A stretch of DNA of 64,000 bases from Promethearchaeota archaeon. GTDB lineage: Archaea > Asgardarchaeota > Lokiarchaeia > Sigyniarchaeales > SOKP01. The notes below the pieces were generated by a model. That model searched no databases. It worked only from the letters and a program-made list of their open reading frames with translations, and was not told the DNA's origin. Positions 1-64,000 of this stretch are shown one piece after another; position 1 is the first letter of the stretch; each line of letters opens with the position of its first letter. Position numbers and translations under genes: made by a program. The stretch covers positions 100,045 through 164,044 of the forward strand of contig JAHLWP010000004.1 of assembly GCA_019057865.1 (NCBI GenBank). The letters are read 5' to 3'.

Positions 1-4
1 AAAG

Positions 5-38
5 TTAAATCGTAAATAATTTAAATCGTAAATAATTT
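5..38 (+). repeat. 16-bp tandem direct repeat (TTAAATCGTAAATAAT x2) upstream of the ORF at 65; possible operator
   Basis: Exact copies at 5-20 and 21-36, plus TT. Confidence 0.8.
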
Positions 39-64
39 CTTTAGTAGAGGGATCCTTTTAAAAC

Positions 65-352
65 ATGGATTTTTTCTTAAAAAACTTGAAGGAAACAATT
101 GATGCTATAAATAAATTAATAGAAAATAACGTAAATATTGTAAACACTAAAAAAATAAGAAGATGTTATAACATTAAATCTTCAAATCGTTCAAAGATTA
201 ATTTTATTTGGAGATCATTGAATTACCTTGAAAAACAAGGAATTTTAGCAATTAATGGTGCCACAAACCCAAAAACTTATAAAATCACTGCAAATGAAAA
301 AATTAATGTTGAAAAGTTCCTTTCCCAGATTGATAAGAATGAAAAAATATAA
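65..352 (+). CDS. Small basic protein, probable winged-helix DNA-binding protein
   Basis: 95 aa; the segment IWRSLNYLEKQGIL...PKTYKI resembles a wHTH recognition helix and wing. Confidence 0.5.
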   Translation: MDFFLKNLKETIDAINKLIENNVNIVNTKKIRRCYNIKSSNRSKINFIWRSLNYLEKQGILAINGATNPKTYKITANEKINVEKFLSQIDKNEKI

Positions 353-376
353 AGTTCCTTCGAATTTTAAAACTCT

Positions 377-3115
377 TTAGATTAATTTCAAATTTTCGAG
401 CAAATCATAATACTTTTTCTTGGATTCTTTATCTTCTGGGTTTTTTATAAGTCTTTTTTGATAAAAGATTATATTTGGATATTTAATTTCTAAGTCATTG
501 AACAATTTAATCCAGCCATAAAAGACTTTCATATGTTCGTAAACTTCAATATCTTCTTCGAAAGATTTAATTTCTTTTTTTTCTTTAACATCTTTTGGTA
601 AACTCTTATATTTTTTAATGCTGAATCCTTGATCTCGTAGTAATTTTATATTCACCCTGCGGATAAACGATTCTAACCCATCTCTCCAAAAAATATATTT
701 TTCATTGAGTCGATCAATAGATTCTTCTACTGCTTTAATCTCCTTTGGATAGATCGTTTCATCCTTTTTAATTAGAATCTTCTTTATTTTTAGAAATTCT
801 AAATCGAATTTTTGAATATATGAATCCACCATCTTTGAAAATTCCTGCAAATTTGTGTTGTAGTCATTAGCAAATAATACTTCATCACTTGAAAATGTTA
901 ACGAATTTTCATCAAAATGTCCCCTCAATTTGCGTCTTTTAACTAAATCATCAAAGATAATCCTTAAAAATTTGATCTCTTCTTCAGATAATTTCTTACC
1001 ATAAAAAAGATCGTGAAAAGAGAAAAGAAAATTATTTTCTAGCATTAAATTCCGAATACCCCTTTCTGTGTAAAAAAGTATCTCATCTTCATTATTATAA
1101 AAAATTCCTTTTAATTTTCCATCTTTAAGTAAATCTTTAATTAATTCATCTATTAAATTTGATGTTATTTCAAAAGTTCCTAAAGAAAGATGATCAACGG
1201 ATCTCGATTTATCGATTAAAGTATATTTGATATCATTTTTAGCAGCCTTAATTTTTAATGGACTAAAAATTATAGTATCTCCTTTCTTTAAATAAGTTAA
1301 CCCTAAATCATTTAAAAATTCGATAAATTTATCATCTTCCATTCCTGTCTTGTCAAGATATTCACTTATTTTTATTTGTTTTTTATATTTGATCTCTTCT
1401 CCAATTAAACGAAGATTTTCGTCAATCTTTGTTAATATATGATTTTCTTCTATGTTCAATTCATTTGCCAATTCAATAATTTGCTCTTTTTTTTCTTCAT
1501 CTTCAGGGACTAAACTAATTTCGTCAATCCGCTCTTTTAAATACTTTGAATAATAAAAAATCTCTTTACTTTTATCCCAAATCCCACTTCTCAAATCAAC
1601 ATTATAATCTAAGATATCCATTAGTAATGTTTTTTTAATCAAAAATTTGTCTGATACCTTATTTATATTAAAAAATCCAACTAACTTTGAATTTTCAATT
1701 TCCGTTTTTATTTTTAACAAGCCTAAGTTAGTTAACCACTGGGTTCCTTTATGAAAGATAGATAAGTATTCTTTTGGTAAATTTTGAATTAATTTGATAA
1801 ATTCTCTATCTAATAATCTCTCTCGATATGATTTTAAATCAATAACAATATTTTTAGCCGCTTCTGAATTAATTTGTTCTTTTATTTTTTTTAATGAGTA
1901 ATAGGCATTTTTACTTTTTCCTAGTAACAGTTGCTTTTTTAAGGATTTAGCTATGGCTTGAATAAGATCGTGCAAAAATTTAGGTGGAAGATAATTATAA
2001 TTTTTTAAATTTACCATTCCATTTATTCGAAAATTGTTTATTAATTGCGATTTCAAATAATTATAAGGATAAAAATTCCCTAGATTTGAATAAAACCCAT
2101 TTATTACTTTCAAGTTAAGCAGTGTTTTTATGAAAATTTTTAATTCTGAATCACTTTCAATTATTTGAGAAAAATTGTTAAATATCTTTTCATGAGATAT
2201 TTTTTTATCTTCTTTGAAAAAATTAAGAAGTTTTTGCTTTTCAATCTCATAAATATAAATTACATCATCCTTTGATTTGACATAGAAATAAAATTTTTCA
2301 TCTTTAAGTGAAGATTTTTTAAAAATATTCATATAATCTCTTAAAGTTATTTCATTGTCCTTAGATATTGCTGTAAAGTTAATCTTTTTCATTAGAAATT
2401 GATTATCTAATAATTTAATTAACTCACTAAGTTTTTGATTTTCTAAATCGTATTCTTCCAGAAATGGATAGAATTTTTTAATAAGATTTGGCAACTCAAC
2501 AAAGATTTCAGAGTTTTTTTCATGAAAATGTGATTTTATCAATGATTTTGAAGCTTTTCTAAACTTATAGAGCTGATCAAAATTTAATTCAATGCAATAA
2601 CTAAGTAATTGCAATAAAGAGATAATATTATCATTGCTTTTTTCAACCATAAGGCTCTCTATAAATAAGTCTTTATTTGAAATGACTATTTCTTTGTCTT
2701 TTTTAACCAATTGTAATAAAAAATAATGAATATTATCTCTAACATCCTTAGATTCATCCAATAAAAATTGAATAAATTCAAGAGAGTATTTATTATAGTA
2801 TTTACTCTTAGCCATAATAGCAAATCCAATTAAAATAATTGAATTTATTTTGAGTTTACTATTATCAGAGTGGAGAAAACTTCCAACTTGTTCAATTAAA
2901 CTTTCAGAAATTAATTCAAAGTTTTTCTCTGCTAAAATACTTAAGATATAAGTTATAGGTATAGCGAGCGACTCTTGATTGATTAATAAGTCTTCTAATT
3001 CATTAATTATTTTTGATACTTTTGTAATCTTATTCTTCTCTAGATATTTATTTAGTCTATCAACAATGAAAATGAGATTATTGTTTTCAAATTCTTCCAG
3101 ATTGAACATATACAA
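377..3115 (-). CDS. Large protein with N-terminal HEAT/ARM-like repeats and C-terminal tandem PCI/winged-helix-like units (PCI/UFL1-like)
   Basis: 912 aa; HEAT-like motifs (FLLDESKDVRDN, FLHSDNSKLK); repeated LI..L...G.L.G.F units (LIKDLLKDGKLKGIF, DDLVKRRKLRGHFDE, TLLNLKVINGFY). Confidence 0.5.
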   Translation of the reverse strand: MYMFNLEEFENNNLIFIVDRLNKYLEKNKITKVSKIINELEDLLINQESLAIPITYILSILAEKNFELISESLIEQVGSFLHSDNSKLKINSIILIGFAIMAKSKYYNKYSLEFIQFLLDESKDVRDNIHYFLLQLVKKDKEIVISNKDLFIESLMVEKSNDNIISLLQLLSYCIELNFDQLYKFRKASKSLIKSHFHEKNSEIFVELPNLIKKFYPFLEEYDLENQKLSELIKLLDNQFLMKKINFTAISKDNEITLRDYMNIFKKSSLKDEKFYFYVKSKDDVIYIYEIEKQKLLNFFKEDKKISHEKIFNNFSQIIESDSELKIFIKTLLNLKVINGFYSNLGNFYPYNYLKSQLINNFRINGMVNLKNYNYLPPKFLHDLIQAIAKSLKKQLLLGKSKNAYYSLKKIKEQINSEAAKNIVIDLKSYRERLLDREFIKLIQNLPKEYLSIFHKGTQWLTNLGLLKIKTEIENSKLVGFFNINKVSDKFLIKKTLLMDILDYNVDLRSGIWDKSKEIFYYSKYLKERIDEISLVPEDEEKKEQIIELANELNIEENHILTKIDENLRLIGEEIKYKKQIKISEYLDKTGMEDDKFIEFLNDLGLTYLKKGDTIIFSPLKIKAAKNDIKYTLIDKSRSVDHLSLGTFEITSNLIDELIKDLLKDGKLKGIFYNNEDEILFYTERGIRNLMLENNFLFSFHDLFYGKKLSEEEIKFLRIIFDDLVKRRKLRGHFDENSLTFSSDEVLFANDYNTNLQEFSKMVDSYIQKFDLEFLKIKKILIKKDETIYPKEIKAVEESIDRLNEKYIFWRDGLESFIRRVNIKLLRDQGFSIKKYKSLPKDVKEKKEIKSFEEDIEVYEHMKVFYGWIKLFNDLEIKYPNIIFYQKRLIKNPEDKESKKKYYDLLENLKLI

Positions 3116-3128
3116 AAATCTTAAATGT

Positions 3129-3887
3129 TTACTGAATTAAGTATTTTTTGAATGGTTGGATTTCTAAAAGATTCTTAATATCTTGAAGAATAATCATTGG
3201 ATTGGATTTCTCTAAGTCATGTTTATTACCATGACCAGTTAGTAAAGCAATACTATTTACTCCTGAATTTTTAGCACATTCAATATCAGGAGGTAAATCT
3301 CCAATATAAAATACATTTTCTTTATTTATTGAAGAAATTTTTACTTCTTTTTTAATTTTCTTCAAAGCTGCAATTATTGGATATGCATTTGGTTTTCTAT
3401 AAGGAGTATCATCTCGAGAAATGAAAACAGAAAAGAATTTATCTAAATTAAGTCTCCTTCTAAAATCATTTAACCTTTCTCCACTTGTATTTGATACAAT
3501 TCCCAGAAGTAAACCTCCTTTTTTAAGTCTAATTAAAACTTTTTCTAAATTTTGTGTTAAAGTTTCATATTTCTCATATTTAGGATAGGATCGTCTAAAC
3601 CTAATAAAAAATAAAATTCTTCTCCATCTACTAGGGATATAAGGCTTATATACTCTGTATGCCTTAAATAATGCTTTAATTCTATTTTTTGAATCGGCTT
3701 CTTCAAAAAGACGAGCTAAATCAATAAGCCTTAAATTTTTTGTATTTTGCCATTTATAAAATTTTTTTCTTAAATACTTTAAAGCGGTATATTCGAGAGC
3801 TTTTTGAGTTATGATTACGCCATCAAAATCAAACAGAAGAATTGGAGGGTGAGACATAATGTGTATTTTAAAAGTGAGATTTAACAC
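3129..3887 (-). CDS. HAD-superfamily hydrolase (phosphoglycolate phosphatase-like)
   Basis: Motif I DFDGVI, motif II VSNT, motif III RKP, motif IV IGDLPPDIECA. Confidence 0.9.
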   Translation of the reverse strand: MLNLTFKIHIMSHPPILLFDFDGVIITQKALEYTALKYLRKKFYKWQNTKNLRLIDLARLFEEADSKNRIKALFKAYRVYKPYIPSRWRRILFFIRFRRSYPKYEKYETLTQNLEKVLIRLKKGGLLLGIVSNTSGERLNDFRRRLNLDKFFSVFISRDDTPYRKPNAYPIIAALKKIKKEVKISSINKENVFYIGDLPPDIECAKNSGVNSIALLTGHGNKHDLEKSNPMIILQDIKNLLEIQPFKKYLIQ

Positions 3888-4036
3888 TTAAATTTAATCA
3901 TTATTATCATATAATAATAAAATTCATTTCTATTTGATAAGAAGAATCATAAAAAAAATAAGAAAAATATAAAAGAAATAAAAAAATAAATTTAATTTAA
4001 TTATTGCGACACCCAGAGATTTCTTGGTATGATAAA

Positions 4037-4705
4037 TCACGAATCTACTTCGTCGGGTTCAACACTAACATGAGATAACAGCCAATCGATGTGTTCTTCT
4101 TTTTTGTTGATATTAAGAACTGTTGGTAAATGAATAACCTCATCTGCTCTTCCTGGTAATAAAGTTAATGAACCTGCTCTCAGTAAAAAGTATTCAAAAA
4201 CATCAGGAATTTCTTTTTTTAGACGTAGGCTTTTTACGGGATATCTTTCAGCAGAGCTAAAAATACCAGATTTGTGGTATATTTCATTCCGTTCTAATTT
4301 CCAATAATCGAATCTAGAGCTAAGAATAACGAATCCTAAAATAATTGCAAGGATTATTGTGGTAGTAAGATAGAATCCTTCAGTTAATCCTAGATTGAAG
4401 TCTCCAAAACTTATATCTACAGCAATATTCGGTAAGACAAAAAATGCCAATACTAAAAGTACAATAACTATTGCCAGAACCATAACAAAGAATTTAGTCG
4501 AAGAAAAGTCAAAAGCGGTTATGAACAGATTTGTGAAAAATACAATCATCCATACTGTCCCTAACCAACCAATAGGTTTGTCACCAAAGAGCTGAATTAA
4601 CCACCAAAAAAAAGAAACTAGAAGTAATGGCCAAAAGAATATGATTTTAGGATAAGATCTTAGATAGATCTCACTTGGGTGTTTAGGTTTTTTTTTTTCA
4701 GACAT
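4037..4705 (-). CDS. Membrane protein (about 4 TM) with a C-terminal bacterial-PH-like domain; paralog of 4923-5606
   Basis: Hydrophobic helices followed by RFDYWKLERNEIYHKSGIF...EIPDVFEY...AGSL, closely matching the neighbouring gene. Confidence 0.7.
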   Translation of the reverse strand: MSEKKKPKHPSEIYLRSYPKIIFFWPLLLVSFFWWLIQLFGDKPIGWLGTVWMIVFFTNLFITAFDFSSTKFFVMVLAIVIVLLVLAFFVLPNIAVDISFGDFNLGLTEGFYLTTTIILAIILGFVILSSRFDYWKLERNEIYHKSGIFSSAERYPVKSLRLKKEIPDVFEYFLLRAGSLTLLPGRADEVIHLPTVLNINKKEEHIDWLLSHVSVEPDEVDS

Positions 4706-4922
4706 AAATTTTCACTATTTTTTTAAAAGTTTTTAATTTAAATAATAGGATTATTAAAATAAAAGATAGATGTGTTATTTAAATATTTTTATCATTTTGA
4801 TTGACTTAAAAATAGTATTGATATCTTAATTACTAAGCTATTTAATCTATAAGTATAAAAAAAAGCATGGATAGTACATATAGTTTGACTTATAAATAGC
4901 TGGATTAGTTATTATAGAAGTC

Positions 4923-5606
4923 TTAATCAACAGCAACTTGGAGATGACTCAAAAGATCATCAATTTGCTCAATTTTTTTCTTTACGTTTAGGACTGTATT
5001 AAGAATAACGATTTTATTCTTCCATATCATACTAATAGTACCTGCTTTTAACATCATATATTCAAATAAATCCGGAATTTCTTTCTTGATCCTTAAACCT
5101 CTAACTGGAAATCGCTCAGTTGTCACAGAAAAAATGCCTTTCTTATGATAAACTTCGTTTCTCTCAATTTTGTAATAATCAAATCTAGTTGTAATAAAAA
5201 TCAGTCCTAAAATCAATCCTAAAATTATGGTCATTATCATATAGAACTCTGCCGGAAGTCCAAGATTAAAATCCTCCCCAAGAACTCCTTCTTGTTCCAA
5301 AGTAGGAATTAAACTAAAAAAAATAACTAACAAAACAACAATAATAGTAATGAGAATTAAAACTAAGACTCTATATGATGGAAAATCTAATACAGTTACA
5401 CTAAAATTTCCAAAAAATATAATTATCCAAATCCCACCAAGCCAAGCGTTTAACTCCTCCTCTAGAAACAGTTGAATTATCCAAAATAGTATCGATAATA
5501 CAAACAAGGGTAAGAAAAATATTCCTTTTGAAAAATTTCTTAAAATTATTACGTCCTTTCCCATTGAACTATTATTCTTTTTGTTAATTTCTTCCATATT
5601 AATCAT
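4923..5606 (-). CDS. Membrane protein, tandem paralog of 4037-4705
   Basis: RFDYYKIERNEVYHKKGIF...EIPDLFEY...AGTI; same topology as its neighbour. Confidence 0.7.
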   Translation of the reverse strand: MINMEEINKKNNSSMGKDVIILRNFSKGIFFLPLFVLSILFWIIQLFLEEELNAWLGGIWIIIFFGNFSVTVLDFPSYRVLVLILITIIVVLLVIFFSLIPTLEQEGVLGEDFNLGLPAEFYMIMTIILGLILGLIFITTRFDYYKIERNEVYHKKGIFSVTTERFPVRGLRIKKEIPDLFEYMMLKAGTISMIWKNKIVILNTVLNVKKKIEQIDDLLSHLQVAVD

Positions 5607-5701
5607 ATTCTAATTAAAATTTTCATATAATGGGGCTTTTATTAATTTTCTATATAACACTTAAATTAAAAAAAATTTCTATTCCCTAATTATAAATATT
5701 T

Positions 5702-6451
5702 TTAATAAAATGATCTAATAGATCTAACCATCCGATAAGAAAGCTCTATTTGTTGGTTTCCATTTTCACTAATACCCATATGACCAGGAAGAAGATATTT
5801 TACATCTAAATTATTTACAAACTTTATTGATTCGATTAATTTATTTAAGGATCCTCCAGGAAAATCATATCTCCCAAAACTCCCACCTGTAAATACTAAA
5901 TCTCCCGGAATCAATATTCTATGATTTGGTTCATAATAACTTATCGAACCAAGAGAATGTCCCGGAGTATAATGAATCTGAAAAGTAAATCCAGGAAAAA
6001 TTTGAACTTCTGTTAAGCCATTAAGGTCAATAATTTCTAATGGTTCTATTTCTATACCAAACATTTCTGGTCCAATTCCCCAATCTCCGGGAAAAATTTT
6101 GGATTCATTACCTCCCTTTAAGATATTAGCAGTATCACCGTAAGCAAAAATCTTAGGAGGATTTTCTTTCATAACCTCCATTATTTTATAGACTCCTAGA
6201 ACATGGTCAACATGTTCATGTGTGAGATATACCTTAGTTATATTATTAGGATCTAAATTTATTTTTTTCATTCCATCAAATAAACCTTTTAGACTTGCCC
6301 CATTGCCTGTATCAAATAGAGCTAGTTCATCAGAATTTTGATCTACAATAATATATTGATTGCAATCTAGCATTTGGTTTTCTGGGAAATAAAATAAATT
6401 ATTAAAGACTTTTCTTCCTTCCTTTATTGTACTAGTTCTAGGTATATACAT
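5702..6451 (-). CDS. Metallo-beta-lactamase fold hydrolase (glyoxalase II-like)
   Basis: THEHVDH, TPGHS, GDLVF, PGH motifs. Confidence 0.9.
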   Translation of the reverse strand: MYIPRTSTIKEGRKVFNNLFYFPENQMLDCNQYIIVDQNSDELALFDTGNGASLKGLFDGMKKINLDPNNITKVYLTHEHVDHVLGVYKIMEVMKENPPKIFAYGDTANILKGGNESKIFPGDWGIGPEMFGIEIEPLEIIDLNGLTEVQIFPGFTFQIHYTPGHSLGSISYYEPNHRILIPGDLVFTGGSFGRYDFPGGSLNKLIESIKFVNNLDVKYLLPGHMGISENGNQQIELSYRMVRSIRSFY

Positions 6452-6564
6452 AAATTCAAACCATTAATTAATAAAAAATTAAAAATCTCCTAACTTTAAT
6501 GTTTTTCTGTTAAAAGATATAATAAAATAATTAAATAAAAATAATCTAAAAATAATTAATAATT

Positions 6565-6945
6565 ATGTCTAAAGAACCCAAAATTGAAGATTTAAAATCC
6601 AAAATAAGTTTTGGTATTAAAATCTGGTTAGAATTCGAGAATAAAAGTATATTGGGTTCGGGATGGGCTAAATTATTAGAAAGAATTGAAAAAAGTAAAG
6701 AAGGGTCATTAACTCAAGCAGCCAAAGAATGTAATTACTCATATAAGTATGCTTGGAATATTCTAAAGAGGATTGAGAAAAGAACAGGTATGAGCCCCGT
6801 TGATACCAGTAAAGGCGGGAGTGGAGGTGGAGGCTATGTAAAAATAAATGTATGGGGTAGATTTCTTTTAAAGTCTTACAATGAATATCTAGAAGAAATT
6901 AGAAAAGCTGAGAAGAGACTTGGTGAATTGATGAAAATCAATTAA
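6565..6945 (+). CDS. ModE N-terminal-type winged-helix transcriptional regulator
   Basis: KIWLE...LGSG..KLLE...GSLTQAAKECNYSYKYAW...GGSGGGG signature. Confidence 0.85.
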   Translation: MSKEPKIEDLKSKISFGIKIWLEFENKSILGSGWAKLLERIEKSKEGSLTQAAKECNYSYKYAWNILKRIEKRTGMSPVDTSKGGSGGGGYVKINVWGRFLLKSYNEYLEEIRKAEKRLGELMKIN

Positions 6946-7032
6946 TAATTACATTTTAATTTTAAAATTGATTATTTCTAACAAAGGATTAGAAATATAA
7001 TACTGTTTTAAAAAATCATTAGATAGAATAGA

Positions 7033-7461
7033 ATGGTAGAAGATAAATTAAATAAATTCGGGGAAATTAAAGTATCTGAAATTATGATTTATAATCCACT
7101 TTATGTAACTCCTGATGAGAAAATCAGTACAACAGAACTTCTAATGTTAAGAAAAAATATTGGAGGTCTTCCCGTTGTAAAAGATACTATAAAAAAACAG
7201 CTAGTTGGAATTATAACACAAAGAGACATCCGATTAGCTAGATTTGCTATGAACCTAGAATCTCCAAATAAAACTGTTAAAGATTTGATGACTCCAGAAC
7301 CATTTGTCGTTAAAAAGGATACCACTATAAAGTACGCTTTAGCGCTTATGTTTGATAAAAAAATTGAACGTTTACCAGTAGTAAATGAGAATAATGAATT
7401 AATTGGATTATTATTACAAACCAATATTCTCAAATCATTATTAGAACATCTAAAACAATAG
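7033..7461 (+). CDS. CBS domain pair protein
   Basis: Two CBS repeats (IGGLPVV...LVGIITQRD; IERLPVV...LIGLL). Confidence 0.9.
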   Translation: MVEDKLNKFGEIKVSEIMIYNPLYVTPDEKISTTELLMLRKNIGGLPVVKDTIKKQLVGIITQRDIRLARFAMNLESPNKTVKDLMTPEPFVVKKDTTIKYALALMFDKKIERLPVVNENNELIGLLLQTNILKSLLEHLKQ

Positions 7462-7614
7462 TTCTATAAAATGAATATAGTAACTCATTTTTTGAAAAAT
7501 TTCTGTGTAAAAAGAAATATAATTAAGAATTTTATTATTATAATATTATATTATCATTAAAGAAGTTTTAATGATTATTAGGAAATTAGAATAGAATAAC
7601 AATTTTGATCTAGG

Positions 7615-9144
7615 ATGGCAATACCTCTACCCGGAACGCCGATAATAATTGACATTGGTTCAGTATATGTAAAAATTGGTTTTGCTGGAGAACCTAGCCC
7701 TAGATTTGTATTCCCATGCATTACTGGAACAGAAAAATATAAAGCTGTACTAGTTGACGTTGGAGCGCGCAGTATATATGTTGGTAATGATGCAGAACGT
7801 ATGCGCGGTGTGTTAAAGATAAAATATCCAATACAGAGAGGCACAATTATGGATTGGAATAGTTATTATGAGATCTTAAATTATATCTTTTACACATTAT
7901 TAAGAATTGACAACCTCTATGATTATCCTGTTTTTTATACTGAAGCGCCATTTGTACAAAAAGAAACTAAGGAATATATTGCAAGAGTTCTATTTGAAAC
8001 GCATAGAGTTAAAAGTTTAATGATGATGTCAACACCATTATTGTCAATATTTAGTGTTGGTCTTACATCAGGTTTGGTTATAGAAAGTGGTGATGGATTA
8101 ACCTGGGTTGTTCCAGTTGTTAATGGAAAAATAGTCCATCAAGCAGTCCAACAGATAAAGCTTGCGGGTATTGATGTTAATCAAAACTTAAAAAATCTAT
8201 TAATGAGGGAAGGGATAAGCATAGCATCTTCGGCAGTCGATGAAATAGTTAGGGAAATTAAGGAAAAAAATTGTTATTTCATTTTAGATCCACAAAAATC
8301 TCCTACTACAAGGGATAAATTAAGTTATTCTATGCCTGATGGGGCGAGTTTAAAAATCCCTAGTCATGTCCTCCATGAAGCTCCTGAAGTTTTATTTAAT
8401 CCTAGTATATTAGGATATGGTAATGTTCAAAGCATTCAAGAAGCTATTATTACTTGTTTAAAAATTATGGATAAACAATATTGGAGTGAACTTTTATCTC
8501 ATATAGTATTTTCAGGAGGAAATCTTTCATATAGTGGTTTTCAAGAAAGATTTGAATCAGAATTAGATAAACTTCTCCCCCAGTTAGGGCGTATTCCTAA
8601 ACCAATTACTCCAATGTCTGCTGTTAAAAGTGAATTAATAAAATTACAAGCAATGGAAATTAAGAAGAAAAAAGAAGATACATGTCCTCAATGTGGAGCT
8701 TATGTGGATTTAAGCACTGGAATAGAATATTGTCCCTCTTGTAACGCTCGAATGGTAGTACCTGAAATAAAAATTGGCCCTGAAGTAGAGAAAGAAAAAA
8801 AATTGAAAAAAGGAATCACGGTTAGATGCCCAAAATGTAAAAAAGAAATAAAAGATCCTTCCTCGGTTTTCTGCCCTTATTGTGGAAGAACCATCGAGGA
8901 ATTAGAGAAAGTTGTTATTCCCGAAAAAGTTAGTAAAAAAACTCCTGCTCAAGAATTTTCTGAATTTTTTGAATCTGCAAATAAACTCCTTAGATTTTTT
9001 GTTCCAGATAATCTTCAATATGCAATTTTTAATGGAGCAGCGATTTTAGGTAGTCTCCCTAGTTTTTTACAACTTTTTATTACTTATGAACAATTCCAAT
9101 CTGATAAAAATTTATTATATCGAGATATCAGCGAAATACTTTAA
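7615..9144 (+). CDS. Actin-related protein (Asgard Arp) with an inserted region carrying four CxxC motifs
   Basis: Actin motifs IDIGSVYVKIGFAGEPSPRFVFP, YPIQRG, TEAP, ESGDGLT, FSGGN, GAAILGSLPSF; insert with CPQC, CPSC, CPKC, CPYC. Confidence 0.92.
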   Translation: MAIPLPGTPIIIDIGSVYVKIGFAGEPSPRFVFPCITGTEKYKAVLVDVGARSIYVGNDAERMRGVLKIKYPIQRGTIMDWNSYYEILNYIFYTLLRIDNLYDYPVFYTEAPFVQKETKEYIARVLFETHRVKSLMMMSTPLLSIFSVGLTSGLVIESGDGLTWVVPVVNGKIVHQAVQQIKLAGIDVNQNLKNLLMREGISIASSAVDEIVREIKEKNCYFILDPQKSPTTRDKLSYSMPDGASLKIPSHVLHEAPEVLFNPSILGYGNVQSIQEAIITCLKIMDKQYWSELLSHIVFSGGNLSYSGFQERFESELDKLLPQLGRIPKPITPMSAVKSELIKLQAMEIKKKKEDTCPQCGAYVDLSTGIEYCPSCNARMVVPEIKIGPEVEKEKKLKKGITVRCPKCKKEIKDPSSVFCPYCGRTIEELEKVVIPEKVSKKTPAQEFSEFFESANKLLRFFVPDNLQYAIFNGAAILGSLPSFLQLFITYEQFQSDKNLLYRDISEIL

Positions 9145-9334
9145 ACTTATAAATAAATTTTCCAGATTTTATATACAAAAAAATTTCTATATATAAATCT
9201 CATCTCAATATTTAATATTCTTTTACGTTGAAATTTTGATATAAAATCAATTAATTATAGTTAATTTTTAATTCCAAGTTAAATTTTAGAAATTAAAATT
9301 TAGTTATTCAGAATCATATTAAGGTTTTCTATAA

Positions 9335-10438
9335 GTGAAGAGTAAATATCTGAACCTAATTGTTATTGTTTTAGTACTCATATTTTTATTAAGTGCAATT
9401 CCTGCGGTTATAGGTAAGTCCCGCGAAAGTTATTTAATTAATTTTATATATAGTAATGAAATTGAAGGTTTTGGATTTTCAAATTCTAAGGATAATGGTG
9501 AAACTGTTTCATATGAAGCTACTGCTTATGCATTGCAAATCTTAGATTCCTCTGGAAAAAACCCTCATGATGCCTCTTTACTTAAGGATAATTTAAAAGA
9601 GAATATAACAGAGATATTTAATGAAGAAGATTTTATTTATGATTTATATTTTCTATTAAAATCACTTGAAATTTTAGAAGATTCACCTGATGCCGATTTA
9701 AAAGATAGGATTTCTGAATATCTTAATCAAACTGAGCAGGATGGAGGGGGTTTTTCTATATCGAATACATCTACTTCGGTCAGTATAAGTTCGACTTATT
9801 TCGTTATTCAAATCTTTTCTTTAATTAATGAATCTGTAAATATTCATAAAAATGAAACTTTACATAAAAATTGGGTATTATCTTGTAATAATACTGGTGG
9901 CGGTTATGGTGGGAATAGCAGCTTATCCTCCACATTGTTAAGTACTTATTATGCTGCTTCAATTTTAACTGATTTAGGATTCAGTCCAGATGATCTAGTT
10001 AATGTTAGTCAGACTCTAGATTATTTTAAATCATTTTATGTAAACAATACGGGTGATATAAATAATTATGGGGGGTATTTACCTGATGATTCAGCTATAT
10101 TTGCTTTACTAAGCAGTACGTTTTATTGTGTTAATAAAATAGATTTAATTGAACCTCAAGACTTAAATAAGGGTCCCACAGTCAATTGGGTAATAGATCA
10201 TCAAAATTTTATAGATGGGGGTTTTGTAGATACCACTTATGGTGATGAAGAAAAATCTTCTTCAATTGTCAGTTCTTATTTTGCTTTTGAAATCTTAAAC
10301 ACATTTAACTCTCTAAGTGTATTAAATGAAGATGTTTGGATGGTAGAGTTTAATTATTGGATTTTAATAGCAGTTTTAGGTAGTATTGGATTCACTATCT
10401 TTCTTATCTATGTTATTTGGCGAAAAAGAAGAGTATAA
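9335..10438 (+). CDS. Secreted, membrane-anchored prenyltransferase/squalene-cyclase-repeat (alpha/alpha toroid) protein
   Basis: Repeated GGF/GGY...STY.A units (QDGGGFS, TGGGYGG, YGGY, DGGFVD); N-terminal signal peptide; C-terminal TM plus RKRR; many N-x-S/T sequons. Confidence 0.75.
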   Translation: MKSKYLNLIVIVLVLIFLLSAIPAVIGKSRESYLINFIYSNEIEGFGFSNSKDNGETVSYEATAYALQILDSSGKNPHDASLLKDNLKENITEIFNEEDFIYDLYFLLKSLEILEDSPDADLKDRISEYLNQTEQDGGGFSISNTSTSVSISSTYFVIQIFSLINESVNIHKNETLHKNWVLSCNNTGGGYGGNSSLSSTLLSTYYAASILTDLGFSPDDLVNVSQTLDYFKSFYVNNTGDINNYGGYLPDDSAIFALLSSTFYCVNKIDLIEPQDLNKGPTVNWVIDHQNFIDGGFVDTTYGDEEKSSSIVSSYFAFEILNTFNSLSVLNEDVWMVEFNYWILIAVLGSIGFTIFLIYVIWRKRRV

Positions 10439-10538
10439 ATCTCTTTCATTACTCTTTATGACTATATTAATAATCTCATTTAAATTTAGGGAAAGTTTCA
10501 AAAGTTTTGATATTATCAATTAATACTATTATTTAACG

Positions 10539-11402
10539 ATGGAAAATAAAATTCTAAATGGAAGAAATTTAGCAGATAAGTTAAATTTAGAATTAAAAGA
10601 AGAAATAAATAAATTTGTTAAAAAAACAGGAATCAAACCTAAATTAGCCGCGATATTAGTTGGTGAAGACCCAGCTTCAGAAGTTTATGTTAATATTAAA
10701 CGAAAAAAGTGTGCTGAGGCAGGTATTGAATCTATCTTAGTTAAATTGGATAAAGAAATTTCAAATGAAGAGTTATTAAATGAAATTGATAAATTAAATA
10801 AGGATAAAACTGTTCATGGTATTATTTTACAATTACCTCTTCCAAATAAATTACGTGAGAGTACAAATGAATTCATAGAAAAGATATTTCCTCTTAAAGA
10901 TGTAGATGGTTCTAGTCCTATTAACAAAGGTATGCTTTTTGATTATAATGAAGAATTAGCAGCATGTACTCCTAAAGGTATTATAGCTTTACTCGAATAT
11001 TATAATATAGATCTTAAGGGAAAAGATGTAGTTATTATTAATCGTTCCAATCTAGTAGGGAAACCACTAATTTTCATGCTTTTAAAACGAAACGCAACTG
11101 TAACGGTTTGTCATACATCAACAAAGAATATAGAGGAACATATGAGAAGAGCTGATATACTAATAGTAGCAGTAGGAATACCAAATTTTATAACTCAGGA
11201 GAAAATAAAAAAAGGAGCTATAATTATTGATGTCGGACAAAGTAGAGTTGAAGGGAAATTATTTGGAGATGTTGATTTTGATGATGTTCTTGAAAGATGC
11301 GCAGCGATAACCCCAACTCCTGGGGGAGTAGGACCTCTTACGGTAGCCTTTTTGCTCCAAAATACCTTCATTGCATATAAAAAACAAATAAAAATTTATT
11401 AA
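10539..11402 (+). CDS. folD: Bifunctional methylenetetrahydrofolate dehydrogenase/cyclohydrolase
   Basis: VGEDPASEVYVNIK, HGIILQLPLP, KDVDG, CTPKG, RSNLVGKP, TPTPGGVGPLT. Confidence 0.97.
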   Translation: MENKILNGRNLADKLNLELKEEINKFVKKTGIKPKLAAILVGEDPASEVYVNIKRKKCAEAGIESILVKLDKEISNEELLNEIDKLNKDKTVHGIILQLPLPNKLRESTNEFIEKIFPLKDVDGSSPINKGMLFDYNEELAACTPKGIIALLEYYNIDLKGKDVVIINRSNLVGKPLIFMLLKRNATVTVCHTSTKNIEEHMRRADILIVAVGIPNFITQEKIKKGAIIIDVGQSRVEGKLFGDVDFDDVLERCAAITPTPGGVGPLTVAFLLQNTFIAYKKQIKIY

Positions 11403-11505
11403 TTAATAGTTTAAAAAGAAATAGAAATAAATATATTAATTATTAATATAAAACATATAATCTTACTAAAGTAAGATCTTATACTCAAAAAAAAAAATCT
11501 GAATT

Positions 11506-11961
11506 ATGGCTATCCTTGAAGTGGGCGTGAATTTAGGCACTAAGAATCTTATCGAAATTAAATACTATTCTTCCTCAGATAATCTTTTGGATGCCGATTT
11601 AAGAGCAGGATTCCTTTCTGCTTTAGAATCCTTCACAACTGAAGTCTTTGGTGACAATATAAATGTAGTATCTCTTGCCTCATTTAAATTAGTCTGCTAT
11701 TCGGAAATGATTGCTTTACCAGGGGATGATCCTAATAATAAGCAACCTCTATTATCTTATGCCATAATTGAAAAAGAAACAGACACAACAATGGTTAAAC
11801 AATATTTGACTGAGATTTTATCTTATTTTCTTAATAGATATTCTTTGTATGATATCTTTGAAAAAAAATATAAATACTTTAAAACATTTGAAAGTCGAAT
11901 CAATGAAATTTTAGGCGATTTAAAACTAAAAACAGAAGATAGATTCCGATCTATATTTTAA
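11506..11961 (+). CDS. Longin/roadblock-like domain protein
   Basis: Asgard longin-type pattern: DLRAGFLSALESFTTEVFG, then LLSYAII...L..IL..F...Y. Confidence 0.6.
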   Translation: MAILEVGVNLGTKNLIEIKYYSSSDNLLDADLRAGFLSALESFTTEVFGDNINVVSLASFKLVCYSEMIALPGDDPNNKQPLLSYAIIEKETDTTMVKQYLTEILSYFLNRYSLYDIFEKKYKYFKTFESRINEILGDLKLKTEDRFRSIF

Positions 11962-11982
11962 TTAACTTATAGAGGTTTTAAT

Positions 11983-13182
11983 TTGAGCTCTAATTTACCA
12001 CCTCAAGCTAAGGCCAAATATCAAGAGTATTTAGATGCTGGTTCTTTAGAGGAAAGAATAAAAAAACTTGAGGAATTTTTATCTTTAGTTCCTAAACATA
12101 AAGCTACAGAAAAAATAGTAGCCCTAAATCGCTCTCGCTTAGCTAAATTGAAAAAAGAATTTGAAAAAAAGCGATATATACAAAAAAGTACTCAAAAAAT
12201 TATATCTCCCTTTTCAATAAAGAAAGAGGGAATTCAAATAATCCTAATCAGTGATTTCCATACACCTGGAGCTGGTAAAACCTCTCTTTTAAATTATTTA
12301 ACTGGAGCTGCGAAAAAAAAGATTGGAAAATTTACCCCAATTCCAGAAATAGGAATTTACGAATATAATAAAATTAGATATCAAATTGTTGATATGCCTT
12401 CAATAATGGAGGGGGCTTCAAATGGAATTGGAAATGGTAAGGAAATTCTTTCTCAGCTAAGATCTTGCGATTTAATTTGCATTTGTATTGATTTATCACG
12501 CAATTATGAAGAACAAATGAACCTATTATTAAATGAATTAAATAACGCAAATATAAGGATAAATATTCCTCCACCACCAATAACAATTGAAAAAACAGGT
12601 TCTAATAAAATTCAAGTCTTATACTTGACAAGTGAAGCAAAAAACATCAATGAAAATCTTGATGAATTAACTGAAAGAATAAAAGAAATTGTTCATGAAG
12701 GTGGCCTCAGAAATGCAATAGTCAGGGTTTATGGTAGAATTACACTTGAAAAAGTTGTTGATGCATTAAATCCTTCAATAGTTTATAAAAAAGCAATTAT
12801 AATTGGAACTAAGGGGGATCTAGCTCATACTCAAGAAATATTTGAAAATTTAAAAAAATTATATTCAGAAACATTTCCAATAATCATTGGAACTAGTGTA
12901 AAAAAAAGTGAATTTCCAGATAATTTTGGCGAAATTTTACTAAAATATTTGGATAAAATAAGAATCTACACTATGAATTTTGGAATAATTGCAGAAAAGC
13001 CTTTAATTATCAATAAAGAAAATGCTACTGTAAAAGAGGTTGCAAATAAAATCCATAGAAGTTTTGTTGAGTTATTCGATCATGCAATAGTAATCAGAGA
13101 AGCAGATCGCCAAAAGCGTAAAAAAGTAGGTACAGAATATCAATTAAAAGATAATGATGTTATTGAACTACACTTAATTTAA
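11983..13182 (+). CDS. DRG/OBG-family GTPase with a C-terminal TGS domain (divergent)
   Basis: VPKHKATEK N-terminus, GAGKTS, QIVDMP, TKGD, IH..F...F..A and VG..Y.L.D.DVIELH TGS motif. Confidence 0.85.
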   Translation: MSSNLPPQAKAKYQEYLDAGSLEERIKKLEEFLSLVPKHKATEKIVALNRSRLAKLKKEFEKKRYIQKSTQKIISPFSIKKEGIQIILISDFHTPGAGKTSLLNYLTGAAKKKIGKFTPIPEIGIYEYNKIRYQIVDMPSIMEGASNGIGNGKEILSQLRSCDLICICIDLSRNYEEQMNLLLNELNNANIRINIPPPPITIEKTGSNKIQVLYLTSEAKNINENLDELTERIKEIVHEGGLRNAIVRVYGRITLEKVVDALNPSIVYKKAIIIGTKGDLAHTQEIFENLKKLYSETFPIIIGTSVKKSEFPDNFGEILLKYLDKIRIYTMNFGIIAEKPLIINKENATVKEVANKIHRSFVELFDHAIVIREADRQKRKKVGTEYQLKDNDVIELHLI

Positions 13183-13185
13183 TTT

Positions 13186-14133
13186 TTAATTTAAATAATC
13201 CTCAATATTGTCATTCATATTTAGGATTGAAGATATGGTAGTAGTAAGCTCCTCATCAGTAATCTCTTCTTTATTAATTAACTTTAAAGCTAAATCTCTA
13301 TACTTCATCCAATTGCTTTTTGAAGATATAAGCTTTAACTTAGTAGAAAACGAGTATAAATTAATATAAATATCCTTATAATCACCATCACGAATAGCTT
13401 TGGAACCCATTCCTTCAATTGTAGCTGGTAATGATGTTTTTACTTTATTTAAATAATAATTCAATTTAAGCTTTGTATCCTTATATAAACCTTTAAGTTT
13501 TTTTAATTCCTCTTGATAAACCATAAAAAATCTTTCATCTCTTAATCGTTCGCATAATTTAAGTATTCGTTCTACAATTAGTAATTTCTCAATAATCGCT
13601 GCTTTATTGAATTTTTCAATAAGTAATTCTCTTTCTTGAATTATAACTTTTTTTTCTTGTACAGAATGATCCTTCCTATGTGACCAAATTGTTTTTAGAA
13701 AATGTTCTGGTTTTTCAAGTAATGATGTTCCTTCTATTAATTTCTTGTTAGATAATATCAATTCTGAAAGAGCTTTATCTAAGATCTTAAGTTCTTTTTT
13801 ATCTTCAACCCAATCGAGAATATTTTGTTTAAATTTTAATAAAACTTTTATAAATTTAGGAATTAATTTAGTAATATTTTTATAATCTTGCTTATCGGCA
13901 ATAATTACTAAATCTGCTTCAATTTCCTCCAAAGATGTTATATATACTGTATAGTCACCTAACTCAATATTCTTTAATTCTTTTGAACCTTCAAGAACTA
14001 ATTCTGAAATAAAGCTTTTTATAGCTGAAAAAAAGCTACTAAATATTTCCATCTTTCCAGACTCAATGTCTTGGAAATTTTTTTCATACATCAATGAACC
14101 GGAATGGCTAAAAAGAAATATAGAATAAAGCAT
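13186..14133 (-). CDS. Longin-like domain protein with a C-terminal helical region
   Basis: MLYSIFLFSHSGSLMYEKNF...FSSFFSAIKSFISEL...LKNIELGD is a longin-type N-terminus. Confidence 0.65.
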   Translation of the reverse strand: MLYSIFLFSHSGSLMYEKNFQDIESGKMEIFSSFFSAIKSFISELVLEGSKELKNIELGDYTVYITSLEEIEADLVIIADKQDYKNITKLIPKFIKVLLKFKQNILDWVEDKKELKILDKALSELILSNKKLIEGTSLLEKPEHFLKTIWSHRKDHSVQEKKVIIQERELLIEKFNKAAIIEKLLIVERILKLCERLRDERFFMVYQEELKKLKGLYKDTKLKLNYYLNKVKTSLPATIEGMGSKAIRDGDYKDIYINLYSFSTKLKLISSKSNWMKYRDLALKLINKEEITDEELTTTISSILNMNDNIEDYLN

Positions 14134-14227
14134 AAAATTTTTGAGTTAAATTTTAATTTTCCCAATAAAATCTTATTGAATTATAATATTAATTAATAAA
14201 TTTTTACGATATAATAAATTTATATAC

Positions 14228-16897
14228 TTAATATTTGATGCGTTCAATTATTTTAGGGATTTCAGAAAGTTCTTTTTTATATTTGATATTTAAATTCATT
14301 ATTCCTTCTATAATGTTTTTTATACTCTCCAAACTGTAGATTAAATTTTCTAAATAATCAATAATATCTCCCTTAAATACTATTATTTTATATTCATCAT
14401 TTAAATAACTAGATATCCCTTTTATAGATAAATTTTTATTAGTTCGTAGATTTAGAATTATCTTTTCAAGTTTCAATCTCCCACAATCACAATAGGGATT
14501 ATCTTTACAATTGCAATTGAATATATCCCCTGTTAACTTCGTTATAAATTCAATAAATTCATTAGAAAATGTTTTTCGTTTTTTCACATAATCGGCATTC
14601 ATCAATGATAATACACTAGCACTAAATAAATTATTTGAGAGATATTTCATTCTAACATTTTTAGCCAAATCAGCGACAATTTTTGTAGCTAAATATACAT
14701 TTTTAATTGGTTTGATTTCAAGGGCAATTTCATTAATAGATTTCTCATTCTTTTTAATAATTTCTATAATTTCTAAACATTGATCAATTTTTAAGAAGGA
14801 TTTGGCAATTGCTTGCCCTAATTGTGTTGATTTAAGAAGAAAATTTTCTTTTATTCTTATCAATTTCAGAGAATTTAGTTTTTTTAGAAAAGAGTCTAAA
14901 TCGAAGTTATCATTGATTAAATATGAATAGAACTCATAAATTTTATCTTTTGTAATTCCCTCTTTAAAAACTGAAATAAATGCCAAAATTTCGGTAAGAG
15001 ATTTATCATCACTAGGAGATAACTCGAAATCTTTGATTTTTCCATTCAATAATTTTATTGCAATATTTTCTTCGGTTTCTTTCATTCTCGGAGAATAAAG
15101 TTTTCCAGGTTCTACAAGAACATAAGCAAGCCCTAATTCATGCTTTTTTAATCTACCAGCTCTTCCTAACATCTGCTCAAATTCTGCCACTGATAACCAT
15201 TTTATTCCCATCGCTAAAGATTCAAATATAACCTGTCTTGCGGGGAGATCTACTCCTGCTGCTAATGCAGCAGTAGCAACTACACCTGCGATTCTTTGTG
15301 CCTGAAACTCTGTTTCAATAATTTTTCTTTCTTCATTTGTTAATCCAGAATGATAAGCTTTTATTTTAATTCCTTTTGTACAAAAATATTGTGTTAGAGA
15401 CTCACATTTCTTTCTTGTGTTTGTAAAAATTATTGATTGTCCTTTGTACCCATATTGTGATCTTTTTGAAAAAGCTTTTCTTACTATCCTTGCTATAAAT
15501 TTTTGTTTGATTGTTTCATTTAAGCATAATAATAAATGGCGTTCAATAGGAACGGGTCTATTATTGTACATAATTAATTTGCAATTTAAATTTTCTGCTA
15601 GAAGCTCTGGTTCTCCAACTGTAGCACTTAGATATAAAAATTGAGCTTCATAAAGAGATTTTAGGCGAGCAATAAAACCATCCAAAAGAAAACCCCTATC
15701 AGGGTCTATAAGGGTTTGAACTTCATCGATAATGATGGTTCCAATATTTCCTAATTTTTTTTTATTTCCACTTCTTAATATATAATCAATGGCTTCATAA
15801 GTGGCGATGATTATATCGGCATTAATTAGACTTTCTAAATTGTCATCCTCTTCTTTTTTTTCAAATAAAGATTCTCCAACTCTTTTAAGAATTATTAAGT
15901 TTAAAGGCTTATATATCTGTTTAAATGATTCAGTTCTTAGATTAGCTAAGGCTACTATTGGAACTAAATACAACATTTTTTTATTTTTATTTTTAAGCAC
16001 CTTAGTAACTCCTGCTAACTCGCCTACTAATGTTTTACCTGCTGATGTAGGAGCCATAATTAATTGATCATTGTATTCTGATAAGAGACCCTTTTCAATT
16101 GCAATTGCTTGGATTGGTAATAAAGTAGAAATATTCTGATTTTTCAGTAATGTTTTAAATGATGATATGATATCCAATTTTTCTACTTTATAATCAAGAT
16201 ATTTCTTACTAATAGTAGGGCTTTTCTCTATATTATATAAAGTTATATCTCTATTCAAAATTGGATCGAAATCAGATTTAAATGCCGAAATGACTTTATT
16301 GATATCCTTAAATTTCAGTATCATATGTTGAAAGAAATTTTTTAATTTAGGACTAACTTGTCCTTCAGAGAATAAGCCTGAGAGTTTTGCTTGTCTAATA
16401 ATAATATCATATGCACAATCAGCACAAATTTTTTGATTTTTAAAAGATTTAATTTGAAAGCCCTCATTTAAAATTGTGAATTTCTGTTCATCCAAACATG
16501 AATTACAGAATGTTAAATTAACTATCTTATTCTTATCAAATTGAAAATTATTCAACATTTCTTTTACTGGTATAAAGTCTTCCGAAGGAGTTTGATTCGA
16601 AAAAGCAATGAATTTATTCTCATTTGATAGTAAAAATTTCTTAAAAATACGTGGATTTACAGGGTTTATTGCTCCATCCTTGTCAATTTTATTAAAATTT
16701 AATGGGCGCATTTTATTCTTGAAATCTAGCCCAAAAATAACTGTTCCTCTAAAAAATGGTTCATTTACATAAGAAAAAGTAAAATTTTTTTGCTTAAATG
16801 ATTTTAAATAAAAGAAATTTACATTGAAAACTAATTCTTTCTTAGATTCACGATTTTTATCTAAAACCATGAAAAATTTCTTTAAAGGAAAAGTCAA
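14228..16897 (-). CDS. Archaeal SF2 DEAD/DEAH-box helicase with a C-terminal Cys cluster (DUF5814-type)
   Basis: APTSAGKT, DEVQ, LSAT, YHSGL, QMLGRAGR; C-terminal CNCKDNPYCDCG. Confidence 0.9.
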   Translation of the reverse strand: MTFPLKKFFMVLDKNRESKKELVFNVNFFYLKSFKQKNFTFSYVNEPFFRGTVIFGLDFKNKMRPLNFNKIDKDGAINPVNPRIFKKFLLSNENKFIAFSNQTPSEDFIPVKEMLNNFQFDKNKIVNLTFCNSCLDEQKFTILNEGFQIKSFKNQKICADCAYDIIIRQAKLSGLFSEGQVSPKLKNFFQHMILKFKDINKVISAFKSDFDPILNRDITLYNIEKSPTISKKYLDYKVEKLDIISSFKTLLKNQNISTLLPIQAIAIEKGLLSEYNDQLIMAPTSAGKTLVGELAGVTKVLKNKNKKMLYLVPIVALANLRTESFKQIYKPLNLIILKRVGESLFEKKEEDDNLESLINADIIIATYEAIDYILRSGNKKKLGNIGTIIIDEVQTLIDPDRGFLLDGFIARLKSLYEAQFLYLSATVGEPELLAENLNCKLIMYNNRPVPIERHLLLCLNETIKQKFIARIVRKAFSKRSQYGYKGQSIIFTNTRKKCESLTQYFCTKGIKIKAYHSGLTNEERKIIETEFQAQRIAGVVATAALAAGVDLPARQVIFESLAMGIKWLSVAEFEQMLGRAGRLKKHELGLAYVLVEPGKLYSPRMKETEENIAIKLLNGKIKDFELSPSDDKSLTEILAFISVFKEGITKDKIYEFYSYLINDNFDLDSFLKKLNSLKLIRIKENFLLKSTQLGQAIAKSFLKIDQCLEIIEIIKKNEKSINEIALEIKPIKNVYLATKIVADLAKNVRMKYLSNNLFSASVLSLMNADYVKKRKTFSNEFIEFITKLTGDIFNCNCKDNPYCDCGRLKLEKIILNLRTNKNLSIKGISSYLNDEYKIIVFKGDIIDYLENLIYSLESIKNIIEGIMNLNIKYKKELSEIPKIIERIKY

Positions 16898-16955
16898 ATT
16901 AAAACACTTTTATATTCTACAAATAAACCAGAATAAATAATATAAAAAAATTTCA

Positions 16956-17117
16956 TTAGAATCCAAATACTTCCTTGATTTTATCATAGATCTCTTTAAT
17001 TTCTCTAAGCTTAGCTTCGTCCCCTTGGTTTAAAAAGTGGGAAACCCACTCGGAAAGTCCCCCTTTGTTTATCCATTCAAGAAAGTATTCTACCGCTTGT
17101 CTATCCTCAGCAGACAT
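16956..17117 (-). CDS. Small 53-aa hypothetical protein not in the supplied ORF track (MSAEDRQAVEYFLEWINKGGLSEWVSHFLNQGDEAKLREIKEIYDKIKEVFGF)
   Basis: Translated by hand; ATG to TAA; GC-richer than the flanks; protein-like amphipathic sequence upstream of the helicase. Confidence 0.65.
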   Translation of the reverse strand: MSAEDRQAVEYFLEWINKGGLSEWVSHFLNQGDEAKLREIKEIYDKIKEVFGF

Positions 17118-17352
17118 TTTTAAACTTTTACTTCCTAGTTGTTTTTTAATTGTTTTAGATTATGAATTCTATCTATATAAAAATATAAATTAATCTATTT
17201 TAAAATTAATCTATTTTATGAATTTGTGTTCTATCATCTAATTAAAGATAGAAAAAAATAATCTATTGAAATTGAGAAGGAGTTATAAATAATTCTATTT
17301 TATATTTTTATAATTTCAATTCATAAAAAACTATTTAAAAAAAAATTCTTAT

Positions 17353-18324
17353 GTGATTAAAAAAATGCCAGACGTGCGTATAAAAACACCTAATTTAGAT
17401 GATATTTTCGAGAAATGGAAACAACGTTCTGTAAGAAAAGATCGTAAAAATATGGAAAAGCAATTTGGAACAAAAGGAGCCATGTTCTCCTTAGATGCTG
17501 TAAGTGCAGCAGAATATGTAAAAGAAACTATGAAGGAAGCCGCAATATATTTTGCTGTTAAAAAAACTCTTGGAGCTGCCCCCAAAGGGAAGGATGATAA
17601 TACTGTTATGGCACCCAGAGTGAGCAGAGAAACTTATTATTCTTTTAAAGGTGCTGGTAAAATAAATAAAGAAAATTGGAAGGATGATGATAAAGTCCCT
17701 ATGTATGAGTCAATTCAAGCAGTTTCATGTAAAACATGTAAAGGTAGAGGATATACTGATGATAAATGTAAAACATGCAAAGGAACTGGAAAAATAGAAG
17801 AAAATTTGATGGTTTTAGTAGGGGAAGAACAAAAAAAGGAAAAAAAACTATTCTCGTATCCTTGTGCTGCCTGTTATGGTACGGGGAATAGACGCGAGCA
17901 ATGTAAAGAATGTGGAGGGCATAAAAATCTGTATAAGTATGAAATTCTTCCTGTTCCCTTTCAAACTGTAGTAACTGGAGTTCCTATACTTCATAGTTCC
18001 GCTCAAACGAAATATGAAAAGGAAATTGGAGAAGATCTTCATAAAATGATAGAAGAGGTAGAAGGAATCAGATTTAGTGAATTTAAGGATTTAGAATCTA
18101 AAGCAGAAGCCTCTCTTGGTTATATGAATAAGAATATTAAGAAAACAATATCAGCAGCAGCAAGCGATCATAAAACCTATCAGAAGGATAAAGATTCACA
18201 AATCACTACTCAGATCTACCTCTTCCCTATGATTCAAATGTTTTGCGAGACCAAAAAGGGTTCAAAATTTGAAATTTATAGTCTAGGTTCAGGAAATAAA
18301 TTTATGGTATATTCAAATTTCTAA
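17353..18324 (+). CDS. DnaJ-type CxxCxGxG zinc-finger protein lacking a J domain (SSUH2-like)
   Basis: CKTCKGRG, CKTCKGTG, CAACYGTG, CKECGG; no HPD motif. Confidence 0.7.
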   Translation: MIKKMPDVRIKTPNLDDIFEKWKQRSVRKDRKNMEKQFGTKGAMFSLDAVSAAEYVKETMKEAAIYFAVKKTLGAAPKGKDDNTVMAPRVSRETYYSFKGAGKINKENWKDDDKVPMYESIQAVSCKTCKGRGYTDDKCKTCKGTGKIEENLMVLVGEEQKKEKKLFSYPCAACYGTGNRREQCKECGGHKNLYKYEILPVPFQTVVTGVPILHSSAQTKYEKEIGEDLHKMIEEVEGIRFSEFKDLESKAEASLGYMNKNIKKTISAAASDHKTYQKDKDSQITTQIYLFPMIQMFCETKKGSKFEIYSLGSGNKFMVYSNF

Positions 18325-18417
18325 AAAATTCTATTTTTTTAATTTAATTTTTATATTTTTTAAATTATTTAAATTCTCTAACTACTTTGTGTATATTAAG
18401 AAAAATATTAAGATTCA

Positions 18418-19353
18418 GTGACACTTTTAAAAATGGCGCGGGACGGACCAGAGATCCTTGCTGATGACGAGGAAAGAGATATTTTAGATTTCATGTTAAA
18501 CGCATGTGGGTTAGATTCAAGGGATTTCCATCGTGATGAGAGAATTCTTTCGAGGCAAAATCTTGAAAAGAATTTCATATTCCTCAAAAAAATGGTTGAT
18601 GGCAGGTCATTTCGGCGAGCTCCTTACTTTGTTATAGGATACTTAATGCTAATTACTGGATTAAGGATCCCTGACATGCTCAAATCTGATATCTTAAGAA
18701 TGATAAAATTGGAATTTGAGAAAGAATATAGACCAAAAGATTTTAATATTTTGAGGAAAATATGCCTTGAGGACTTTAAAGAAAAGATCTGTTTCCATAA
18801 ATCAGGTATGGTATTACGCCCTATAAAGCTTGGATATATTAACAATGTAGAACTTTCGGATGCTATCATCGGTCTAAATCAATTTTGGTATGCATGTAAG
18901 ACTGGTGAAATATATAACATAAGACATCTTAAAATTGATGGTTGGGGATTAACCCAAATTCCTCCCCCAATTTTTAATATTAAAAATCTTGAGTCTTTAA
19001 GTTTGCAATTCAATCAAATAAAACATATTCCTGTTGATATTGCTAACTTAGCTTCTTTAAAATATTTAGATTTAGGATATAATCAATTGACTGACTTCCC
19101 TAAATCTGTTCTAAGTTTGCATTCAATGATAGGCCTTGGTTTAGACCATAATTTTATGACTAATATTCCAAAAGGTATAATTCATCTAAAATCTATTGAA
19201 TATTTAGATTTGAATAATAATCTTATATCTCATCTCCCTGACGTTTTAAGGGATTTAAATTCTCTAAAACGTTTATCTATTAGGGATAATAACATTAAAG
19301 AAATCCCTAATTCTTTCAAATCCGCTAACTTTTCAATTTTTCTGACTTATTAA
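18418..19353 (+). CDS. Leucine-rich repeat protein
   Basis: About five LxxLxLxxNxI/LxxIP repeats in the C-terminal third. Confidence 0.9.
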   Translation: MTLLKMARDGPEILADDEERDILDFMLNACGLDSRDFHRDERILSRQNLEKNFIFLKKMVDGRSFRRAPYFVIGYLMLITGLRIPDMLKSDILRMIKLEFEKEYRPKDFNILRKICLEDFKEKICFHKSGMVLRPIKLGYINNVELSDAIIGLNQFWYACKTGEIYNIRHLKIDGWGLTQIPPPIFNIKNLESLSLQFNQIKHIPVDIANLASLKYLDLGYNQLTDFPKSVLSLHSMIGLGLDHNFMTNIPKGIIHLKSIEYLDLNNNLISHLPDVLRDLNSLKRLSIRDNNIKEIPNSFKSANFSIFLTY

Positions 19354-19407
19354 ATTAAAGACTTTTATTAGTAAATTTTAAATATTAATAAGAATTCTTT
19401 TTATACG

Positions 19408-19429
19408 TCTAGGTTTGATCTAGGTTTGA
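19408..19429 (+). promoter_or_regulatory. 11-bp tandem direct repeat TCTAGGTTTGA x2 upstream of the ECF S-component; candidate operator
   Basis: Exact repeat ending about 28 bp before the ATG at 19458. Confidence 0.45.
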
Positions 19430-19457
19430 ACTTACATTTAGCCTAAAATGATGAAAT

Positions 19458-20102
19458 ATGGAAGATCAGAAGGTAGTAACAGAAAAAAAATATTATATTA
19501 AGAAAAAAAGTTTTGTAGGTTATTTATTACCTAGTAATGCATTATTGATTTCGATGATTGGCATTTTCACGGCTTTAAATTTTGTAGTAACATATTGGAT
19601 CCAGATTCCAATTCCCGCTACTGGAGGATACATTAATATTGGAGATGTTACAGTAATGTTTACAGCACTTTTATTTGGACCCATTATAGGCGGTATTGCT
19701 GGTGGCTTAGGACCCATGTTAGCAGATATATTTTCACCTTATATAGTTTATGCTCCCGCTACAGTAATAATTAAAGGCGTAGAGGGAATCCTAATCGGAT
19801 TAATATCCAATCCAAAAGATTGTGAAAGGAGGATTTCTTATCGTGATGTAATTGCCGTTTTGATTGGTGGAATTTTAATTCCTTTAGGTTATTTCATTTA
19901 TGAAGCTTTTATACTTAGACTTGGAGTTGCTACTGCATTGGTTGAGATGCCATTTAACTTTTTTCAGTTTGGATTTGCGGCAATAGGCTCCATTTTACTT
20001 ATTGCTGCTTCAAGAAAGAATATAATTGAATCTCTGCCTTATATTTTTGATAAAATATTTATTCTAAAAGAATCAGGAACTATCAAACAGGAAAAATACT
20101 AA
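19458..20102 (+). CDS. ECF transporter S component
   Basis: IPIPATGGYINIGD...LLFGP..G..AGG.G..LAD...YAPAT.IIKG.EG. Confidence 0.92.
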   Translation: MEDQKVVTEKKYYIKKKSFVGYLLPSNALLISMIGIFTALNFVVTYWIQIPIPATGGYINIGDVTVMFTALLFGPIIGGIAGGLGPMLADIFSPYIVYAPATVIIKGVEGILIGLISNPKDCERRISYRDVIAVLIGGILIPLGYFIYEAFILRLGVATALVEMPFNFFQFGFAAIGSILLIAASRKNIIESLPYIFDKIFILKESGTIKQEKY

Positions 20103-21517
20103 AGCAATGTAATTAAAACATCCAAAGCATCTAAGACTTTTTTGCCACTATCTGTTATGAAATATAACACTTTTTTTCCTTCTTTTTTTCTGGATATTAA
20201 TCCTTTAGTCTCTAACTCCTTTAGATGTTGATAAATTGCTGCTAAAGTAATACTTTCCATAGTTTCCTTAATTTTTGTTCCAGTTATTCCTTTAATACTA
20301 GTTAAAGAAATTTGCGATAAAATTTTCAATTTAGTTATAATTATTGAACCCTTTCCGGTTGTTTTAGTTTGGGAAGAAATAGCTTCCAAAACATAAGGAG
20401 CTTTCAATCCGCTTGCTGTAATGAGGCATACAATTTTCTCTTGGGCTTTAAATATTTTTTTCTGCTGTAGTATTCGAATTGCTCCAAATGCTAAAGCGGA
20501 GGCTGGTTCGGCAAAAATTCCTTCATTTCTTATGAGCTCATCTATAGAAGTTAATATTAAATCTTCTGGAACAGCAATTACAGTACCCTCACTCTCTTTA
20601 ATACATTTGATAGCTAAATCTTTATATATTGGATTTTTTACCAATATTCCTAATGCAAGAGAATTATGAATTTCCTTATTTGTCGGATTATTATCCTCAA
20701 ACTCTAAAAATTCATTTACAATGGGAGATAAGACTTGAGATTGTACACCGACTAATTTTGGAATAGTAGTAATAATATTCGCATCTTTAAGCTCATTAAA
20801 TCCTTTCCATAAGCTAACTAATAATTGTCCACTCCCCATAGGAATAATAACCAGATCAATTTTTCCGATTTGACTGATTATTTCATAGGCAATAGTTTTT
20901 TCAGCTTCAAGAGTAAGTGGATTTAATTCAGGGGTACATTGATAGTATTCAGAAAGGTCCTTTTGTTTTTGAATATAATCAATGGCATCATCTACAGTAT
21001 CTCCAACTAATTTTAATTCAGAATTATATGCTATCATTTGAGCTTTTTTACCTACATCGATTTTTTCAGGAATAATATTTAAACATTCCATTCCTTCAAG
21101 CGATGTGTAGGCTGCAATAGAGGCTCCTTGATTTCCGTTAGAAGCACATATAAATTTTTTAAAATCCCAACTACGAGCATGAGAAATTAGAAGTGCAGCA
21201 CAACGATCTTTAAAAGAATTAGTTGGATTTTGGGACTCATCCTTGAAATATAGATTTTCTATTCCTAATTTATCTCCAAATTTTTTAGAAGTTAAGCATG
21301 GAGTTCCACCTTCTCCTAAAGTAATATGAAAATCTGAACTAATTGGTGGGAAAGCAAATCTATAATCCCATATATTATTAACAATTTTTATAGGAGGAAA
21401 TTTTTCTTTTATTGAATTTATATCTGCTTTAAACCAAAGTAACCCCTTACATTCAGGGCACTTATATTCTATTGATGATTTAAACTTAAATTCTTTTTTG
21501 CATTCGATGCATGTCAA
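20099..21517 (-). CDS. thrC: Threonine synthase with an N-terminal Zn ribbon and a C-terminal winged-helix fusion
   Basis: LGEGGTP, KDESQNPTNSFKDR (PLP Lys), ASNGN, PMGSG, EPASA; C-terminal AAIYQHLKELETKGLI...YFITDSG wHTH. Confidence 0.85.
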   Translation of the reverse strand: MTCIECKKEFKFKSSIEYKCPECKGLLWFKADINSIKEKFPPIKIVNNIWDYRFAFPPISSDFHITLGEGGTPCLTSKKFGDKLGIENLYFKDESQNPTNSFKDRCAALLISHARSWDFKKFICASNGNQGASIAAYTSLEGMECLNIIPEKIDVGKKAQMIAYNSELKLVGDTVDDAIDYIQKQKDLSEYYQCTPELNPLTLEAEKTIAYEIISQIGKIDLVIIPMGSGQLLVSLWKGFNELKDANIITTIPKLVGVQSQVLSPIVNEFLEFEDNNPTNKEIHNSLALGILVKNPIYKDLAIKCIKESEGTVIAVPEDLILTSIDELIRNEGIFAEPASALAFGAIRILQQKKIFKAQEKIVCLITASGLKAPYVLEAISSQTKTTGKGSIIITKLKILSQISLTSIKGITGTKIKETMESITLAAIYQHLKELETKGLISRKKEGKKVLYFITDSGKKVLDALDVLITLL

Positions 21518-21714
21518 AAGGAGAGGCTTGCTAATAAGATAATTACCTCATTGATTATTTTTTATTTACTATAATAATTCATTTGTCATTTTAATAATTA
21601 AAGTCTCTGAACATTAATTCTTATTTTTTGTATCCCATCTCTTTTTATAAAAAAAGAAGAAGTGTTTATGTCTTTTTGGGATAGAATTATTTAAATAATA
21701 TAAATTACAATTAT

Positions 21715-21731
21715 TCGTAAATAATTTCCGA
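21715..21731. promoter_or_regulatory. Imperfect palindrome TCGTAAATAATTTCCGA upstream of the ZIP/DtxR operon; candidate metal-regulator operator
   Basis: TCG-T-AAAT-A-ATTT-C-CGA dyad; a second half-site TTCGTAAAT follows at ~21735. Confidence 0.4.
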
Positions 21732-21777
21732 TCATTCGTAAATCTGAAATAATTAATCTCAGAGGTATAAATTTAAA

Positions 21778-22533
21778 ATGTTATTATGGGTTATCTTATT
21801 TAGTGTTTTAGGAAGTGTAGGTGCAATACTAGCAGCTTCAATTTTCATTTTATTAGGTGAAAAAGTTCAAAATAAATTAGTTACAGCATTGCTCTCTTTT
21901 GCAACAGGAACTTTACTAACAGCTGCACTAATGGGTTTAATCCCTGAAGCAATTGAAGCTGTTGGAGAACCACATCTAATTACTCCAATAATTTTAGGAG
22001 GAATACTTTTTTTCTTCTTCTTAGAAAAATTTCTGATATGGAGAAATTGTCAAGTTAATGCATGTGAGGTTCATTCTCATGCTACTGGACCGTTAATATT
22101 AGTTGGTGATGCTTTTCACAATTTCACTGATGGGATAGTAATAGCAGCAGCTTTTCTTACTGATTTTCATATAGGTTTAGCAGCCGGTTTTACTATAATT
22201 ATGCATGAAATTCCTCAAGAGACTGGAGATTTCGCAATATTACTGCATGATGGAATGTCAAAAAAGAAAGCTCTTTTATATAATTTATTATCAAGTTCAG
22301 CAACAATACCCGCTGCGATTATTAGTTACTTTATTTTAGCTGTTTTTGAAGCAACGGTTCCAATCTTTTTGGCACTTTCAGCAGCTAGCTTTCTCTATAT
22401 AGCCTTATCAGATCTGACACCTCAACTTCATGAAAAGACAGAAACTAAAGAAATAATTAAGCAGCTAATTTTAGTTATTATAGGAATACTAATAATGGCT
22501 TTAATCCTTTCTATAGGAGGTCATAATCATTAA
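21778..22533 (+). CDS. ZIP-family metal transporter
   Basis: GDAFHNFTDG and HEIPQETGD signatures; about 8 TM. Confidence 0.95.
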   Translation: MLLWVILFSVLGSVGAILAASIFILLGEKVQNKLVTALLSFATGTLLTAALMGLIPEAIEAVGEPHLITPIILGGILFFFFLEKFLIWRNCQVNACEVHSHATGPLILVGDAFHNFTDGIVIAAAFLTDFHIGLAAGFTIIMHEIPQETGDFAILLHDGMSKKKALLYNLLSSSATIPAAIISYFILAVFEATVPIFLALSAASFLYIALSDLTPQLHEKTETKEIIKQLILVIIGILIMALILSIGGHNH

Positions 22534-22552
22534 TAATTAATTCTCTTTAAAT

Positions 22553-22987
22553 ATGTTAGATATGGATTATCAAATTTTGAAGATTATTTATAGGACTAAT
22601 GGGAATGCTAAGTTAAAACATATTCAAGAAGAAATTAAAACTTTAAAAGGAATTGAAATCCCACTATCAACAATTAATAGCTGTATTGAGAGACTTGAGA
22701 AGAAAAAATATGTTGATTGGATTAGGTATTCTCCTCTTAAATTAACGAACCGCGGTACCAATTTAGCTAAAGAATTAATACGCCATGCTCGATTATTGGA
22801 GTTATTATTATATAACGAATTAGAGTTAAGTGCTGAAGAAGCTCATACTGAAAGTGAAAAGTTCAATTTGCTTTTTTCATGTGAAACAATAAATAAGATC
22901 TGTGAAAAATATTCACATCCAGAAGAATGCCCTTGTGGAGAGGAAATTTCAAACTCTTCAGATTGCTTTTGTGAAAAAAAAGTTTAA
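22553..22987 (+). CDS. DtxR/MntR-family metal-dependent transcriptional regulator
   Basis: wHTH, LT..G..LA..L.RH.RLLE, HPEECPCGE.I. Confidence 0.85.
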   Translation: MLDMDYQILKIIYRTNGNAKLKHIQEEIKTLKGIEIPLSTINSCIERLEKKKYVDWIRYSPLKLTNRGTNLAKELIRHARLLELLLYNELELSAEEAHTESEKFNLLFSCETINKICEKYSHPEECPCGEEISNSSDCFCEKKV

Positions 22988-22991
22988 AATA

Positions 22992-23468
22992 TTATTTGAT
23001 AATATCATTAGAAGCATAAGCAGCTAAAATTTCTCCATAAAAATAGTGATGACTGCTTATATCTGATTTACTACCTTGGATTATTTTACATTCAAAACTT
23101 AACATTCAATCTTTTATGGTAGGTACTTTTGTTTTTTGTCCTGGAATAGTTTCCAATCCAGCTTTTTGAAATTTATCTGTATTTATCCCTGAATAAGATC
23201 CTGCGATATCAACAGCATGATACATGTTATTTGAAGGAATATTTATAGTAAATTCATTTACACCTTCCGTTAATAGAGTATAGGTATATCTACTATAGGC
23301 CACTTGTGCTCTTATAACTGTTTTGTCATCTATTTCTTCCATTTTTTTCCAATCCAATGCCATCATATTGAGTTTTCCACTTTTGTCCATTGTTACTATT
23401 AACGCTGTATTTCTTTTAAAAAGCTCAATATAATTAAATGGTTCAATTTCTTGCCTAGTATTCGTCAT
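22992..23468 (-). CDS. Flavin reductase/flavoredoxin-family protein with an in-frame TGA at 23106-23108 (possible Sec recoding or nonsense-mutated pseudogene)
   Basis: The frame continues past TGA: PTIKD*MLSFECKIIQGSKSDISSHHYFYGEILAAYASNDIIK, completing the family C-terminus (EC...H..F.GEI). Confidence 0.75.
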
Positions 23469-23483
23469 TTTTATTCTTTTTTT

Positions 23484-23723
23484 TTATGGTTTAAACTTTT
23501 CATCGTGAATAATCTTATCTATTGCTACTAAACATGCATCTTCCCAATCATCATCGGGATTAATACTTTTACAGCAGTCTGGGCACCAATCCTCAGGATA
23601 ACCCTCATCAAAATCATCGGCTTCCATATCACCATTTAGGGTGCTCCCACAATAAAAACAGACTCCTTCATCACACCTATCAATAATCTCAGAAACTAAT
23701 TCGATCTTTTTTCTTGACTTCAT
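23484..23723 (-). CDS. Small acidic zinc-finger protein
   Basis: CFYCG ... WCPDCC; 79 aa. Confidence 0.6.
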   Translation of the reverse strand: MKSRKKIELVSEIIDRCDEGVCFYCGSTLNGDMEADDFDEGYPEDWCPDCCKSINPDDDWEDACLVAIDKIIHDEKFKP

Positions 23724-23800
23724 TTTTAATCATAAAATTTTGATTTAAAATATAATAGAATAAGAAAAAAAACAATATAAGTATTTTAATCAAATGTTTA

Positions 23801-24835
23801 TTATATAATATTTGCAGTAACTTCCCTTAATCTTTTTTCTGCACCCTTAACGATCTCTTCAATAATATCTTTAACATTATCTATAGAGTTAATTACTCCA
23901 ATACTCTGACCAAGAAGAACTGCTCCATCTTCAATATTTCCATCATATGTCATTTCATAATTCTTTTGATCTTCTAAAGCTATTTCTGGAGTTAATTGTG
24001 CCTCTAATGCCATTTTTTCTTCTTTAGAAGATACTACACCATGGTGTAGGGAATAATTATTTTTCCAGAGGCGTATAGGTCCTAAAACACCTGTAACCCA
24101 CATAGTATCTTGAGCTTTAGCAGGAGGAATTATATTTTTATAATTATCATGAAATTCACTTTCTTTTGATGCTATAAACCTGGAACCCATTGCGATCGCT
24201 CCCGCCCCCATTGCTAAGGCAGATGCTAGACCATCTCCACTTGCAAATCCCCCACATGCAATCATAGGAGTGTCAGGGAATGCTTGTTTTACCTGTTGGA
24301 TTAAGACTAAGGTAGATATTTTTTCATAACTCTGATGCCCTCCCCCTTCAAGACCAGTAACTACAAGGCCATCCACTTCAGCAGTAACACATTTATCAAC
24401 AAGCCATAATGCAGGAGCCACATGAAAATGCTTTATATTAGAGCCAGCTTCTTTCAATCTCTCATATGAATTATTATGTATCATTTTTGGAGTACCTGCG
24501 CTAGTAATTGCATAAATACATTGATCCCTAAGTTTTGGATTGTTCCTAATAAATCTAGGAATTGCTCGACATAAACCTGGAGCATCAACTTGCAATCTTG
24601 ATGTTCTTATGTTGAATCCGAAAGGTTTATCAGTGTGTTCAATTACTCGCACCATATTTTTCTTCAATTCTTCTGTGCTACTTTTTCCAAATAAATTAGT
24701 ATGGCTTAATACTCCTAAACCTCCCGCTTCAGAAACGGCAATAGTTAATTCTGTTGTGTAAAAGGGACCCATAGGAGCAGCAATAATAGGATGTTTAATT
24801 CCTAACATCTCAGTTATATTAGTTTTTATAACCAT
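23801..24835 (-). CDS. Nitronate monooxygenase / FabK-type enoyl reductase family flavoprotein
   Basis: HPIIAAPMG, VSEAGGLG, GLEGGGH, ACGG, MGSRF, GQS. Confidence 0.92.
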   Translation of the reverse strand: MVIKTNITEMLGIKHPIIAAPMGPFYTTELTIAVSEAGGLGVLSHTNLFGKSSTEELKKNMVRVIEHTDKPFGFNIRTSRLQVDAPGLCRAIPRFIRNNPKLRDQCIYAITSAGTPKMIHNNSYERLKEAGSNIKHFHVAPALWLVDKCVTAEVDGLVVTGLEGGGHQSYEKISTLVLIQQVKQAFPDTPMIACGGFASGDGLASALAMGAGAIAMGSRFIASKESEFHDNYKNIIPPAKAQDTMWVTGVLGPIRLWKNNYSLHHGVVSSKEEKMALEAQLTPEIALEDQKNYEMTYDGNIEDGAVLLGQSIGVINSIDNVKDIIEEIVKGAEKRLREVTANII

Positions 24836-25261
24836 TAACTTATACCTTCTTTCCTCTTTTTTAGTATTAATAATATTATTGATAGTGAAAAATAAAGAAC
24901 TTATATAAACTTTGTATCCATTTAAAAAGAATTAAATTAAAATTAGATATTTTTGATAAAAAAAGTTATAAAATACTTAAGCTAAGAATTAAGTTCTGAG
25001 CAAATTTTTTTCTTTCAAGCATTTAAAATATGAAAACACATTTTCCCACAGAATTCCCATTAATCTCTTAAGAAGAAAAAGCAAATTCATAATGAATATG
25101 ATTTCTGAGCTTATCTTCCCCTAATAATCTATATTTCTTTATTAGTGAATTTTATTTATGTAGTATTTGAGGTATTATTAACTACTTCTAACTTTTTTTT
25201 GGTGAAATGATTATAATATTATTTAGAAATTTTTAATTTTTAAATTAGATTAAAGAAAATT

Positions 25262-26236
25262 ATGTGCCCAGATATAATTTCGTTAGGAGAATTATTAGTT
25301 GAGATAATGCGGAGTAATGTGGATATCCCACATGGAAGAATAGGCGCTATTTACAAAGGACCTTTTCCAAGTGGGGCTCCAGCGATATTTATTGACTCAG
25401 CAGCGCGAATGGGAAGGCAATTTAATTTATCAACTGGTTTTATAGGAGTAGTAGGAGATGATGAATTTGGAGAATGTATTATTAATAAATTGAAAAATGA
25501 CAGAGTAGATATTTCCCAAATTAAAGTCTTAAAGGATTCAACTACAGGAATAGCATTCAATCAATATAATTCTGATGGTTCACGTAAATTTATTTTTGCA
25601 GCTGGAGCTGCTGGAAAAACATCTCCTCATGATATAAAAGAAAATTATTTTTCAAAAATAAAAAGTTTGCATATAATGGGCAGTGCTCTCTCAATTAGTG
25701 AGAGTTCTCGAGAAGCATGTTACAAAGCCTTGAAAATAGCAAAACAAAAGAATCCAAGTGTTATTGTCTCATTTGATCCAAATATAAGACCTGAAATGCT
25801 TGATTTGAATACAATAAGAAGAATTTGTAAACCTGTATTAAAAGAAACAGATATTTTAATGCCAAGTGGAGAAGAGGCTGAAATGTTAGCAGGAGTTAAA
25901 GGTGAGAAAGAAGCCAGTATTAAGCTATTAGAAATGGGATCTAAATTGGTTGTGTTAAAGCAAGGAAAAGAAGGATGCATGATTTTTTCTTCTGAAAACC
26001 TGGATGGAGTAAAAGTTTCTGGATTTAAAGTGAATCAAGTTGATCCTACTGGAGCAGGAGATTCTTTTGGAGGAGCATTCATGGTGGGGTATTTGGTGGA
26101 TTGGGAATTAGTAAAAATTGCTAAATTTGCTAACGCTGTGGGGGCTTTAAAAGTCGCCAAATTTGGTCCAATGCCAGATACAACTTATGATGAAGTTTTA
26201 GAATTAATTAAAGCAAATGAAAGCGAAATAGAATAA
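25262..26236 (+). CDS. PfkB-family carbohydrate kinase
   Basis: GELLVE, GVVGDDEFG, FDPNIR, DPTGAGDSF. Confidence 0.93.
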   Translation: MCPDIISLGELLVEIMRSNVDIPHGRIGAIYKGPFPSGAPAIFIDSAARMGRQFNLSTGFIGVVGDDEFGECIINKLKNDRVDISQIKVLKDSTTGIAFNQYNSDGSRKFIFAAGAAGKTSPHDIKENYFSKIKSLHIMGSALSISESSREACYKALKIAKQKNPSVIVSFDPNIRPEMLDLNTIRRICKPVLKETDILMPSGEEAEMLAGVKGEKEASIKLLEMGSKLVVLKQGKEGCMIFSSENLDGVKVSGFKVNQVDPTGAGDSFGGAFMVGYLVDWELVKIAKFANAVGALKVAKFGPMPDTTYDEVLELIKANESEIE

Positions 26237-26237
26237 A

Positions 26238-28232
26238 TCATATTTTTTTCAAATGCAGTGAGTAAATACTAATTTCTGCAATTTTATTATTTTTTACTTC
26301 AAAATAACGAAATCCTGGAGGTTTATATCTTCTAAAACGCGAATTTATAGGACCAAGTGCTTGGGTTTGAAAGATAAAAGGCTTATTTACATCAAACCAA
26401 ATACTTAAATCCATTGGATCTTCGAATTTATTGATAAAATCTCTATATCTATCTGCATAGACTTCACAAGGAACATCAATAAAAATAGGAGCAAAAAGAT
26501 ATCCTATACTTAATCTTTCTGCTTCCACTTTTTTAGCTTCTTTTAACCTGAATTCTTTAACGGTATGAGTATGCCCACATAAAATTAGATCCACTTTTCT
26601 TTTAATAATTTCATCAGATCCAGTAAGTATTCTTAATAGATCTGGCCAGTTATACATAATGGTTTCATATTTTAAATTAAAGAGAGTATCTAATCTTGAA
26701 CTTCCTAATTTTTTTCTCAAATTATCTTCATAGAAATCAGACCATTTAAGCTTTCTATATTTTATTTTCAATTTTTTTCTATATTTTCTTCTTTTAAGAA
26801 TGCTTAAGTTTGGTGAAACAGGAGGTGTATGCATTACAATTATTATTTTTTCATCTTTACATAACTTTATATGTGCTCTCAATAAATCTATTTGATAATC
26901 TTTTAATCCTCTTGTGCTTGGAGCACCTCTAATAAGGTCATGAATATCCGCAATCGAATCTCTTCCTGTATCAACGAATATGAAATTAAAATTACCAATC
27001 TTTACTTTATAGTTAAGATTAGGATTGAAATATGTAAAATAATCTTTTAAAAATATTCGTTTAGAGTACAGAGCTCTAATATAGCTAAAATCTTTGCTAT
27101 CTTCATAATTTTTTATATCTTTTCTGGAAACTCCAAAGATTTTATGAATATTTCCTAATTTTATACTATAATGTCCTCTTCGATAATCATGATTTCCTGG
27201 AATTGTAAATATGGGACATAGAATCTCTTTTTTATTAATGTATTCCTTATCTGTTATTAAAAAAGGAGGTTTATTTAACCCTTTATTCAAACCAAGTAAT
27301 ATTTCAAATAAAACATGGAAATTGTTATTATAATCTTCATCATAGTTAGCTGGTTCAACATAGTCTACCAAATCACCACCAAGCAGAATAAAATCAAATT
27401 TATTATCATTTACAAAACTAATTAGCTTTCTTAAGTGATAATTAAAATTATAATTGGCACTGCGAAGGTCTTTAAATCTATACAATTGAAATCCTTTTTT
27501 AAAATCAAAATCTCTCTCTAACATAAATTTCTTAGTTTTACTAGGAATTCTAATGCTTTTACTCCGCTTTTTGACCTTCTCTCTTGTTCTCTCTTTTAAA
27601 AATTTTGAAATAAAATCGTTCCTTCTGGCTATATGTAAATCTGTTGCATGAATAAATTTTAAATTTTCTAAACCTTTATTAAATAAAGCAAGACTGTGAA
27701 AATTGGTGATTTCTTCATTTCTATTAGGAATTCGATAAATTATATCAAACAAAATAAATCTTCTTTCAGTTTTTTTAAATAATGCTTCGATACTTCTAAT
27801 ATCACTGATCTCAAATACAATCTTAAATAATTCATTTCTTTCTCCAAAGATTCCTTCTTCTTTTAAAATTGTATGCTGTAAATCAAAAAGAATACAATTT
27901 TCTTCTTTTAAGAGATTATTTTCACTAATGTTTTTATTTAAACTGGTTATTTCAATTAGTTTTAAAGGGTATCTCTCTCCCCTTCTTTCCAAGAATTTTC
28001 CCTCATCTTTTAAAATAGGTTGAATAAATGTATTAAGATGGAAATCCTTCCCAATTTCTGGAATAGTCTGTTTTGGGATAGTTATAATTATTGCTTCAAA
28101 AATTACATTTTTAAGATATTTGCCTTCTTTATTTTTAAAGTCTTCTAGATTTATTAGCTGAGGCTGTCCCAGATTAGGTTTGATTATTAAGGGAAAATCC
28201 CCCTTATTTAAGTCCAACTGAAATGTAGACAT
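26238..28232 (-). CDS. Calcineurin-like metallophosphoesterase with a long N-terminal extension
   Basis: TDLH, GGDLVD, PGNHD, MHTPP, GHTH. Confidence 0.88.
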   Translation of the reverse strand: MSTFQLDLNKGDFPLIIKPNLGQPQLINLEDFKNKEGKYLKNVIFEAIIITIPKQTIPEIGKDFHLNTFIQPILKDEGKFLERRGERYPLKLIEITSLNKNISENNLLKEENCILFDLQHTILKEEGIFGERNELFKIVFEISDIRSIEALFKKTERRFILFDIIYRIPNRNEEITNFHSLALFNKGLENLKFIHATDLHIARRNDFISKFLKERTREKVKKRSKSIRIPSKTKKFMLERDFDFKKGFQLYRFKDLRSANYNFNYHLRKLISFVNDNKFDFILLGGDLVDYVEPANYDEDYNNNFHVLFEILLGLNKGLNKPPFLITDKEYINKKEILCPIFTIPGNHDYRRGHYSIKLGNIHKIFGVSRKDIKNYEDSKDFSYIRALYSKRIFLKDYFTYFNPNLNYKVKIGNFNFIFVDTGRDSIADIHDLIRGAPSTRGLKDYQIDLLRAHIKLCKDEKIIIVMHTPPVSPNLSILKRRKYRKKLKIKYRKLKWSDFYEDNLRKKLGSSRLDTLFNLKYETIMYNWPDLLRILTGSDEIIKRKVDLILCGHTHTVKEFRLKEAKKVEAERLSIGYLFAPIFIDVPCEVYADRYRDFINKFEDPMDLSIWFDVNKPFIFQTQALGPINSRFRRYKPPGFRYFEVKNNKIAEISIYSLHLKKI

Positions 28233-28428
28233 GTATAAATCTAGTAATTCTGTAATTATTAATTTTTTTTATTTTATTTTTATTATCATTCATGAATAAG
28301 ATGGCTAAAAGAACGAAAACCTGAATGTTACCCTCAATTGGAACAATTACTAGGGAGATATTATGTATTATATTTTGATGAGAAAAAAAATAGATTAGCA
28401 AGACCTCTCAGGAAAAAGTAGTTTTAGG

Positions 28429-28515
28429 TGGGGTTATTGGGTCTGTTCAAACGCGAATCATAGATAAAGGATTATCGATATCTTACAATCCGGACAAAAG
28501 ACACGAATAACCCCA
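28429..28515. ncRNA. Candidate structured intergenic RNA element
   Basis: Perfect 10-bp outer stem TGGGGTTATT/AATAACCCCA, inner GTC-TGTTC/GGACA-GAC and GGATT/AATCC stems; GC-rich within an AT-rich spacer. Confidence 0.4.
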
Positions 28516-28803
28516 TATAATTGAGATTCAAATAACAATTTAAATCATAATCATTTAAAAATTTAATGATTGATATATCTGATTTATCGAAAAAATCAAA
28601 AATTTAAATAGGTAAAATTGGTATATTTCTTAAGGAATGTGATTGCTATCTTTGATAAGGAATATACTTATTTATATCAACACTTATTTGAACAAAAGAA
28701 ACTTAGGGTTTCATATTTAAACAAAAAATAAATTTTAAAATTCAAAATTCTAATTCTATATAAATAAAAAATAAACGAATCCATACTCCATAAAAACAAT
28801 AAA

Positions 28804-30258
28804 ATGACAGACGAGTTTAAAGAGGAAGAAAAGGAAAGTAAATCAGAAAAGGATAATGATAAAGTAGATAAAGAATTTTTATCGAAAGCTAAAAATTCAA
28901 GAGATATAATTGACAAAAAGTTAAGGACATTCGAGAATAGCATAGAAGACATTTCAGAAACAATTAGCAATGGTGAAACAGAGGTAGAAAAAGAACTCGA
29001 TAAAAAAGCATTAGAAGAAATTAACGAAGAAATAAAAGAATCTCTAATGAAACTTGATTCTATTTCAAAGAAAGTAGATGATAAAGAGGAATATCTTTCT
29101 GTTATTAAAGAAGAACTTACGACTCTCGAAGAAAAATACAATATAAAAACTGAAGAAATGAATAATTTAGAAGAGAGATTAAATATTATAAAGGAAAGCA
29201 AAGAAAACTTAGAGGAAGACTATAAAGAGCTTTTAAGAAATAATGAACAACTAGTTAAAACATATGAAACTAGACAAGTTGATTTAATCGTCCTTACGGA
29301 TTCTGTTAAAGAAAAGATAGCTTCTCAAGAAGATCTTCGAGCTAAAACTGCAAAATTGAACCAAAAAATTCAAGCAAATGAAGAAGAACTTGAAAAACAA
29401 AGAGAAGAAGCTGAAGCATTAGAAAAAAAGTTAAAAAGTCAGCATGCTGAGAATGAAACATTGAAAGTCTCTATTGCTAAAAATAAAATTGAATTAGATC
29501 ATTCGAATGCCGAAATTGAGGCAAAAGAAGAGGAAAGAAAAGTTTTAACTGAACAAATTGAAAAAAAGGAACGAAGAATAAAGGAAATTGAACAAATCAT
29601 TAAAGATCATCATGAAGGATTTCCTGAAATGGAAAAACAAAAAGAAACTTACGAGGAACTTCTTGCAAAATACAAGATTCAACTGACAGTGAAGCAGCAA
29701 CAGATGATTGATATAGAATCTCGAATTCAAGATTTAAATGAGTCTTTAGAGCCATTGAATGAGCAAATTAATGCTAGAGAAAGTTTAATAGAAGCAAATG
29801 AAAAAAGGATTGAAGATTTGAAGAAAGCCATTGAAAAATCCAATTTAGAATATATTGAACGAGAAGAAAGACTTAATGCTCTAACAGAAAAATTAGAACA
29901 TGTGGAAGGTGAACATGAAAAACTGAAGAAAGCAAAAGAAGTTATTGACAATAGCACGAATGATTCCCGAGTAATTCTTCAAAAATTAAAAGAAGAATTA
30001 GAGAATCAAGAAAAAGAAATAAGAGATAAAGAAAGCCGTATTCAAAGATTAGAAGTCTTATCTGCTATTTATCGTGCATCTAAATTTTTCGGAGGTATAT
30101 TATTAGCGGTTGGAATCTTTTTTGTTATTTGGATACTTGGAGTGATTTTAAATGTAATTGATTTAGGTGATTTAAATACTCCTGTTTTGGTTTTATTTTT
30201 AGCTATTGGTGCTGTTTTATCAATACTATCTGGATTTTTCCATTTAGAAAAATCTTAA
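28804..30258 (+). CDS. Long coiled-coil protein with two C-terminal TM helices
   Basis: About 420 aa of E/K-rich heptads, no Walker motifs, then two hydrophobic helices. Confidence 0.8.
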   Translation: MTDEFKEEEKESKSEKDNDKVDKEFLSKAKNSRDIIDKKLRTFENSIEDISETISNGETEVEKELDKKALEEINEEIKESLMKLDSISKKVDDKEEYLSVIKEELTTLEEKYNIKTEEMNNLEERLNIIKESKENLEEDYKELLRNNEQLVKTYETRQVDLIVLTDSVKEKIASQEDLRAKTAKLNQKIQANEEELEKQREEAEALEKKLKSQHAENETLKVSIAKNKIELDHSNAEIEAKEEERKVLTEQIEKKERRIKEIEQIIKDHHEGFPEMEKQKETYEELLAKYKIQLTVKQQQMIDIESRIQDLNESLEPLNEQINARESLIEANEKRIEDLKKAIEKSNLEYIEREERLNALTEKLEHVEGEHEKLKKAKEVIDNSTNDSRVILQKLKEELENQEKEIRDKESRIQRLEVLSAIYRASKFFGGILLAVGIFFVIWILGVILNVIDLGDLNTPVLVLFLAIGAVLSILSGFFHLEKS

Positions 30259-30324
30259 AACTTTTATTTATATTAATTTCAATTATAAATTCAATCTTTT
30301 AATTTAAAAATTAATAAAATTACG

Positions 30325-32214
30325 TTGACTGAAAAAGATCAAGAAAGGATTCCTCCAAAAAGATCTATAGGTTTACTAGCAGGTATCTTATATGGGATAG
30401 GTTGTGGAATTGGAGGGTCCATATTTATATTGTTAGGTAGTGCAATAGAAGATGCTGGACCTGGAGTACTTATTAGCTTGTTATTCGGAGGTATTTTGAT
30501 CTTTGTTACTGCTCTAAATTACAGTGAATTATCAACCAGTTTGCCTATTTCTGGAGGAGCTTACAATTTTAGCAAAGAAGCATTAGGAGGATTCCTAGCT
30601 TTTATCATTGGTTTTTTTCTGTGGATTGCAAATATTGCTACATTTTCATTTTCAGCTCAAGCTTTTGCAATTATTATTAAGGAATTTTTTAATTTACCCT
30701 TTAATACGCCTTTTATTCTTTTAATCGCAATTGCATCAATACTTTTTATCGCAATTGTAGTATTTAGAACTCAAAAATTAGCTTTAAGAGCCTTAATATC
30801 TCTAACAATAATTCAATTGGTCATTTTTGCGATATTTATTTTTATTGGTTTATTTATCGCACCGAATAGTAATTTACCAAGTTATAATCCAAGTTTTCTT
30901 AAATCAGATATGAATTTCTTTAATATAATTTTTGTTTTTGCTTTCACCTTTATTTTCTTTACAAGCATTACCTCAAACCTTGCATTTTTAAATGCAGATT
31001 TCAAAAATCCCTCAAAAACTATTCCTAAAGTAAATATTTTTGCAATTCTCATAACTTTAATTATATATTTATTAATAACTTTTACCGTATTAATTAATCT
31101 TGGAAATCAGGAATCAGAATTGGGTGAAACCTCTATATTATTAGCATTAATATTAGATGATATATTGAAATTTCCTGGATATTTGCTTATGGGGTTCGCT
31201 GCAATAATCTCGACATTAATTGCTATGAACGCTGCTTTAGGTTCAGCAATAGCAATCTTTCACGCTTTAGCAAGAGATCATTATGTATCACAAAAATTTT
31301 TAAAAGTAAATAAAAAAACAAATGTACCAACCTTTATTTTAATACTTACAATCTTTATAACAATTTCAATTACTATATTAGCTTTAATGTTTGCTAATAT
31401 AGGATTTACAGCAAACATTACAATTTTTATCTATTTTATAGGAATTGCCTTTGTGAATTATGCTGCGGTTAGCTTAAGGCGTAAGAGAAAAGAACTCGAT
31501 AGGCCTTTTAAAGCTCCATTTTTTCCTTACTTACCAATACTAGTAATGTCGTTTTGTATAATACTCGCTTTATTTTTAGATCTTAATGCAATTATTCTTG
31601 GTTTAATCATCTTTTTTATTGGAATAACATATTACTTACTAACTATCGCTGATCGACATTCTATAGTATTAACTTTAGCTGGATTAAAATTCTTTGTTAT
31701 CTTGATATTAGGAGTATTAATTTGGATCATTAATAACTTAAGTGTATTAAATTCACCAATCAATAGATTTGATGTTGCATTTCAATATATCTTAATGAGA
31801 ATCCTAATTTTTATATGCGTTTTTACTATTGTAACTATGATTTTAGATATTTTTCCTCTTAGAGAAATTGTCTATTACTTTGTGAGAAAAATTAATAAGA
31901 AAGAAGTAGCTATTGATATTGGAATTGGTCAGATAATCGATCTAAAGAAAAGTAAAGTGAAATTAATCTATAGTATTAATCTTATAATTGGTATCATTCA
32001 AATTATATCATCTATATTTGTTTTTACAATTGCTTCATTATTTATCACGGATATTATTTCTATAGATAGTGTTACCATTGGCAGTACTATCATACTTCAA
32101 ATAACTGCAGAATATATATTTACATCAATATTAGTATTATTTGGAATCATCCTTTTATTCAGTGGACCTTTATGGTTATATTTTAACCGAGAATTAAAAA
32201 CAATTGGAATTTAG
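30325..32214 (+). CDS. APC-family amino acid permease with extra C-terminal TM helices
   Basis: GIGGSIF, YSELSTSLP.SGGAY, KNPSKTIP, ALARD, RPFKAPFFP. Confidence 0.92.
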   Translation: MTEKDQERIPPKRSIGLLAGILYGIGCGIGGSIFILLGSAIEDAGPGVLISLLFGGILIFVTALNYSELSTSLPISGGAYNFSKEALGGFLAFIIGFFLWIANIATFSFSAQAFAIIIKEFFNLPFNTPFILLIAIASILFIAIVVFRTQKLALRALISLTIIQLVIFAIFIFIGLFIAPNSNLPSYNPSFLKSDMNFFNIIFVFAFTFIFFTSITSNLAFLNADFKNPSKTIPKVNIFAILITLIIYLLITFTVLINLGNQESELGETSILLALILDDILKFPGYLLMGFAAIISTLIAMNAALGSAIAIFHALARDHYVSQKFLKVNKKTNVPTFILILTIFITISITILALMFANIGFTANITIFIYFIGIAFVNYAAVSLRRKRKELDRPFKAPFFPYLPILVMSFCIILALFLDLNAIILGLIIFFIGITYYLLTIADRHSIVLTLAGLKFFVILILGVLIWIINNLSVLNSPINRFDVAFQYILMRILIFICVFTIVTMILDIFPLREIVYYFVRKINKKEVAIDIGIGQIIDLKKSKVKLIYSINLIIGIIQIISSIFVFTIASLFITDIISIDSVTIGSTIILQITAEYIFTSILVLFGIILLFSGPLWLYFNRELKTIGI

Positions 32215-32253
32215 ATATGATAAATCTCATCTCATATAAGCAAATAATATATT

Positions 32254-33009
32254 ATGCAATTCCCTAAGATCAATCTTCATGTTCATTCGAACTATTCTGA
32301 TGGAATAAATGACATCAAACAAATTGTAAAAAAAGCACTCAAGTTAGGATTAGATTATATAGCAATAACAGATCATTTCACTAATTCATGGAAAGCTGGG
32401 ATAATCCCTACATTAAACAGTATTGATAAAATCTCAGAGTATTTAGATGAAATATCTAATTATCAAAATTATTTGATAGAAAATAATAAAAATCTAGTAC
32501 TCTATAAAGGTATTGAGGTAGATATCTCAAGCTCTGAGAGATATATAAAAAAGTTTATTCAAATCGATCAATTTGATTTAGTTTTAATTGAATATCTTCA
32601 AACTCCTGAGTCGATTGCATTTACAAAGAATATCATTAGATATTGGAAAAACTCAATAACAAATGGAGATGATTTCCCTATTTTAGGTCTAGCTCACTTC
32701 GATCCATTTTACTTTCTTCATGGAAACCTTGAAATATTAATAGAATTCCTTAAGCGCTATAATTTATATTTCGAATTTAATTCGAGTTATCCTCAATGCT
32801 ATTCTTCTAGAAATACGCAATTTTTTGAAAAATTAAGAGAACATCAGATCCCTGTGGCAATTGGATGTGATTCTCATAATCTAGCGAATTTAAATGATAT
32901 TGAAGAACCAATTGAAATGATTAAATATTATAACCTTAAAAGAAACTATAAGATTTTAATAGACAAATTGGGTTTTAAAAATAGTAATATACCTCGATTC
33001 TCAATTTAA
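32254..33009 (+). CDS. PHP-domain phosphoesterase (HisJ-like)
   Basis: LHVHS..SDG, ITDH, GIEVD, LAH, GCDSH. Confidence 0.9.
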   Translation: MQFPKINLHVHSNYSDGINDIKQIVKKALKLGLDYIAITDHFTNSWKAGIIPTLNSIDKISEYLDEISNYQNYLIENNKNLVLYKGIEVDISSSERYIKKFIQIDQFDLVLIEYLQTPESIAFTKNIIRYWKNSITNGDDFPILGLAHFDPFYFLHGNLEILIEFLKRYNLYFEFNSSYPQCYSSRNTQFFEKLREHQIPVAIGCDSHNLANLNDIEEPIEMIKYYNLKRNYKILIDKLGFKNSNIPRFSI

Positions 33010-33552
33010 TTAAATGGAGCATTATGGGGTGTAAAGGATTATCATTCAATTTTAGAACAATTGTCGAATGAGTTAATTAAACCTAAAGATGAGAGAAACT
33101 TTGAAATCATTTCTAGTAGGGTCTTTCATCTTTCTTATGAATCACTATTAGCAGTTAATGGATGTTTTTCTATAGAATACGATTTTCAAGAAAACCTAAT
33201 TAACGATTTAGTTGATACTTCCAAACGACCCGCTCCCATATTCCTCAATATCTTTCCACATGCCGGAAAAATCTTCATACTATTTTCTTGGCTATCAGAA
33301 AATTGGGAGACATACCAGAGTATTGTATCAAAACTTGAGACTTTTACAATTCCCCAAATAGAAATCTTCTTTTCAAACTTGATAATTTGTCATTGTGAAA
33401 ACTTTTTTATTTCTCCTTCTAAATGCTCTCAAATGCCAAAAAGAATAAGAAGATTATTTGTATCACAATACATGAATACTTTAATGAACGATTTTGAATC
33501 TGATTATATCTCAAGAGGAGCAATAAATCTTTTTAAAATGTTTAGAAAATAA
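33010..33552 (+). pseudogene. 5'-truncated gene remnant, in frame directly after the PHP stop codon
   Basis: The frame is open from 33010 (LNGALWGVKDYHSILEQ...) before the TTG at 33061; EYDFQENLINDL...IFP...ILFSW...ENFFISP reads like the C-terminal half of a longer protein. Confidence 0.45.
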
Positions 33553-33703
33553 TTTGCTCTTTAAATAATTCCAATTGTTTTTTTTATGAATTCATTTCAT
33601 GGATTTTCTTTTTTATAAGATCAACAAATAGGGAAAAGTTTATACCTAAATACTTAAAATTAGTTATTCTTAATATAACCTAATATCTACGAACTAAAAT
33701 GAT

Positions 33704-35212
33704 ATGACATTTAAAAAAAGTATTGTGGTTATATTAATTATTATAATTTCACTAATCCTATTCGCAAGTGAACTAATGATTCATTTTATCAATTTTCTTA
33801 ATATTTATCCAATGGTATATTGGATCACCTATATCTCTGCTATCATTGGTGTTTTAACCGTTATTATTACTTTATTTTGGTATGGAAACGCGAGAATAAG
33901 GTTTTCATCACCAATCAAAAAGAAGACATTTTCTTCTGTTAAAATAATTCTCACGATAATTACAATTTTAGGAATCATTCAGATAATATTATCTCTATTC
34001 GCTCAAGAATTATTATATCAATTAACTTCTATATTATTTATCACATTATCAGTATTTTTTGGTTTTAGAACTTTTGTTAATTTATCTACTTCACTCTTGT
34101 TTCGTCCGAATATTAAGGAGTTTGGGACTATATCATCAGTTTCAATAATTATACCAGCCTATAATGAGGGTAAAGTGATTGAAAAAACAATAAGATCAGT
34201 TTTAGAACTGAGTTATAGTCAAAAAGAGATTATTGTTGTGGATGATGGCTCAACGGATGATACTTTAAAAATTGCAAAATTGATGGAAACTAATAATCCA
34301 ATTAGGGTCATTTCAAAAAGAAAAAATGGTGGAAAGTGGGGTGCACTAAATAAAGGGATAGAATCATCTAAATCAGATATTATAGTATGTATAGATGCTG
34401 ATACAGTTTTGGATAAGAACGCAATACAACCATTAGTCAATCATTTCATTGATAGTAAAGTTGGAGCAGTAGCAGGGAATATAAAAGTTGGAAATCGAGA
34501 TAAGTTACTTACAAAATTACAAGCTTTGGAATATATTTCTAATTTGAATATTCAAAGAAGAAGTGAGGCATTTTTTAGAAAAATAACAGTAGTTCCAGGT
34601 CCTTTAGGAGCTTTTAGAAAATCTATAATTAAAGAGGTGGGTTTCTATACTGGAGATACATTTGCAGAAGATGCAGACTTAACTTTAAAAATATTAAGAG
34701 CAGGATATAAAATAGAATACGAACCTAAATCAATCGGATATACAGAAGCTCCAATATCTCTTTTTGATTTAGCTAAACAAAGATATCGTTGGTATAGAGG
34801 ATTATTACAAGTAATAATTAAACATAAAGGCATGTTTTTTAATCCAAAATATGGAACTACAGGATTGTTTATTTTTCCATGGATATCTTTGAATGGATTA
34901 ATCTTTTCTTGGTTTAACTTTTTCGCAAGTGTGTGGATTTTTATACTTATATTTAATCCATTTTCTGGATTTCTTATATATATACACATTTATTTTTTCT
35001 GGTTTTTTTTCTTTCTGATAATAGAAATAGTTATCAGTATGTATGCGATATATGTGGATGTAAGGGAAAAGCCAAAAATTTTGTTTTATATAATCGCTTA
35101 TAAATTATTCTACAGATACATGATTAACACAATCAGAATTTTAAGTCAATTAGAGCAATATTTAAAATATCCTATGAAATGGGAGACTATTAAAAGAACA
35201 AGTGCTTTGTAA
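33704..35212 (+). CDS. Processive glycosyltransferase family 2 (PgaC/IcaA/cellulose synthase-like)
   Basis: IPAYNE, DDGSTD, DAD, AEDAD, QRYRW; TM helices at both ends. Confidence 0.93.
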   Translation: MTFKKSIVVILIIIISLILFASELMIHFINFLNIYPMVYWITYISAIIGVLTVIITLFWYGNARIRFSSPIKKKTFSSVKIILTIITILGIIQIILSLFAQELLYQLTSILFITLSVFFGFRTFVNLSTSLLFRPNIKEFGTISSVSIIIPAYNEGKVIEKTIRSVLELSYSQKEIIVVDDGSTDDTLKIAKLMETNNPIRVISKRKNGGKWGALNKGIESSKSDIIVCIDADTVLDKNAIQPLVNHFIDSKVGAVAGNIKVGNRDKLLTKLQALEYISNLNIQRRSEAFFRKITVVPGPLGAFRKSIIKEVGFYTGDTFAEDADLTLKILRAGYKIEYEPKSIGYTEAPISLFDLAKQRYRWYRGLLQVIIKHKGMFFNPKYGTTGLFIFPWISLNGLIFSWFNFFASVWIFILIFNPFSGFLIYIHIYFFWFFFFLIIEIVISMYAIYVDVREKPKILFYIIAYKLFYRYMINTIRILSQLEQYLKYPMKWETIKRTSAL

Positions 35213-35248
35213 AATCAATTATATCACAATAGGTTCTTTTCATGCTAA

Positions 35249-35677
35249 AATGAAGAGTTATATGACTATTACAATCCTCATGTTGATAAATTTAGGTACT
35301 TATATATTTCATGGGCAGACCAGAACGCTTGGGAAGAATGGCACACCATTGAAGCCCCTAACATAGATATCAGTTCACTTAACGTTGTCTTTGAATGGTA
35401 TGATGAGGTAGGAGAGGAATATCAATCCGTATCCTATCATCAATCTTCAGGAGAGTTTGAAACCAGAAATATTGCTGTAGAAATATTTTACCCCTATGAT
35501 AAAAATACTCAAACTGCAAATTTCACCTTATCACAAGATTATAGCAGCGCCCAAGACCTCGATATTTATAAGATCGAGGGTATATTTTTCAACGAAATTT
35601 CGCATGATTTTGATCTAAATGATGTAAATATATCGGAGACTCAGCAAGGAACTCAACGATCAATATTGGGCGATTGA
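35249..35677 (+). pseudogene. Start-less 142-codon open frame; fragment of an acidic, probably extracellular protein
   Basis: Hand translation NEELYDYYNPHVDKFRYLYISWADQNAWEEWHTIE...; preceded by TAA with no usable start. Confidence 0.5.
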
Positions 35678-35837
35678 GCGACCATTAAAGGCTTCAATTT
35701 TGTGTTGTCCCGTATGTGGTAAAGCCGATAAAGATATGACCTACAATCCCATGCGTAAGACATGGTACTGTACGGAATGTTATGAGAAATTGAAAAAAGG
35801 CAACATAGAACGAGGAACACCTGAAGAATTCCCTTGA
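35628..35837 (+). pseudogene. C-terminal fragment (or short TTG-start gene at 35700) of a small Zn-finger protein
   Basis: ...ILCCPVCGKADKDMTYNPMRKTWYCTECYEKL... Confidence 0.55.
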
Positions 35838-35939
35838 TGTATTTTAAAGAAAATTGTTCTTTTATATTTCTTCTTGCGTTATTACCACTAATAAGGAATT
35901 ATAACTCATTAAGAATTCGCTCTAAAACTTATACTATAA

Positions 35940-36185
35940 TTAATTCAAACCTTTATTAACATATCCTAAATAAAGCTTAAATGACTTTTCAAAAGCAACA
36001 TCGAGGAGTAATTCGCTTTCTTCTTTTGGATCATTCAACATACTCTTCAACTTTTTCTTAATAAGGCGTATTATCTCTTTAACAATATTTAGTTGTTTTC
36101 CAATAGGCATTGTTGATACTTCTGCAATAGTTTTATTATGTTTTATTTGCCATTCCCTCATTGAAAACCATAATATTACTTTCAT
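35940..36185 (-). CDS. Hypothetical protein; the frame is open about 55 codons further upstream (to ~36355), so a non-AUG start is possible
   Basis: Upstream in-frame codons YAINFNEESLKIAERDYQKIK... without a stop. Confidence 0.5.
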   Translation of the reverse strand: MKVILWFSMREWQIKHNKTIAEVSTMPIGKQLNIVKEIIRLIKKKLKSMLNDPKEESELLLDVAFEKSFKLYLGYVNKGLN

Positions 36186-36462
36186 AGCTAATTCTGAAAT
36201 GTTTATAAATTTGCAAAAAGAATTAGTCAGCTCTCGAATTATTATAGATTGTTCTTTTGTAAGTTTTATTTTTTGATAATCCCTTTCAGCAATTTTTAAA
36301 GATTCTTCATTAAAATTAATCGCATAGGTAATAATTAATCCCCTAACCTTAGTTCCTTTTTAATATTAATTTGGTTTAAAATTATTTAAACTTGTAGGTA
36401 TAATATTTTCCGTTATTGAATAAAATAAAACCTTATATAGATTAAAGTTTAATTTTGTAAAT

Positions 36463-37728
36463 ATGAATGGAAAAGAAAATCAATCTAAAACTAATAAATC
36501 CATTTCTTATTTTAGATATATGATTTTTATTTTAATATTTGTAGAAATACTCGATACCTATACTACGAATAATTTAAATGTAGTAGTTTCAGAAATCTCA
36601 TCAGAATTTTTCCCAGATTTATCTGAAAATGCGGCTATTTCATTTTATCAAATTTTTGTAGCCATAGCAACGGTAGGTATGTATTTTGTATTTTTAAACC
36701 AATATTTAGCTGATAAAGTGGGAAGGAAGTTTCTCTTAGTTTTTACGGTCTTTGGCATGGGGATTGGCTCCTTTTTTATAACATTCTCAACTAATATAAT
36801 ACTCTATACTGTCTTTTTGTTTTTATTATACTTTTTTTTCAATTCAGATATATGGGTAATTTATATTAATGAAGAAAGCCCTCATGATAAAAGAGCATTC
36901 TATACAAATTTTGTTTTAATTGGTGGAGTAGTTGGGGCTTTATTAATACCTGTATTTCATGATATTATTATAAATTGGAGAGGAATGACATATTTTGCTA
37001 TAATATTGGGAATTCCATTAAGCTTGATCATATTTTTTACTTTTCAAGAGACTTCAAAATATCTAGAGATAAAAAATGATAACTCTTTAGTAAAAGAAAA
37101 ACGCAGAATGTTAAAAGAAAATTTAGGCATTATTTTTAAATCTACTCGTAGAAAGGAATTTATTGTTATTTTAGTCATAAGTTTAATAATTGGATTGAAT
37201 AATCTTTTTATTTTAGTAGGAGAAGATTTTTTATCAGGGAGTTTTACTAAGGATGATGTTGATAGCATTGTATGGGTAATGGGAATTGCTTCAATAATAG
37301 GTTATTTTATAACAGCTATAAGTGCTGATAAGATTGGAAGAAAGCCTCTATGTTATATATATTCCATTATATTTCCAATTTCAATAATAGTAACTGTTCT
37401 TGGAATCAATTCTTCTGAAGGTGCTTTAACATTGGTTTCGATAGGGGCAGGTTTAGCTAATTTATCGTATTGGGGATTAAGAATTTTAATAAGTATCATG
37501 GCTTTAGAAATTATACCTACCAGATCTAGGGGAACTGGAGCTGGCTTAAAAGCCTTAATTGGTTCAGCTGGAATTACTGTTGGTTTGATCTTAAGTAGTA
37601 TAATAACATTAAATCAAGGATTAGCAGTATCTTTTATAATTTTTAGCTTGCTATATTTAGTAGTTTTTTTTCTCGTTCTCCTATTTTTAAAGGAGACCAA
37701 AGGTGTAAATTTAAGCGAAATTGAATAA
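36463..37728 (+). CDS. MFS transporter
   Basis: LADKVGRK and SADKIGRK motifs, EIIPTRSRGT, LKETKG; 12 TM. Confidence 0.93.
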   Translation: MNGKENQSKTNKSISYFRYMIFILIFVEILDTYTTNNLNVVVSEISSEFFPDLSENAAISFYQIFVAIATVGMYFVFLNQYLADKVGRKFLLVFTVFGMGIGSFFITFSTNIILYTVFLFLLYFFFNSDIWVIYINEESPHDKRAFYTNFVLIGGVVGALLIPVFHDIIINWRGMTYFAIILGIPLSLIIFFTFQETSKYLEIKNDNSLVKEKRRMLKENLGIIFKSTRRKEFIVILVISLIIGLNNLFILVGEDFLSGSFTKDDVDSIVWVMGIASIIGYFITAISADKIGRKPLCYIYSIIFPISIIVTVLGINSSEGALTLVSIGAGLANLSYWGLRILISIMALEIIPTRSRGTGAGLKALIGSAGITVGLILSSIITLNQGLAVSFIIFSLLYLVVFFLVLLFLKETKGVNLSEIE

Positions 37729-37763
37729 TTGTTAGGAAAATCTTTTTAAATTCTACTTTTTTT

Positions 37764-38051
37764 ATGATTTTTATGGATCTAGAAGAAAAAATTGATTTAG
37801 TAGCAAAGTGGATTGCTGAATCCGAAAGATTAATTGTATTCACTGGTGCCGGAATTTCAACCGCAAGTGGATTACCTGATTATAGAGGTCCTGAGGGTGT
37901 ATGGACTAGAAGAGATAAAGGTTTACCACCTCCTAAAAGCCCTCCTTGGGACCAAGTTAAACCTAATCTTAATCATTATGCTGTACAAGAACTATTAAAA
38001 ATGGGTAAACTAGATTATGTTATATCTCAGAATGTGGATGGGCTCTTTTAA
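37764..38051 (+). pseudogene. Sir2-family NAD-dependent deacylase (class IV, SIRT6/7-like), truncated after the QNVDGL motif
   Basis: TGAGISTASGLPDYRGPEGVWT and SQNVDGL, then F-stop where the family has H; catalytic HG and Zn-finger half missing. Confidence 0.88.
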
Positions 38052-38258
38052 GCCTCGTCTTTTAAACATTTTATAAACATTCTATGCAAGAAATAAGAAA
38101 TCCCTAAATATTTATTTCGATAAATTATAAAAGCTGAAATTTTAATTTTTAAATAGATGATTGTTGTAGTATTTTATTTTGATAATTATCTCTCTATCTC
38201 TTGAAATGGATTGATTTTTTACCTTTATAAAAAGCATGTCTATACATATTAATCACAG

Positions 38259-41200
38259 TTAATGATCATAGATATTTTTAAAATATTCTATATGAGTACT
38301 ATTTAGATGATCTATTAAGTCTCTTTCTCCCTCTGAAATTGAATAAATATCAAAAATTAAATTATCAATTTCTCGATAAATTGCTTTAGATTCATTATTT
38401 ATTTGACCATTATTTTCTTCTAAACGTAAAGTAAGATGATCTACATTCTCAGTGATTACATCTATTATTCCTTGATTTGCTTCTACGATGGGCAAATGTC
38501 TTATCATATACTGATTTAAGTTAATTGTAGTATCCTTTTGGTTATTGATAGCATACCAACAGTAAAACTGTATTAGACTTGAATTTAGAATAGCAGAAAG
38601 ATATTTTAACATTTTATTATCTTTGTGAAGTAATGAATAGATTGAGGATGTAAAACAAACAGGTTCCTCTGTATAGATAGTCTCTGGGACGATACTATTA
38701 TGTTTAATTAATAATTTTTTATTCATATAATATTCATAATTCTCTCCTTTTAATTCATCAGCAGAGATTTCCTCAAGATTAAAGGATTTATTCTTATCAA
38801 TGTAATTATATTTAAAATCGTTTTTGGCATCTATAAAATAGCATGTACCCTCAACATTCTCTTTTATAATTTTTCTAACTTCTGTGAGGCCAGTATCTTC
38901 TTCTCCACGGATCATTTTAGGAAAATCGACAGTATTTAAAAAATTTAAATCTGCTTTTTTTTCAATTTTTTTAATTAACTTGTAAATGGGTTCAGTTTGC
39001 TTTATCCTGATTCGATTTAAAACAGCTGTATCATTATTACATTCAGGGCATTTTATATATTCAGTATAATAATAAAAATCAGCATTTCCGTCATAATATT
39101 TGCAAGTTCTATTCTGACATATTCTTATATTATCGATTTCAAAAGGATTTTCTCCATCCTTATCTAAATCATATTCTATTATTGTCTCATTATCGAAAAG
39201 GTCTTTGATTTTCAATTTTCTAGAATAGCTCTTATTCCCATGAAAAAAGAGAATCTGAACTTCATTTGTAGGTCCTTGAAATTGATTTGAACCGATATCT
39301 GTTATCTCATATATCCCAACATTTTCTAATAAAAAATTCCGAACTGATAGATATTTTTGTCTTAATAAATATGATTTAGGTGTGAGAATTCCTGCATATT
39401 GGCAAGGTATTTCTTTTCGAGCTATTCTAAGTAAAAAATTTAAATATGCATCTTCCGTTATTTTATCACTTTCTTTGAGTATAAGCTTCTCTAATGGACT
39501 TAAAATATTGCCATAAGGTGGATTTGTGAGGATAATATCAAACCCTTTAGTAGTAAAAAAATCTGAAAATTCCATCGACCAATGAAAGGGATTAATTGTA
39601 CGTAAATCCTCTAAACCTATGAAATAGGTAATCTTTATATCTTTAATAGTATCCTTATCAATGAGATTAAGTAAATTCTTAAATAAAGTTTCAGGATCTT
39701 GGGCTTTAAACTTATCCTTCCTATCTGGAGAAAAGACTCTATTTGTAAATGAAATATAATTCTTTCTAAAAGTAATCCCTCTTATAACTTGACTTTTTTC
39801 ATCTTTTTTAAAACTATCCTTCTCTTCTTCAGTAATATCAAACTCTGTATCTTTTTTTGATCTTATTGTTATTGATTCTATATTGGTAAGATCAATATCA
39901 TTAAATTCTTGAGGTAAGATAGTGATTTCTCTTCCGGTAATATTCTTCTTTTGAAAATCTCCTAATAATAATTTGTCAAAATTATCTACGTATTTATTTG
40001 TGAGTTCTTTTATTTCAAGTCTTAAAGATTCTCTTTCTACCTGTGTCTCTTGTCCATAATATCTCCGTATCTTTTTATTTCTCTCAATAAGCATCTGTCT
40101 TAAGGAATCTTCCTTCTTCCCTGCCCATTCACTAAGGGGGGATAATCCGCTGATAATTTTTTTTCCTCTTTTTGTCACCACATCAACCTTTTTAATACTC
40201 TTAGTATATCCAAGTAAACTATTACCAACACGTATATTATATTCTATATTTGGTAATGGTTCAATCTCTAAACCGATTGTATCATACTGCGGTGGGGGTT
40301 GAACAATCCAAAGCCATAATCTTAATTCACATATCTCGACAGCAGAAGGATTAATATCTACTCCATATAGATTATTTTGAACAATAAATGATTTCAGATC
40401 AAATAAATCTTTAAATGGGCGTCTATCTCCCTCAATCTTTTCTTTGGATTTATAAGACAATTCAATTAAGTCAACATTTCTGATAAAGAAATTATAATAA
40501 TCTACCATTAAATTACCTATACTCACCAAAAAAGCACCAGAACCTATAGCCGGATCGCAAATTTTTACGTTCTTCAATAATTCTATTGAATATTCATATA
40601 TTTCAGATTTGTGTTCAAGAGAAAGCATTTTAAATTGAGTTACTGTTTCAAGCGTCCATACTAGTTTATTCTTAAATTTTTTATTGATATTATCAAGCAA
40701 ATATCTTTCTAATGTATTTTTTGCCATATAGCGAGTGATTAGAGATCTTGTATAATATGCTCCTGTCTCTTTACGATAGTCTCCAATCGATTTCTCAAAT
40801 ATATATCCTAATATACTTGGATTTATAGAATTATTTTTTTTACTCTGTTCTTCTCCTTCCTCTTTAAGGGTAAAATTATATGTTTTTAAGAATTGCCAAA
40901 TATCAATAATTGCATCAGAATTTAGAGAGATGGTTGGATTACTTTCTTCTATTTCTGAAACACGAAATAATCCTCCATTCAAATAAGGCAATTCTTTAAA
41001 CTTCTCCAAAACATCAATTCTTTCACCCTCATTGTTAAAAACATTAAAAAAAAGATCCATTAAACTTTTAAAATAATTTCTTGGCTCCTCATTATCGAGA
41101 ATTTCTTGAACAGGATCAAATCGTAATAATTTCCAATCCAACAGAATTTTTATGAACATCATCCTAAAAAATATTGTCCTATAATAATTTATTTTTTCTT

Positions 41201-41966
41201 GTCTGTATTCTGTCTCTGACATTCCTTTTGAACGAATAAGCCCCCTAATATTAATTTTAGGCAAAGTTTTACTGGTACCTTCCCCTGTTAATTTTCTCAA
41301 TCTTCTACTAAATTGCTGAAAGAATTTTTTAGTTATAACTTCTCCTTTTACTTCTTCAAGATAGGGTCTCTCTTCTCCTATTGCCACATCACGAATTATT
41401 TCTAGAATTTCGTGGGGTTTTTTTTGAATGGGTTTCATCGAATTTGAAGATTTATCATGAATTAGAATATACCATTCATTAAAATTGGTCACAACAGCAT
41501 TATATTTTTGTTCTAATCCAACACATTTTTCGAACCATTCTTGAGCTTGTTCAATTCCTTCCTCTCTTTTATCATCTTTTTTATCTCTCTTTTTGTCTAA
41601 TCTTTTATTAAGAGCCTCTACTTCAAACAGTAAAGATTTTCCTTTCCCTGCGTTTAGAATCCCAAAATCTGGAAAACGCTCAATATCTTTTCCTTCAAAA
41701 TGTTTAGAGATTAAACGGACTTGATCTATTATCAAATCATCTGAAATATCTACTTTATATAGTAATCTTTTTACAAATTTATCTGTTAAGGGTTCTGGTT
41801 GGGAACCTTTCGTTAATGGCAACGGTTTTATATATTTAGAAGATAAAACTAATCTTTTATCCGCTTTTTGATCTAGACTAAATAAACATGCTCTAATTTC
41901 GTCATTATCAATAACTTTTTCCATAAATTTCTCTCTTGCTTCTTGAAAAATAACTTGAAAATTCAA
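38259..41966 (-). CDS. Type IIG (Eco57I-like) restriction-modification enzyme: PD-(D/E)xK-like nuclease, N6-adenine MTase and TaqI_C-like TRD
   Basis: FPDF...FEVE, LPYLNGGLF, LGYIFE, GAYYT, DPAIGSGAF, YGVDIN, FHW..EF, TNPPYG, YL.AILNS, HLPI. Confidence 0.92.
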   Translation of the reverse strand: MNFQVIFQEAREKFMEKVIDNDEIRACLFSLDQKADKRLVLSSKYIKPLPLTKGSQPEPLTDKFVKRLLYKVDISDDLIIDQVRLISKHFEGKDIERFPDFGILNAGKGKSLLFEVEALNKRLDKKRDKKDDKREEGIEQAQEWFEKCVGLEQKYNAVVTNFNEWYILIHDKSSNSMKPIQKKPHEILEIIRDVAIGEERPYLEEVKGEVITKKFFQQFSRRLRKLTGEGTSKTLPKINIRGLIRSKGMSETEYRQEKINYYRTIFFRMMFIKILLDWKLLRFDPVQEILDNEEPRNYFKSLMDLFFNVFNNEGERIDVLEKFKELPYLNGGLFRVSEIEESNPTISLNSDAIIDIWQFLKTYNFTLKEEGEEQSKKNNSINPSILGYIFEKSIGDYRKETGAYYTRSLITRYMAKNTLERYLLDNINKKFKNKLVWTLETVTQFKMLSLEHKSEIYEYSIELLKNVKICDPAIGSGAFLVSIGNLMVDYYNFFIRNVDLIELSYKSKEKIEGDRRPFKDLFDLKSFIVQNNLYGVDINPSAVEICELRLWLWIVQPPPQYDTIGLEIEPLPNIEYNIRVGNSLLGYTKSIKKVDVVTKRGKKIISGLSPLSEWAGKKEDSLRQMLIERNKKIRRYYGQETQVERESLRLEIKELTNKYVDNFDKLLLGDFQKKNITGREITILPQEFNDIDLTNIESITIRSKKDTEFDITEEEKDSFKKDEKSQVIRGITFRKNYISFTNRVFSPDRKDKFKAQDPETLFKNLLNLIDKDTIKDIKITYFIGLEDLRTINPFHWSMEFSDFFTTKGFDIILTNPPYGNILSPLEKLILKESDKITEDAYLNFLLRIARKEIPCQYAGILTPKSYLLRQKYLSVRNFLLENVGIYEITDIGSNQFQGPTNEVQILFFHGNKSYSRKLKIKDLFDNETIIEYDLDKDGENPFEIDNIRICQNRTCKYYDGNADFYYYTEYIKCPECNNDTAVLNRIRIKQTEPIYKLIKKIEKKADLNFLNTVDFPKMIRGEEDTGLTEVRKIIKENVEGTCYFIDAKNDFKYNYIDKNKSFNLEEISADELKGENYEYYMNKKLLIKHNSIVPETIYTEEPVCFTSSIYSLLHKDNKMLKYLSAILNSSLIQFYCWYAINNQKDTTINLNQYMIRHLPIVEANQGIIDVITENVDHLTLRLEENNGQINNESKAIYREIDNLIFDIYSISEGERDLIDHLNSTHIEYFKNIYDH

Positions 41967-42100
41967 GCTGATTCCCCCATTATTATACTAATGATTATTC
42001 TGTACTGTTTTTTCATCTCAAATTGTTTATTTTTTATCAAATTCATTCTATAATTTAATTAATTCTTTTTTTCATTTTAAATAATTTATTAACCATCTTG

Positions 42101-42898
42101 TTAATAAAAGGAATTTATATATGTCTGCTTTTTTCCGCTAAATTCTTCAACCTCAAAAATCTTGATAATTAAAAAATCTGCCGCATTAACTAAATGAATA
42201 TCATCAATAAATTTGTTCTCAAAGGTGATAAAGTTTTGTGTATTGTTATTTATCCGTAATTCTATATTTAACTCCTCAAAGGGAACCTTTAAATGAGTCC
42301 AATTCCCTCTTGATTGTTCCTTGGCAATTTCCAAATATTTTCTCGTCTCAGTTATCTTTTTTGGATTTTTAATAATAACTTTATTATCACCATCCCAACA
42401 AGAAATTGCAGTAAAATCTTTTATACCTAAAGCATTAACAAAAGCATCTAACTGATCCCTTTTATATTGAAACAAAAGGGGTTGATATCTATAACCAAAG
42501 TAATATTGTGTATTTAACTTATTAAGAAGATCATCGCTTAATTTATTCGATATCTTAGCTCTAGTATAAAAACATAATACTCTTTTTCTGGGGTTGAAAA
42601 TGATTTTTATTAGGATCGGATACTGTCTAGTCTCACTTAATACAGGAATTTCAGCATAATTAAAATAAGATAATTCAGTCCCAAGGGTAGGTATATTTTT
42701 TACATCAATTTCAAAATAATCAGAAATATAATAATTTTCATTTACGGGTTCTAATATCTTCTTGTAGAATCCTGCCTGAAGAATATTCGAATTTTTGTCA
42801 AATTTTGCTAAATGATTAGAGTCCATTATAATTTGTTGTCTAATTATATCTATATTATCCTTTACCGCAGCATCAAAATATATTCTTAATGATGGCAT
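42101..42898 (-). CDS. Hypothetical protein with a C-terminal PCNA-interacting PIP-box (QTYINSFY)
   Basis: The last 8 residues match Q-x-x-I-x-x-F-Y; 3 bp from the upstream ATPase gene. Confidence 0.65.
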   Translation of the reverse strand: MPSLRIYFDAAVKDNIDIIRQQIIMDSNHLAKFDKNSNILQAGFYKKILEPVNENYYISDYFEIDVKNIPTLGTELSYFNYAEIPVLSETRQYPILIKIIFNPRKRVLCFYTRAKISNKLSDDLLNKLNTQYYFGYRYQPLLFQYKRDQLDAFVNALGIKDFTAISCWDGDNKVIIKNPKKITETRKYLEIAKEQSRGNWTHLKVPFEELNIELRINNNTQNFITFENKFIDDIHLVNAADFLIIKIFEVEEFSGKKQTYINSFY

Positions 42899-42901
42899 GT
42901 C

Positions 42902-44035
42902 TTAACCTCTTTCTTTGAATACATAGTCTTTTCTTAACTTAGCTTCATAAAAACTTAAAAATATTTCATTGATCTGATACCGAGAAGGATTTCCATATTT
43001 TATTTTCTTAAACACATGCTTTCTGGTTAAATTCTCTAAATATTTCCAAGCAACAGTTCTATCAAAATCCAAGTCATCTTTTAAATTGGAAGTGGTAATA
43101 TACGTCTTATTAGGTAATGCTAAATAATAATCAATTATTTCTTGTTCTTTGGTAGTGATCTTTTGGGTCTTTATGCTTAAATAATTTGCTATAAACTTTT
43201 CTATTAATGATACAGGTATTACCCTTAAATTTATGATTCGTGCTTGGTGATGAATCTCTTTGAAAAAGAGAAAACATATATTCAAATTTCCGTGAAAGGA
43301 TTCTGCCATTTTGGGTAATAGATCATTAATAATTGTATCATGATATTGTCTCGAACTTTGAGTATGTTCTAAAAATTTCTCTATCCTTCTTGTAAAAACG
43401 TCAATAATATTAATACGAGAGTAATTATTAAAGTAGATCTCCCTATTAACAAGAATATCATTATTAAAAGGATAATTTCGTGTGTGCCATATTGAAAATG
43501 TTAATTTGGTATTTTCTTTATAATCCTTTATTCTTTTTAAAAAGAGATATTTATTTTTACCTGAACAAGATATAATCCTGACATCAAGCTTACGATTATC
43601 TAGCTCATTTAATTCTTTTTGTGAAATGGATTTATTATTTTTATAATCATAGCAAAATTCAAGATTGTAAAATTCAAATGTGAATTCAGGAAATGATTCC
43701 TCAATAATTTTAGTTATAATTTTTAACGTCGTATGTTTCCCAATGCCTTTAGAACCAATGATTGCAATATGAAGATTATAGGGAAGATTTTTCGCTTTTC
43801 CAAAATATCCAGAGATAACCTTAATTTCTGCTTCACAATTTACAAATAATTTAATTAGATCTTCTGTGAATAGCTCTTCAGGTCGAAATCCTCCAAGAGG
43901 GTCTTCAAAATAAAAAAAATTTCGAAACCAAAAAGGGGATACATCAACTAAAGCCTCCTCATGTTCTATACTATCCTTTACAGATGAAATTATTAATTCT
44001 CTAATATCCTTTAGAGGATTATTCTGATTATTCAT
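42902..44035 (-). CDS. Degenerate Cdc6/Orc1-like AAA+ P-loop protein with a C-terminal winged helix
   Basis: LFVNCEAEI, Walker A GSKGIGKHT, no clear Walker B, GNLN instead of GN.R, C-terminal DRTVAWKYLENL...RYQI wHTH. Confidence 0.65.
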   Translation of the reverse strand: MNNQNNPLKDIRELIISSVKDSIEHEEALVDVSPFWFRNFFYFEDPLGGFRPEELFTEDLIKLFVNCEAEIKVISGYFGKAKNLPYNLHIAIIGSKGIGKHTTLKIITKIIEESFPEFTFEFYNLEFCYDYKNNKSISQKELNELDNRKLDVRIISCSGKNKYLFLKRIKDYKENTKLTFSIWHTRNYPFNNDILVNREIYFNNYSRINIIDVFTRRIEKFLEHTQSSRQYHDTIINDLLPKMAESFHGNLNICFLFFKEIHHQARIINLRVIPVSLIEKFIANYLSIKTQKITTKEQEIIDYYLALPNKTYITTSNLKDDLDFDRTVAWKYLENLTRKHVFKKIKYGNPSRYQINEIFLSFYEAKLRKDYVFKERG

Positions 44036-44218
44036 GATGCTGCTTTTGACATTTTAATAGATTATTCTACATTAATAACATTGGTTATTTAAAAATATAA
44101 ACTTTTTGGAATTATTAATTTTTAAAGAATTAAACAACTAATAGAAATATTTATATATGAGATATGAAACATTAGTAACATAGATATAAATTTTTTTGCC
44201 CTCAAAAGTGATGGAAAA

Positions 44219-44668
44219 ATGAATATTAATATGTTTGTTACACGGGGTAAACCATTAGAAACTCTAATGGTTAAAGCATACTCCATAGATAGAACGATTC
44301 CTCCTGATGATTACTATCGAATAACAAAAGGAGCCGAATGGAAGCTTTTTAATAATAAATTCTCTGCTACTACATATGGAGATAAACTTTGTTTTATAGG
44401 GAATGGAAAAGATCCACTTAGTGAATTCGAAATAAATAACTATAAATTTACTTTAGCCGACCAGAATATATTATTAAATGCTAAAGAGCATAAAATAATG
44501 CTTTCACAACTTGTAGAAAGTAGTTTTAAGCAAAAAATGTTTTCTCTTGATTTTGAGCGCTCTGAAGGTCAAAAATACTATAATAAAATACCCTATAAAC
44601 AAGATTTCTTTTCTTTTTATGATGCGTTCTACTCAGAAGTTGAGGTCTTTCATAATTTCAACTATTAA
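44219..44668 (+). pseudogene. Probable N-terminal (N/L1) remnant of a long prokaryotic Argonaute
   Basis: N-terminal NMF strand, then a helix (LSQLVESSFKQKM) and an L1-like KYY..P...FY.AF...V.V pattern; stops at 149 aa with no PAZ/MID/PIWI. Confidence 0.4.
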
Positions 44669-44893
44669 AGCGATATCCTCCTCCATCTAAATTCTTCCTC
44701 TTTTTATATTGAAATAAAAATTTTTTTATGTTAAAAGATATTATAAAAACGCCTTAGAAAGCTAAAAATCTCTAAATTAAAAGGTTTTTTATGTATTAGT
44801 AGAATTGATAATATAATTCTGAATAACCAAATTAAAATTAAAAGAAAGATAATAATAATTTTTAAAATCTTCTCCTTTTTTATAATTATAAAA

Positions 44894-45648
44894 TTGAGTA
44901 GTGATATACAATATCAATAAAACATTTTAATGGAATAGTAGATAATAAAGAGATTTCATTAGCTATTCATTGGTGGCTATCTGAGAATTGCAAAGGTAAG
45001 AAAGAGATTTTTGGACAAATTCGACCCCTATTGATGTTTTTTTTTGATTATATAAATTCCATATATACGATAATTAAAATTCACCCATTACCTAAAGCAG
45101 AAATAATAAATATAGGTTTAGTATCAAAAGGAAAACATAGTATTTACATATATAATTCACTAACTCCTTTTGAATTCTTTTCTTTGAGAGGGATTTTAGC
45201 TTTAATAGGGGATTTATATTTTTTAATAAAAGAAACCAAAAAGCTAAGTAAGTACTTAGATAATGAGATTTTATTTGATTTAATAAGCAATTACTTACCA
45301 AAATTAAAGAAATTTAGGTATGCACGCAATTATTTTGCTCATTTTGATGAAAGAATCGGTAAAGGAAGAGAAATTCATGGAGTAACAGGTAAATTAAAAT
45401 TACATAACTTAGGGATAAAATTTAATGAAGATTCTGATGGTTGTTTTTATTTAGCCTTGATTGGAGATAAATTATATTACCATGATAAACAAAAATTTGA
45501 AAAAAATCCAACACCTAAATCGATTTCATTTAATAAAGAGAGTCTAAAAGATATTTTTTTTCTAGCAAAAGATTTATATGATTTGGTTACAACACATTCC
45601 ATTCATCCAACTAAATATAGATCATCAAAATTATTATTCTATTTTTAG
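44894..45648 (+). CDS. HEPN-like (R-x4-H) protein; probable true start TTG 44894 with a 1-nt frameshift near 44916
   Basis: RNYFAHFDER motif; the frame is open from 44905 (IKHFNGIVDNKEISLAIHWW...), upstream of the called start at 45031. Confidence 0.55.
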
Positions 45649-45831
45649 TATAAGTTGGATGATATTTATTGAAAAGATAATAAATTTCAAAATCTTTAAA
45701 ACTCTCGAAAAATCTGAATCAGAGATTATAATTCTGAGGTAAATAAATCAAAAGAATAGAATATATTTCAATGCATTAATGTAATAAGATTATATTTTAG
45801 ATATGTCTCTTTAAATTATTGATAAATGATA

Positions 45832-47634
45832 TTATAAACAATATCTTCTTAATATTAGATATATCCAATATATTGTTAAGTAGAATAAAAGATTAGTTAT
45901 TTCTGGTTCATATGGATTATCGTGGCTTCCATAATATGATAATAAACCGTACAATTTATGTGAAAAATTCTTTTCAAGATGTTTATCATGCTTATCATAT
46001 GGATTTCCTAAAGTTTTCATTATAATTTTCGTATTTTCTAAAATTTGTAAATTCTTATGCAGTCCATATTTTCTACCCTCAAAATTTCTAGTAATTTCAT
46101 TCACAACACATTCAAATACTACTCTTAAGAGAGCAATTGAAGCAATTCTCCCTTCTCCATACAATTCCAGAGCCTCATTAAAAACTCTCAAACAATTTTT
46201 GAAATTTTTTTTTTCTAATTTATCCTTAATATATGAAATCTTTATTTGTAAATCATCTAAGTAGCTATACTCTGGAATATGTTCTGTGTCATAATGTTCT
46301 CTAATTCTATTATGTATACTTGAATTTAAAAAATCTATACTCATTCTAAGTAAATTTAAATAATTACCTAGTGAATCTCCTTTTAATTGATCTTCTCTCT
46401 TAATTTCTTCTCTCTCTTCATATAGATAATAATGCGTTAGATTGTATAATTCTAAATACGCTTTGAAATTGATTTGAAAATTATCCATGACACTATATAA
46501 ATTTTCAATTAAACGATTTCTTTGATTAAATTTAATTGGAATTTTTTTTGGATTTAACCAAATCAAATACTTTATAAATTTCGATAAAAAAATTCTTCCA
46601 TAATCGCCCCAAAAATCGAAAGTGTTATTAAATGACATCAATAATGATTGTAATGCTTTTTTTTCTGAAAGACTTCTGCTAAAATAGTAAATATATGGAT
46701 CTATCTTTTTTTCTTTTCCTGTTTGTAAATTTATTATTCGGGGGGTCTTATATTCCACTTCAGACAAAATTGGTGTCTGAAATAATAATTCAAAATCAGA
46801 AAAGTCTTCAATTTCATTTAAAAATTCAAACAAATAAGCACTTTTTATTTTATTATTAAATAGTTCAATTTCATTTTGAGAGAACGCTTTAAAAGTTAAA
46901 AATTTAGAATAATTAAAAAAAAGGGGAAATGCTTCTTTATATTGCATAATTGTATCTTCATAATCTAATATTTGTGAAAGTGTAATACTAGGAATGGGTA
47001 ATCTTGAAAAATAAAAGGTTGGCATTTTAATACCTAAATTTATTAGATCAGCAAATTTAGAATTAGAAGGAACAGCAAGAACCATAAAGAAGATTTTAGA
47101 TATTTTTAACAAGAAAATCGAAAATTCTAACTGTTCTTTAATATTACTTGTAAATTTGTAATTAATAAACTCATATGAAGTAATTCTTTTTTTAGGTATA
47201 AATTTTTTTATTCCTTTTTTTTCAAAATAATAAAACCTTTGTCTATTTTTCCACTTTTTCTTTTCTATTTCAATATTAAATTCATCTAAATTTAGAATGT
47301 CTCTAAACAGTTTTGGGACTTTTAATACTTTCTGATTATTTTTAATGGGTATAAGATTCTCATCATATGGGTATTCATAAAATAAATTTGAAATAACTTT
47401 ATATTTCCATCCACCAAACTTAGTAAAATAATTACCTTTATAATATCTTAACAGCATTTCTATTTCTTTCTTTATCATAAATAATACTAATAGTGAAGAT
47501 AAAGTCATTACCATAATAGAATATATATTTATTCCATGTGATAACAATGTGAATAAAAAAAAAGCATGCAAGAAGAAAATTAAAAAAATAAAACAACTAT
47601 AAATGGTATAATTTAGAAATTTTTTAAAATTCAT
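45832..47634 (-). CDS. Two-TM membrane-anchored protein with a C-terminal Abi/HEPN-related helical domain
   Basis: N-terminal hydrophobic pair; C-terminal EALELY...SIALLRVVFE...LYGLLSYYGSH pattern. Confidence 0.5.
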   Translation of the reverse strand: MNFKKFLNYTIYSCFIFLIFFLHAFFLFTLLSHGINIYSIMVMTLSSLLVLFMIKKEIEMLLRYYKGNYFTKFGGWKYKVISNLFYEYPYDENLIPIKNNQKVLKVPKLFRDILNLDEFNIEIEKKKWKNRQRFYYFEKKGIKKFIPKKRITSYEFINYKFTSNIKEQLEFSIFLLKISKIFFMVLAVPSNSKFADLINLGIKMPTFYFSRLPIPSITLSQILDYEDTIMQYKEAFPLFFNYSKFLTFKAFSQNEIELFNNKIKSAYLFEFLNEIEDFSDFELLFQTPILSEVEYKTPRIINLQTGKEKKIDPYIYYFSRSLSEKKALQSLLMSFNNTFDFWGDYGRIFLSKFIKYLIWLNPKKIPIKFNQRNRLIENLYSVMDNFQINFKAYLELYNLTHYYLYEEREEIKREDQLKGDSLGNYLNLLRMSIDFLNSSIHNRIREHYDTEHIPEYSYLDDLQIKISYIKDKLEKKNFKNCLRVFNEALELYGEGRIASIALLRVVFECVVNEITRNFEGRKYGLHKNLQILENTKIIMKTLGNPYDKHDKHLEKNFSHKLYGLLSYYGSHDNPYEPEITNLLFYLTIYWIYLILRRYCL

Positions 47635-48140
47635 TTAAAAATTCCAAAAAAGTGTCGTTTTTCTGAATTGTTGGTCTTTTTATTTGTATTTTTTTCTACA
47701 AATATATTTATTCTTTCCATATTTAAATTTTTAGAAATGGATTCAATAGTTTTTAAATTAGTAAGCAGAATAACAACATCGTATAATTTTATTCTTTTAA
47801 AAAGAAAATTTTTTTCATTTAACCGGTAATTAAAGCAAAATGATTTTGTATGGTTTTACTACTATTTATTCTTCTAGTTTTTAATGGTATTAGATATCAC
47901 CATTATTAAATTAAAAATATGGAAAAGAATAATAAGGGAAATATTTATCGTACAAATCTCTTTTTTGTTCGATTGAAAATTTAGCCTAATGTTTAATCTG
48001 AGTAGAATCACTAATTTTGTGTTTTGTCAAACTCTCACTTATCCATAATGGACAATCTATATTGATCAATCGATTATTAATCATGAAGTATATATATATT
48101 AAGTGTAAAAAAAATATATCCTTATATTCAATAATGTTTA

Positions 48141-49049
48141 TTATGCTTGTTTTGCTAGTCTAATTAGTTTTTTGTAATATTTTCGTAAAGTGGGTTCAGT
48201 TACTTTTATTGCTAATGAAATTTCTCTCTGAGATCTACGTTCTCCTTCTAATAACGTAGCAGTATAGATAGCTGCTCCTGCAATTCCAATATGCGATTTA
48301 CCAATAAGAAATCCGTCTTTCTCCGCTAATTTCAATAGTTCAAATGCTCGATTTTGAACTTTTCCGGATAGATTTAACTCTGTACAGAATCTAGAAATAT
48401 AAATCATTGGTGAAGATACACCAATTTTTATATTCAATTCTTTTGAGAGTAATCTAGAATACCGAGAGATTTTAATTTTTGGGATTGGTAGCAGATCATT
48501 AAAATCTTCAAAAGTCTTAGGAATATTATAAGATTTCCAAGAGATATAAATTGCTGCTAATAATAATGCTTCAATAGATCTTCCTACAGTAAGTTTTTTA
48601 TTAACAGCTTTCCTAAGGATATATGCGGTAAATATTTTAGAATCTTTTGACATTTTTAATTGTGAAGCTAATCGATCTAATTGACTCATAGCATAAGCAA
48701 GATTTTTTTCGGCAGATTTAATCCTTCGAGTTCTTGTGTGCCATTTCCGTAAACGATGAAAATCTGACATAGTTTGAGGATTGATGGACTTCCCAAAAGC
48801 ATCCTTATTTTTCCGATCTATTGAAGTACTTAATCCTTTATCATATAAAGTGAGGTTTATTGGGGAATCTACTCTAATTTTATTTTTTGCTTCTTCAGAG
48901 GTAAATGCTCGCCATTCGGGACCAGGATCTACAATTCTCTGGGATAATACCAATCTACATACATTACAGCTAATCTCACCCCGAATATTATCTGAAATTA
49001 GAACATCATTCCCACATTCTGGACATGTTTCTATTTTTTTCTTTAGCAT
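48141..49049 (-). CDS. tfb: Transcription initiation factor IIB (TFB) paralog
   Basis: CPECG...CNVC Zn ribbon, GPEWRAF B-finger, RLRKW, GRSIE, two cyclin repeats, VTEPTLR. Confidence 0.95.
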   Translation of the reverse strand: MLKKKIETCPECGNDVLISDNIRGEISCNVCRLVLSQRIVDPGPEWRAFTSEEAKNKIRVDSPINLTLYDKGLSTSIDRKNKDAFGKSINPQTMSDFHRLRKWHTRTRRIKSAEKNLAYAMSQLDRLASQLKMSKDSKIFTAYILRKAVNKKLTVGRSIEALLLAAIYISWKSYNIPKTFEDFNDLLPIPKIKISRYSRLLSKELNIKIGVSSPMIYISRFCTELNLSGKVQNRAFELLKLAEKDGFLIGKSHIGIAGAAIYTATLLEGERRSQREISLAIKVTEPTLRKYYKKLIRLAKQA

Positions 49050-49293
49050 TCTTTTATATTCAATTGCTTTTGTGTAAATTATTTGAACATTTAACTTTCA
49101 AATAAGAATTTAAGAGTTTCATTAATAGTTATTTTACTCTGATTTTTATTTAATAGATTAATTATACTTCTCACTTTCTTTATTTAAATTACAATTAAAG
49201 TCAAAGTAAAGTTCATAAAGATCTTCGTAGTTTAAAGGAAAAAATTTCAAACTAAATTATTATTGTCACCCTGAAAAAGAGAAAGAATAGGAT

Positions 49294-49725
49294 TCAACTT
49301 AATTTTTTCATTAGCTTCCGATTTAACAATTTTACTATATTTTTAATGAATTTGCTAATATTGAAAGAAATTGATTTAAAAATATTTCTAAGAAACAAAA
49401 TAGTTGAAAATTTAGCCGGCTCTGGCATTTCACATTTTTCTTCTATTTTAAAATAATTACGTGGAAAAATTTGTAGCTCAAGAGAATTGTATTTAACCAC
49501 ATAATCAATTTTATAAGAACCCCTTGAAATATAATTTTTATCAATATAATTTAAGAAATTATGATTGCATATTACCCCTTTCTCTATTGAAACGCTTATT
49601 AATCCGCCACGAGCTTTTAATGTCAAAATCTCAGATAATTCTAAATATTTTTGGGTTTTACATACAGGGCATACTAATAGGATTTCCTTAGGTTTAAAGG
49701 TTTTATTTGTATGAACTGTGATCAT
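49294..49725 (-). CDS. Lokiarchaeal-type small Zn-binding protein
   Basis: CPVC...GLISVSI..G.ICNH.F..YIDKN...RG pattern, which I recall from a Lokiarchaeia-expanded family. Confidence 0.55.
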   Translation of the reverse strand: MITVHTNKTFKPKEILLVCPVCKTQKYLELSEILTLKARGGLISVSIEKGVICNHNFLNYIDKNYISRGSYKIDYVVKYNSLELQIFPRNYFKIEEKCEMPEPAKFSTILFLRNIFKSISFNISKFIKNIVKLLNRKLMKKLS

Positions 49726-49980
49726 AGTACTTATTTAATTTCCTATTTAAGTTTTTAACAGAAAGAGAGTGATGATGTGAATTTCCAAAATAAACGCTAA
49801 ATTTTCCAAAAAAAAAGCAAATATTTTATTCTACTTTTTCTTACTGTCTGCTCATTCTAAAAATGTTTCAAAAATAATAATAAATTGCTATATTTCATTT
49901 CATTTAACCTATTAAATTTAAAAGAATGAATTGCTATTTTTTAATTAAAACAAAAATCTGATTAGATTTGGCGATATTAT

Positions 49981-51360
49981 TTGAAGGATATTATTAATTT
50001 TATTCAAAATTTCAAGAAAGATTATTTAGATGAGGAACATTATTCTAAAGTCCATGTCAAAATAGGAGCATGTGAAAAGGACGACAATGGTAAAAAGTGG
50101 ATCGTGAATTACCTTAGAATTGAATTATTAAGGGATGAAAACCCCGAAATTATACCTGAATCATATTCTATTGATAAAAAAGCAATTATCTTTCAAGAAG
50201 TCATAGATGATAAATCTTTAAATCAGCGAATTCAGGTCTCAAATAGTCGAGTCTTCTATAAAACTGAAGGGTTTTCTTTCGATTTTTACGATGATTTGAG
50301 GTTACCAAAAACCTATGAAGAATTTAAGAAGAAATTCAATACAAATCATTTTTTATATACTTATATCGAATGTGAAAATCCAATGAATCTAATTTTCATA
50401 AATTCATTAGAGAGTTCCAACTCAAAATTCTCATACAGAGATATAGTTGAAAAGGATTATGAATACGGAGATAAAATTATTTATGGAAGGACTCTAATAG
50501 AAAAAGTTTTTGGTTATAAGTTTGGTCCTCCTCAACCAACAATTTTATTAGTTTTTCCTATAAAGACTTTCGAATTTAATCCAGTTGAGAAAGTAATTCA
50601 AGGTAAAAATCATTTAATAATTAACTGGGATATTAGTAATAAATTCAAGGAATATTCTTATGTTAAATCTACAAAAGGGAAAGAAGAATCGCAAATAATT
50701 ACTAATCCCCCTTTAAATTTTACAATTGAAGACGATTTCGAAGGATATATTGAATTTGGAATCTATTGGAAAGGAACAAATGTTTTATTTGATCAAGGCG
50801 TTAAATTATTTCATAAACGATTTTCATATTTTAAAAAGAGACCAGAAGATTTTGAAAAGGGAGAATTAAAGGGAGAATTAATTCCAGAATCCAGAAAGTC
50901 CTTTACTAGATCTGAATTGGAAACTAAGTTGAATAATTTAAAATCAGAAAAGGAATTTAGAGAAAATATTCTTATTCCAATATTAAGAGATTTAGGATAC
51001 GAAAATATTAAAGATACGCATGGAAATCAAGAATTTGGTAAAGATATCGTTTTTAAAGCTAAAAATAGATTTGGTTTCGACGAATGGAATGCAATGGTGG
51101 TAAAAACTGGTAATATCCATGTAGATATCTCAAAAAATGAAAATTTTTTAATTAAAATTATAAGACAAATTGAAATGGCAAAAGGAACGAAATACCCCGA
51201 TCTTAATTATGGAAAAAAAGAAATTACAAATGTTTTCGTTGTTACTAATGGAAAGTTTACTGGAAACACTTATAAGGGCTTCAATGAATTGCTTTCTGGT
51301 AGAAATTTAAAAGGAAGTGTTTTTTTTATTGATAAGGATTATTTATTAGGTTTATATTAA
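49981..51360 (+). CDS. Protein with a C-terminal Mrr-like (Type IV-like) PD-(D/E)xK restriction endonuclease domain
   Basis: SEKEF...L..LGY...HGNQEFGKDI...VVKTGNI...QI..A...VVTNG. Confidence 0.75.
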   Translation: MKDIINFIQNFKKDYLDEEHYSKVHVKIGACEKDDNGKKWIVNYLRIELLRDENPEIIPESYSIDKKAIIFQEVIDDKSLNQRIQVSNSRVFYKTEGFSFDFYDDLRLPKTYEEFKKKFNTNHFLYTYIECENPMNLIFINSLESSNSKFSYRDIVEKDYEYGDKIIYGRTLIEKVFGYKFGPPQPTILLVFPIKTFEFNPVEKVIQGKNHLIINWDISNKFKEYSYVKSTKGKEESQIITNPPLNFTIEDDFEGYIEFGIYWKGTNVLFDQGVKLFHKRFSYFKKRPEDFEKGELKGELIPESRKSFTRSELETKLNNLKSEKEFRENILIPILRDLGYENIKDTHGNQEFGKDIVFKAKNRFGFDEWNAMVVKTGNIHVDISKNENFLIKIIRQIEMAKGTKYPDLNYGKKEITNVFVVTNGKFTGNTYKGFNELLSGRNLKGSVFFIDKDYLLGLY

Positions 51361-51397
51361 ATATCTAATTAAAATTTCAAATGTTATAATAAGAACG

Positions 51398-51895
51398 ATG
51401 AGCAAAATAAATATTTTCCATAGCTCTATAAAGTCTGGGGAGTTCTTTAATTTTCCTTACAAAATCCAAAGTAAGGATTATAATATATACTTGACAGAAG
51501 GAAATCCCCCTCTCGACTTTGTAACAATTGATACAACAGAACCAACATTAGAAACATCATTAACAACATGGATTTCAAACTCGTTATTTGGTGGTAAAAC
51601 AAAACAGCTATCTCTAGAGAATTTTAATGTTCTTATTGCTGATCCAAGTTCATTATGGGATCCAAAGTTATTTGAGCGTGTAATAGAAGAGATTAAAAGA
51701 CAATTAAGAGTGAGAATTAAGAATAATGTTAATGTTAATAATATATCTGCCATAATATTTTACACTATAAAATATTTTTTAGGTGGAATAAAGCACATAC
51801 CCCATATCTTTCTCTTGAAGAAAATTAACCCTGGTGAAGAAAAATTGATTAATATTATGAGAAATGCTTTAGAGAAATACCCAGATTGGTTATGA
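51398..51895 (+). CDS. Hypothetical protein
   Basis: 165-aa ORF, same strand and close behind the nuclease gene. Confidence 0.5.
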   Translation: MSKINIFHSSIKSGEFFNFPYKIQSKDYNIYLTEGNPPLDFVTIDTTEPTLETSLTTWISNSLFGGKTKQLSLENFNVLIADPSSLWDPKLFERVIEEIKRQLRVRIKNNVNVNNISAIIFYTIKYFLGGIKHIPHIFLLKKINPGEEKLINIMRNALEKYPDWL

Positions 51896-52078
51896 TTAAA
51901 ACTAATTAGGGGATAATATAAAAGATTTTAATGAATTGATTAAGGAAATAAAAACTTGATTACAATTAAAAAATTTTACCTATCTTATAAAAAGAATCAA
52001 GAATTAGTTGCTTAACAAAATGTAAAAAAAAACTGTATATCCATAAACGACAGGTGACTGACTATATTTGATGAGGAA

Positions 52079-52921
52079 ATGATCTTCCAAGATAAGATCG
52101 ATGAAACTAATGAACAAATAGAAGAGATAGAAAAAATTATTGATGACTTAAAGAATCAGCTAAAGAAAGCGACAGATGAAAATGAAATTTATGAGATCAA
52201 ATGGAAGATTAAAGATTCATGTAAGCAAGCTAAGGATAAATACCGATCCTTGCAGATTTGGTCCAAAAAAGATCAGTCTGACAATTATTTTAAATATCTT
52301 TGTAATGAAATCTTTTTTTATGAAAGCTGTTTAAAAATGCTTGAAGCCAAGTTCGGCACAGAGAAGATAGATTATAGACATTATCTTAATGTCGCATATT
52401 TAGAAAGTATTTACTTCTCTGATAATGAATATCCCCCGAATTTTAGTGAATTTCAAAGTTCGAAAACTTTTGATGACTTAGGAGTCAATCTGATTGTAAA
52501 TAACATTTATAATGCTCAAAAAAATATAGAAGTCATAATAACTCATCATAAGAAAGTAGCTCACAAGGATTTATTCATTTATTATGAATTATTGGGCGAT
52601 TTGGAAATTCATATTTTTTGTTATTACCAAAAATTTGAATCATATGAACATCGGGAATCATTGTTTAATGCATTTCTTTATTACAAATTCTCAATATGGC
52701 ATAAAACTCAACTCGAAAAATTACACCCTCAAACACACTTTGATGGATTACATGGTTGGGCCAGTCATGGCATATTCCATGATTTTTACGGTAAACTAGG
52801 TGTCTCATTTATAACAGATGTAAGAGATAAGAAAGAGAAACTTAATATGAATTATCCCTTAACTCAAGAAGAAAATATGAAATTAGAGAAATTATTTAAG
52901 AGGGATATAAATGGAGGATGA
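52079..52921 (+). CDS. Hypothetical helical (TPR-like/coiled-coil) protein
   Basis: 280 aa; GAGG upstream; overlaps the next gene. Confidence 0.55.
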   Translation: MIFQDKIDETNEQIEEIEKIIDDLKNQLKKATDENEIYEIKWKIKDSCKQAKDKYRSLQIWSKKDQSDNYFKYLCNEIFFYESCLKMLEAKFGTEKIDYRHYLNVAYLESIYFSDNEYPPNFSEFQSSKTFDDLGVNLIVNNIYNAQKNIEVIITHHKKVAHKDLFIYYELLGDLEIHIFCYYQKFESYEHRESLFNAFLYYKFSIWHKTQLEKLHPQTHFDGLHGWASHGIFHDFYGKLGVSFITDVRDKKEKLNMNYPLTQEENMKLEKLFKRDINGG

Positions 52922-53558
52922 TTCCAATTCTTTCAGCAGAGTAATTCCTAAAATAGGAGACCCACCAAAGGGGGAGGGTCTATTAGAAAAACCTCTTGAA
53001 ACTGAAGAGATTTCTAGTCTTCATTTAGTTACTATAAAGACGAATATATGTAAAGATATTAATGTGGAATTTCATACCATTGAAGGGGAAATAATCCAAG
53101 GCACAAAAATCCCTGTAAACTTTCTTTCTAAAATCCAAAACTATGAAAATTTAGGAATTAGGAATGAAATCCAAAAGAGACTATTCAAAAAAAGTCAATA
53201 TGGAGAACTAGTGCAAAAAGGAGGGATATACATTTTTTGCGATTCCAAAATTCCTTCTATTAAAAGACAAATTTATGTTGGTGAGTCTAATGAATTACTC
53301 ACTCGTCTCAAGAATCATAAAAAAACAAAACAAGGGAATTTTTCATCAATACTTATCATCACAAGTTTGGGGGATAATATTGGGAAAGATAAGCTAAAAG
53401 TAATTGAGTCTATGTTGATTAGATCATTAAAAGAACATCCCGCTTTCGAGGTAATTAATAAGCAAGAAAAAACTAAATTTCAAGTAGAAATTTTTGATGA
53501 ACCATTAGTTAAGAAGTATTATGAAACAATTTTGCATTTAATTGAGCGGAATTGTTGA
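52911..53558 (+). CDS. GIY-YIG nuclease family protein
   Basis: GGIYIF...IYVGES..L..RL..H...IESMLI...N. Confidence 0.85.
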   Translation: MEDDSNSFSRVIPKIGDPPKGEGLLEKPLETEEISSLHLVTIKTNICKDINVEFHTIEGEIIQGTKIPVNFLSKIQNYENLGIRNEIQKRLFKKSQYGELVQKGGIYIFCDSKIPSIKRQIYVGESNELLTRLKNHKKTKQGNFSSILIITSLGDNIGKDKLKVIESMLIRSLKEHPAFEVINKQEKTKFQVEIFDEPLVKKYYETILHLIERNC

Positions 53559-54212
53559 TACAACTAGAAATAAACAAAAAATCATAATCTATTCTCTTCA
53601 ATTTTGAAGAGTTCCAAAATAAAGTTGCAAAAGTTACGGATAAAAGTTGTCTAACCACCACAATTTTATTTCATCCAATCTAAAACATATTTATTTCAGG
53701 GATAGTGTTTCCATAAATATGTAAAAAATTGCTAAAATCTATATAAAAATATCTCTCAAATTTAATAATTATACATAGTTTACTATCTGAAAAAAAAAAT
53801 TCCAGGTTTGAATAGTCAATTGGATAGGACGAATTGTATCATCTTTTTAGAATAAATTTCATTAATTAAAAAGAGTTAGAGGAATGTGTGAGCGATTAAA
53901 GGTTGAATAGAATATTTGAGCAAAGAAGATTTTTAAGTCTCATGGTTAAATACTACTTGAAAAGTTTGATTTCAATAAGAAGACATTCCATTCGCTAATT
54001 TTTTTAGAAACCACTTCCTACTTATATTCAGATGGAAAATTTTATGAGATTTAAGAATGGAATATCATAGCCAAAAATTTCTAAAATTTGGTCATTCATT
54101 GTCAATAATTATTAAGTGCATTGCCAAGATTATTTAAAAAACACATTTAGACTTATCATGAATTTTATCGAGGATTTAATTCAATTAATTAACAATAAAA
54201 AATCTGTTGTCT

Positions 54213-55130
54213 CTATTTATCTTGTTCTTGTTCTTTTGGAAATGTAATAACATCATAATCTTTTTCTTTTAATTTTTTTAGTATTGGATTTATTGCAGGA
54301 TCTAGTTGTTTTTCAATGAATTCTTCTTTATTTTGATAAGGTTTGTCTTCACATTCCAATTTAGCTTTAGCATAGTATAAATCAATTTTGTCATATTCTA
54401 ATTGTCTTTCTTTTTTATCTAAAATCCAAGAAGACAATGGATTAGTGTAATTATCATTCAAGTATTTTTCTTCTAATTCAAATTCTCTTAAACGTTTAAA
54501 ATATTCAAATAGATTAGGATCATGAAATTCATTGAACTCAATCTTGATCGTAAAACTCAAATCCTCAGGATTTTCAAAACAATACCATAAATCAGGGTTA
54601 TTTATAAAACAATCATAAATTATTGAATCAATTAATTGATAAAATTTTCTTCCCATTTTATTAGATAAGTAAAATGGTTTTGTATTTAATTCTTGATCAA
54701 TTTCTACCTCATAATTCTTTATTATAAGAAAAGGAAGTAAGAAATCAGCTGTTTGTATCATAGGATCGTCTAGATCGTTTCTATTAAATGAATGTAATTT
54801 CTCAAAATTTATCTTTCTTCTTATTTCAGGATATAAATCATAAAATTTAGGATTCACTATAAATTCTTCAGGATATTTATCCTTATTTTTTCCATATTCT
54901 ATTTCTCTATGATTGATTACATGCCCTTTCTCTATTAAGTAAGGTTTTTCATAGATTGTTCTATTTTCTTTATACATTCCTCTTAAATACCATTTCAATT
55001 GATTCAAGCTAATTTCTCCTTTAAAATGATCTTTAATTTGTTTAAAGATACAATGAGGGTTATCAAAAATGTATTGGATTATTTTCTTTTGATAATTGCT
55101 AATTATTTCTTCTTTTTCTTCTTTATTCAC
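54213..55130 (-). CDS. N-terminal wHTH protein; probable repressor of the replication module
   Basis: QKKIIQYIFDNP...FKQIK...SLNQLKWYL; divergent from the RHH operon. Confidence 0.5.
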   Translation of the reverse strand: MNKEEKEEIISNYQKKIIQYIFDNPHCIFKQIKDHFKGEISLNQLKWYLRGMYKENRTIYEKPYLIEKGHVINHREIEYGKNKDKYPEEFIVNPKFYDLYPEIRRKINFEKLHSFNRNDLDDPMIQTADFLLPFLIIKNYEVEIDQELNTKPFYLSNKMGRKFYQLIDSIIYDCFINNPDLWYCFENPEDLSFTIKIEFNEFHDPNLFEYFKRLREFELEEKYLNDNYTNPLSSWILDKKERQLEYDKIDLYYAKAKLECEDKPYQNKEEFIEKQLDPAINPILKKLKEKDYDVITFPKEQEQDK

Positions 55131-55150
55131 TTTTACATCACCATTTTAAT

Positions 55151-55214
55151 TGACAATCTTTAACATGAAAGTGTCAGTTATGACAAATAATGTAAAATTA
55201 AACTTTATTTGTCA
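55151..55214. promoter_or_regulatory. Two TGACA...TGTCA dyads between divergent regulator genes; candidate operators
   Basis: TGACA 55151 / TGTCA 55172; perfect 10-bp inverted repeat TGACAAATAA (55181-55190) / TTATTTGTCA (55205-55214). Confidence 0.6.
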
Positions 55215-55259
55215 ATAATATATTGGTTAATTAGGTATATAAAAGTTTTGTTAGAATAG

Positions 55260-55451
55260 TTGTTAAGAATGATAACAAAAGAAATGATTGAGGAATATAA
55301 GAAAGAACAAAAGAAAGAAATGGATTATATAAGTGCATGGATTGAGAAAGAAGACTTAGAGGCTTTAGATAAAATCTGTGAAAAACATGAGTTAAAGAGA
55401 AGTGAAATTCTGAGAATTATAATTAAAAATACAATAAAAGGTGATCTCTAA
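55260..55451 (+). CDS. CopG/ribbon-helix-helix DNA-binding protein
   Basis: YISAWIEKEDLEALDKICEKHELKRSEILRIII. Confidence 0.8.
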   Translation: MLRMITKEMIEEYKKEQKKEMDYISAWIEKEDLEALDKICEKHELKRSEILRIIIKNTIKGDL

Positions 55452-55607
55452 ATGACTCCTGAGGAAAAGCAAAAAAGAAATCAAACTATAAAATTATGGA
55501 AGATTCTTGAGGAAAAGAGAATTTCACTTCTAGATTCTATAGAAGAGAAAGCTCAGAAACTAAGAGGGCTTGGTATTAATATTGATTTGGATTTTTTGGA
55601 CTTATGA
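55452..55607 (+). CDS. Small 51-aa protein (MTPEEKQKRNQTIKLWKILEEKR...), not in the ORF track
   Basis: ATG directly after the RHH stop, with an AGGTGA SD-like motif upstream. Confidence 0.6.
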   Translation: MTPEEKQKRNQTIKLWKILEEKRISLLDSIEEKAQKLRGLGINIDLDFLDL

Positions 55608-55616
55608 GGTGAGATT

Positions 55617-55757
55617 TTGCCAACTTGTAGAAAGGATTATGAAAAATGTGAATATTATCATCCAGAACAACCCATAGAATCAAGATGTATGACGGATTTA
55701 AGTGTGGGTTATTGTACTGAGGAACAGGAAGCCAATAAGAAAGATAAGGATTCATAA
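55617..55757 (+). CDS. Small 46-aa four-Cys protein (MPTCRKDYEKCEYYHPEQPIESRC...YC...), not in the ORF track
   Basis: TTG start with a GAGGTGA SD motif. Confidence 0.55.
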   Translation: MPTCRKDYEKCEYYHPEQPIESRCMTDLSVGYCTEEQEANKKDKDS

Positions 55758-55758
55758 G

Positions 55759-55828
55759 AACCCTTATCAGAAGTCATTATTAACATGTGGTGATGTCAAA
55801 AAATGAGACTTCCAAATATAAAAGGGTT
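55759..55828. other. Long hairpin upstream of the Prim-Pol gene (possible origin or antisense copy-control RNA)
   Basis: AACCCTT/AAGGGTT, GAAGTC/GACTTC, ATT/AAT and TTAACAT/ATGTCAA stems around a 6-nt loop. Confidence 0.5.
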
Positions 55829-55900
55829 TTCTAAGTTTAAAAATTTTCTTAAAGCTCTTTCTTATCATAGTTCTAACTATCTTATAAAGAGGGTAAATTA

Positions 55901-57562
55901 ATGAGTGAAACAAGAGATAATTTAATCAATGATTTTCCTAATACTTGGAATATAATACCTATTAGTAGAAATTCTAAAGTAGCTAGTAGCTCTTGGAAGA
56001 ATTATCAAAATAAAAAATATCCAAGAAATAAACTTCTTAAAGATAATGGAAATTATGCGGTAATATGTGGAGAGATAAGTAATAATCTTTTGATATTAGA
56101 TTTAGATCTAAGAGATAAAAAACATTTTGAATCTATTTACTCAAAATTTCAAAATAAATATCCTGAATTATCTAAAACTCTTATAGTAGAAACTCCTCAT
56201 GGATTTCATTTATATTTTTATATGAATGGTTTTAGTGAAACTTCTCATAATAGAAAAAACGCTTGTTATAATGAGAAATTAAAGTTTACCGGATCAGTTA
56301 AGACTCAGTTTAAAGAATACCTAAAGGGATTTGATTGTAAGGGAGAAAAGGGTTATGCTATAATACCACCTAGTAGAGTGGATAATTTATATTATAAATA
56401 TCATAATAAGGAAGATATAAAACATATTGCCTTAGATGATTATGCTAAGATAAATAATTTTTTTCTCTTAGACAAACCAAAAAATCTGAGAAAGCCTTTT
56501 AAAGACATTCTAAATGGTAAAATTGAAATTGAAGAACAAGCAAATAAAACCGGTAAAGAAGAATTCCTTTATTGGAAATATCTATTCAAAGAGGCTTATA
56601 ATTTCTGTGGATTAGAACCTAAAGAATTATATAAGGGATTAGAGGAAAATCAACCTAATTTTGATATAGTAAAAACGAAAACTCAATTAAATCATCATGA
56701 TTTCCATGAGAAACCATTGACAAATGGGAAAATGAAAGAACTTTACCCAGATTATTATGCTGCTAAAAAAAGATCAGAATCATATATTTCCTCTAAAACA
56801 TCTAAAACAAAAGCAAAAAAAAAGAGAGAAATTAAAACTCTAACTCCTAAGAGAATTCAAGAATGTGAAGAATGGTTAAATCTACCGGAAAAAGAGAAAT
56901 ATAATTTCCTCAACGAACTTATTAGTTTTTATATTAAGGGAAAAGAAACAAGAGAACAAGCCTTAACAATACTTTTCCTAAAATTAAGTGTTATATTAGC
57001 AAAAGAACTTATCTCAAAAATGGATTTAGTCATGGGAGATTTATCGGCATTAAAAGATGACTTAAAAATTGGAAGTGAAACTGTTATTAAAAAAGAAAAT
57101 TCAGAAGTTGATAATAAAGTATTTATCGTTCATGGGAGAAACCAAGAAATGAAAGAATCTGTTGCTCGTCTAATAGAAAAAGTAAATCTTAAGGCTGTTA
57201 TTCTTCATGAACAACCAAATGAAGGAAAAACTATTATTGAAAAGTTTGAAAAGTATTCTGATGTAGGTTATGCTGTAGTACTTCTTTCCGCGGATGATAA
57301 AGGGTATTCAATACAAGATGGTCAAGAAAAAACTAAATTTAGAGCACGGCAAAATGTCATCCTTGAGTTGGGGATTTTTTATGGAAGTCTGGGAAGAGGC
57401 AAAGTTGCCGTGATTTATGAGGAAAACGAAGAGTTTGAAATGCCGACCGATTTACTGGGAATTGCTTATATACCTTATGATAACAGAGGAGCTTGGAAAT
57501 ATCATTTAGTTGGAGAATTACAAAGTAGTGGTTTTGCAGTCAGTAAAAATGATATCAATTGA
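55901..57562 (+). CDS. Bifunctional primase-polymerase (Prim-Pol) fused to a C-terminal Cap12/Pycsar-type TIR domain
   Basis: N-terminal WKNYQ, NYAVICG, LILDLD, ETPHGFHLYF, IIPPS; C-terminal KVFIVHG, ILHEQPNEGKTIIEKFE, ARQNVILELG, PTDLLGI.YI; GAGGGT SD. Confidence 0.88.
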   Translation: MSETRDNLINDFPNTWNIIPISRNSKVASSSWKNYQNKKYPRNKLLKDNGNYAVICGEISNNLLILDLDLRDKKHFESIYSKFQNKYPELSKTLIVETPHGFHLYFYMNGFSETSHNRKNACYNEKLKFTGSVKTQFKEYLKGFDCKGEKGYAIIPPSRVDNLYYKYHNKEDIKHIALDDYAKINNFFLLDKPKNLRKPFKDILNGKIEIEEQANKTGKEEFLYWKYLFKEAYNFCGLEPKELYKGLEENQPNFDIVKTKTQLNHHDFHEKPLTNGKMKELYPDYYAAKKRSESYISSKTSKTKAKKKREIKTLTPKRIQECEEWLNLPEKEKYNFLNELISFYIKGKETREQALTILFLKLSVILAKELISKMDLVMGDLSALKDDLKIGSETVIKKENSEVDNKVFIVHGRNQEMKESVARLIEKVNLKAVILHEQPNEGKTIIEKFEKYSDVGYAVVLLSADDKGYSIQDGQEKTKFRARQNVILELGIFYGSLGRGKVAVIYEENEEFEMPTDLLGIAYIPYDNRGAWKYHLVGELQSSGFAVSKNDIN

Positions 57563-57804
57563 GATATTTTTTTGATTGAAGGTTGCTATTGTTTTATAAA
57601 TGATGTACTCAAAAAAGTGATTGATATGTTGTTATTCCTTTTTTAATTTTCTGTAAGGTATCAAATCCCGTATCTACGACTTTTTGGTCAAAGTGCTCAC
57701 CCATATTCTCAGGATTGAACCCTGCGATAATTTTGGCTAAGGGGATTTCAGTTACAGCATATAAATTGTAAAGAATTTTTTGAAAGTATTGAAATTTTAT
57801 TTTA

Positions 57805-57840
57805 ATTTCCAATTTTTTATATTTCCAATTTTTTATATTT
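57805..57840 (+). repeat. 16-bp tandem repeat ATTTCCAATTTTTTAT x2
   Basis: Exact copies at 57805-57820 and 57821-57836, plus ATTT. Confidence 0.7.
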
Positions 57841-58028
57841 TTTTTATATATAAAGAAAAAAAGTGATTTCATGAGAAAAAAGTAAGAATTTGAAAATTTA
57901 TTATACTCCCTTATATTTTTCCGGTCTTTCTGATGAATTAAACTAATATCTTCTGAAGCAATTCTTGGAATATTATAAATTATTTTAATTCCTTAGTATA
58001 TATAATTATAATCTAGCAAATATAAGAG

Positions 58029-58754
58029 ATGTCTATAATGGAAAGAATTCCTCAAATTAATAAGGCTTTTGAAATTTTTGAGTCGGTCATTGATGAAGCA
58101 ATTGATTCGAACACTCCAGATGATATTTTAATAAGATCATATTTCTCAATTATTGAGATCTTGCAAAAGTTCACGGGTACAGGAAGGCACGTAGTAAAAT
58201 TTTCTGAGTTTTTTTATGTGAGATATGTCAAGAAATATCTGGAAACACATTTAGAAAAACTTAGTTTTACTCCGGAAGGTATTAAAGGTAAAAATAGCCA
58301 AAGATTTGTTGCTCTATATAAGGGAAAAAAAGTAATCTTATCTTCTGACATCCCCATTCAAAGTGCCGGTATCTCGGAGCTCCCCGATATATTTGTGGGA
58401 ATAGAAAAAGAGAATGGAATAATCCACCCTTTAGCCATTTTTGAAATAAAATTACATCAAGATAAAAACCAATTAGCTCCTTTATTAAAACGATTCTTAA
58501 AAATGAGAGACGATTTTGTAAATAAATTTTCAGGTGACGAGTTACCTTACTTCGTATGGTTATATCTTCGTTATGAAAAGTATTTAAACCAAGATTTTGA
58601 AGAAGAGATAGCTCAGTTTAAAAGTATGTCTAAGAATAACTTAATAGTAGTCAATGAAATTACGGAATGGAATGTTAATTCATATAAAAGTAATATTAAG
58701 GGAGGAATAAACTCAATTCTACAAAAAATTGTAAAAAAAATAGAGAATTTTTAA
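58029..58754 (+). CDS. PD-(D/E)xK nuclease (restriction endonuclease-like)
   Basis: FSE...LPDIFVG...AIFEIKL. Confidence 0.7.
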   Translation: MSIMERIPQINKAFEIFESVIDEAIDSNTPDDILIRSYFSIIEILQKFTGTGRHVVKFSEFFYVRYVKKYLETHLEKLSFTPEGIKGKNSQRFVALYKGKKVILSSDIPIQSAGISELPDIFVGIEKENGIIHPLAIFEIKLHQDKNQLAPLLKRFLKMRDDFVNKFSGDELPYFVWLYLRYEKYLNQDFEEEIAQFKSMSKNNLIVVNEITEWNVNSYKSNIKGGINSILQKIVKKIENF

Positions 58755-58863
58755 GAGAATTTTGCACAGGCTTTAAATAGTCAGTTTTTCATAGTTCAAT
58801 GATCATTATTTCACTCCTTTATTCTATAGGTTTTACCATTTTTCAGTAAAAATATCGCCTCTC

Positions 58864-58900
58864 AGGAGTAATATAACTTACTCCTCTTTTTCTTTTTTTC
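58864..58900 (+). terminator. Hairpin AGGAGTAA-N6-TTACTCCT followed by a T-rich tract
   Basis: Perfect 8-bp stem and CTTTTTCTTTTTTT about 110 bp after the nuclease stop. Confidence 0.5.
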
Positions 58901-59153
58901 TTTATTAAGACTCTTTTCAATGTGGTTTAATTTCCCTCATAGTAGCAATTAAATACAAAGCAAGATTAGTTATGGAAAAGATAAAAGTTAACTTCAAACT
59001 TCTGCAACCAGTTAGTAAATAAATTGACTAATGCTGTAGGTCCCACAGCATAATGGAAGATTCAATTTAAAAAATATTAAATACCTTTTTTTTTACTATA
59101 TATTCAAGAAACGATGAGAAATCATAAAAATTAACATAATTGAGGAAAAAAAA

Positions 59154-59672
59154 ATGAGTGAAGAAGATATTACACGAATTGAAAAAAAAGTAGATTTGCT
59201 TTATAGAATGGGTCTTGATGAGAATTTTAGTTATAAGAACTATTTAGATGAATTTATTCCATTGTTCAATCTTTCTGTTGAAATGGAAAAAATGGTAGGA
59301 TTAATTATAGTAAAAGTAAAAGAAGTGGCTGAAAAAGGAGAAGAAGTAGTAAATAAATTAAATAAGCTAAAAAGTGATTATAAAGCTGGAAATGTCTTAG
59401 TAAAGGAGGAAGAGAGAACAAGAACGTTGATTTATCATCAAGAAGAAAAACAAAAGGCATTACTTCAGATAGTTGAACTTTATAATGGAGTTAAATATGG
59501 GGAAGAAGCCTTACGTGAAGAGCTTTTAATGATAAATCTAAAAGAGAAAGTTGGAATAAAATTATCAGAGGAGGAAGATTTTAGACATAAAGAAACTCTT
59601 GAGAGAGAGTTGAAAGATGCAATTGACTGGCTACAAACAAGGTTAAAAGAATATAAGAAAAAATTTGATTAA
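59154..59672 (+). CDS. Hypothetical coiled-coil protein
   Basis: 172 aa, E/K-rich, TGAGG upstream. Confidence 0.6.
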   Translation: MSEEDITRIEKKVDLLYRMGLDENFSYKNYLDEFIPLFNLSVEMEKMVGLIIVKVKEVAEKGEEVVNKLNKLKSDYKAGNVLVKEEERTRTLIYHQEEKQKALLQIVELYNGVKYGEEALREELLMINLKEKVGIKLSEEEDFRHKETLERELKDAIDWLQTRLKEYKKKFD

Positions 59673-60206
59673 TTTTTTTTATTGTAAGATGTTTGGATTT
59701 ACCAAACTCCGATAGAAAATATTACAATTATAGATAAGAAGGTAATTAAAAAGGATTATATTTTTTAGATAAAAAAGATAAGTAAAATATTGAGTAATAT
59801 CTTATATCTTCCAACTAGGTATTTTCCTTCCATTTCTGGTGCCAAATTTTATTTTCAAAGATTGGTAAAGAGTGGATTTCCATGATCCACGATTTTTATA
59901 AATTGTACGATTTTTAAAATAGAATCTATTAAATAAGTATGATTTATCATATTTGATATATTTTCAAAATCCATCCATCCGTTAGGTACAATGATATTCC
60001 TTATTTTAATTATCCCACTATTATCTTCATTCGAAGAGAATATAACTCTCCATAAATTCTCATTAAGATGTGCTATATCAATATCAAATTCATTAAATTT
60101 ATCCTTTACAAAATCTTTTCTAACTTAAATTCATCTTTGGTAAAAATTAAAAGAATTTATCATTCCTTTTTAGATTCATTTTGTAATCTTAATAATATTA
60201 TCCGAT

Positions 60207-60827
60207 ATGGAAAATATTAATATATCAATTATTCATTCTAACTTTTTATTAATCCGATTAAGATGGAACTTGGCAAATTCAATGAATTCCACGAAAAAAG
60301 AACAGGTGGGTTTTTTTAAATTTATATGGATTTGTAAAGCGGTAAACCCAAACCTAAGTAAAATACCTCAAGGTGCGATGCTTCCTTCTCTAATATATTC
60401 CATTATTGGGCTGTTTTTAGGAAGAATATCAGAATTATTAAATATATCAACTCACCAAGATTATATGATATCATTCCTTTTGATTTATATAATATTCTTA
60501 CTTTTACAGATACTTGCGTCTTCATTATATATTTCTGCCAAGGGGGTTTTGAGAACATACTTAGCGGGAGATATGTTAAATGTAATTTCAACCTGTGGAA
60601 TTTATATAGCTTTCTTCACTTATATGTGGATAATTATTTTTCAAGTTATCAATGTTTTATACATTACATTATTGATACTGATATATGTTATCATGATTCT
60701 CATTTTTTACATACAGTCTTTAAGACCAATCAAAAAAACCAAAGACTTATTAAATCGAATGTATGAACAATGTAAAGAATATGGGTCATATCCGGATTGT
60801 AAAACCTGTAAAATGAAAGGGAGGTGA
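60207..60827 (+). CDS. Hypothetical membrane protein (about 4 TM) with a Cys-containing tail
   Basis: Hydrophobic helices; C-terminal C...CKTC. Confidence 0.55.
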   Translation: MENINISIIHSNFLLIRLRWNLANSMNSTKKEQVGFFKFIWICKAVNPNLSKIPQGAMLPSLIYSIIGLFLGRISELLNISTHQDYMISFLLIYIIFLLLQILASSLYISAKGVLRTYLAGDMLNVISTCGIYIAFFTYMWIIIFQVINVLYITLLILIYVIMILIFYIQSLRPIKKTKDLLNRMYEQCKEYGSYPDCKTCKMKGR

Positions 60828-60834
60828 TTTTAAA

Positions 60835-61122
60835 TTGAGCCTTAAAGAAAATATAATGACGTGTTCTTACTGTAGGTATTGGGTAGTATTGAATACTTCT
60901 GATAAGGAATATCAAAAATTACATCTTCTCTATAAAGAACTATATAAAATTAAAGAAAATCAAGGAGATATCAAACAAAAGAGGAAAGAAGCCTTAGAGT
61001 CTGCGGGGGTTTGTCCTACATGTGGTTCAATATTTAGAGAATTTATGTGCCAAGAAGAACATATATGCACAGTTTTTAAGTTTTGCCCAATATGTGGTAA
61101 TAAAGCAACATTATCATGTTAA
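60835..61122 (+). CDS. Small Cys-rich zinc-finger protein
   Basis: CSYC, CPTC, C...HIC, CPIC; GGAGGTGA SD. Confidence 0.65.
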   Translation: MSLKENIMTCSYCRYWVVLNTSDKEYQKLHLLYKELYKIKENQGDIKQKRKEALESAGVCPTCGSIFREFMCQEEHICTVFKFCPICGNKATLSC

Positions 61123-61216
61123 ACTTAAACATTATATCTTTAGAACTTGGTTAGCAAACATGTAAGGAGTAATTTATTCATATAAATTTTTTCATATATA
61201 TGTTTTGGAGATGTTT

Positions 61217-63121
61217 TTATTTTGAGATAAATACTTTTAAACTCTCAATAAAATCGAAATTATCATACTTAACATCAAGTTTATTTTTCTCTATAACTTC
61301 ATGATTAACATATTCAGAGCTTGTTTCTATTCTCATTTTATATGTTATATGGCCCTCTTTCATTCTGACTCCTAATTTTTCACTTGTTTGAGCAATTATA
61401 GCAAGTAAAATATTCTTATCATTTCCTTTTCCATCTTTAATTATTAATGGTTGAAAATGGACAAACTGTTTCTGATAATTGATAAATTTCATAATAAATT
61501 TCTGTAGATCTCTAACTTTTGATTCTATGTCGTCAAGACCATATACTTCTCTAGGGGGTTTATCGGAAATGCCAATTATCATTAGCCCCCCTAAATTATT
61601 AGCAAAACTAATTACATCTTCGCAGAAATCTTTTTTATTTTTTTCTCTTATTTGAGGTGGTGTTGGTTTCCATACTTCTAAAAATTGTGTAAAGTCCCAT
61701 AGCTTATTTTCTATTCTATTGTCTTCAATTGCTTTTTTAACAAAATCTTTCCAAAACTCTATATCATAAAGTTTTGATATTTGATTTTGATATCTCTCAG
61801 TATCTAAATCTAAATCATTATAAATTAATTCGAATTCATCCTTTGAAATAGTTCTTACTTCTGAATAATTACCTCTTTTTTGAATTAAATATATTGAACA
61901 ATTCTCTTCATTTTTATCTAAAAATTCTCTAGAGTGAGTTGAAATAAAAAATTGAATTTTATTTGATATATCAATGAATCTATTTTTTAATTTAGTTACT
62001 AATCCGGGGTGTAAATGGAGTTCAGGTTCTTCTATGCATAATATTTTGTTTTTATTTAATTCTGTAATATAAGCTAAAAAGTGAGCTACATTTAAGACTC
62101 CTGCTCCCATATTATCTAGTAAAATATCCATATTCAGACCATTTTCTTTTAAAATTATCATTGTCCTTTCTGTTTCGTTAATGTCTTGTTTTAATTCAAT
62201 AATATTTGGTAAAAAGTATTTCAATTCGTTATTCCATTCCCTAAACCATTCCCACTTCTGTCTTGCTGCTTTTTTATGAAGAAATTTTACCAAGTTTTCA
62301 CCACTTGGTTTTAGTTCTGTTTTGGTGATGTCATTTCGATCAGATTCAGGATTAAAATTACGTTTATCAGGTATAATATGGATTACATTAAAAAAACAAT
62401 TGAAAAGTGCATTAAAAATTTCTGATAAAATTGGAATATCTTTTTTGAACATATCATGATCTCGGAAATAAGTTATTGCTTGTAAATCAAACGTTCCACT
62501 AATTCCAGAAGGCTTTAATTCTTTTAATGAAAAATTTTTATCAATCCCTTTATTTGGTTCCAAAAATTTTTCTAAATTGAGATAATATGGCTCATAATTG
62601 TGGTTTTTTTTAATCATTTGAAAAACAATTTGAGGATTCTTTATATTAAAATGCTCTACAGAAATTTCATCTAATAGTAATTGATTAGACTCTTTTAAAT
62701 ATGAGGTTCTCAAATAAAGTTTCCTGAAATAATCTCGTGATAATAACCATTTGATGGCAGTTTCTTCATTATTCCATTCACTCCTTTTTAGATATCCATC
62801 AGATTTTTCATCATGTATAAATGCTTTTTGTAAATAATTTCCTTGATATAGTATTTTAAAGATTTTAGTTTTGAATTCTTGAGATAGCTTAAAAGTTAAA
62901 AAAATCTTACAATCTAATTCATCATTCTCATCAAATAAATATTTTTTTGTAAAACCTCCACTTGATTTTAGCATTTTAAAGATTTTGAATAAATTAGATT
63001 TCCCTGAATTGTTTTTTCCAATAAGAATATTGTAATTTTTGAAATCTGAAAATTTCGCATGCTTATAACTCAAAAAATTCTTAATTTCTATTTCCTTCAA
63101 TTTTAAATCCAATTTAATCAC
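61217..63121 (-). CDS. OLD/AAA_15-type ABC ATPase fused to a C-terminal Schlafen/AlbA_2 domain
   Basis: IKNFLSY, GKNNSGKSN, signature MGAG, LCIEEPELHLHP, STHS; then IENKLWDF...DVISFANNLGGLMIIGISD...MR. Confidence 0.88.
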   Translation of the reverse strand: MIKLDLKLKEIEIKNFLSYKHAKFSDFKNYNILIGKNNSGKSNLFKIFKMLKSSGGFTKKYLFDENDELDCKIFLTFKLSQEFKTKIFKILYQGNYLQKAFIHDEKSDGYLKRSEWNNEETAIKWLLSRDYFRKLYLRTSYLKESNQLLLDEISVEHFNIKNPQIVFQMIKKNHNYEPYYLNLEKFLEPNKGIDKNFSLKELKPSGISGTFDLQAITYFRDHDMFKKDIPILSEIFNALFNCFFNVIHIIPDKRNFNPESDRNDITKTELKPSGENLVKFLHKKAARQKWEWFREWNNELKYFLPNIIELKQDINETERTMIILKENGLNMDILLDNMGAGVLNVAHFLAYITELNKNKILCIEEPELHLHPGLVTKLKNRFIDISNKIQFFISTHSREFLDKNEENCSIYLIQKRGNYSEVRTISKDEFELIYNDLDLDTERYQNQISKLYDIEFWKDFVKKAIEDNRIENKLWDFTQFLEVWKPTPPQIREKNKKDFCEDVISFANNLGGLMIIGISDKPPREVYGLDDIESKVRDLQKFIMKFINYQKQFVHFQPLIIKDGKGNDKNILLAIIAQTSEKLGVRMKEGHITYKMRIETSSEYVNHEVIEKNKLDVKYDNFDFIESLKVFISK

Positions 63122-63183
63122 CTGTAGTTTGTATTTTCATTTTAAAAATAAGATTTCATAAAAAGATTATTATTATTTATAGA

Positions 63184-63384
63184 TTATTTATTTTTAATAA
63201 TTTTTAATTGTTGAATAATACTTCCTAATTTATCTGTAATGTATTCTATATCTTTAAAACATTCTTTAATATATTTAGGTTCTACCTCACTTATATTTAT
63301 ACTTGGATCTTTATGGTGTTCTATGATTTCCCTGACTTTCTTTAACATTTTATTCATATGGTTAAGATCATCCATTCTTTTCAT
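63184..63384 (-). CDS. Small hypothetical protein
   Basis: 66 aa with a GGGGGT SD-like motif. Confidence 0.5.
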   Translation of the reverse strand: MKRMDDLNHMNKMLKKVREIIEHHKDPSINISEVEPKYIKECFKDIEYITDKLGSIIQQLKIIKNK

Positions 63385-63415
63385 ACCCCCTTATTTATTA
63401 GAAAAAGGAAAAAAA

Positions 63416-63634
63416 TTATTTATTTTTATCTAACTTTTCACTAATCTCTAAGAGTAATATTATTTGTGCCACTCGTAGTATATCTTTATATAACGGTGAT
63501 TGTTGTATGCTTCCATATGCTTCCATTTCCATAGATGAACCAATTTGTTCGGTATCCTCTTGGTCTATTCTTTCTATAATATATAATGCTCTTTTAATAA
63601 TATTATCTCTTAGTTTTTTATCCAATCTATCCAT
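63416..63634 (-). CDS. Small hypothetical protein
   Basis: 72 aa, same strand as its neighbours. Confidence 0.5.
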   Translation of the reverse strand: MDRLDKKLRDNIIKRALYIIERIDQEDTEQIGSSMEMEAYGSIQQSPLYKDILRVAQIILLLEISEKLDKNK

Positions 63635-64000
63635 AATATTAATCTTAATTTTCTAGCGCTTATAAATTTGGAGACTCCCGAAGAATCTTAAAAATATAGG
63701 AATTAAGTTTAATAATTTCGTTTTTTTAATTATTATCTCCTCTTTTCTTCCATTATATATTAGTTGAAATACATATATTTAAAGGAAAATTCAACTCACC
63801 CCTTATAAATAAAAAGTAACTAAACAGAGAAAATGTTTAGAAAAAGAGTTAAGATTCTTAGGTAAGAAAAATGGTTGAAGATTTTTTCTTTAAATATGAG
63901 GTCTAAATCATCGTGTTAAAATTTTTCCTTTATATAGGATATTGAAAAAATTATATTATCTCATTTCGTTCTAACAGTAATATTTATAATGTTATATTAC

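Follow-up and report, generated by a model that had tools for sequence, protein, structure and literature searches.

The locus and its surroundings

The window analysed here is a stretch of 64,000 nt from a contig of a metagenome-assembled genome of an Asgard archaeon, and its 38-64 kb part looks defence-island-like in Pfam and PADLOC searches. Within this part we found a single unbroken ORF of 553 aa (P0001), a length well beyond chance expectation in DNA of 27% GC, which combines a primase-polymerase (Prim-Pol) and a TIR domain. The features of the region are as follows.

38259-41966, minus strand: type IIG restriction-modification enzyme, 1235 aa, with an Eco57I/MmeI-type methylase and a TaqI_C specificity domain
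52911-53558, plus strand: GIY-YIG nuclease-domain protein, 215 aa, PADLOC candidate PDC-S14-like (E 3e-17)
54213-55130, minus strand: divergently transcribed backbone gene, 305 aa, with homologues at the same position in L011 and L016 beside intact Prim-Pol-NTPase genes, and in L001
55260-55757, plus strand: small early ORFs of 63 aa (repressor-like), 51 aa and 46 aa, with tblastn matches to L001, L011 and L016
55901-57562, plus strand: P0001, chimeric ORF of Prim-Pol, NTPase lead-in stub and TIR (ORF calling, Pfam; junction bridged in four studies)
55901-56770, plus strand: Prim-Pol catalytic domain and helix-bundle domain, pRN1 ORF904-like, residues 1-290 (PF09250, pLDDT >90, Foldseek, alignment A2)
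56771-56842, plus strand: Lys/Ser-rich disordered linker, residues 291-314 (pLDDT <50)
56843-57034, plus strand: replicase stub, residues 315-378 (alignment to P0122, P0130 and P0006; pLDDT 56-80)
57014-57058, plus strand: junction zone, residues 372-386, SKMDLVMGDLSALKD, where replicase homology stops and stand-alone TIR homology starts
57116-57562, plus strand: CAP12/Pycsar-type TIR domain, residues 406-553 (PF10137, PDC-S35, alignment to 7un8, Foldseek)
57426-57801, no strand assigned: segment of 376 bp (last 40 TIR codons and downstream DNA) with a second genomic copy, 100% identical to L003 1259-1634
61217-63121, minus strand: 634-aa AAA_15/AAA_21 ABC-type ATPase with a C-terminal Schlafen AlbA_2 domain, HEC-01A/AriA/OLD-like in PADLOC

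An ORF of 280 aa without a family (52079-52921) overlaps at its end with the GIY-YIG gene, and the gene for the AAA_15-Schlafen ATPase, which is of a defence type, lies at the contig edge. Two ORFs that flank the P0001 locus, of 459 aa (49981-51360, plus strand) and 241 aa (58029-58754, plus strand), matched nothing in Pfam, PADLOC or PHROG. The genome encodes four actin-family genes, one of them in the window at ~7639-8586 on the plus strand (G000:C66:107683-108630; 219 bits); the best actin homologue elsewhere in the genome scores 444 bits, which points to an Asgard-type host.

Apparently intact integrated elements of the family to which the upstream genes belong are present in other sediment archaea (L011 8001-21500, L014 277-9727 and L016). 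They code for a Prim-Pol-NTPase replicase of 700-900 aa and tiny early ORFs; the L014 element also encodes a DnaJ-domain protein and a tyrosine integrase, and the L011 locus has an actin gene at its edge. The modules of these intact relatives combine a divergent gene of 300-420 aa with two or three tiny ORFs, a replicase and a series of further small ORFs. The window holds the left-hand genes of such modules, namely the divergent 305-aa gene, the 63-aa repressor-like ORF, which matches the transcriptional repressor family phrog_876 (E 6.7e-5), and the 46-aa ORF. Downstream of the TIR domain, the window has nothing in common with the intact element modules. What is left of the element in the window is a stump of ~2.8 kb from the left-hand backbone.

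A Prim-Pol and a CAP12-type TIR domain in one reading frame

By profile, catalytic motifs and fold, the N-terminus of P0001 is a Prim-Pol of the archaeo-eukaryotic primase kind. PF09250 matches residues 16-171 (E 5.7e-10, 40.3 bits, cut-off 22.8), and the motifs LILDLDL (64-70) and TPHGFHLYF (98-106) supply D67/D69 of motif I (DxD) and H100/H103 of motif II (sxH), which together with D145 of motif III (hD) occupy conserved columns in alignment A2. An AlphaFold2 model of P0001 built on this alignment (40 rows; mean pLDDT 85.8) is confident for residues 1-290, with pLDDT >90 over 11-290, and Foldseek relates this part to pRN1 ORF904 (1rni, E 3e-8; 3m1m, E 3.2e-8). The first 290 residues thus have the fold of ORF904-type replicases, which consist of a Prim-Pol, a helix bundle, a P-loop helicase and a wHTH. 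By sequence, this N-terminus is closest to Prim-Pol-NTPase proteins of 700-900 aa that integrated elements encode, and upstream element genes are common to their loci and that of P0001. Unlike these replicases, P0001 has neither the NTPase nor the wHTH, both being deleted from the position of Walker A onward.

The C-terminus is likewise a TIR domain of the CAP12/Pycsar type by profile, fold, catalytic glutamate and NAD-contact residues. PF10137 (CAP12-PCTIR_TIR) matches residues 406-528 (E 1.3e-34, 119.2 bits, cut-off 24.7), and the domain, also confident in the model over 406-553, displays the motifs KVFIVHG (406-412) and RARQNVILELG (481-491). Foldseek retrieves the SfSTING TIR domain (7un8, E 2e-5), with R483, N485 and E489 aligning with R78, N80 and E84 of this structure; E84 is the catalytic glutamate of SfSTING/Cap12 (PMC9402430). 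Between the two confident parts, the model is helical with middling confidence over residues 316-394 and disordered over 291-314 and 388-401. The sequence-only reading of this locus had called one uninterrupted ORF with a Prim-Pol and a Cap12/Pycsar-type TIR domain, and had quoted their motifs and a retained TIR glutamate; the ORF and all these motifs are in place, and both domain calls stand above the Pfam thresholds. It had also held that Prim-Pols of this kind are as a rule fused to a helicase, and the full-length relatives do have a helicase-type NTPase.

Three known systems come into question for the TIR half. With the Cap12 (TIR-STING) of CBASS and the PycTIR of Pycsar, P0001 has in common the TIR subfamily PF10137, the aligned R, N and E of the NAD site and a TIR fold that matches 7un8 and 9lmq; it differs from them in lacking a STING domain or any other sensor of cyclic nucleotides. 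The NCBIfam equivalog models for Cap12 score 32-34 bits on P0001 against a cut-off of 450, and no CD-NTase or pyrimidine cyclase model of Pfam or PADLOC matched the ten flanking ORFs. The third is PDC-S35, a PADLOC candidate comprising stand-alone proteins of ~260 aa with a small N-terminal domain and a CAP12-type TIR, which resemble the COG4271 'predicted nucleotide-binding protein'. All five PDC-S35 models match residues 386-553 (E 1e-41 to 1e-63), which account alone for the whole score (best E 3.5e-63) and are 62% identical to the stand-alone P0128, a protein from sediment of the same kind. However, they cover only model positions ~111-262, and P0001 lacks the N-terminal domain (~85-110 positions at the start of the models), with the Prim-Pol and the NTPase stub in its place. 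One model, PDLC05004, seemed to cover residues 297-550, as if the PDC-S35 protein were complete; we rejected this, as residues 290-385 alone gave no PDC-S35 signal with the PADLOC models. On these profile matches, we take P0001 to be neither a Cap12 nor a PycTIR nor a complete PDC-S35 protein. PDC systems are candidates found by guilt-by-embedding (bioRxiv 10.1101/2024.01.29.577857), and PDC-S35 is mentioned in none of the papers that we found.

The stub and the position of the join

Residues 296-~378 correspond to the segment that precedes Walker A in the full-length Prim-Pol replicases that integrated elements encode, where this helical lead-in runs directly into the P-loop NTPase. Three such replicases, P0122, P0130 and P0006 (743-752 aa), align to P0001 without a gap in homology until residue 383-386: ELISKIDL-HGDPSAGKN in the relatives corresponds to ELISKMDLVMGDLSALKD in P0001, and the relatives' Walker A, GDPS[AS]GK[SN], faces GDLSALK. 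In P0001, no intact Walker A or NTPase domain comes after the linker, and GDLSALK leads directly into the TIR part. From the other side, the alignment to P0128 (262 aa), the best TIR-only relative, begins at residue 372, LVIADLIALKEDL. P0001 is therefore composed of a Prim-Pol, a linker and an NTPase lead-in stub, joined to the last helix and the TIR domain of a PDC-S35-type protein, and these alignments place the join within residues 372-386 (nt ~57014-57058). The sequence-only reading had seen in the linker the start of a helicase with a decayed Walker A. The lead-in to an NTPase is borne out; as to the decayed motif, GDLSALK fits the GDPSAGK of the replicases, but the LVIADLIALK of P0128 fits about equally well, and because of this equal fit to both parents we place the join only within 372-386 and do not claim a decayed P-loop.

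The lost part of the replicase can be described from the C-terminal halves of the relatives, which hold a P-loop NTPase followed by a wHTH. This NTPase is weakly DUF5906/SF3-like, with a match in three of seven members (best E 0.002); searches of PDB and PHROG gave no match for the family, weak matches to DUF5906 and Parvo_NS1 being the only ones, and no curated family matched the NTPase of the subgroup of P0122, P0130 and P0006.

The junction in independent samples

The junction is crossed by contigs of four studies. In run X1, a contig over 55000-57455 (record 1) crosses it at an even depth of 264; further bridging contigs come from X3 (record 11, 56206-57793), X4 (record 20, 56774-57108) and X6 (record 26, 56863-57212), at 98-99% identity to the window. 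The four studies include X1, which is possibly the source sample of the assembly; the same junction is also present in a separate ENA assembly (L001) and in the Logan contig L010. The coverage check of the junction called for by the sequence-only reading is thereby answered by contigs that span nt ~57014-57058, and it is confirmed that the fusion of Prim-Pol and TIR is real and its junction no assembly artefact. That P0001 is an assembly chimera, a thought invited by a source genome in 87 contigs with 5% contamination and by the 376-bp repeat at the 3' end of the gene, can be dismissed as extremely improbable, because contigs from four independent studies, the one from X1 at even depth and the others, like the separate ENA assembly, at 98-99% identity, span the junction.

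Contig coverage of the 5' part of the Prim-Pol is patchy in X4 and X6. Some contigs of these studies match the window up to 57105-57113, before the first TIR strand, and continue with ~255 nt of unrelated sequence; this break could be another rearrangement variant or could reflect short A-rich chance matches.

Distribution of the architecture

A second protein with both Prim-Pol and TIR was absent from the best 150 of 10,164 matches in a search of 1.84 billion representatives and from the best 120 in a search of 5.8 billion clusters; a fusion would be expected near the top of either ranking. The 90% cluster of P0001 contains P0001 itself, the L001 allele (P0002, with its Logan twin P0257), a 40-aa fragment and nothing else. 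The Protein Atlas returned clusters with the Prim-Pol alone (scores <0.8) and no cluster with both domains. Of 24 congeneric genomes, 23 gave no match to the P0001 protein and the 24th gave a distant TIR match (36% identity), and no other close PF10137 copy was found in the genome of P0001 itself. Among the few papers that combine the terms primase-polymerase, TIR domain and defence, none seems by its title or abstract to deal with a Prim-Pol-TIR protein. Rather than recurring in diverged lineages under selection, the architecture is thus confined to a single cluster of at least 93% aa identity. The junction and the TIR domain occur at ~98-99% nucleotide identity in sediments of four studies; the chimera persists and has spread.

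The sister allele and a truncated copy

L001, the only other allele among the matches listed, is 93% identical to P0001 in aa sequence. A 567-bp deletion (55566-56132), with 13 nt in its place, has taken the first 77 codons, including the DxD motif of the Prim-Pol, and fused a small upstream ORF in frame; this joint is seen again in an independent contig of X3. Like the original join, this deletion keeps the frame, which leaves the TIR domain translatable in both alleles. As L001 shows, at least one lineage can dispense with Prim-Pol catalysis, and this argues against the sensor or oligonucleotide mechanism of the sequence-only reading.

The two alleles differ to three degrees along their length. 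Upstream of the gene the nucleotide identity is 66-72%, over Prim-Pol codons 73-295 it is 90% (dS 0.30, omega 0.22), and over codons 296-553 and the downstream DNA it is 99%, the level switching at ~aa 290-296, at the linker. The alleles are separated by at least two recombination events. An omega of 0.22 might be read as a sign of function in the Prim-Pol part; we rejected this reading, as the three divergence levels show recombination with other elements, and the low value may reflect selection within active elements instead of selection on the fusion. Codons 296-553 show seven non-synonymous changes and one synonymous change, with six and none, respectively, in the TIR part; these stub and TIR changes, eight substitutions between two alleles, are compatible with omega = 1, and omega = 0.22 is rejected (P = 0.02).

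The second copy of the 376-bp segment is a TIR remnant between unrelated flanks on contig C33 of the same assembly (L003, L008). The depth of X1 rises from 264 to 410-565 over 57426-57801, with loose ends at both borders. Elsewhere on C33, L003 398-531 matches window positions 63868-64000 at 96%. C33 may be a strain variant of the island without ~6 kb, or a second locus.

Origin and likely state of the fusion

We consider P0001 to be, on balance, a recent chimera without a dedicated function. The comparisons above show its chimeric origin, the position of the join, the loss of the middle parts of both parents, the restriction to one lineage and the decay in sister copies; the caveat of the sequence-only reading, that a recent deletion might have joined a rep gene to a TIR gene, is supported and has become the main result. 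We propose that a mobile element integrated in the genome of an Asgard-type archaeon encoded a replicase with Prim-Pol, linker, P-loop NTPase and wHTH, and that this element has been cut down to the ~2.8-kb stump. The NTPase from Walker A onward and the remainder of the element would have been lost through a deletion or an illegitimate recombination in codons 372-386, possibly aided by a short chance similarity; in the same event, a TIR gene of the PDC-S35 type would have lost its first ~85 codons, with both remaining pieces left in frame. Its product would be a foldable Prim-Pol, a floppy helical stub and a competent-looking TIR domain without its own, presumably regulatory, N-terminal domain. 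TIR NADases of the CAP12/Pycsar class are active only once they are ordered into oligomers, and because of this need the protein is most likely idle or weakly active, under no strong selection, and not a dedicated switch sensed through the Prim-Pol.

This chimeric origin without function is favoured by the position of the junction, the missing PDC-S35 N-terminus, the element context, the rarity, the decay and the 7:1 ratio of substitutions, as well as by the low-confidence or disordered stub and both linkers in the structure model. Against it stand the intact ORF with all catalytic residues of the Prim-Pol and TIR kept, the persistence in four studies, the TIR in frame in both alleles, the defence-island-like setting and the finding from the homologue search that CAP12-type TIRs are naturally joined to many different N-terminal domains. 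The Prim-Pol omega of 0.22 also speaks against it, but this part is ~10% divergent and the 3' part next to it 99% identical, a pattern that speaks for recombination with active elements and not for selection on the fusion.

Alternatively, the TIR domain alone might matter, with the remnant of the replicase serving only as a source of promoter, start codon and N-terminal extension; the TIR would then be an effector under the repressor-controlled early operon of the element, e.g., a superinfection-triggered suicide or exclusion module. Such a role, which we regard as unlikely though worth weighing, would explain why the TIR stays in frame behind the early ORFs in both alleles despite their different N-termini, why both have retained the divergent gene and the small repressor-like ORF upstream, and why the TIR and the downstream DNA are 99% conserved with 66-90% identity upstream. 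Yet the P0001 TIR has lost the N-terminal domain present in all stand-alone PDC-S35 relatives, no purifying selection is seen in it (six non-synonymous changes against no synonymous one), and a further copy is cut to 40 codons.

A new single-gene defence system, as the sequence-only reading proposed, would require that the Prim-Pol bind or extend foreign ssDNA or replication intermediates and that several molecules gather on one template, whereupon the TIRs cluster, NAD+ is destroyed and infection aborts. We hold such a working Prim-Pol-sensed defence to be unlikely, and give the same weight to a variant in which the co-opted replicase remnant, through its Prim-Pol, recognises single-stranded or replicating DNA of a related invading element. 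In favour of it, P0001 has kept both catalytic centres, the gene lies in a defence-island-like location and persists in four studies, TIRs of this family combine with many sensor domains at their N-terminus and, judging from the model, the flexible linkers would allow clustering. However, the sister allele has kept the TIR without motif I and the first 72 Prim-Pol residues, the join cuts the NTPase at the P-loop and not at a domain border, no diverged relatives with the same architecture appear among the matches listed, and the changes in stub and TIR are seven non-synonymous against one synonymous. The proposal of a new system is also at odds with the single tight cluster, the lost N-terminus of the TIR and the setting in a ~2.8-kb stump, and that of the Prim-Pol as sensor or oligonucleotide maker finds no support once L001 does without the DxD motif. 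The fusion is confined to one lineage and its close homologues have an intact NTPase, a pattern that the sequence-only reading itself had named as speaking against its proposal.

Implications

The Prim-Pol-TIR architecture looks like an accident of one lineage with signs of decay and not like a new type of system. If P0001 were after all a working Prim-Pol-TIR immune gene, it would represent the birth of a defence gene caught within one Asgard archaeal lineage. As a chimera, it is a clean, contig-supported case of mobile-element debris and defence genes recombining in an archaeal defence island. The outcome of such recombination is new in-frame multidomain genes, the raw material from which architectures of an N-terminal sensor plus TIR presumably arose.

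Follow-up and report, generated by a model that had tools for sequence, protein, structure and literature searches.

An OLD-type ABC ATPase fused to a Schlafen domain: a mostly Asgard family of putative stand-alone defence proteins with a natural lysine-to-threonine variant

The protein characterized here (P0001) joins, in a single polypeptide, an ABC ATPase of the OLD type to a Schlafen/AlbA_2 domain at the C-terminus, and belongs to a small family that is found mostly in Asgard archaea. Its gene lies 0.9 kb from the end of, and amid ORFans in, the stretch of 64,000 nucleotides from a Promethearchaeota archaeon that was analysed as a whole, hereafter the window. What can be discerned about the role of such a fusion? 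The interpretation we favour, and to which we give a fair measure of confidence, is that of a family of stand-alone defence proteins in which the ATPase serves as sensor and switch and the Schlafen domain as a metal-dependent tRNase effector, the copy in the window probably being weakened or inactive.

The reading frame opens with a GTG at position 63121; a TTG 9 bases downstream would fit the N-termini of most homologues equally well. In the N-terminal part of the product Pfam recognizes AAA_15 (residues 7-400, E 2.7e-24) and AAA_21 (residues 31-402, E 3e-21), with a beta-rich insertion at residues ~50-330. Walker A, signature, Walker B and H-loop (Table 1) are all in place, as in the N-terminal ABC ATPase of the OLD family: MGAG precedes Walker B by 22 residues, IEEPELHLHP spans residues 363-372, and in an alignment of the 44 full-length family members the ABC motifs, including Q312, are invariant or nearly so. 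An AlphaFold2 model of the full-length protein, built with this 44-sequence family alignment, has a mean pLDDT of 89.6. The best PDB matches of its ATPase in Foldseek are GajA, the retron Eco8 effector, PtuA, Rad50 and SMC heads, which places the module in the OLD/GajA type. The PADLOC and NCBIfam models for HEC-01A, AriA, Old, NsnB, GajA, PtuA and the retron Eco8 effector reach only the ATPase part, all with scores far under the curated family cut-offs. Our analysis thus agrees with the original prediction of an intact OLD/AAA_15-type ABC ATPase, every motif quoted there being present in the translation.

Table 1. Features of the fusion gene, its surroundings and its paralogue (window positions unless a locus is named)
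Feature	Position	Strand	Basis or remark
Whole gene, ABC ATPase-Schlafen fusion (P0001)	61217..63121	-	single intact ORF, 634 aa + stop
OLD/GajA-type ABC ATPase module, residues 1-440	61802..63121	-	Pfam, PADLOC, Foldseek
Walker A, GKNNSGKS, residues 35-42	62996..63019	-	G35, N37, G40, K41, S42 invariant (44 family members)
ABC signature-like motif MGAG, residues 338-341	62099..62110	-	G339 invariant, M338 in at least 90% (44 members)
Walker B + D-loop, ILCIEEPELHLHP, residues 360-372	62006..62044	-	I363, E365, P366 invariant (44 members)
H-loop, STHS, residues 394-397	61931..61942	-	T395, H396, S397 invariant (44 members)
Schlafen/AlbA_2 domain, residues 467-634	61220..61723	-	Pfam, predicted fold
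Catalytic motif E471-x4-D476-F-T478 (K at 478 in family)	61688..61711	-	44-member alignment and codon check
D520, third acidic residue (GISD)	61562..61564	-	aligned with VDD Asp of SLFN11/13; follows GG...G strand
Type IIG restriction-modification enzyme, 1235 aa, Eco57I/MmeI-like methylase with TaqI_C specificity domain	38259-41966	-	
GIY-YIG domain protein	52911-53558	+	PADLOC candidate PDC-S14-like, E 3e-17
Prim-Pol N-terminus fused to CAP12/Pycsar-type TIR domain	55901-57562	+	PDC-S35 matches, E 5e-62, C-terminal half
Two small ORFs, 66 + 72 aa, just upstream of P0001	63184-63384, 63416-63634	-	
Paralogue P0122	L033 5707-7626	-	flanked by 1026-aa ORF and several ORFans

In the C-terminal part, SLFN_AlbA_2 (PF04326) matches residues 494-593 with E 1.5e-8 and 35.6 bits against a cut-off of 25.3, the corresponding scores of the relatives being 37-54 bits. 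The confident model of this domain resembles AlbA_2, Schlafen and SAMD9 structures only, and has the AlbA_2 fold. Neither Pfam nor the structure search gave a TOPRIM match in the protein; together with the TOPRIM-like sisters discussed below, this bears out the proposal that a Schlafen core here stands in the place of TOPRIM. The domain carries the motifs IENKLWDFTQ (residues 470-479) and FANNLGGLMIIGISD (residues 506-520). In the aligned Schlafen domains of the 44 family members, E471, W475 and D476 show no variation, Lys occupies position 478 in 43, and position 520 is Asp in 39 and Asn in the remaining 5. Residues E471, D476 and K478 fall on Pfam model positions 1, 6 and 8, position 1 coinciding with the family Glu in six relatives. 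Hence the E-x4-D-x-K of the family is in register with the motif Ex4(E/D)xK of prokaryotic Schlafens (PMC13056530). It also corresponds to the E17-D22-K24 triad of CbCash, where each of the substitutions E17Q, D22N and K24A destroys tRNA cleavage (PMC13462974). The window protein itself has the third acidic residue, D520, and an incomplete Ex4(E/D)xK motif.

How does this architecture relate to established systems? With the OLD-family nucleases, such as P2 Old (Class 1), GajA of Gabija and the retron Eco8 effector, P0001 shares the N-terminal motif set (GxxxxGKS, IEEPE.HLHP, THS) and the arrangement of a single polypeptide with a C-terminal nuclease; they are its closest solved folds, and its nearest sisters by sequence are 800-aa proteins with a TOPRIM-like domain (VEGxxD...DxDR). 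Unlike these nucleases, however, it has a 190-aa Schlafen/AlbA_2 domain instead of TOPRIM, and is for this reason not an OLD nuclease in the strict sense. A nuclease domain of the same Ex4(E/D)xK Schlafen type, likewise fused to a sensor module, is found in the prokaryotic Schlafens (pSlfn1-55, e.g. RorSlfn5 and EcoSlfn7; PMC13056530) and in Cash (PMC13462974), which are defence-island genes and experimentally shown tRNases conferring phage restriction or toxicity (PMC13056530, PMC13462974). In contrast to them, our family combines an OLD-type ABC ATPase as sensor with a Schlafen domain at the C-terminus, in an archaeal host; P0001 additionally lacks the Lys. In their main texts, the two 2026 papers name Schlafen fusions to HisKinase/GHKL, HTH, DUF5929, Ig-like, DUF262, TBP-like, Csx15, NACHT, methyltransferase and Argonaute modules, but none to an OLD-type ABC ATPase (PMC13056530, PMC13462974). 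Conversely, a 2026 overview of ABC-ATPase effectors covers TOPRIM, HNH, HEPN and Menshen modules, with Schlafen not among them. The literature search gave no paper connecting Asgard archaea with a Schlafen defence gene, and in PADLOC 2.0 and the main texts of the accessible papers the architecture, which might already have been a catalogued system, does not appear.

Two further systems resemble the family in their logic. The comparison with PrrC and RloC drawn in the original prediction holds as an analogy, in that there, too, a tRNA nuclease fused at the C-terminus is under the control of an ABC-type ATPase and serves an abortive response. It does not extend to the effector, which in PrrC/RloC is a HEPN domain with a fold unrelated to Schlafen; P0001 has no HEPN, PrrC or RloC match in Pfam, NCBIfam or PADLOC and no sequence relation to their nuclease part, its predicted fold being AlbA_2. 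In PARIS, whose AriA profile covers the P0001 ATPase end to end, an ABC ATPase sensor likewise releases a tRNA-cleaving nuclease. PARIS, however, consists of two genes with a TOPRIM effector, whereas our family is encoded by one gene with a Schlafen effector and no conserved partner. Finally, the single PADLOC match obtained with the C-terminal 205 residues alone, and the only PADLOC model on this domain, is PDC-S50 (E 7.8e-8), a single-gene candidate with a Schlafen-like domain. The match spans profile positions 7-94 of 387, that is, the N-terminus of the PDC-S50 family, which has no ABC ATPase.

The closest relatives of the ATPase provide a view of how the fusion may have arisen. About 15 sister proteins of ~800 aa have an ATPase 44-52% identical to that of P0001, followed by a different, 350-aa C-terminus. 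These C-termini form one family with invariant VEGxxD and DxDR motifs; a sequence profile built from them found nothing in the PDB, and their Pfam matches are weak (OLD-like_TOPRIM, E 0.004; DUF3226, E 6e-4), with precomputed PF20469 matches in addition. Judged by these weak or precomputed matches and the motifs, the sisters are probably TOPRIM nucleases with an extra domain. In a maximum-likelihood tree built from the ATPase part, Schlafen forms intermingle with TOPRIM-like ones; one 805-aa protein, for example, is nested inside a fully supported clade of Schlafen forms. Well-supported branches force at least five switches of the C-terminal type in this tree, which came from a quick search, has some long branches and carries no support values other than SH-aLRT. 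It follows that a single ATPase chassis has had its effector modules exchanged. Both types also occur side by side: the 10.6-kb contig L038 encodes, among ORFans and 6 kb apart, a TOPRIM-like 805-aa sister (P0071, 1-2111) and a Schlafen-type protein (P0012, 8001-9923), which makes recombination between co-resident paralogues a plausible route of exchange.

A search of 5.8 billion proteins yielded ~60 clusters (90% identity) with both domains, at the same length or in cut versions. As these have the entire architecture in common, it is far beyond chance. Named members are few, being Lokiarchaeia or Promethearchaeota MAGs, and the family as a whole comes almost entirely from Asgard metagenome genomes. 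Among species-representative genomes, our survey of the fusion, one of the checks envisaged at the outset, found it in one Anoxychlamydiales bacterium and at five Promethearchaeota loci, of which one is interrupted by an in-frame stop. Within the phylum, 7 of 400 genomes have a match, all in the window's own taxonomic family; ~5 of the 7 carry the Schlafen fusion, and two genomes have two copies. The gene is thus present in ~1-2% of the phylum's genomes and is patchy within the genus. At the interrupted locus (L003, 1021-2937), a lone in-frame TAA separates the ATPase from the Schlafen domain, leaving ORFs at 1021-2415 and 2419-2937 in the same frame; the locus is either a pseudogene or a split form. 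Among bacterial genomes, the Anoxychlamydiales MAG alone has the complete fusion (L008, 6651-8540), at 38% identity across the full length; this suggests either that the gene was passed between an Asgard archaeon and a chlamydia living in anoxic sediment or that the MAG was wrongly binned.

The Schlafen subtype is distributed more widely than the fusion. A profile search of 1.84 billion representatives gave 151 clusters under E 1e-30, most of them ~445-aa proteins with a ~255-aa unannotated N-terminal domain, some of ~200 aa that consist of the domain alone, and ~18 of ~630 aa. Such shorter forms occur in Methanosarcinales, Methanolobus bombayensis, Thaumarchaeota, Chloroflexota, Acidobacteriota and others. 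The ~255-aa domain of the ~445-aa relatives (L002, L006, L010, L013 and others) is matched by no Pfam family and could represent a sensor module not yet described. One protein of 2337 aa (P0196) has 22 separate matches to the Schlafen-domain profile and may be a tandem array of Schlafen-like repeats. With the subtype spread over these archaeal and bacterial groups as well as a chlamydial genome, the fusion rare and patchy in Asgard genomes, and no affinity specific to eukaryotes shown, the proposed relevance to how eukaryotic SLFNs originated finds no support.

In its genomic setting, the gene is a unit of its own, since no gene within 5 kb is common to the ten loci compared. A split form, with ATPase and Schlafen domain on two genes, is unsupported, since no ATPase gene of this family adjoins those of the relatives whose N-termini differ, except at L002, where the ORF of a distant ATPase begins ~2 kb downstream of the Schlafen gene. 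The two small ORFs just upstream of P0001 each have a purine-rich stretch ahead of their ATG, but neither a Pfam match nor a counterpart at other loci. The run of ORFans in which P0001 lies also holds the Type IIG enzyme and the PDC-S14-like and PDC-S35-like genes of Table 1, and the homologue at L034 follows a tyrosine recombinase (integrase) gene and precedes a run of small ORFans. Occurrence in 7 of 400 genomes, no conserved neighbour at the ten loci, island genes and the integrase at L034 argue for the defence character of the family, which in its distribution behaves as a patchy accessory gene in an island context with no obligatory partner. The Asgard host and defence-like setting of the original prediction are supported by these observations.

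The window copy is a special case, as it is the sole member among 44 with Thr at position 478. The codon, ACA at 61688-61690, is a single transversion from AAA. It encodes Thr also in a 97% identical protein on a separate JGI metagenome contig and is unchanged in contigs of three further sediment runs from two other studies, so that a sequencing error can be rejected. The replacement of Lys by Thr (DFTQ), already remarked upon in the original prediction, weighs more than was thought then, given the Lys of 43 of the 44 members and the effect of K24A in CbCash. With the catalytic Lys lost, weak or no cleavage is predicted, and P0001 is probably a weakened or inactive member of the family. On another contig, the same genome encodes a second full-length ATPase-Schlafen paralogue (P0122, G000:C11:5722-7611, 44% identity) with the canonical WDFK motif, which probably supplies the activity. 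As to the fate of P0001, it departs from the consensus at just two of 70 highly conserved columns, K478T and a conservative Thr-to-Ser, and all strain variants observed keep its ORF free of indels and stops. General decay is not supported by this column count, and the intact ORF and conserved columns sit poorly with simple decay. Comparison with the 97% relative gives 22 non-synonymous and 5 synonymous changes, a dN/dS of 0.99, and the strain variants comprise 32 non-synonymous versus 5 synonymous changes; ratios near or above 1 are compatible with decay, and they would fit relaxed or diversifying selection alike, the divergence being too small to separate the two. Three fates are conceivable for the copy: island cargo in decay, maintenance as a non-cleaving variant or, with lower probability, an enzyme that is still active.

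Maintenance of a non-cleaving variant would make P0001 a sensor, a decoy or a regulatory subunit that binds RNA or mixes with the paralogue in oligomers. We regard this as rather unlikely, although several observations speak for it: all ATPase motifs and 68 of the 70 conserved columns are kept, the ORF is intact with Thr fixed across strain variants from several studies, a canonical paralogue resides in the same genome, non-synonymous changes mostly avoid conserved columns (only one of 28 positions by our own count), and there is precedent in mammalian Schlafens without catalytic residues. It is weakened by the dN/dS of ~1 and by a strain variant in which the family-invariant N621 is changed to His; moreover, mixed oligomers are purely hypothetical, and the paralogues are merely 44% identical. 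That P0001 is a fully active nuclease despite K478T, for instance with another basic residue or a different metal geometry substituting, strikes us as improbable. The retention of E471, D476 and D520 and the persistence of the variant in several populations would be in line with activity, but the Lys of 43 of 44 relatives and the abolished cleavage of CbCash K24A (PMC13462974) are not, and the 70 columns compared revealed no compensating change at other conserved positions.

Other alternatives concern the family as a whole. Several AlbA_2 domains are DNA-binding or nuclease-inactive (SLFN5, the SAMD9 DNA-binding structure, RecG-like regulators), which runs counter to a tRNase reading, and the best structural matches of the AlbA_2 domain of P0001 include a DNA-bound SAMD9 domain and the DNA-binding SLFN5. 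The domain could then bind or nick DNA, and the protein would be akin to a classical OLD or Gabija DNase, with whose TOPRIM-like counterparts among the sisters it has its ATPase chassis in common. Yet the family keeps the complete RNase triad of tRNA-cleaving Schlafens, and P2 OLD itself is now reported to target tRNA (bioRxiv 10.64898/2026.07.10.737580), so that we place little credence in a DNA target. A part in regulating replication has been ascribed to some archaeal OLD homologues (bioRxiv 10.64898/2026.07.10.737580, introduction), which could point to a non-immune housekeeping ATPase in DNA or RNA metabolism. Such a role is made highly unlikely by the patchy distribution in ~1-2% of the phylum's genomes, and the lack of conserved synteny, the island contexts and the swapped effectors likewise speak against it.

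Returning to the favoured reading of a stand-alone defence protein, a mechanism can be outlined by analogy to characterized systems. The OLD-type ABC ATPase would sense infection and respond by switching conformation; at rest, the Schlafen domains of the oligomer would be held apart or occluded. A viral cue, perceived by the ATPase or its variable insertion domain, would alter nucleotide-dependent head engagement and thereby pair the single-lobe Schlafen domains into an active RNase, which would cut tRNA, halt translation and abort the infection. By the same analogy, we infer the tRNA target, the gating by ATP, the trigger and the antiviral role. Active Schlafens require paired lobes or filaments (PMC13462974), P2 OLD is reported to be an abortive tRNase activated by tetramer destabilization, and ABC ATPases are known drivers of TOPRIM, HNH and HEPN effectors (both bioRxiv 10.64898/2026.07.10.737580); these published findings strengthen a reading as stand-alone abortive infection. 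A bolder scenario, which we put forward only tentatively and with more doubt than conviction, is that the Asgard ABC-ATPase chassis constitutes a general infection switch on which TOPRIM-like and Schlafen heads, both aimed at tRNA, were repeatedly swapped, the K478T lineage being a maintained non-cleaving decoy or regulator beside its canonical paralogue.

It was not until 2025-2026 that prokaryotic Schlafens were established as antiviral tRNases. The family described here unites a Schlafen domain with the OLD-type ABC ATPase, a sensor chassis that is widespread, and adds an archaeal, Asgard-centred architecture to the known Schlafens. With TOPRIM-like and Schlafen forms interleaved and co-resident, nature itself offers a test of whether unrelated nucleases can be driven by a single ATPase switch, and the natural Lys-to-Thr variant, together with the canonical paralogue in the same genome, constitutes a ready-made pair for probing the role of this residue.
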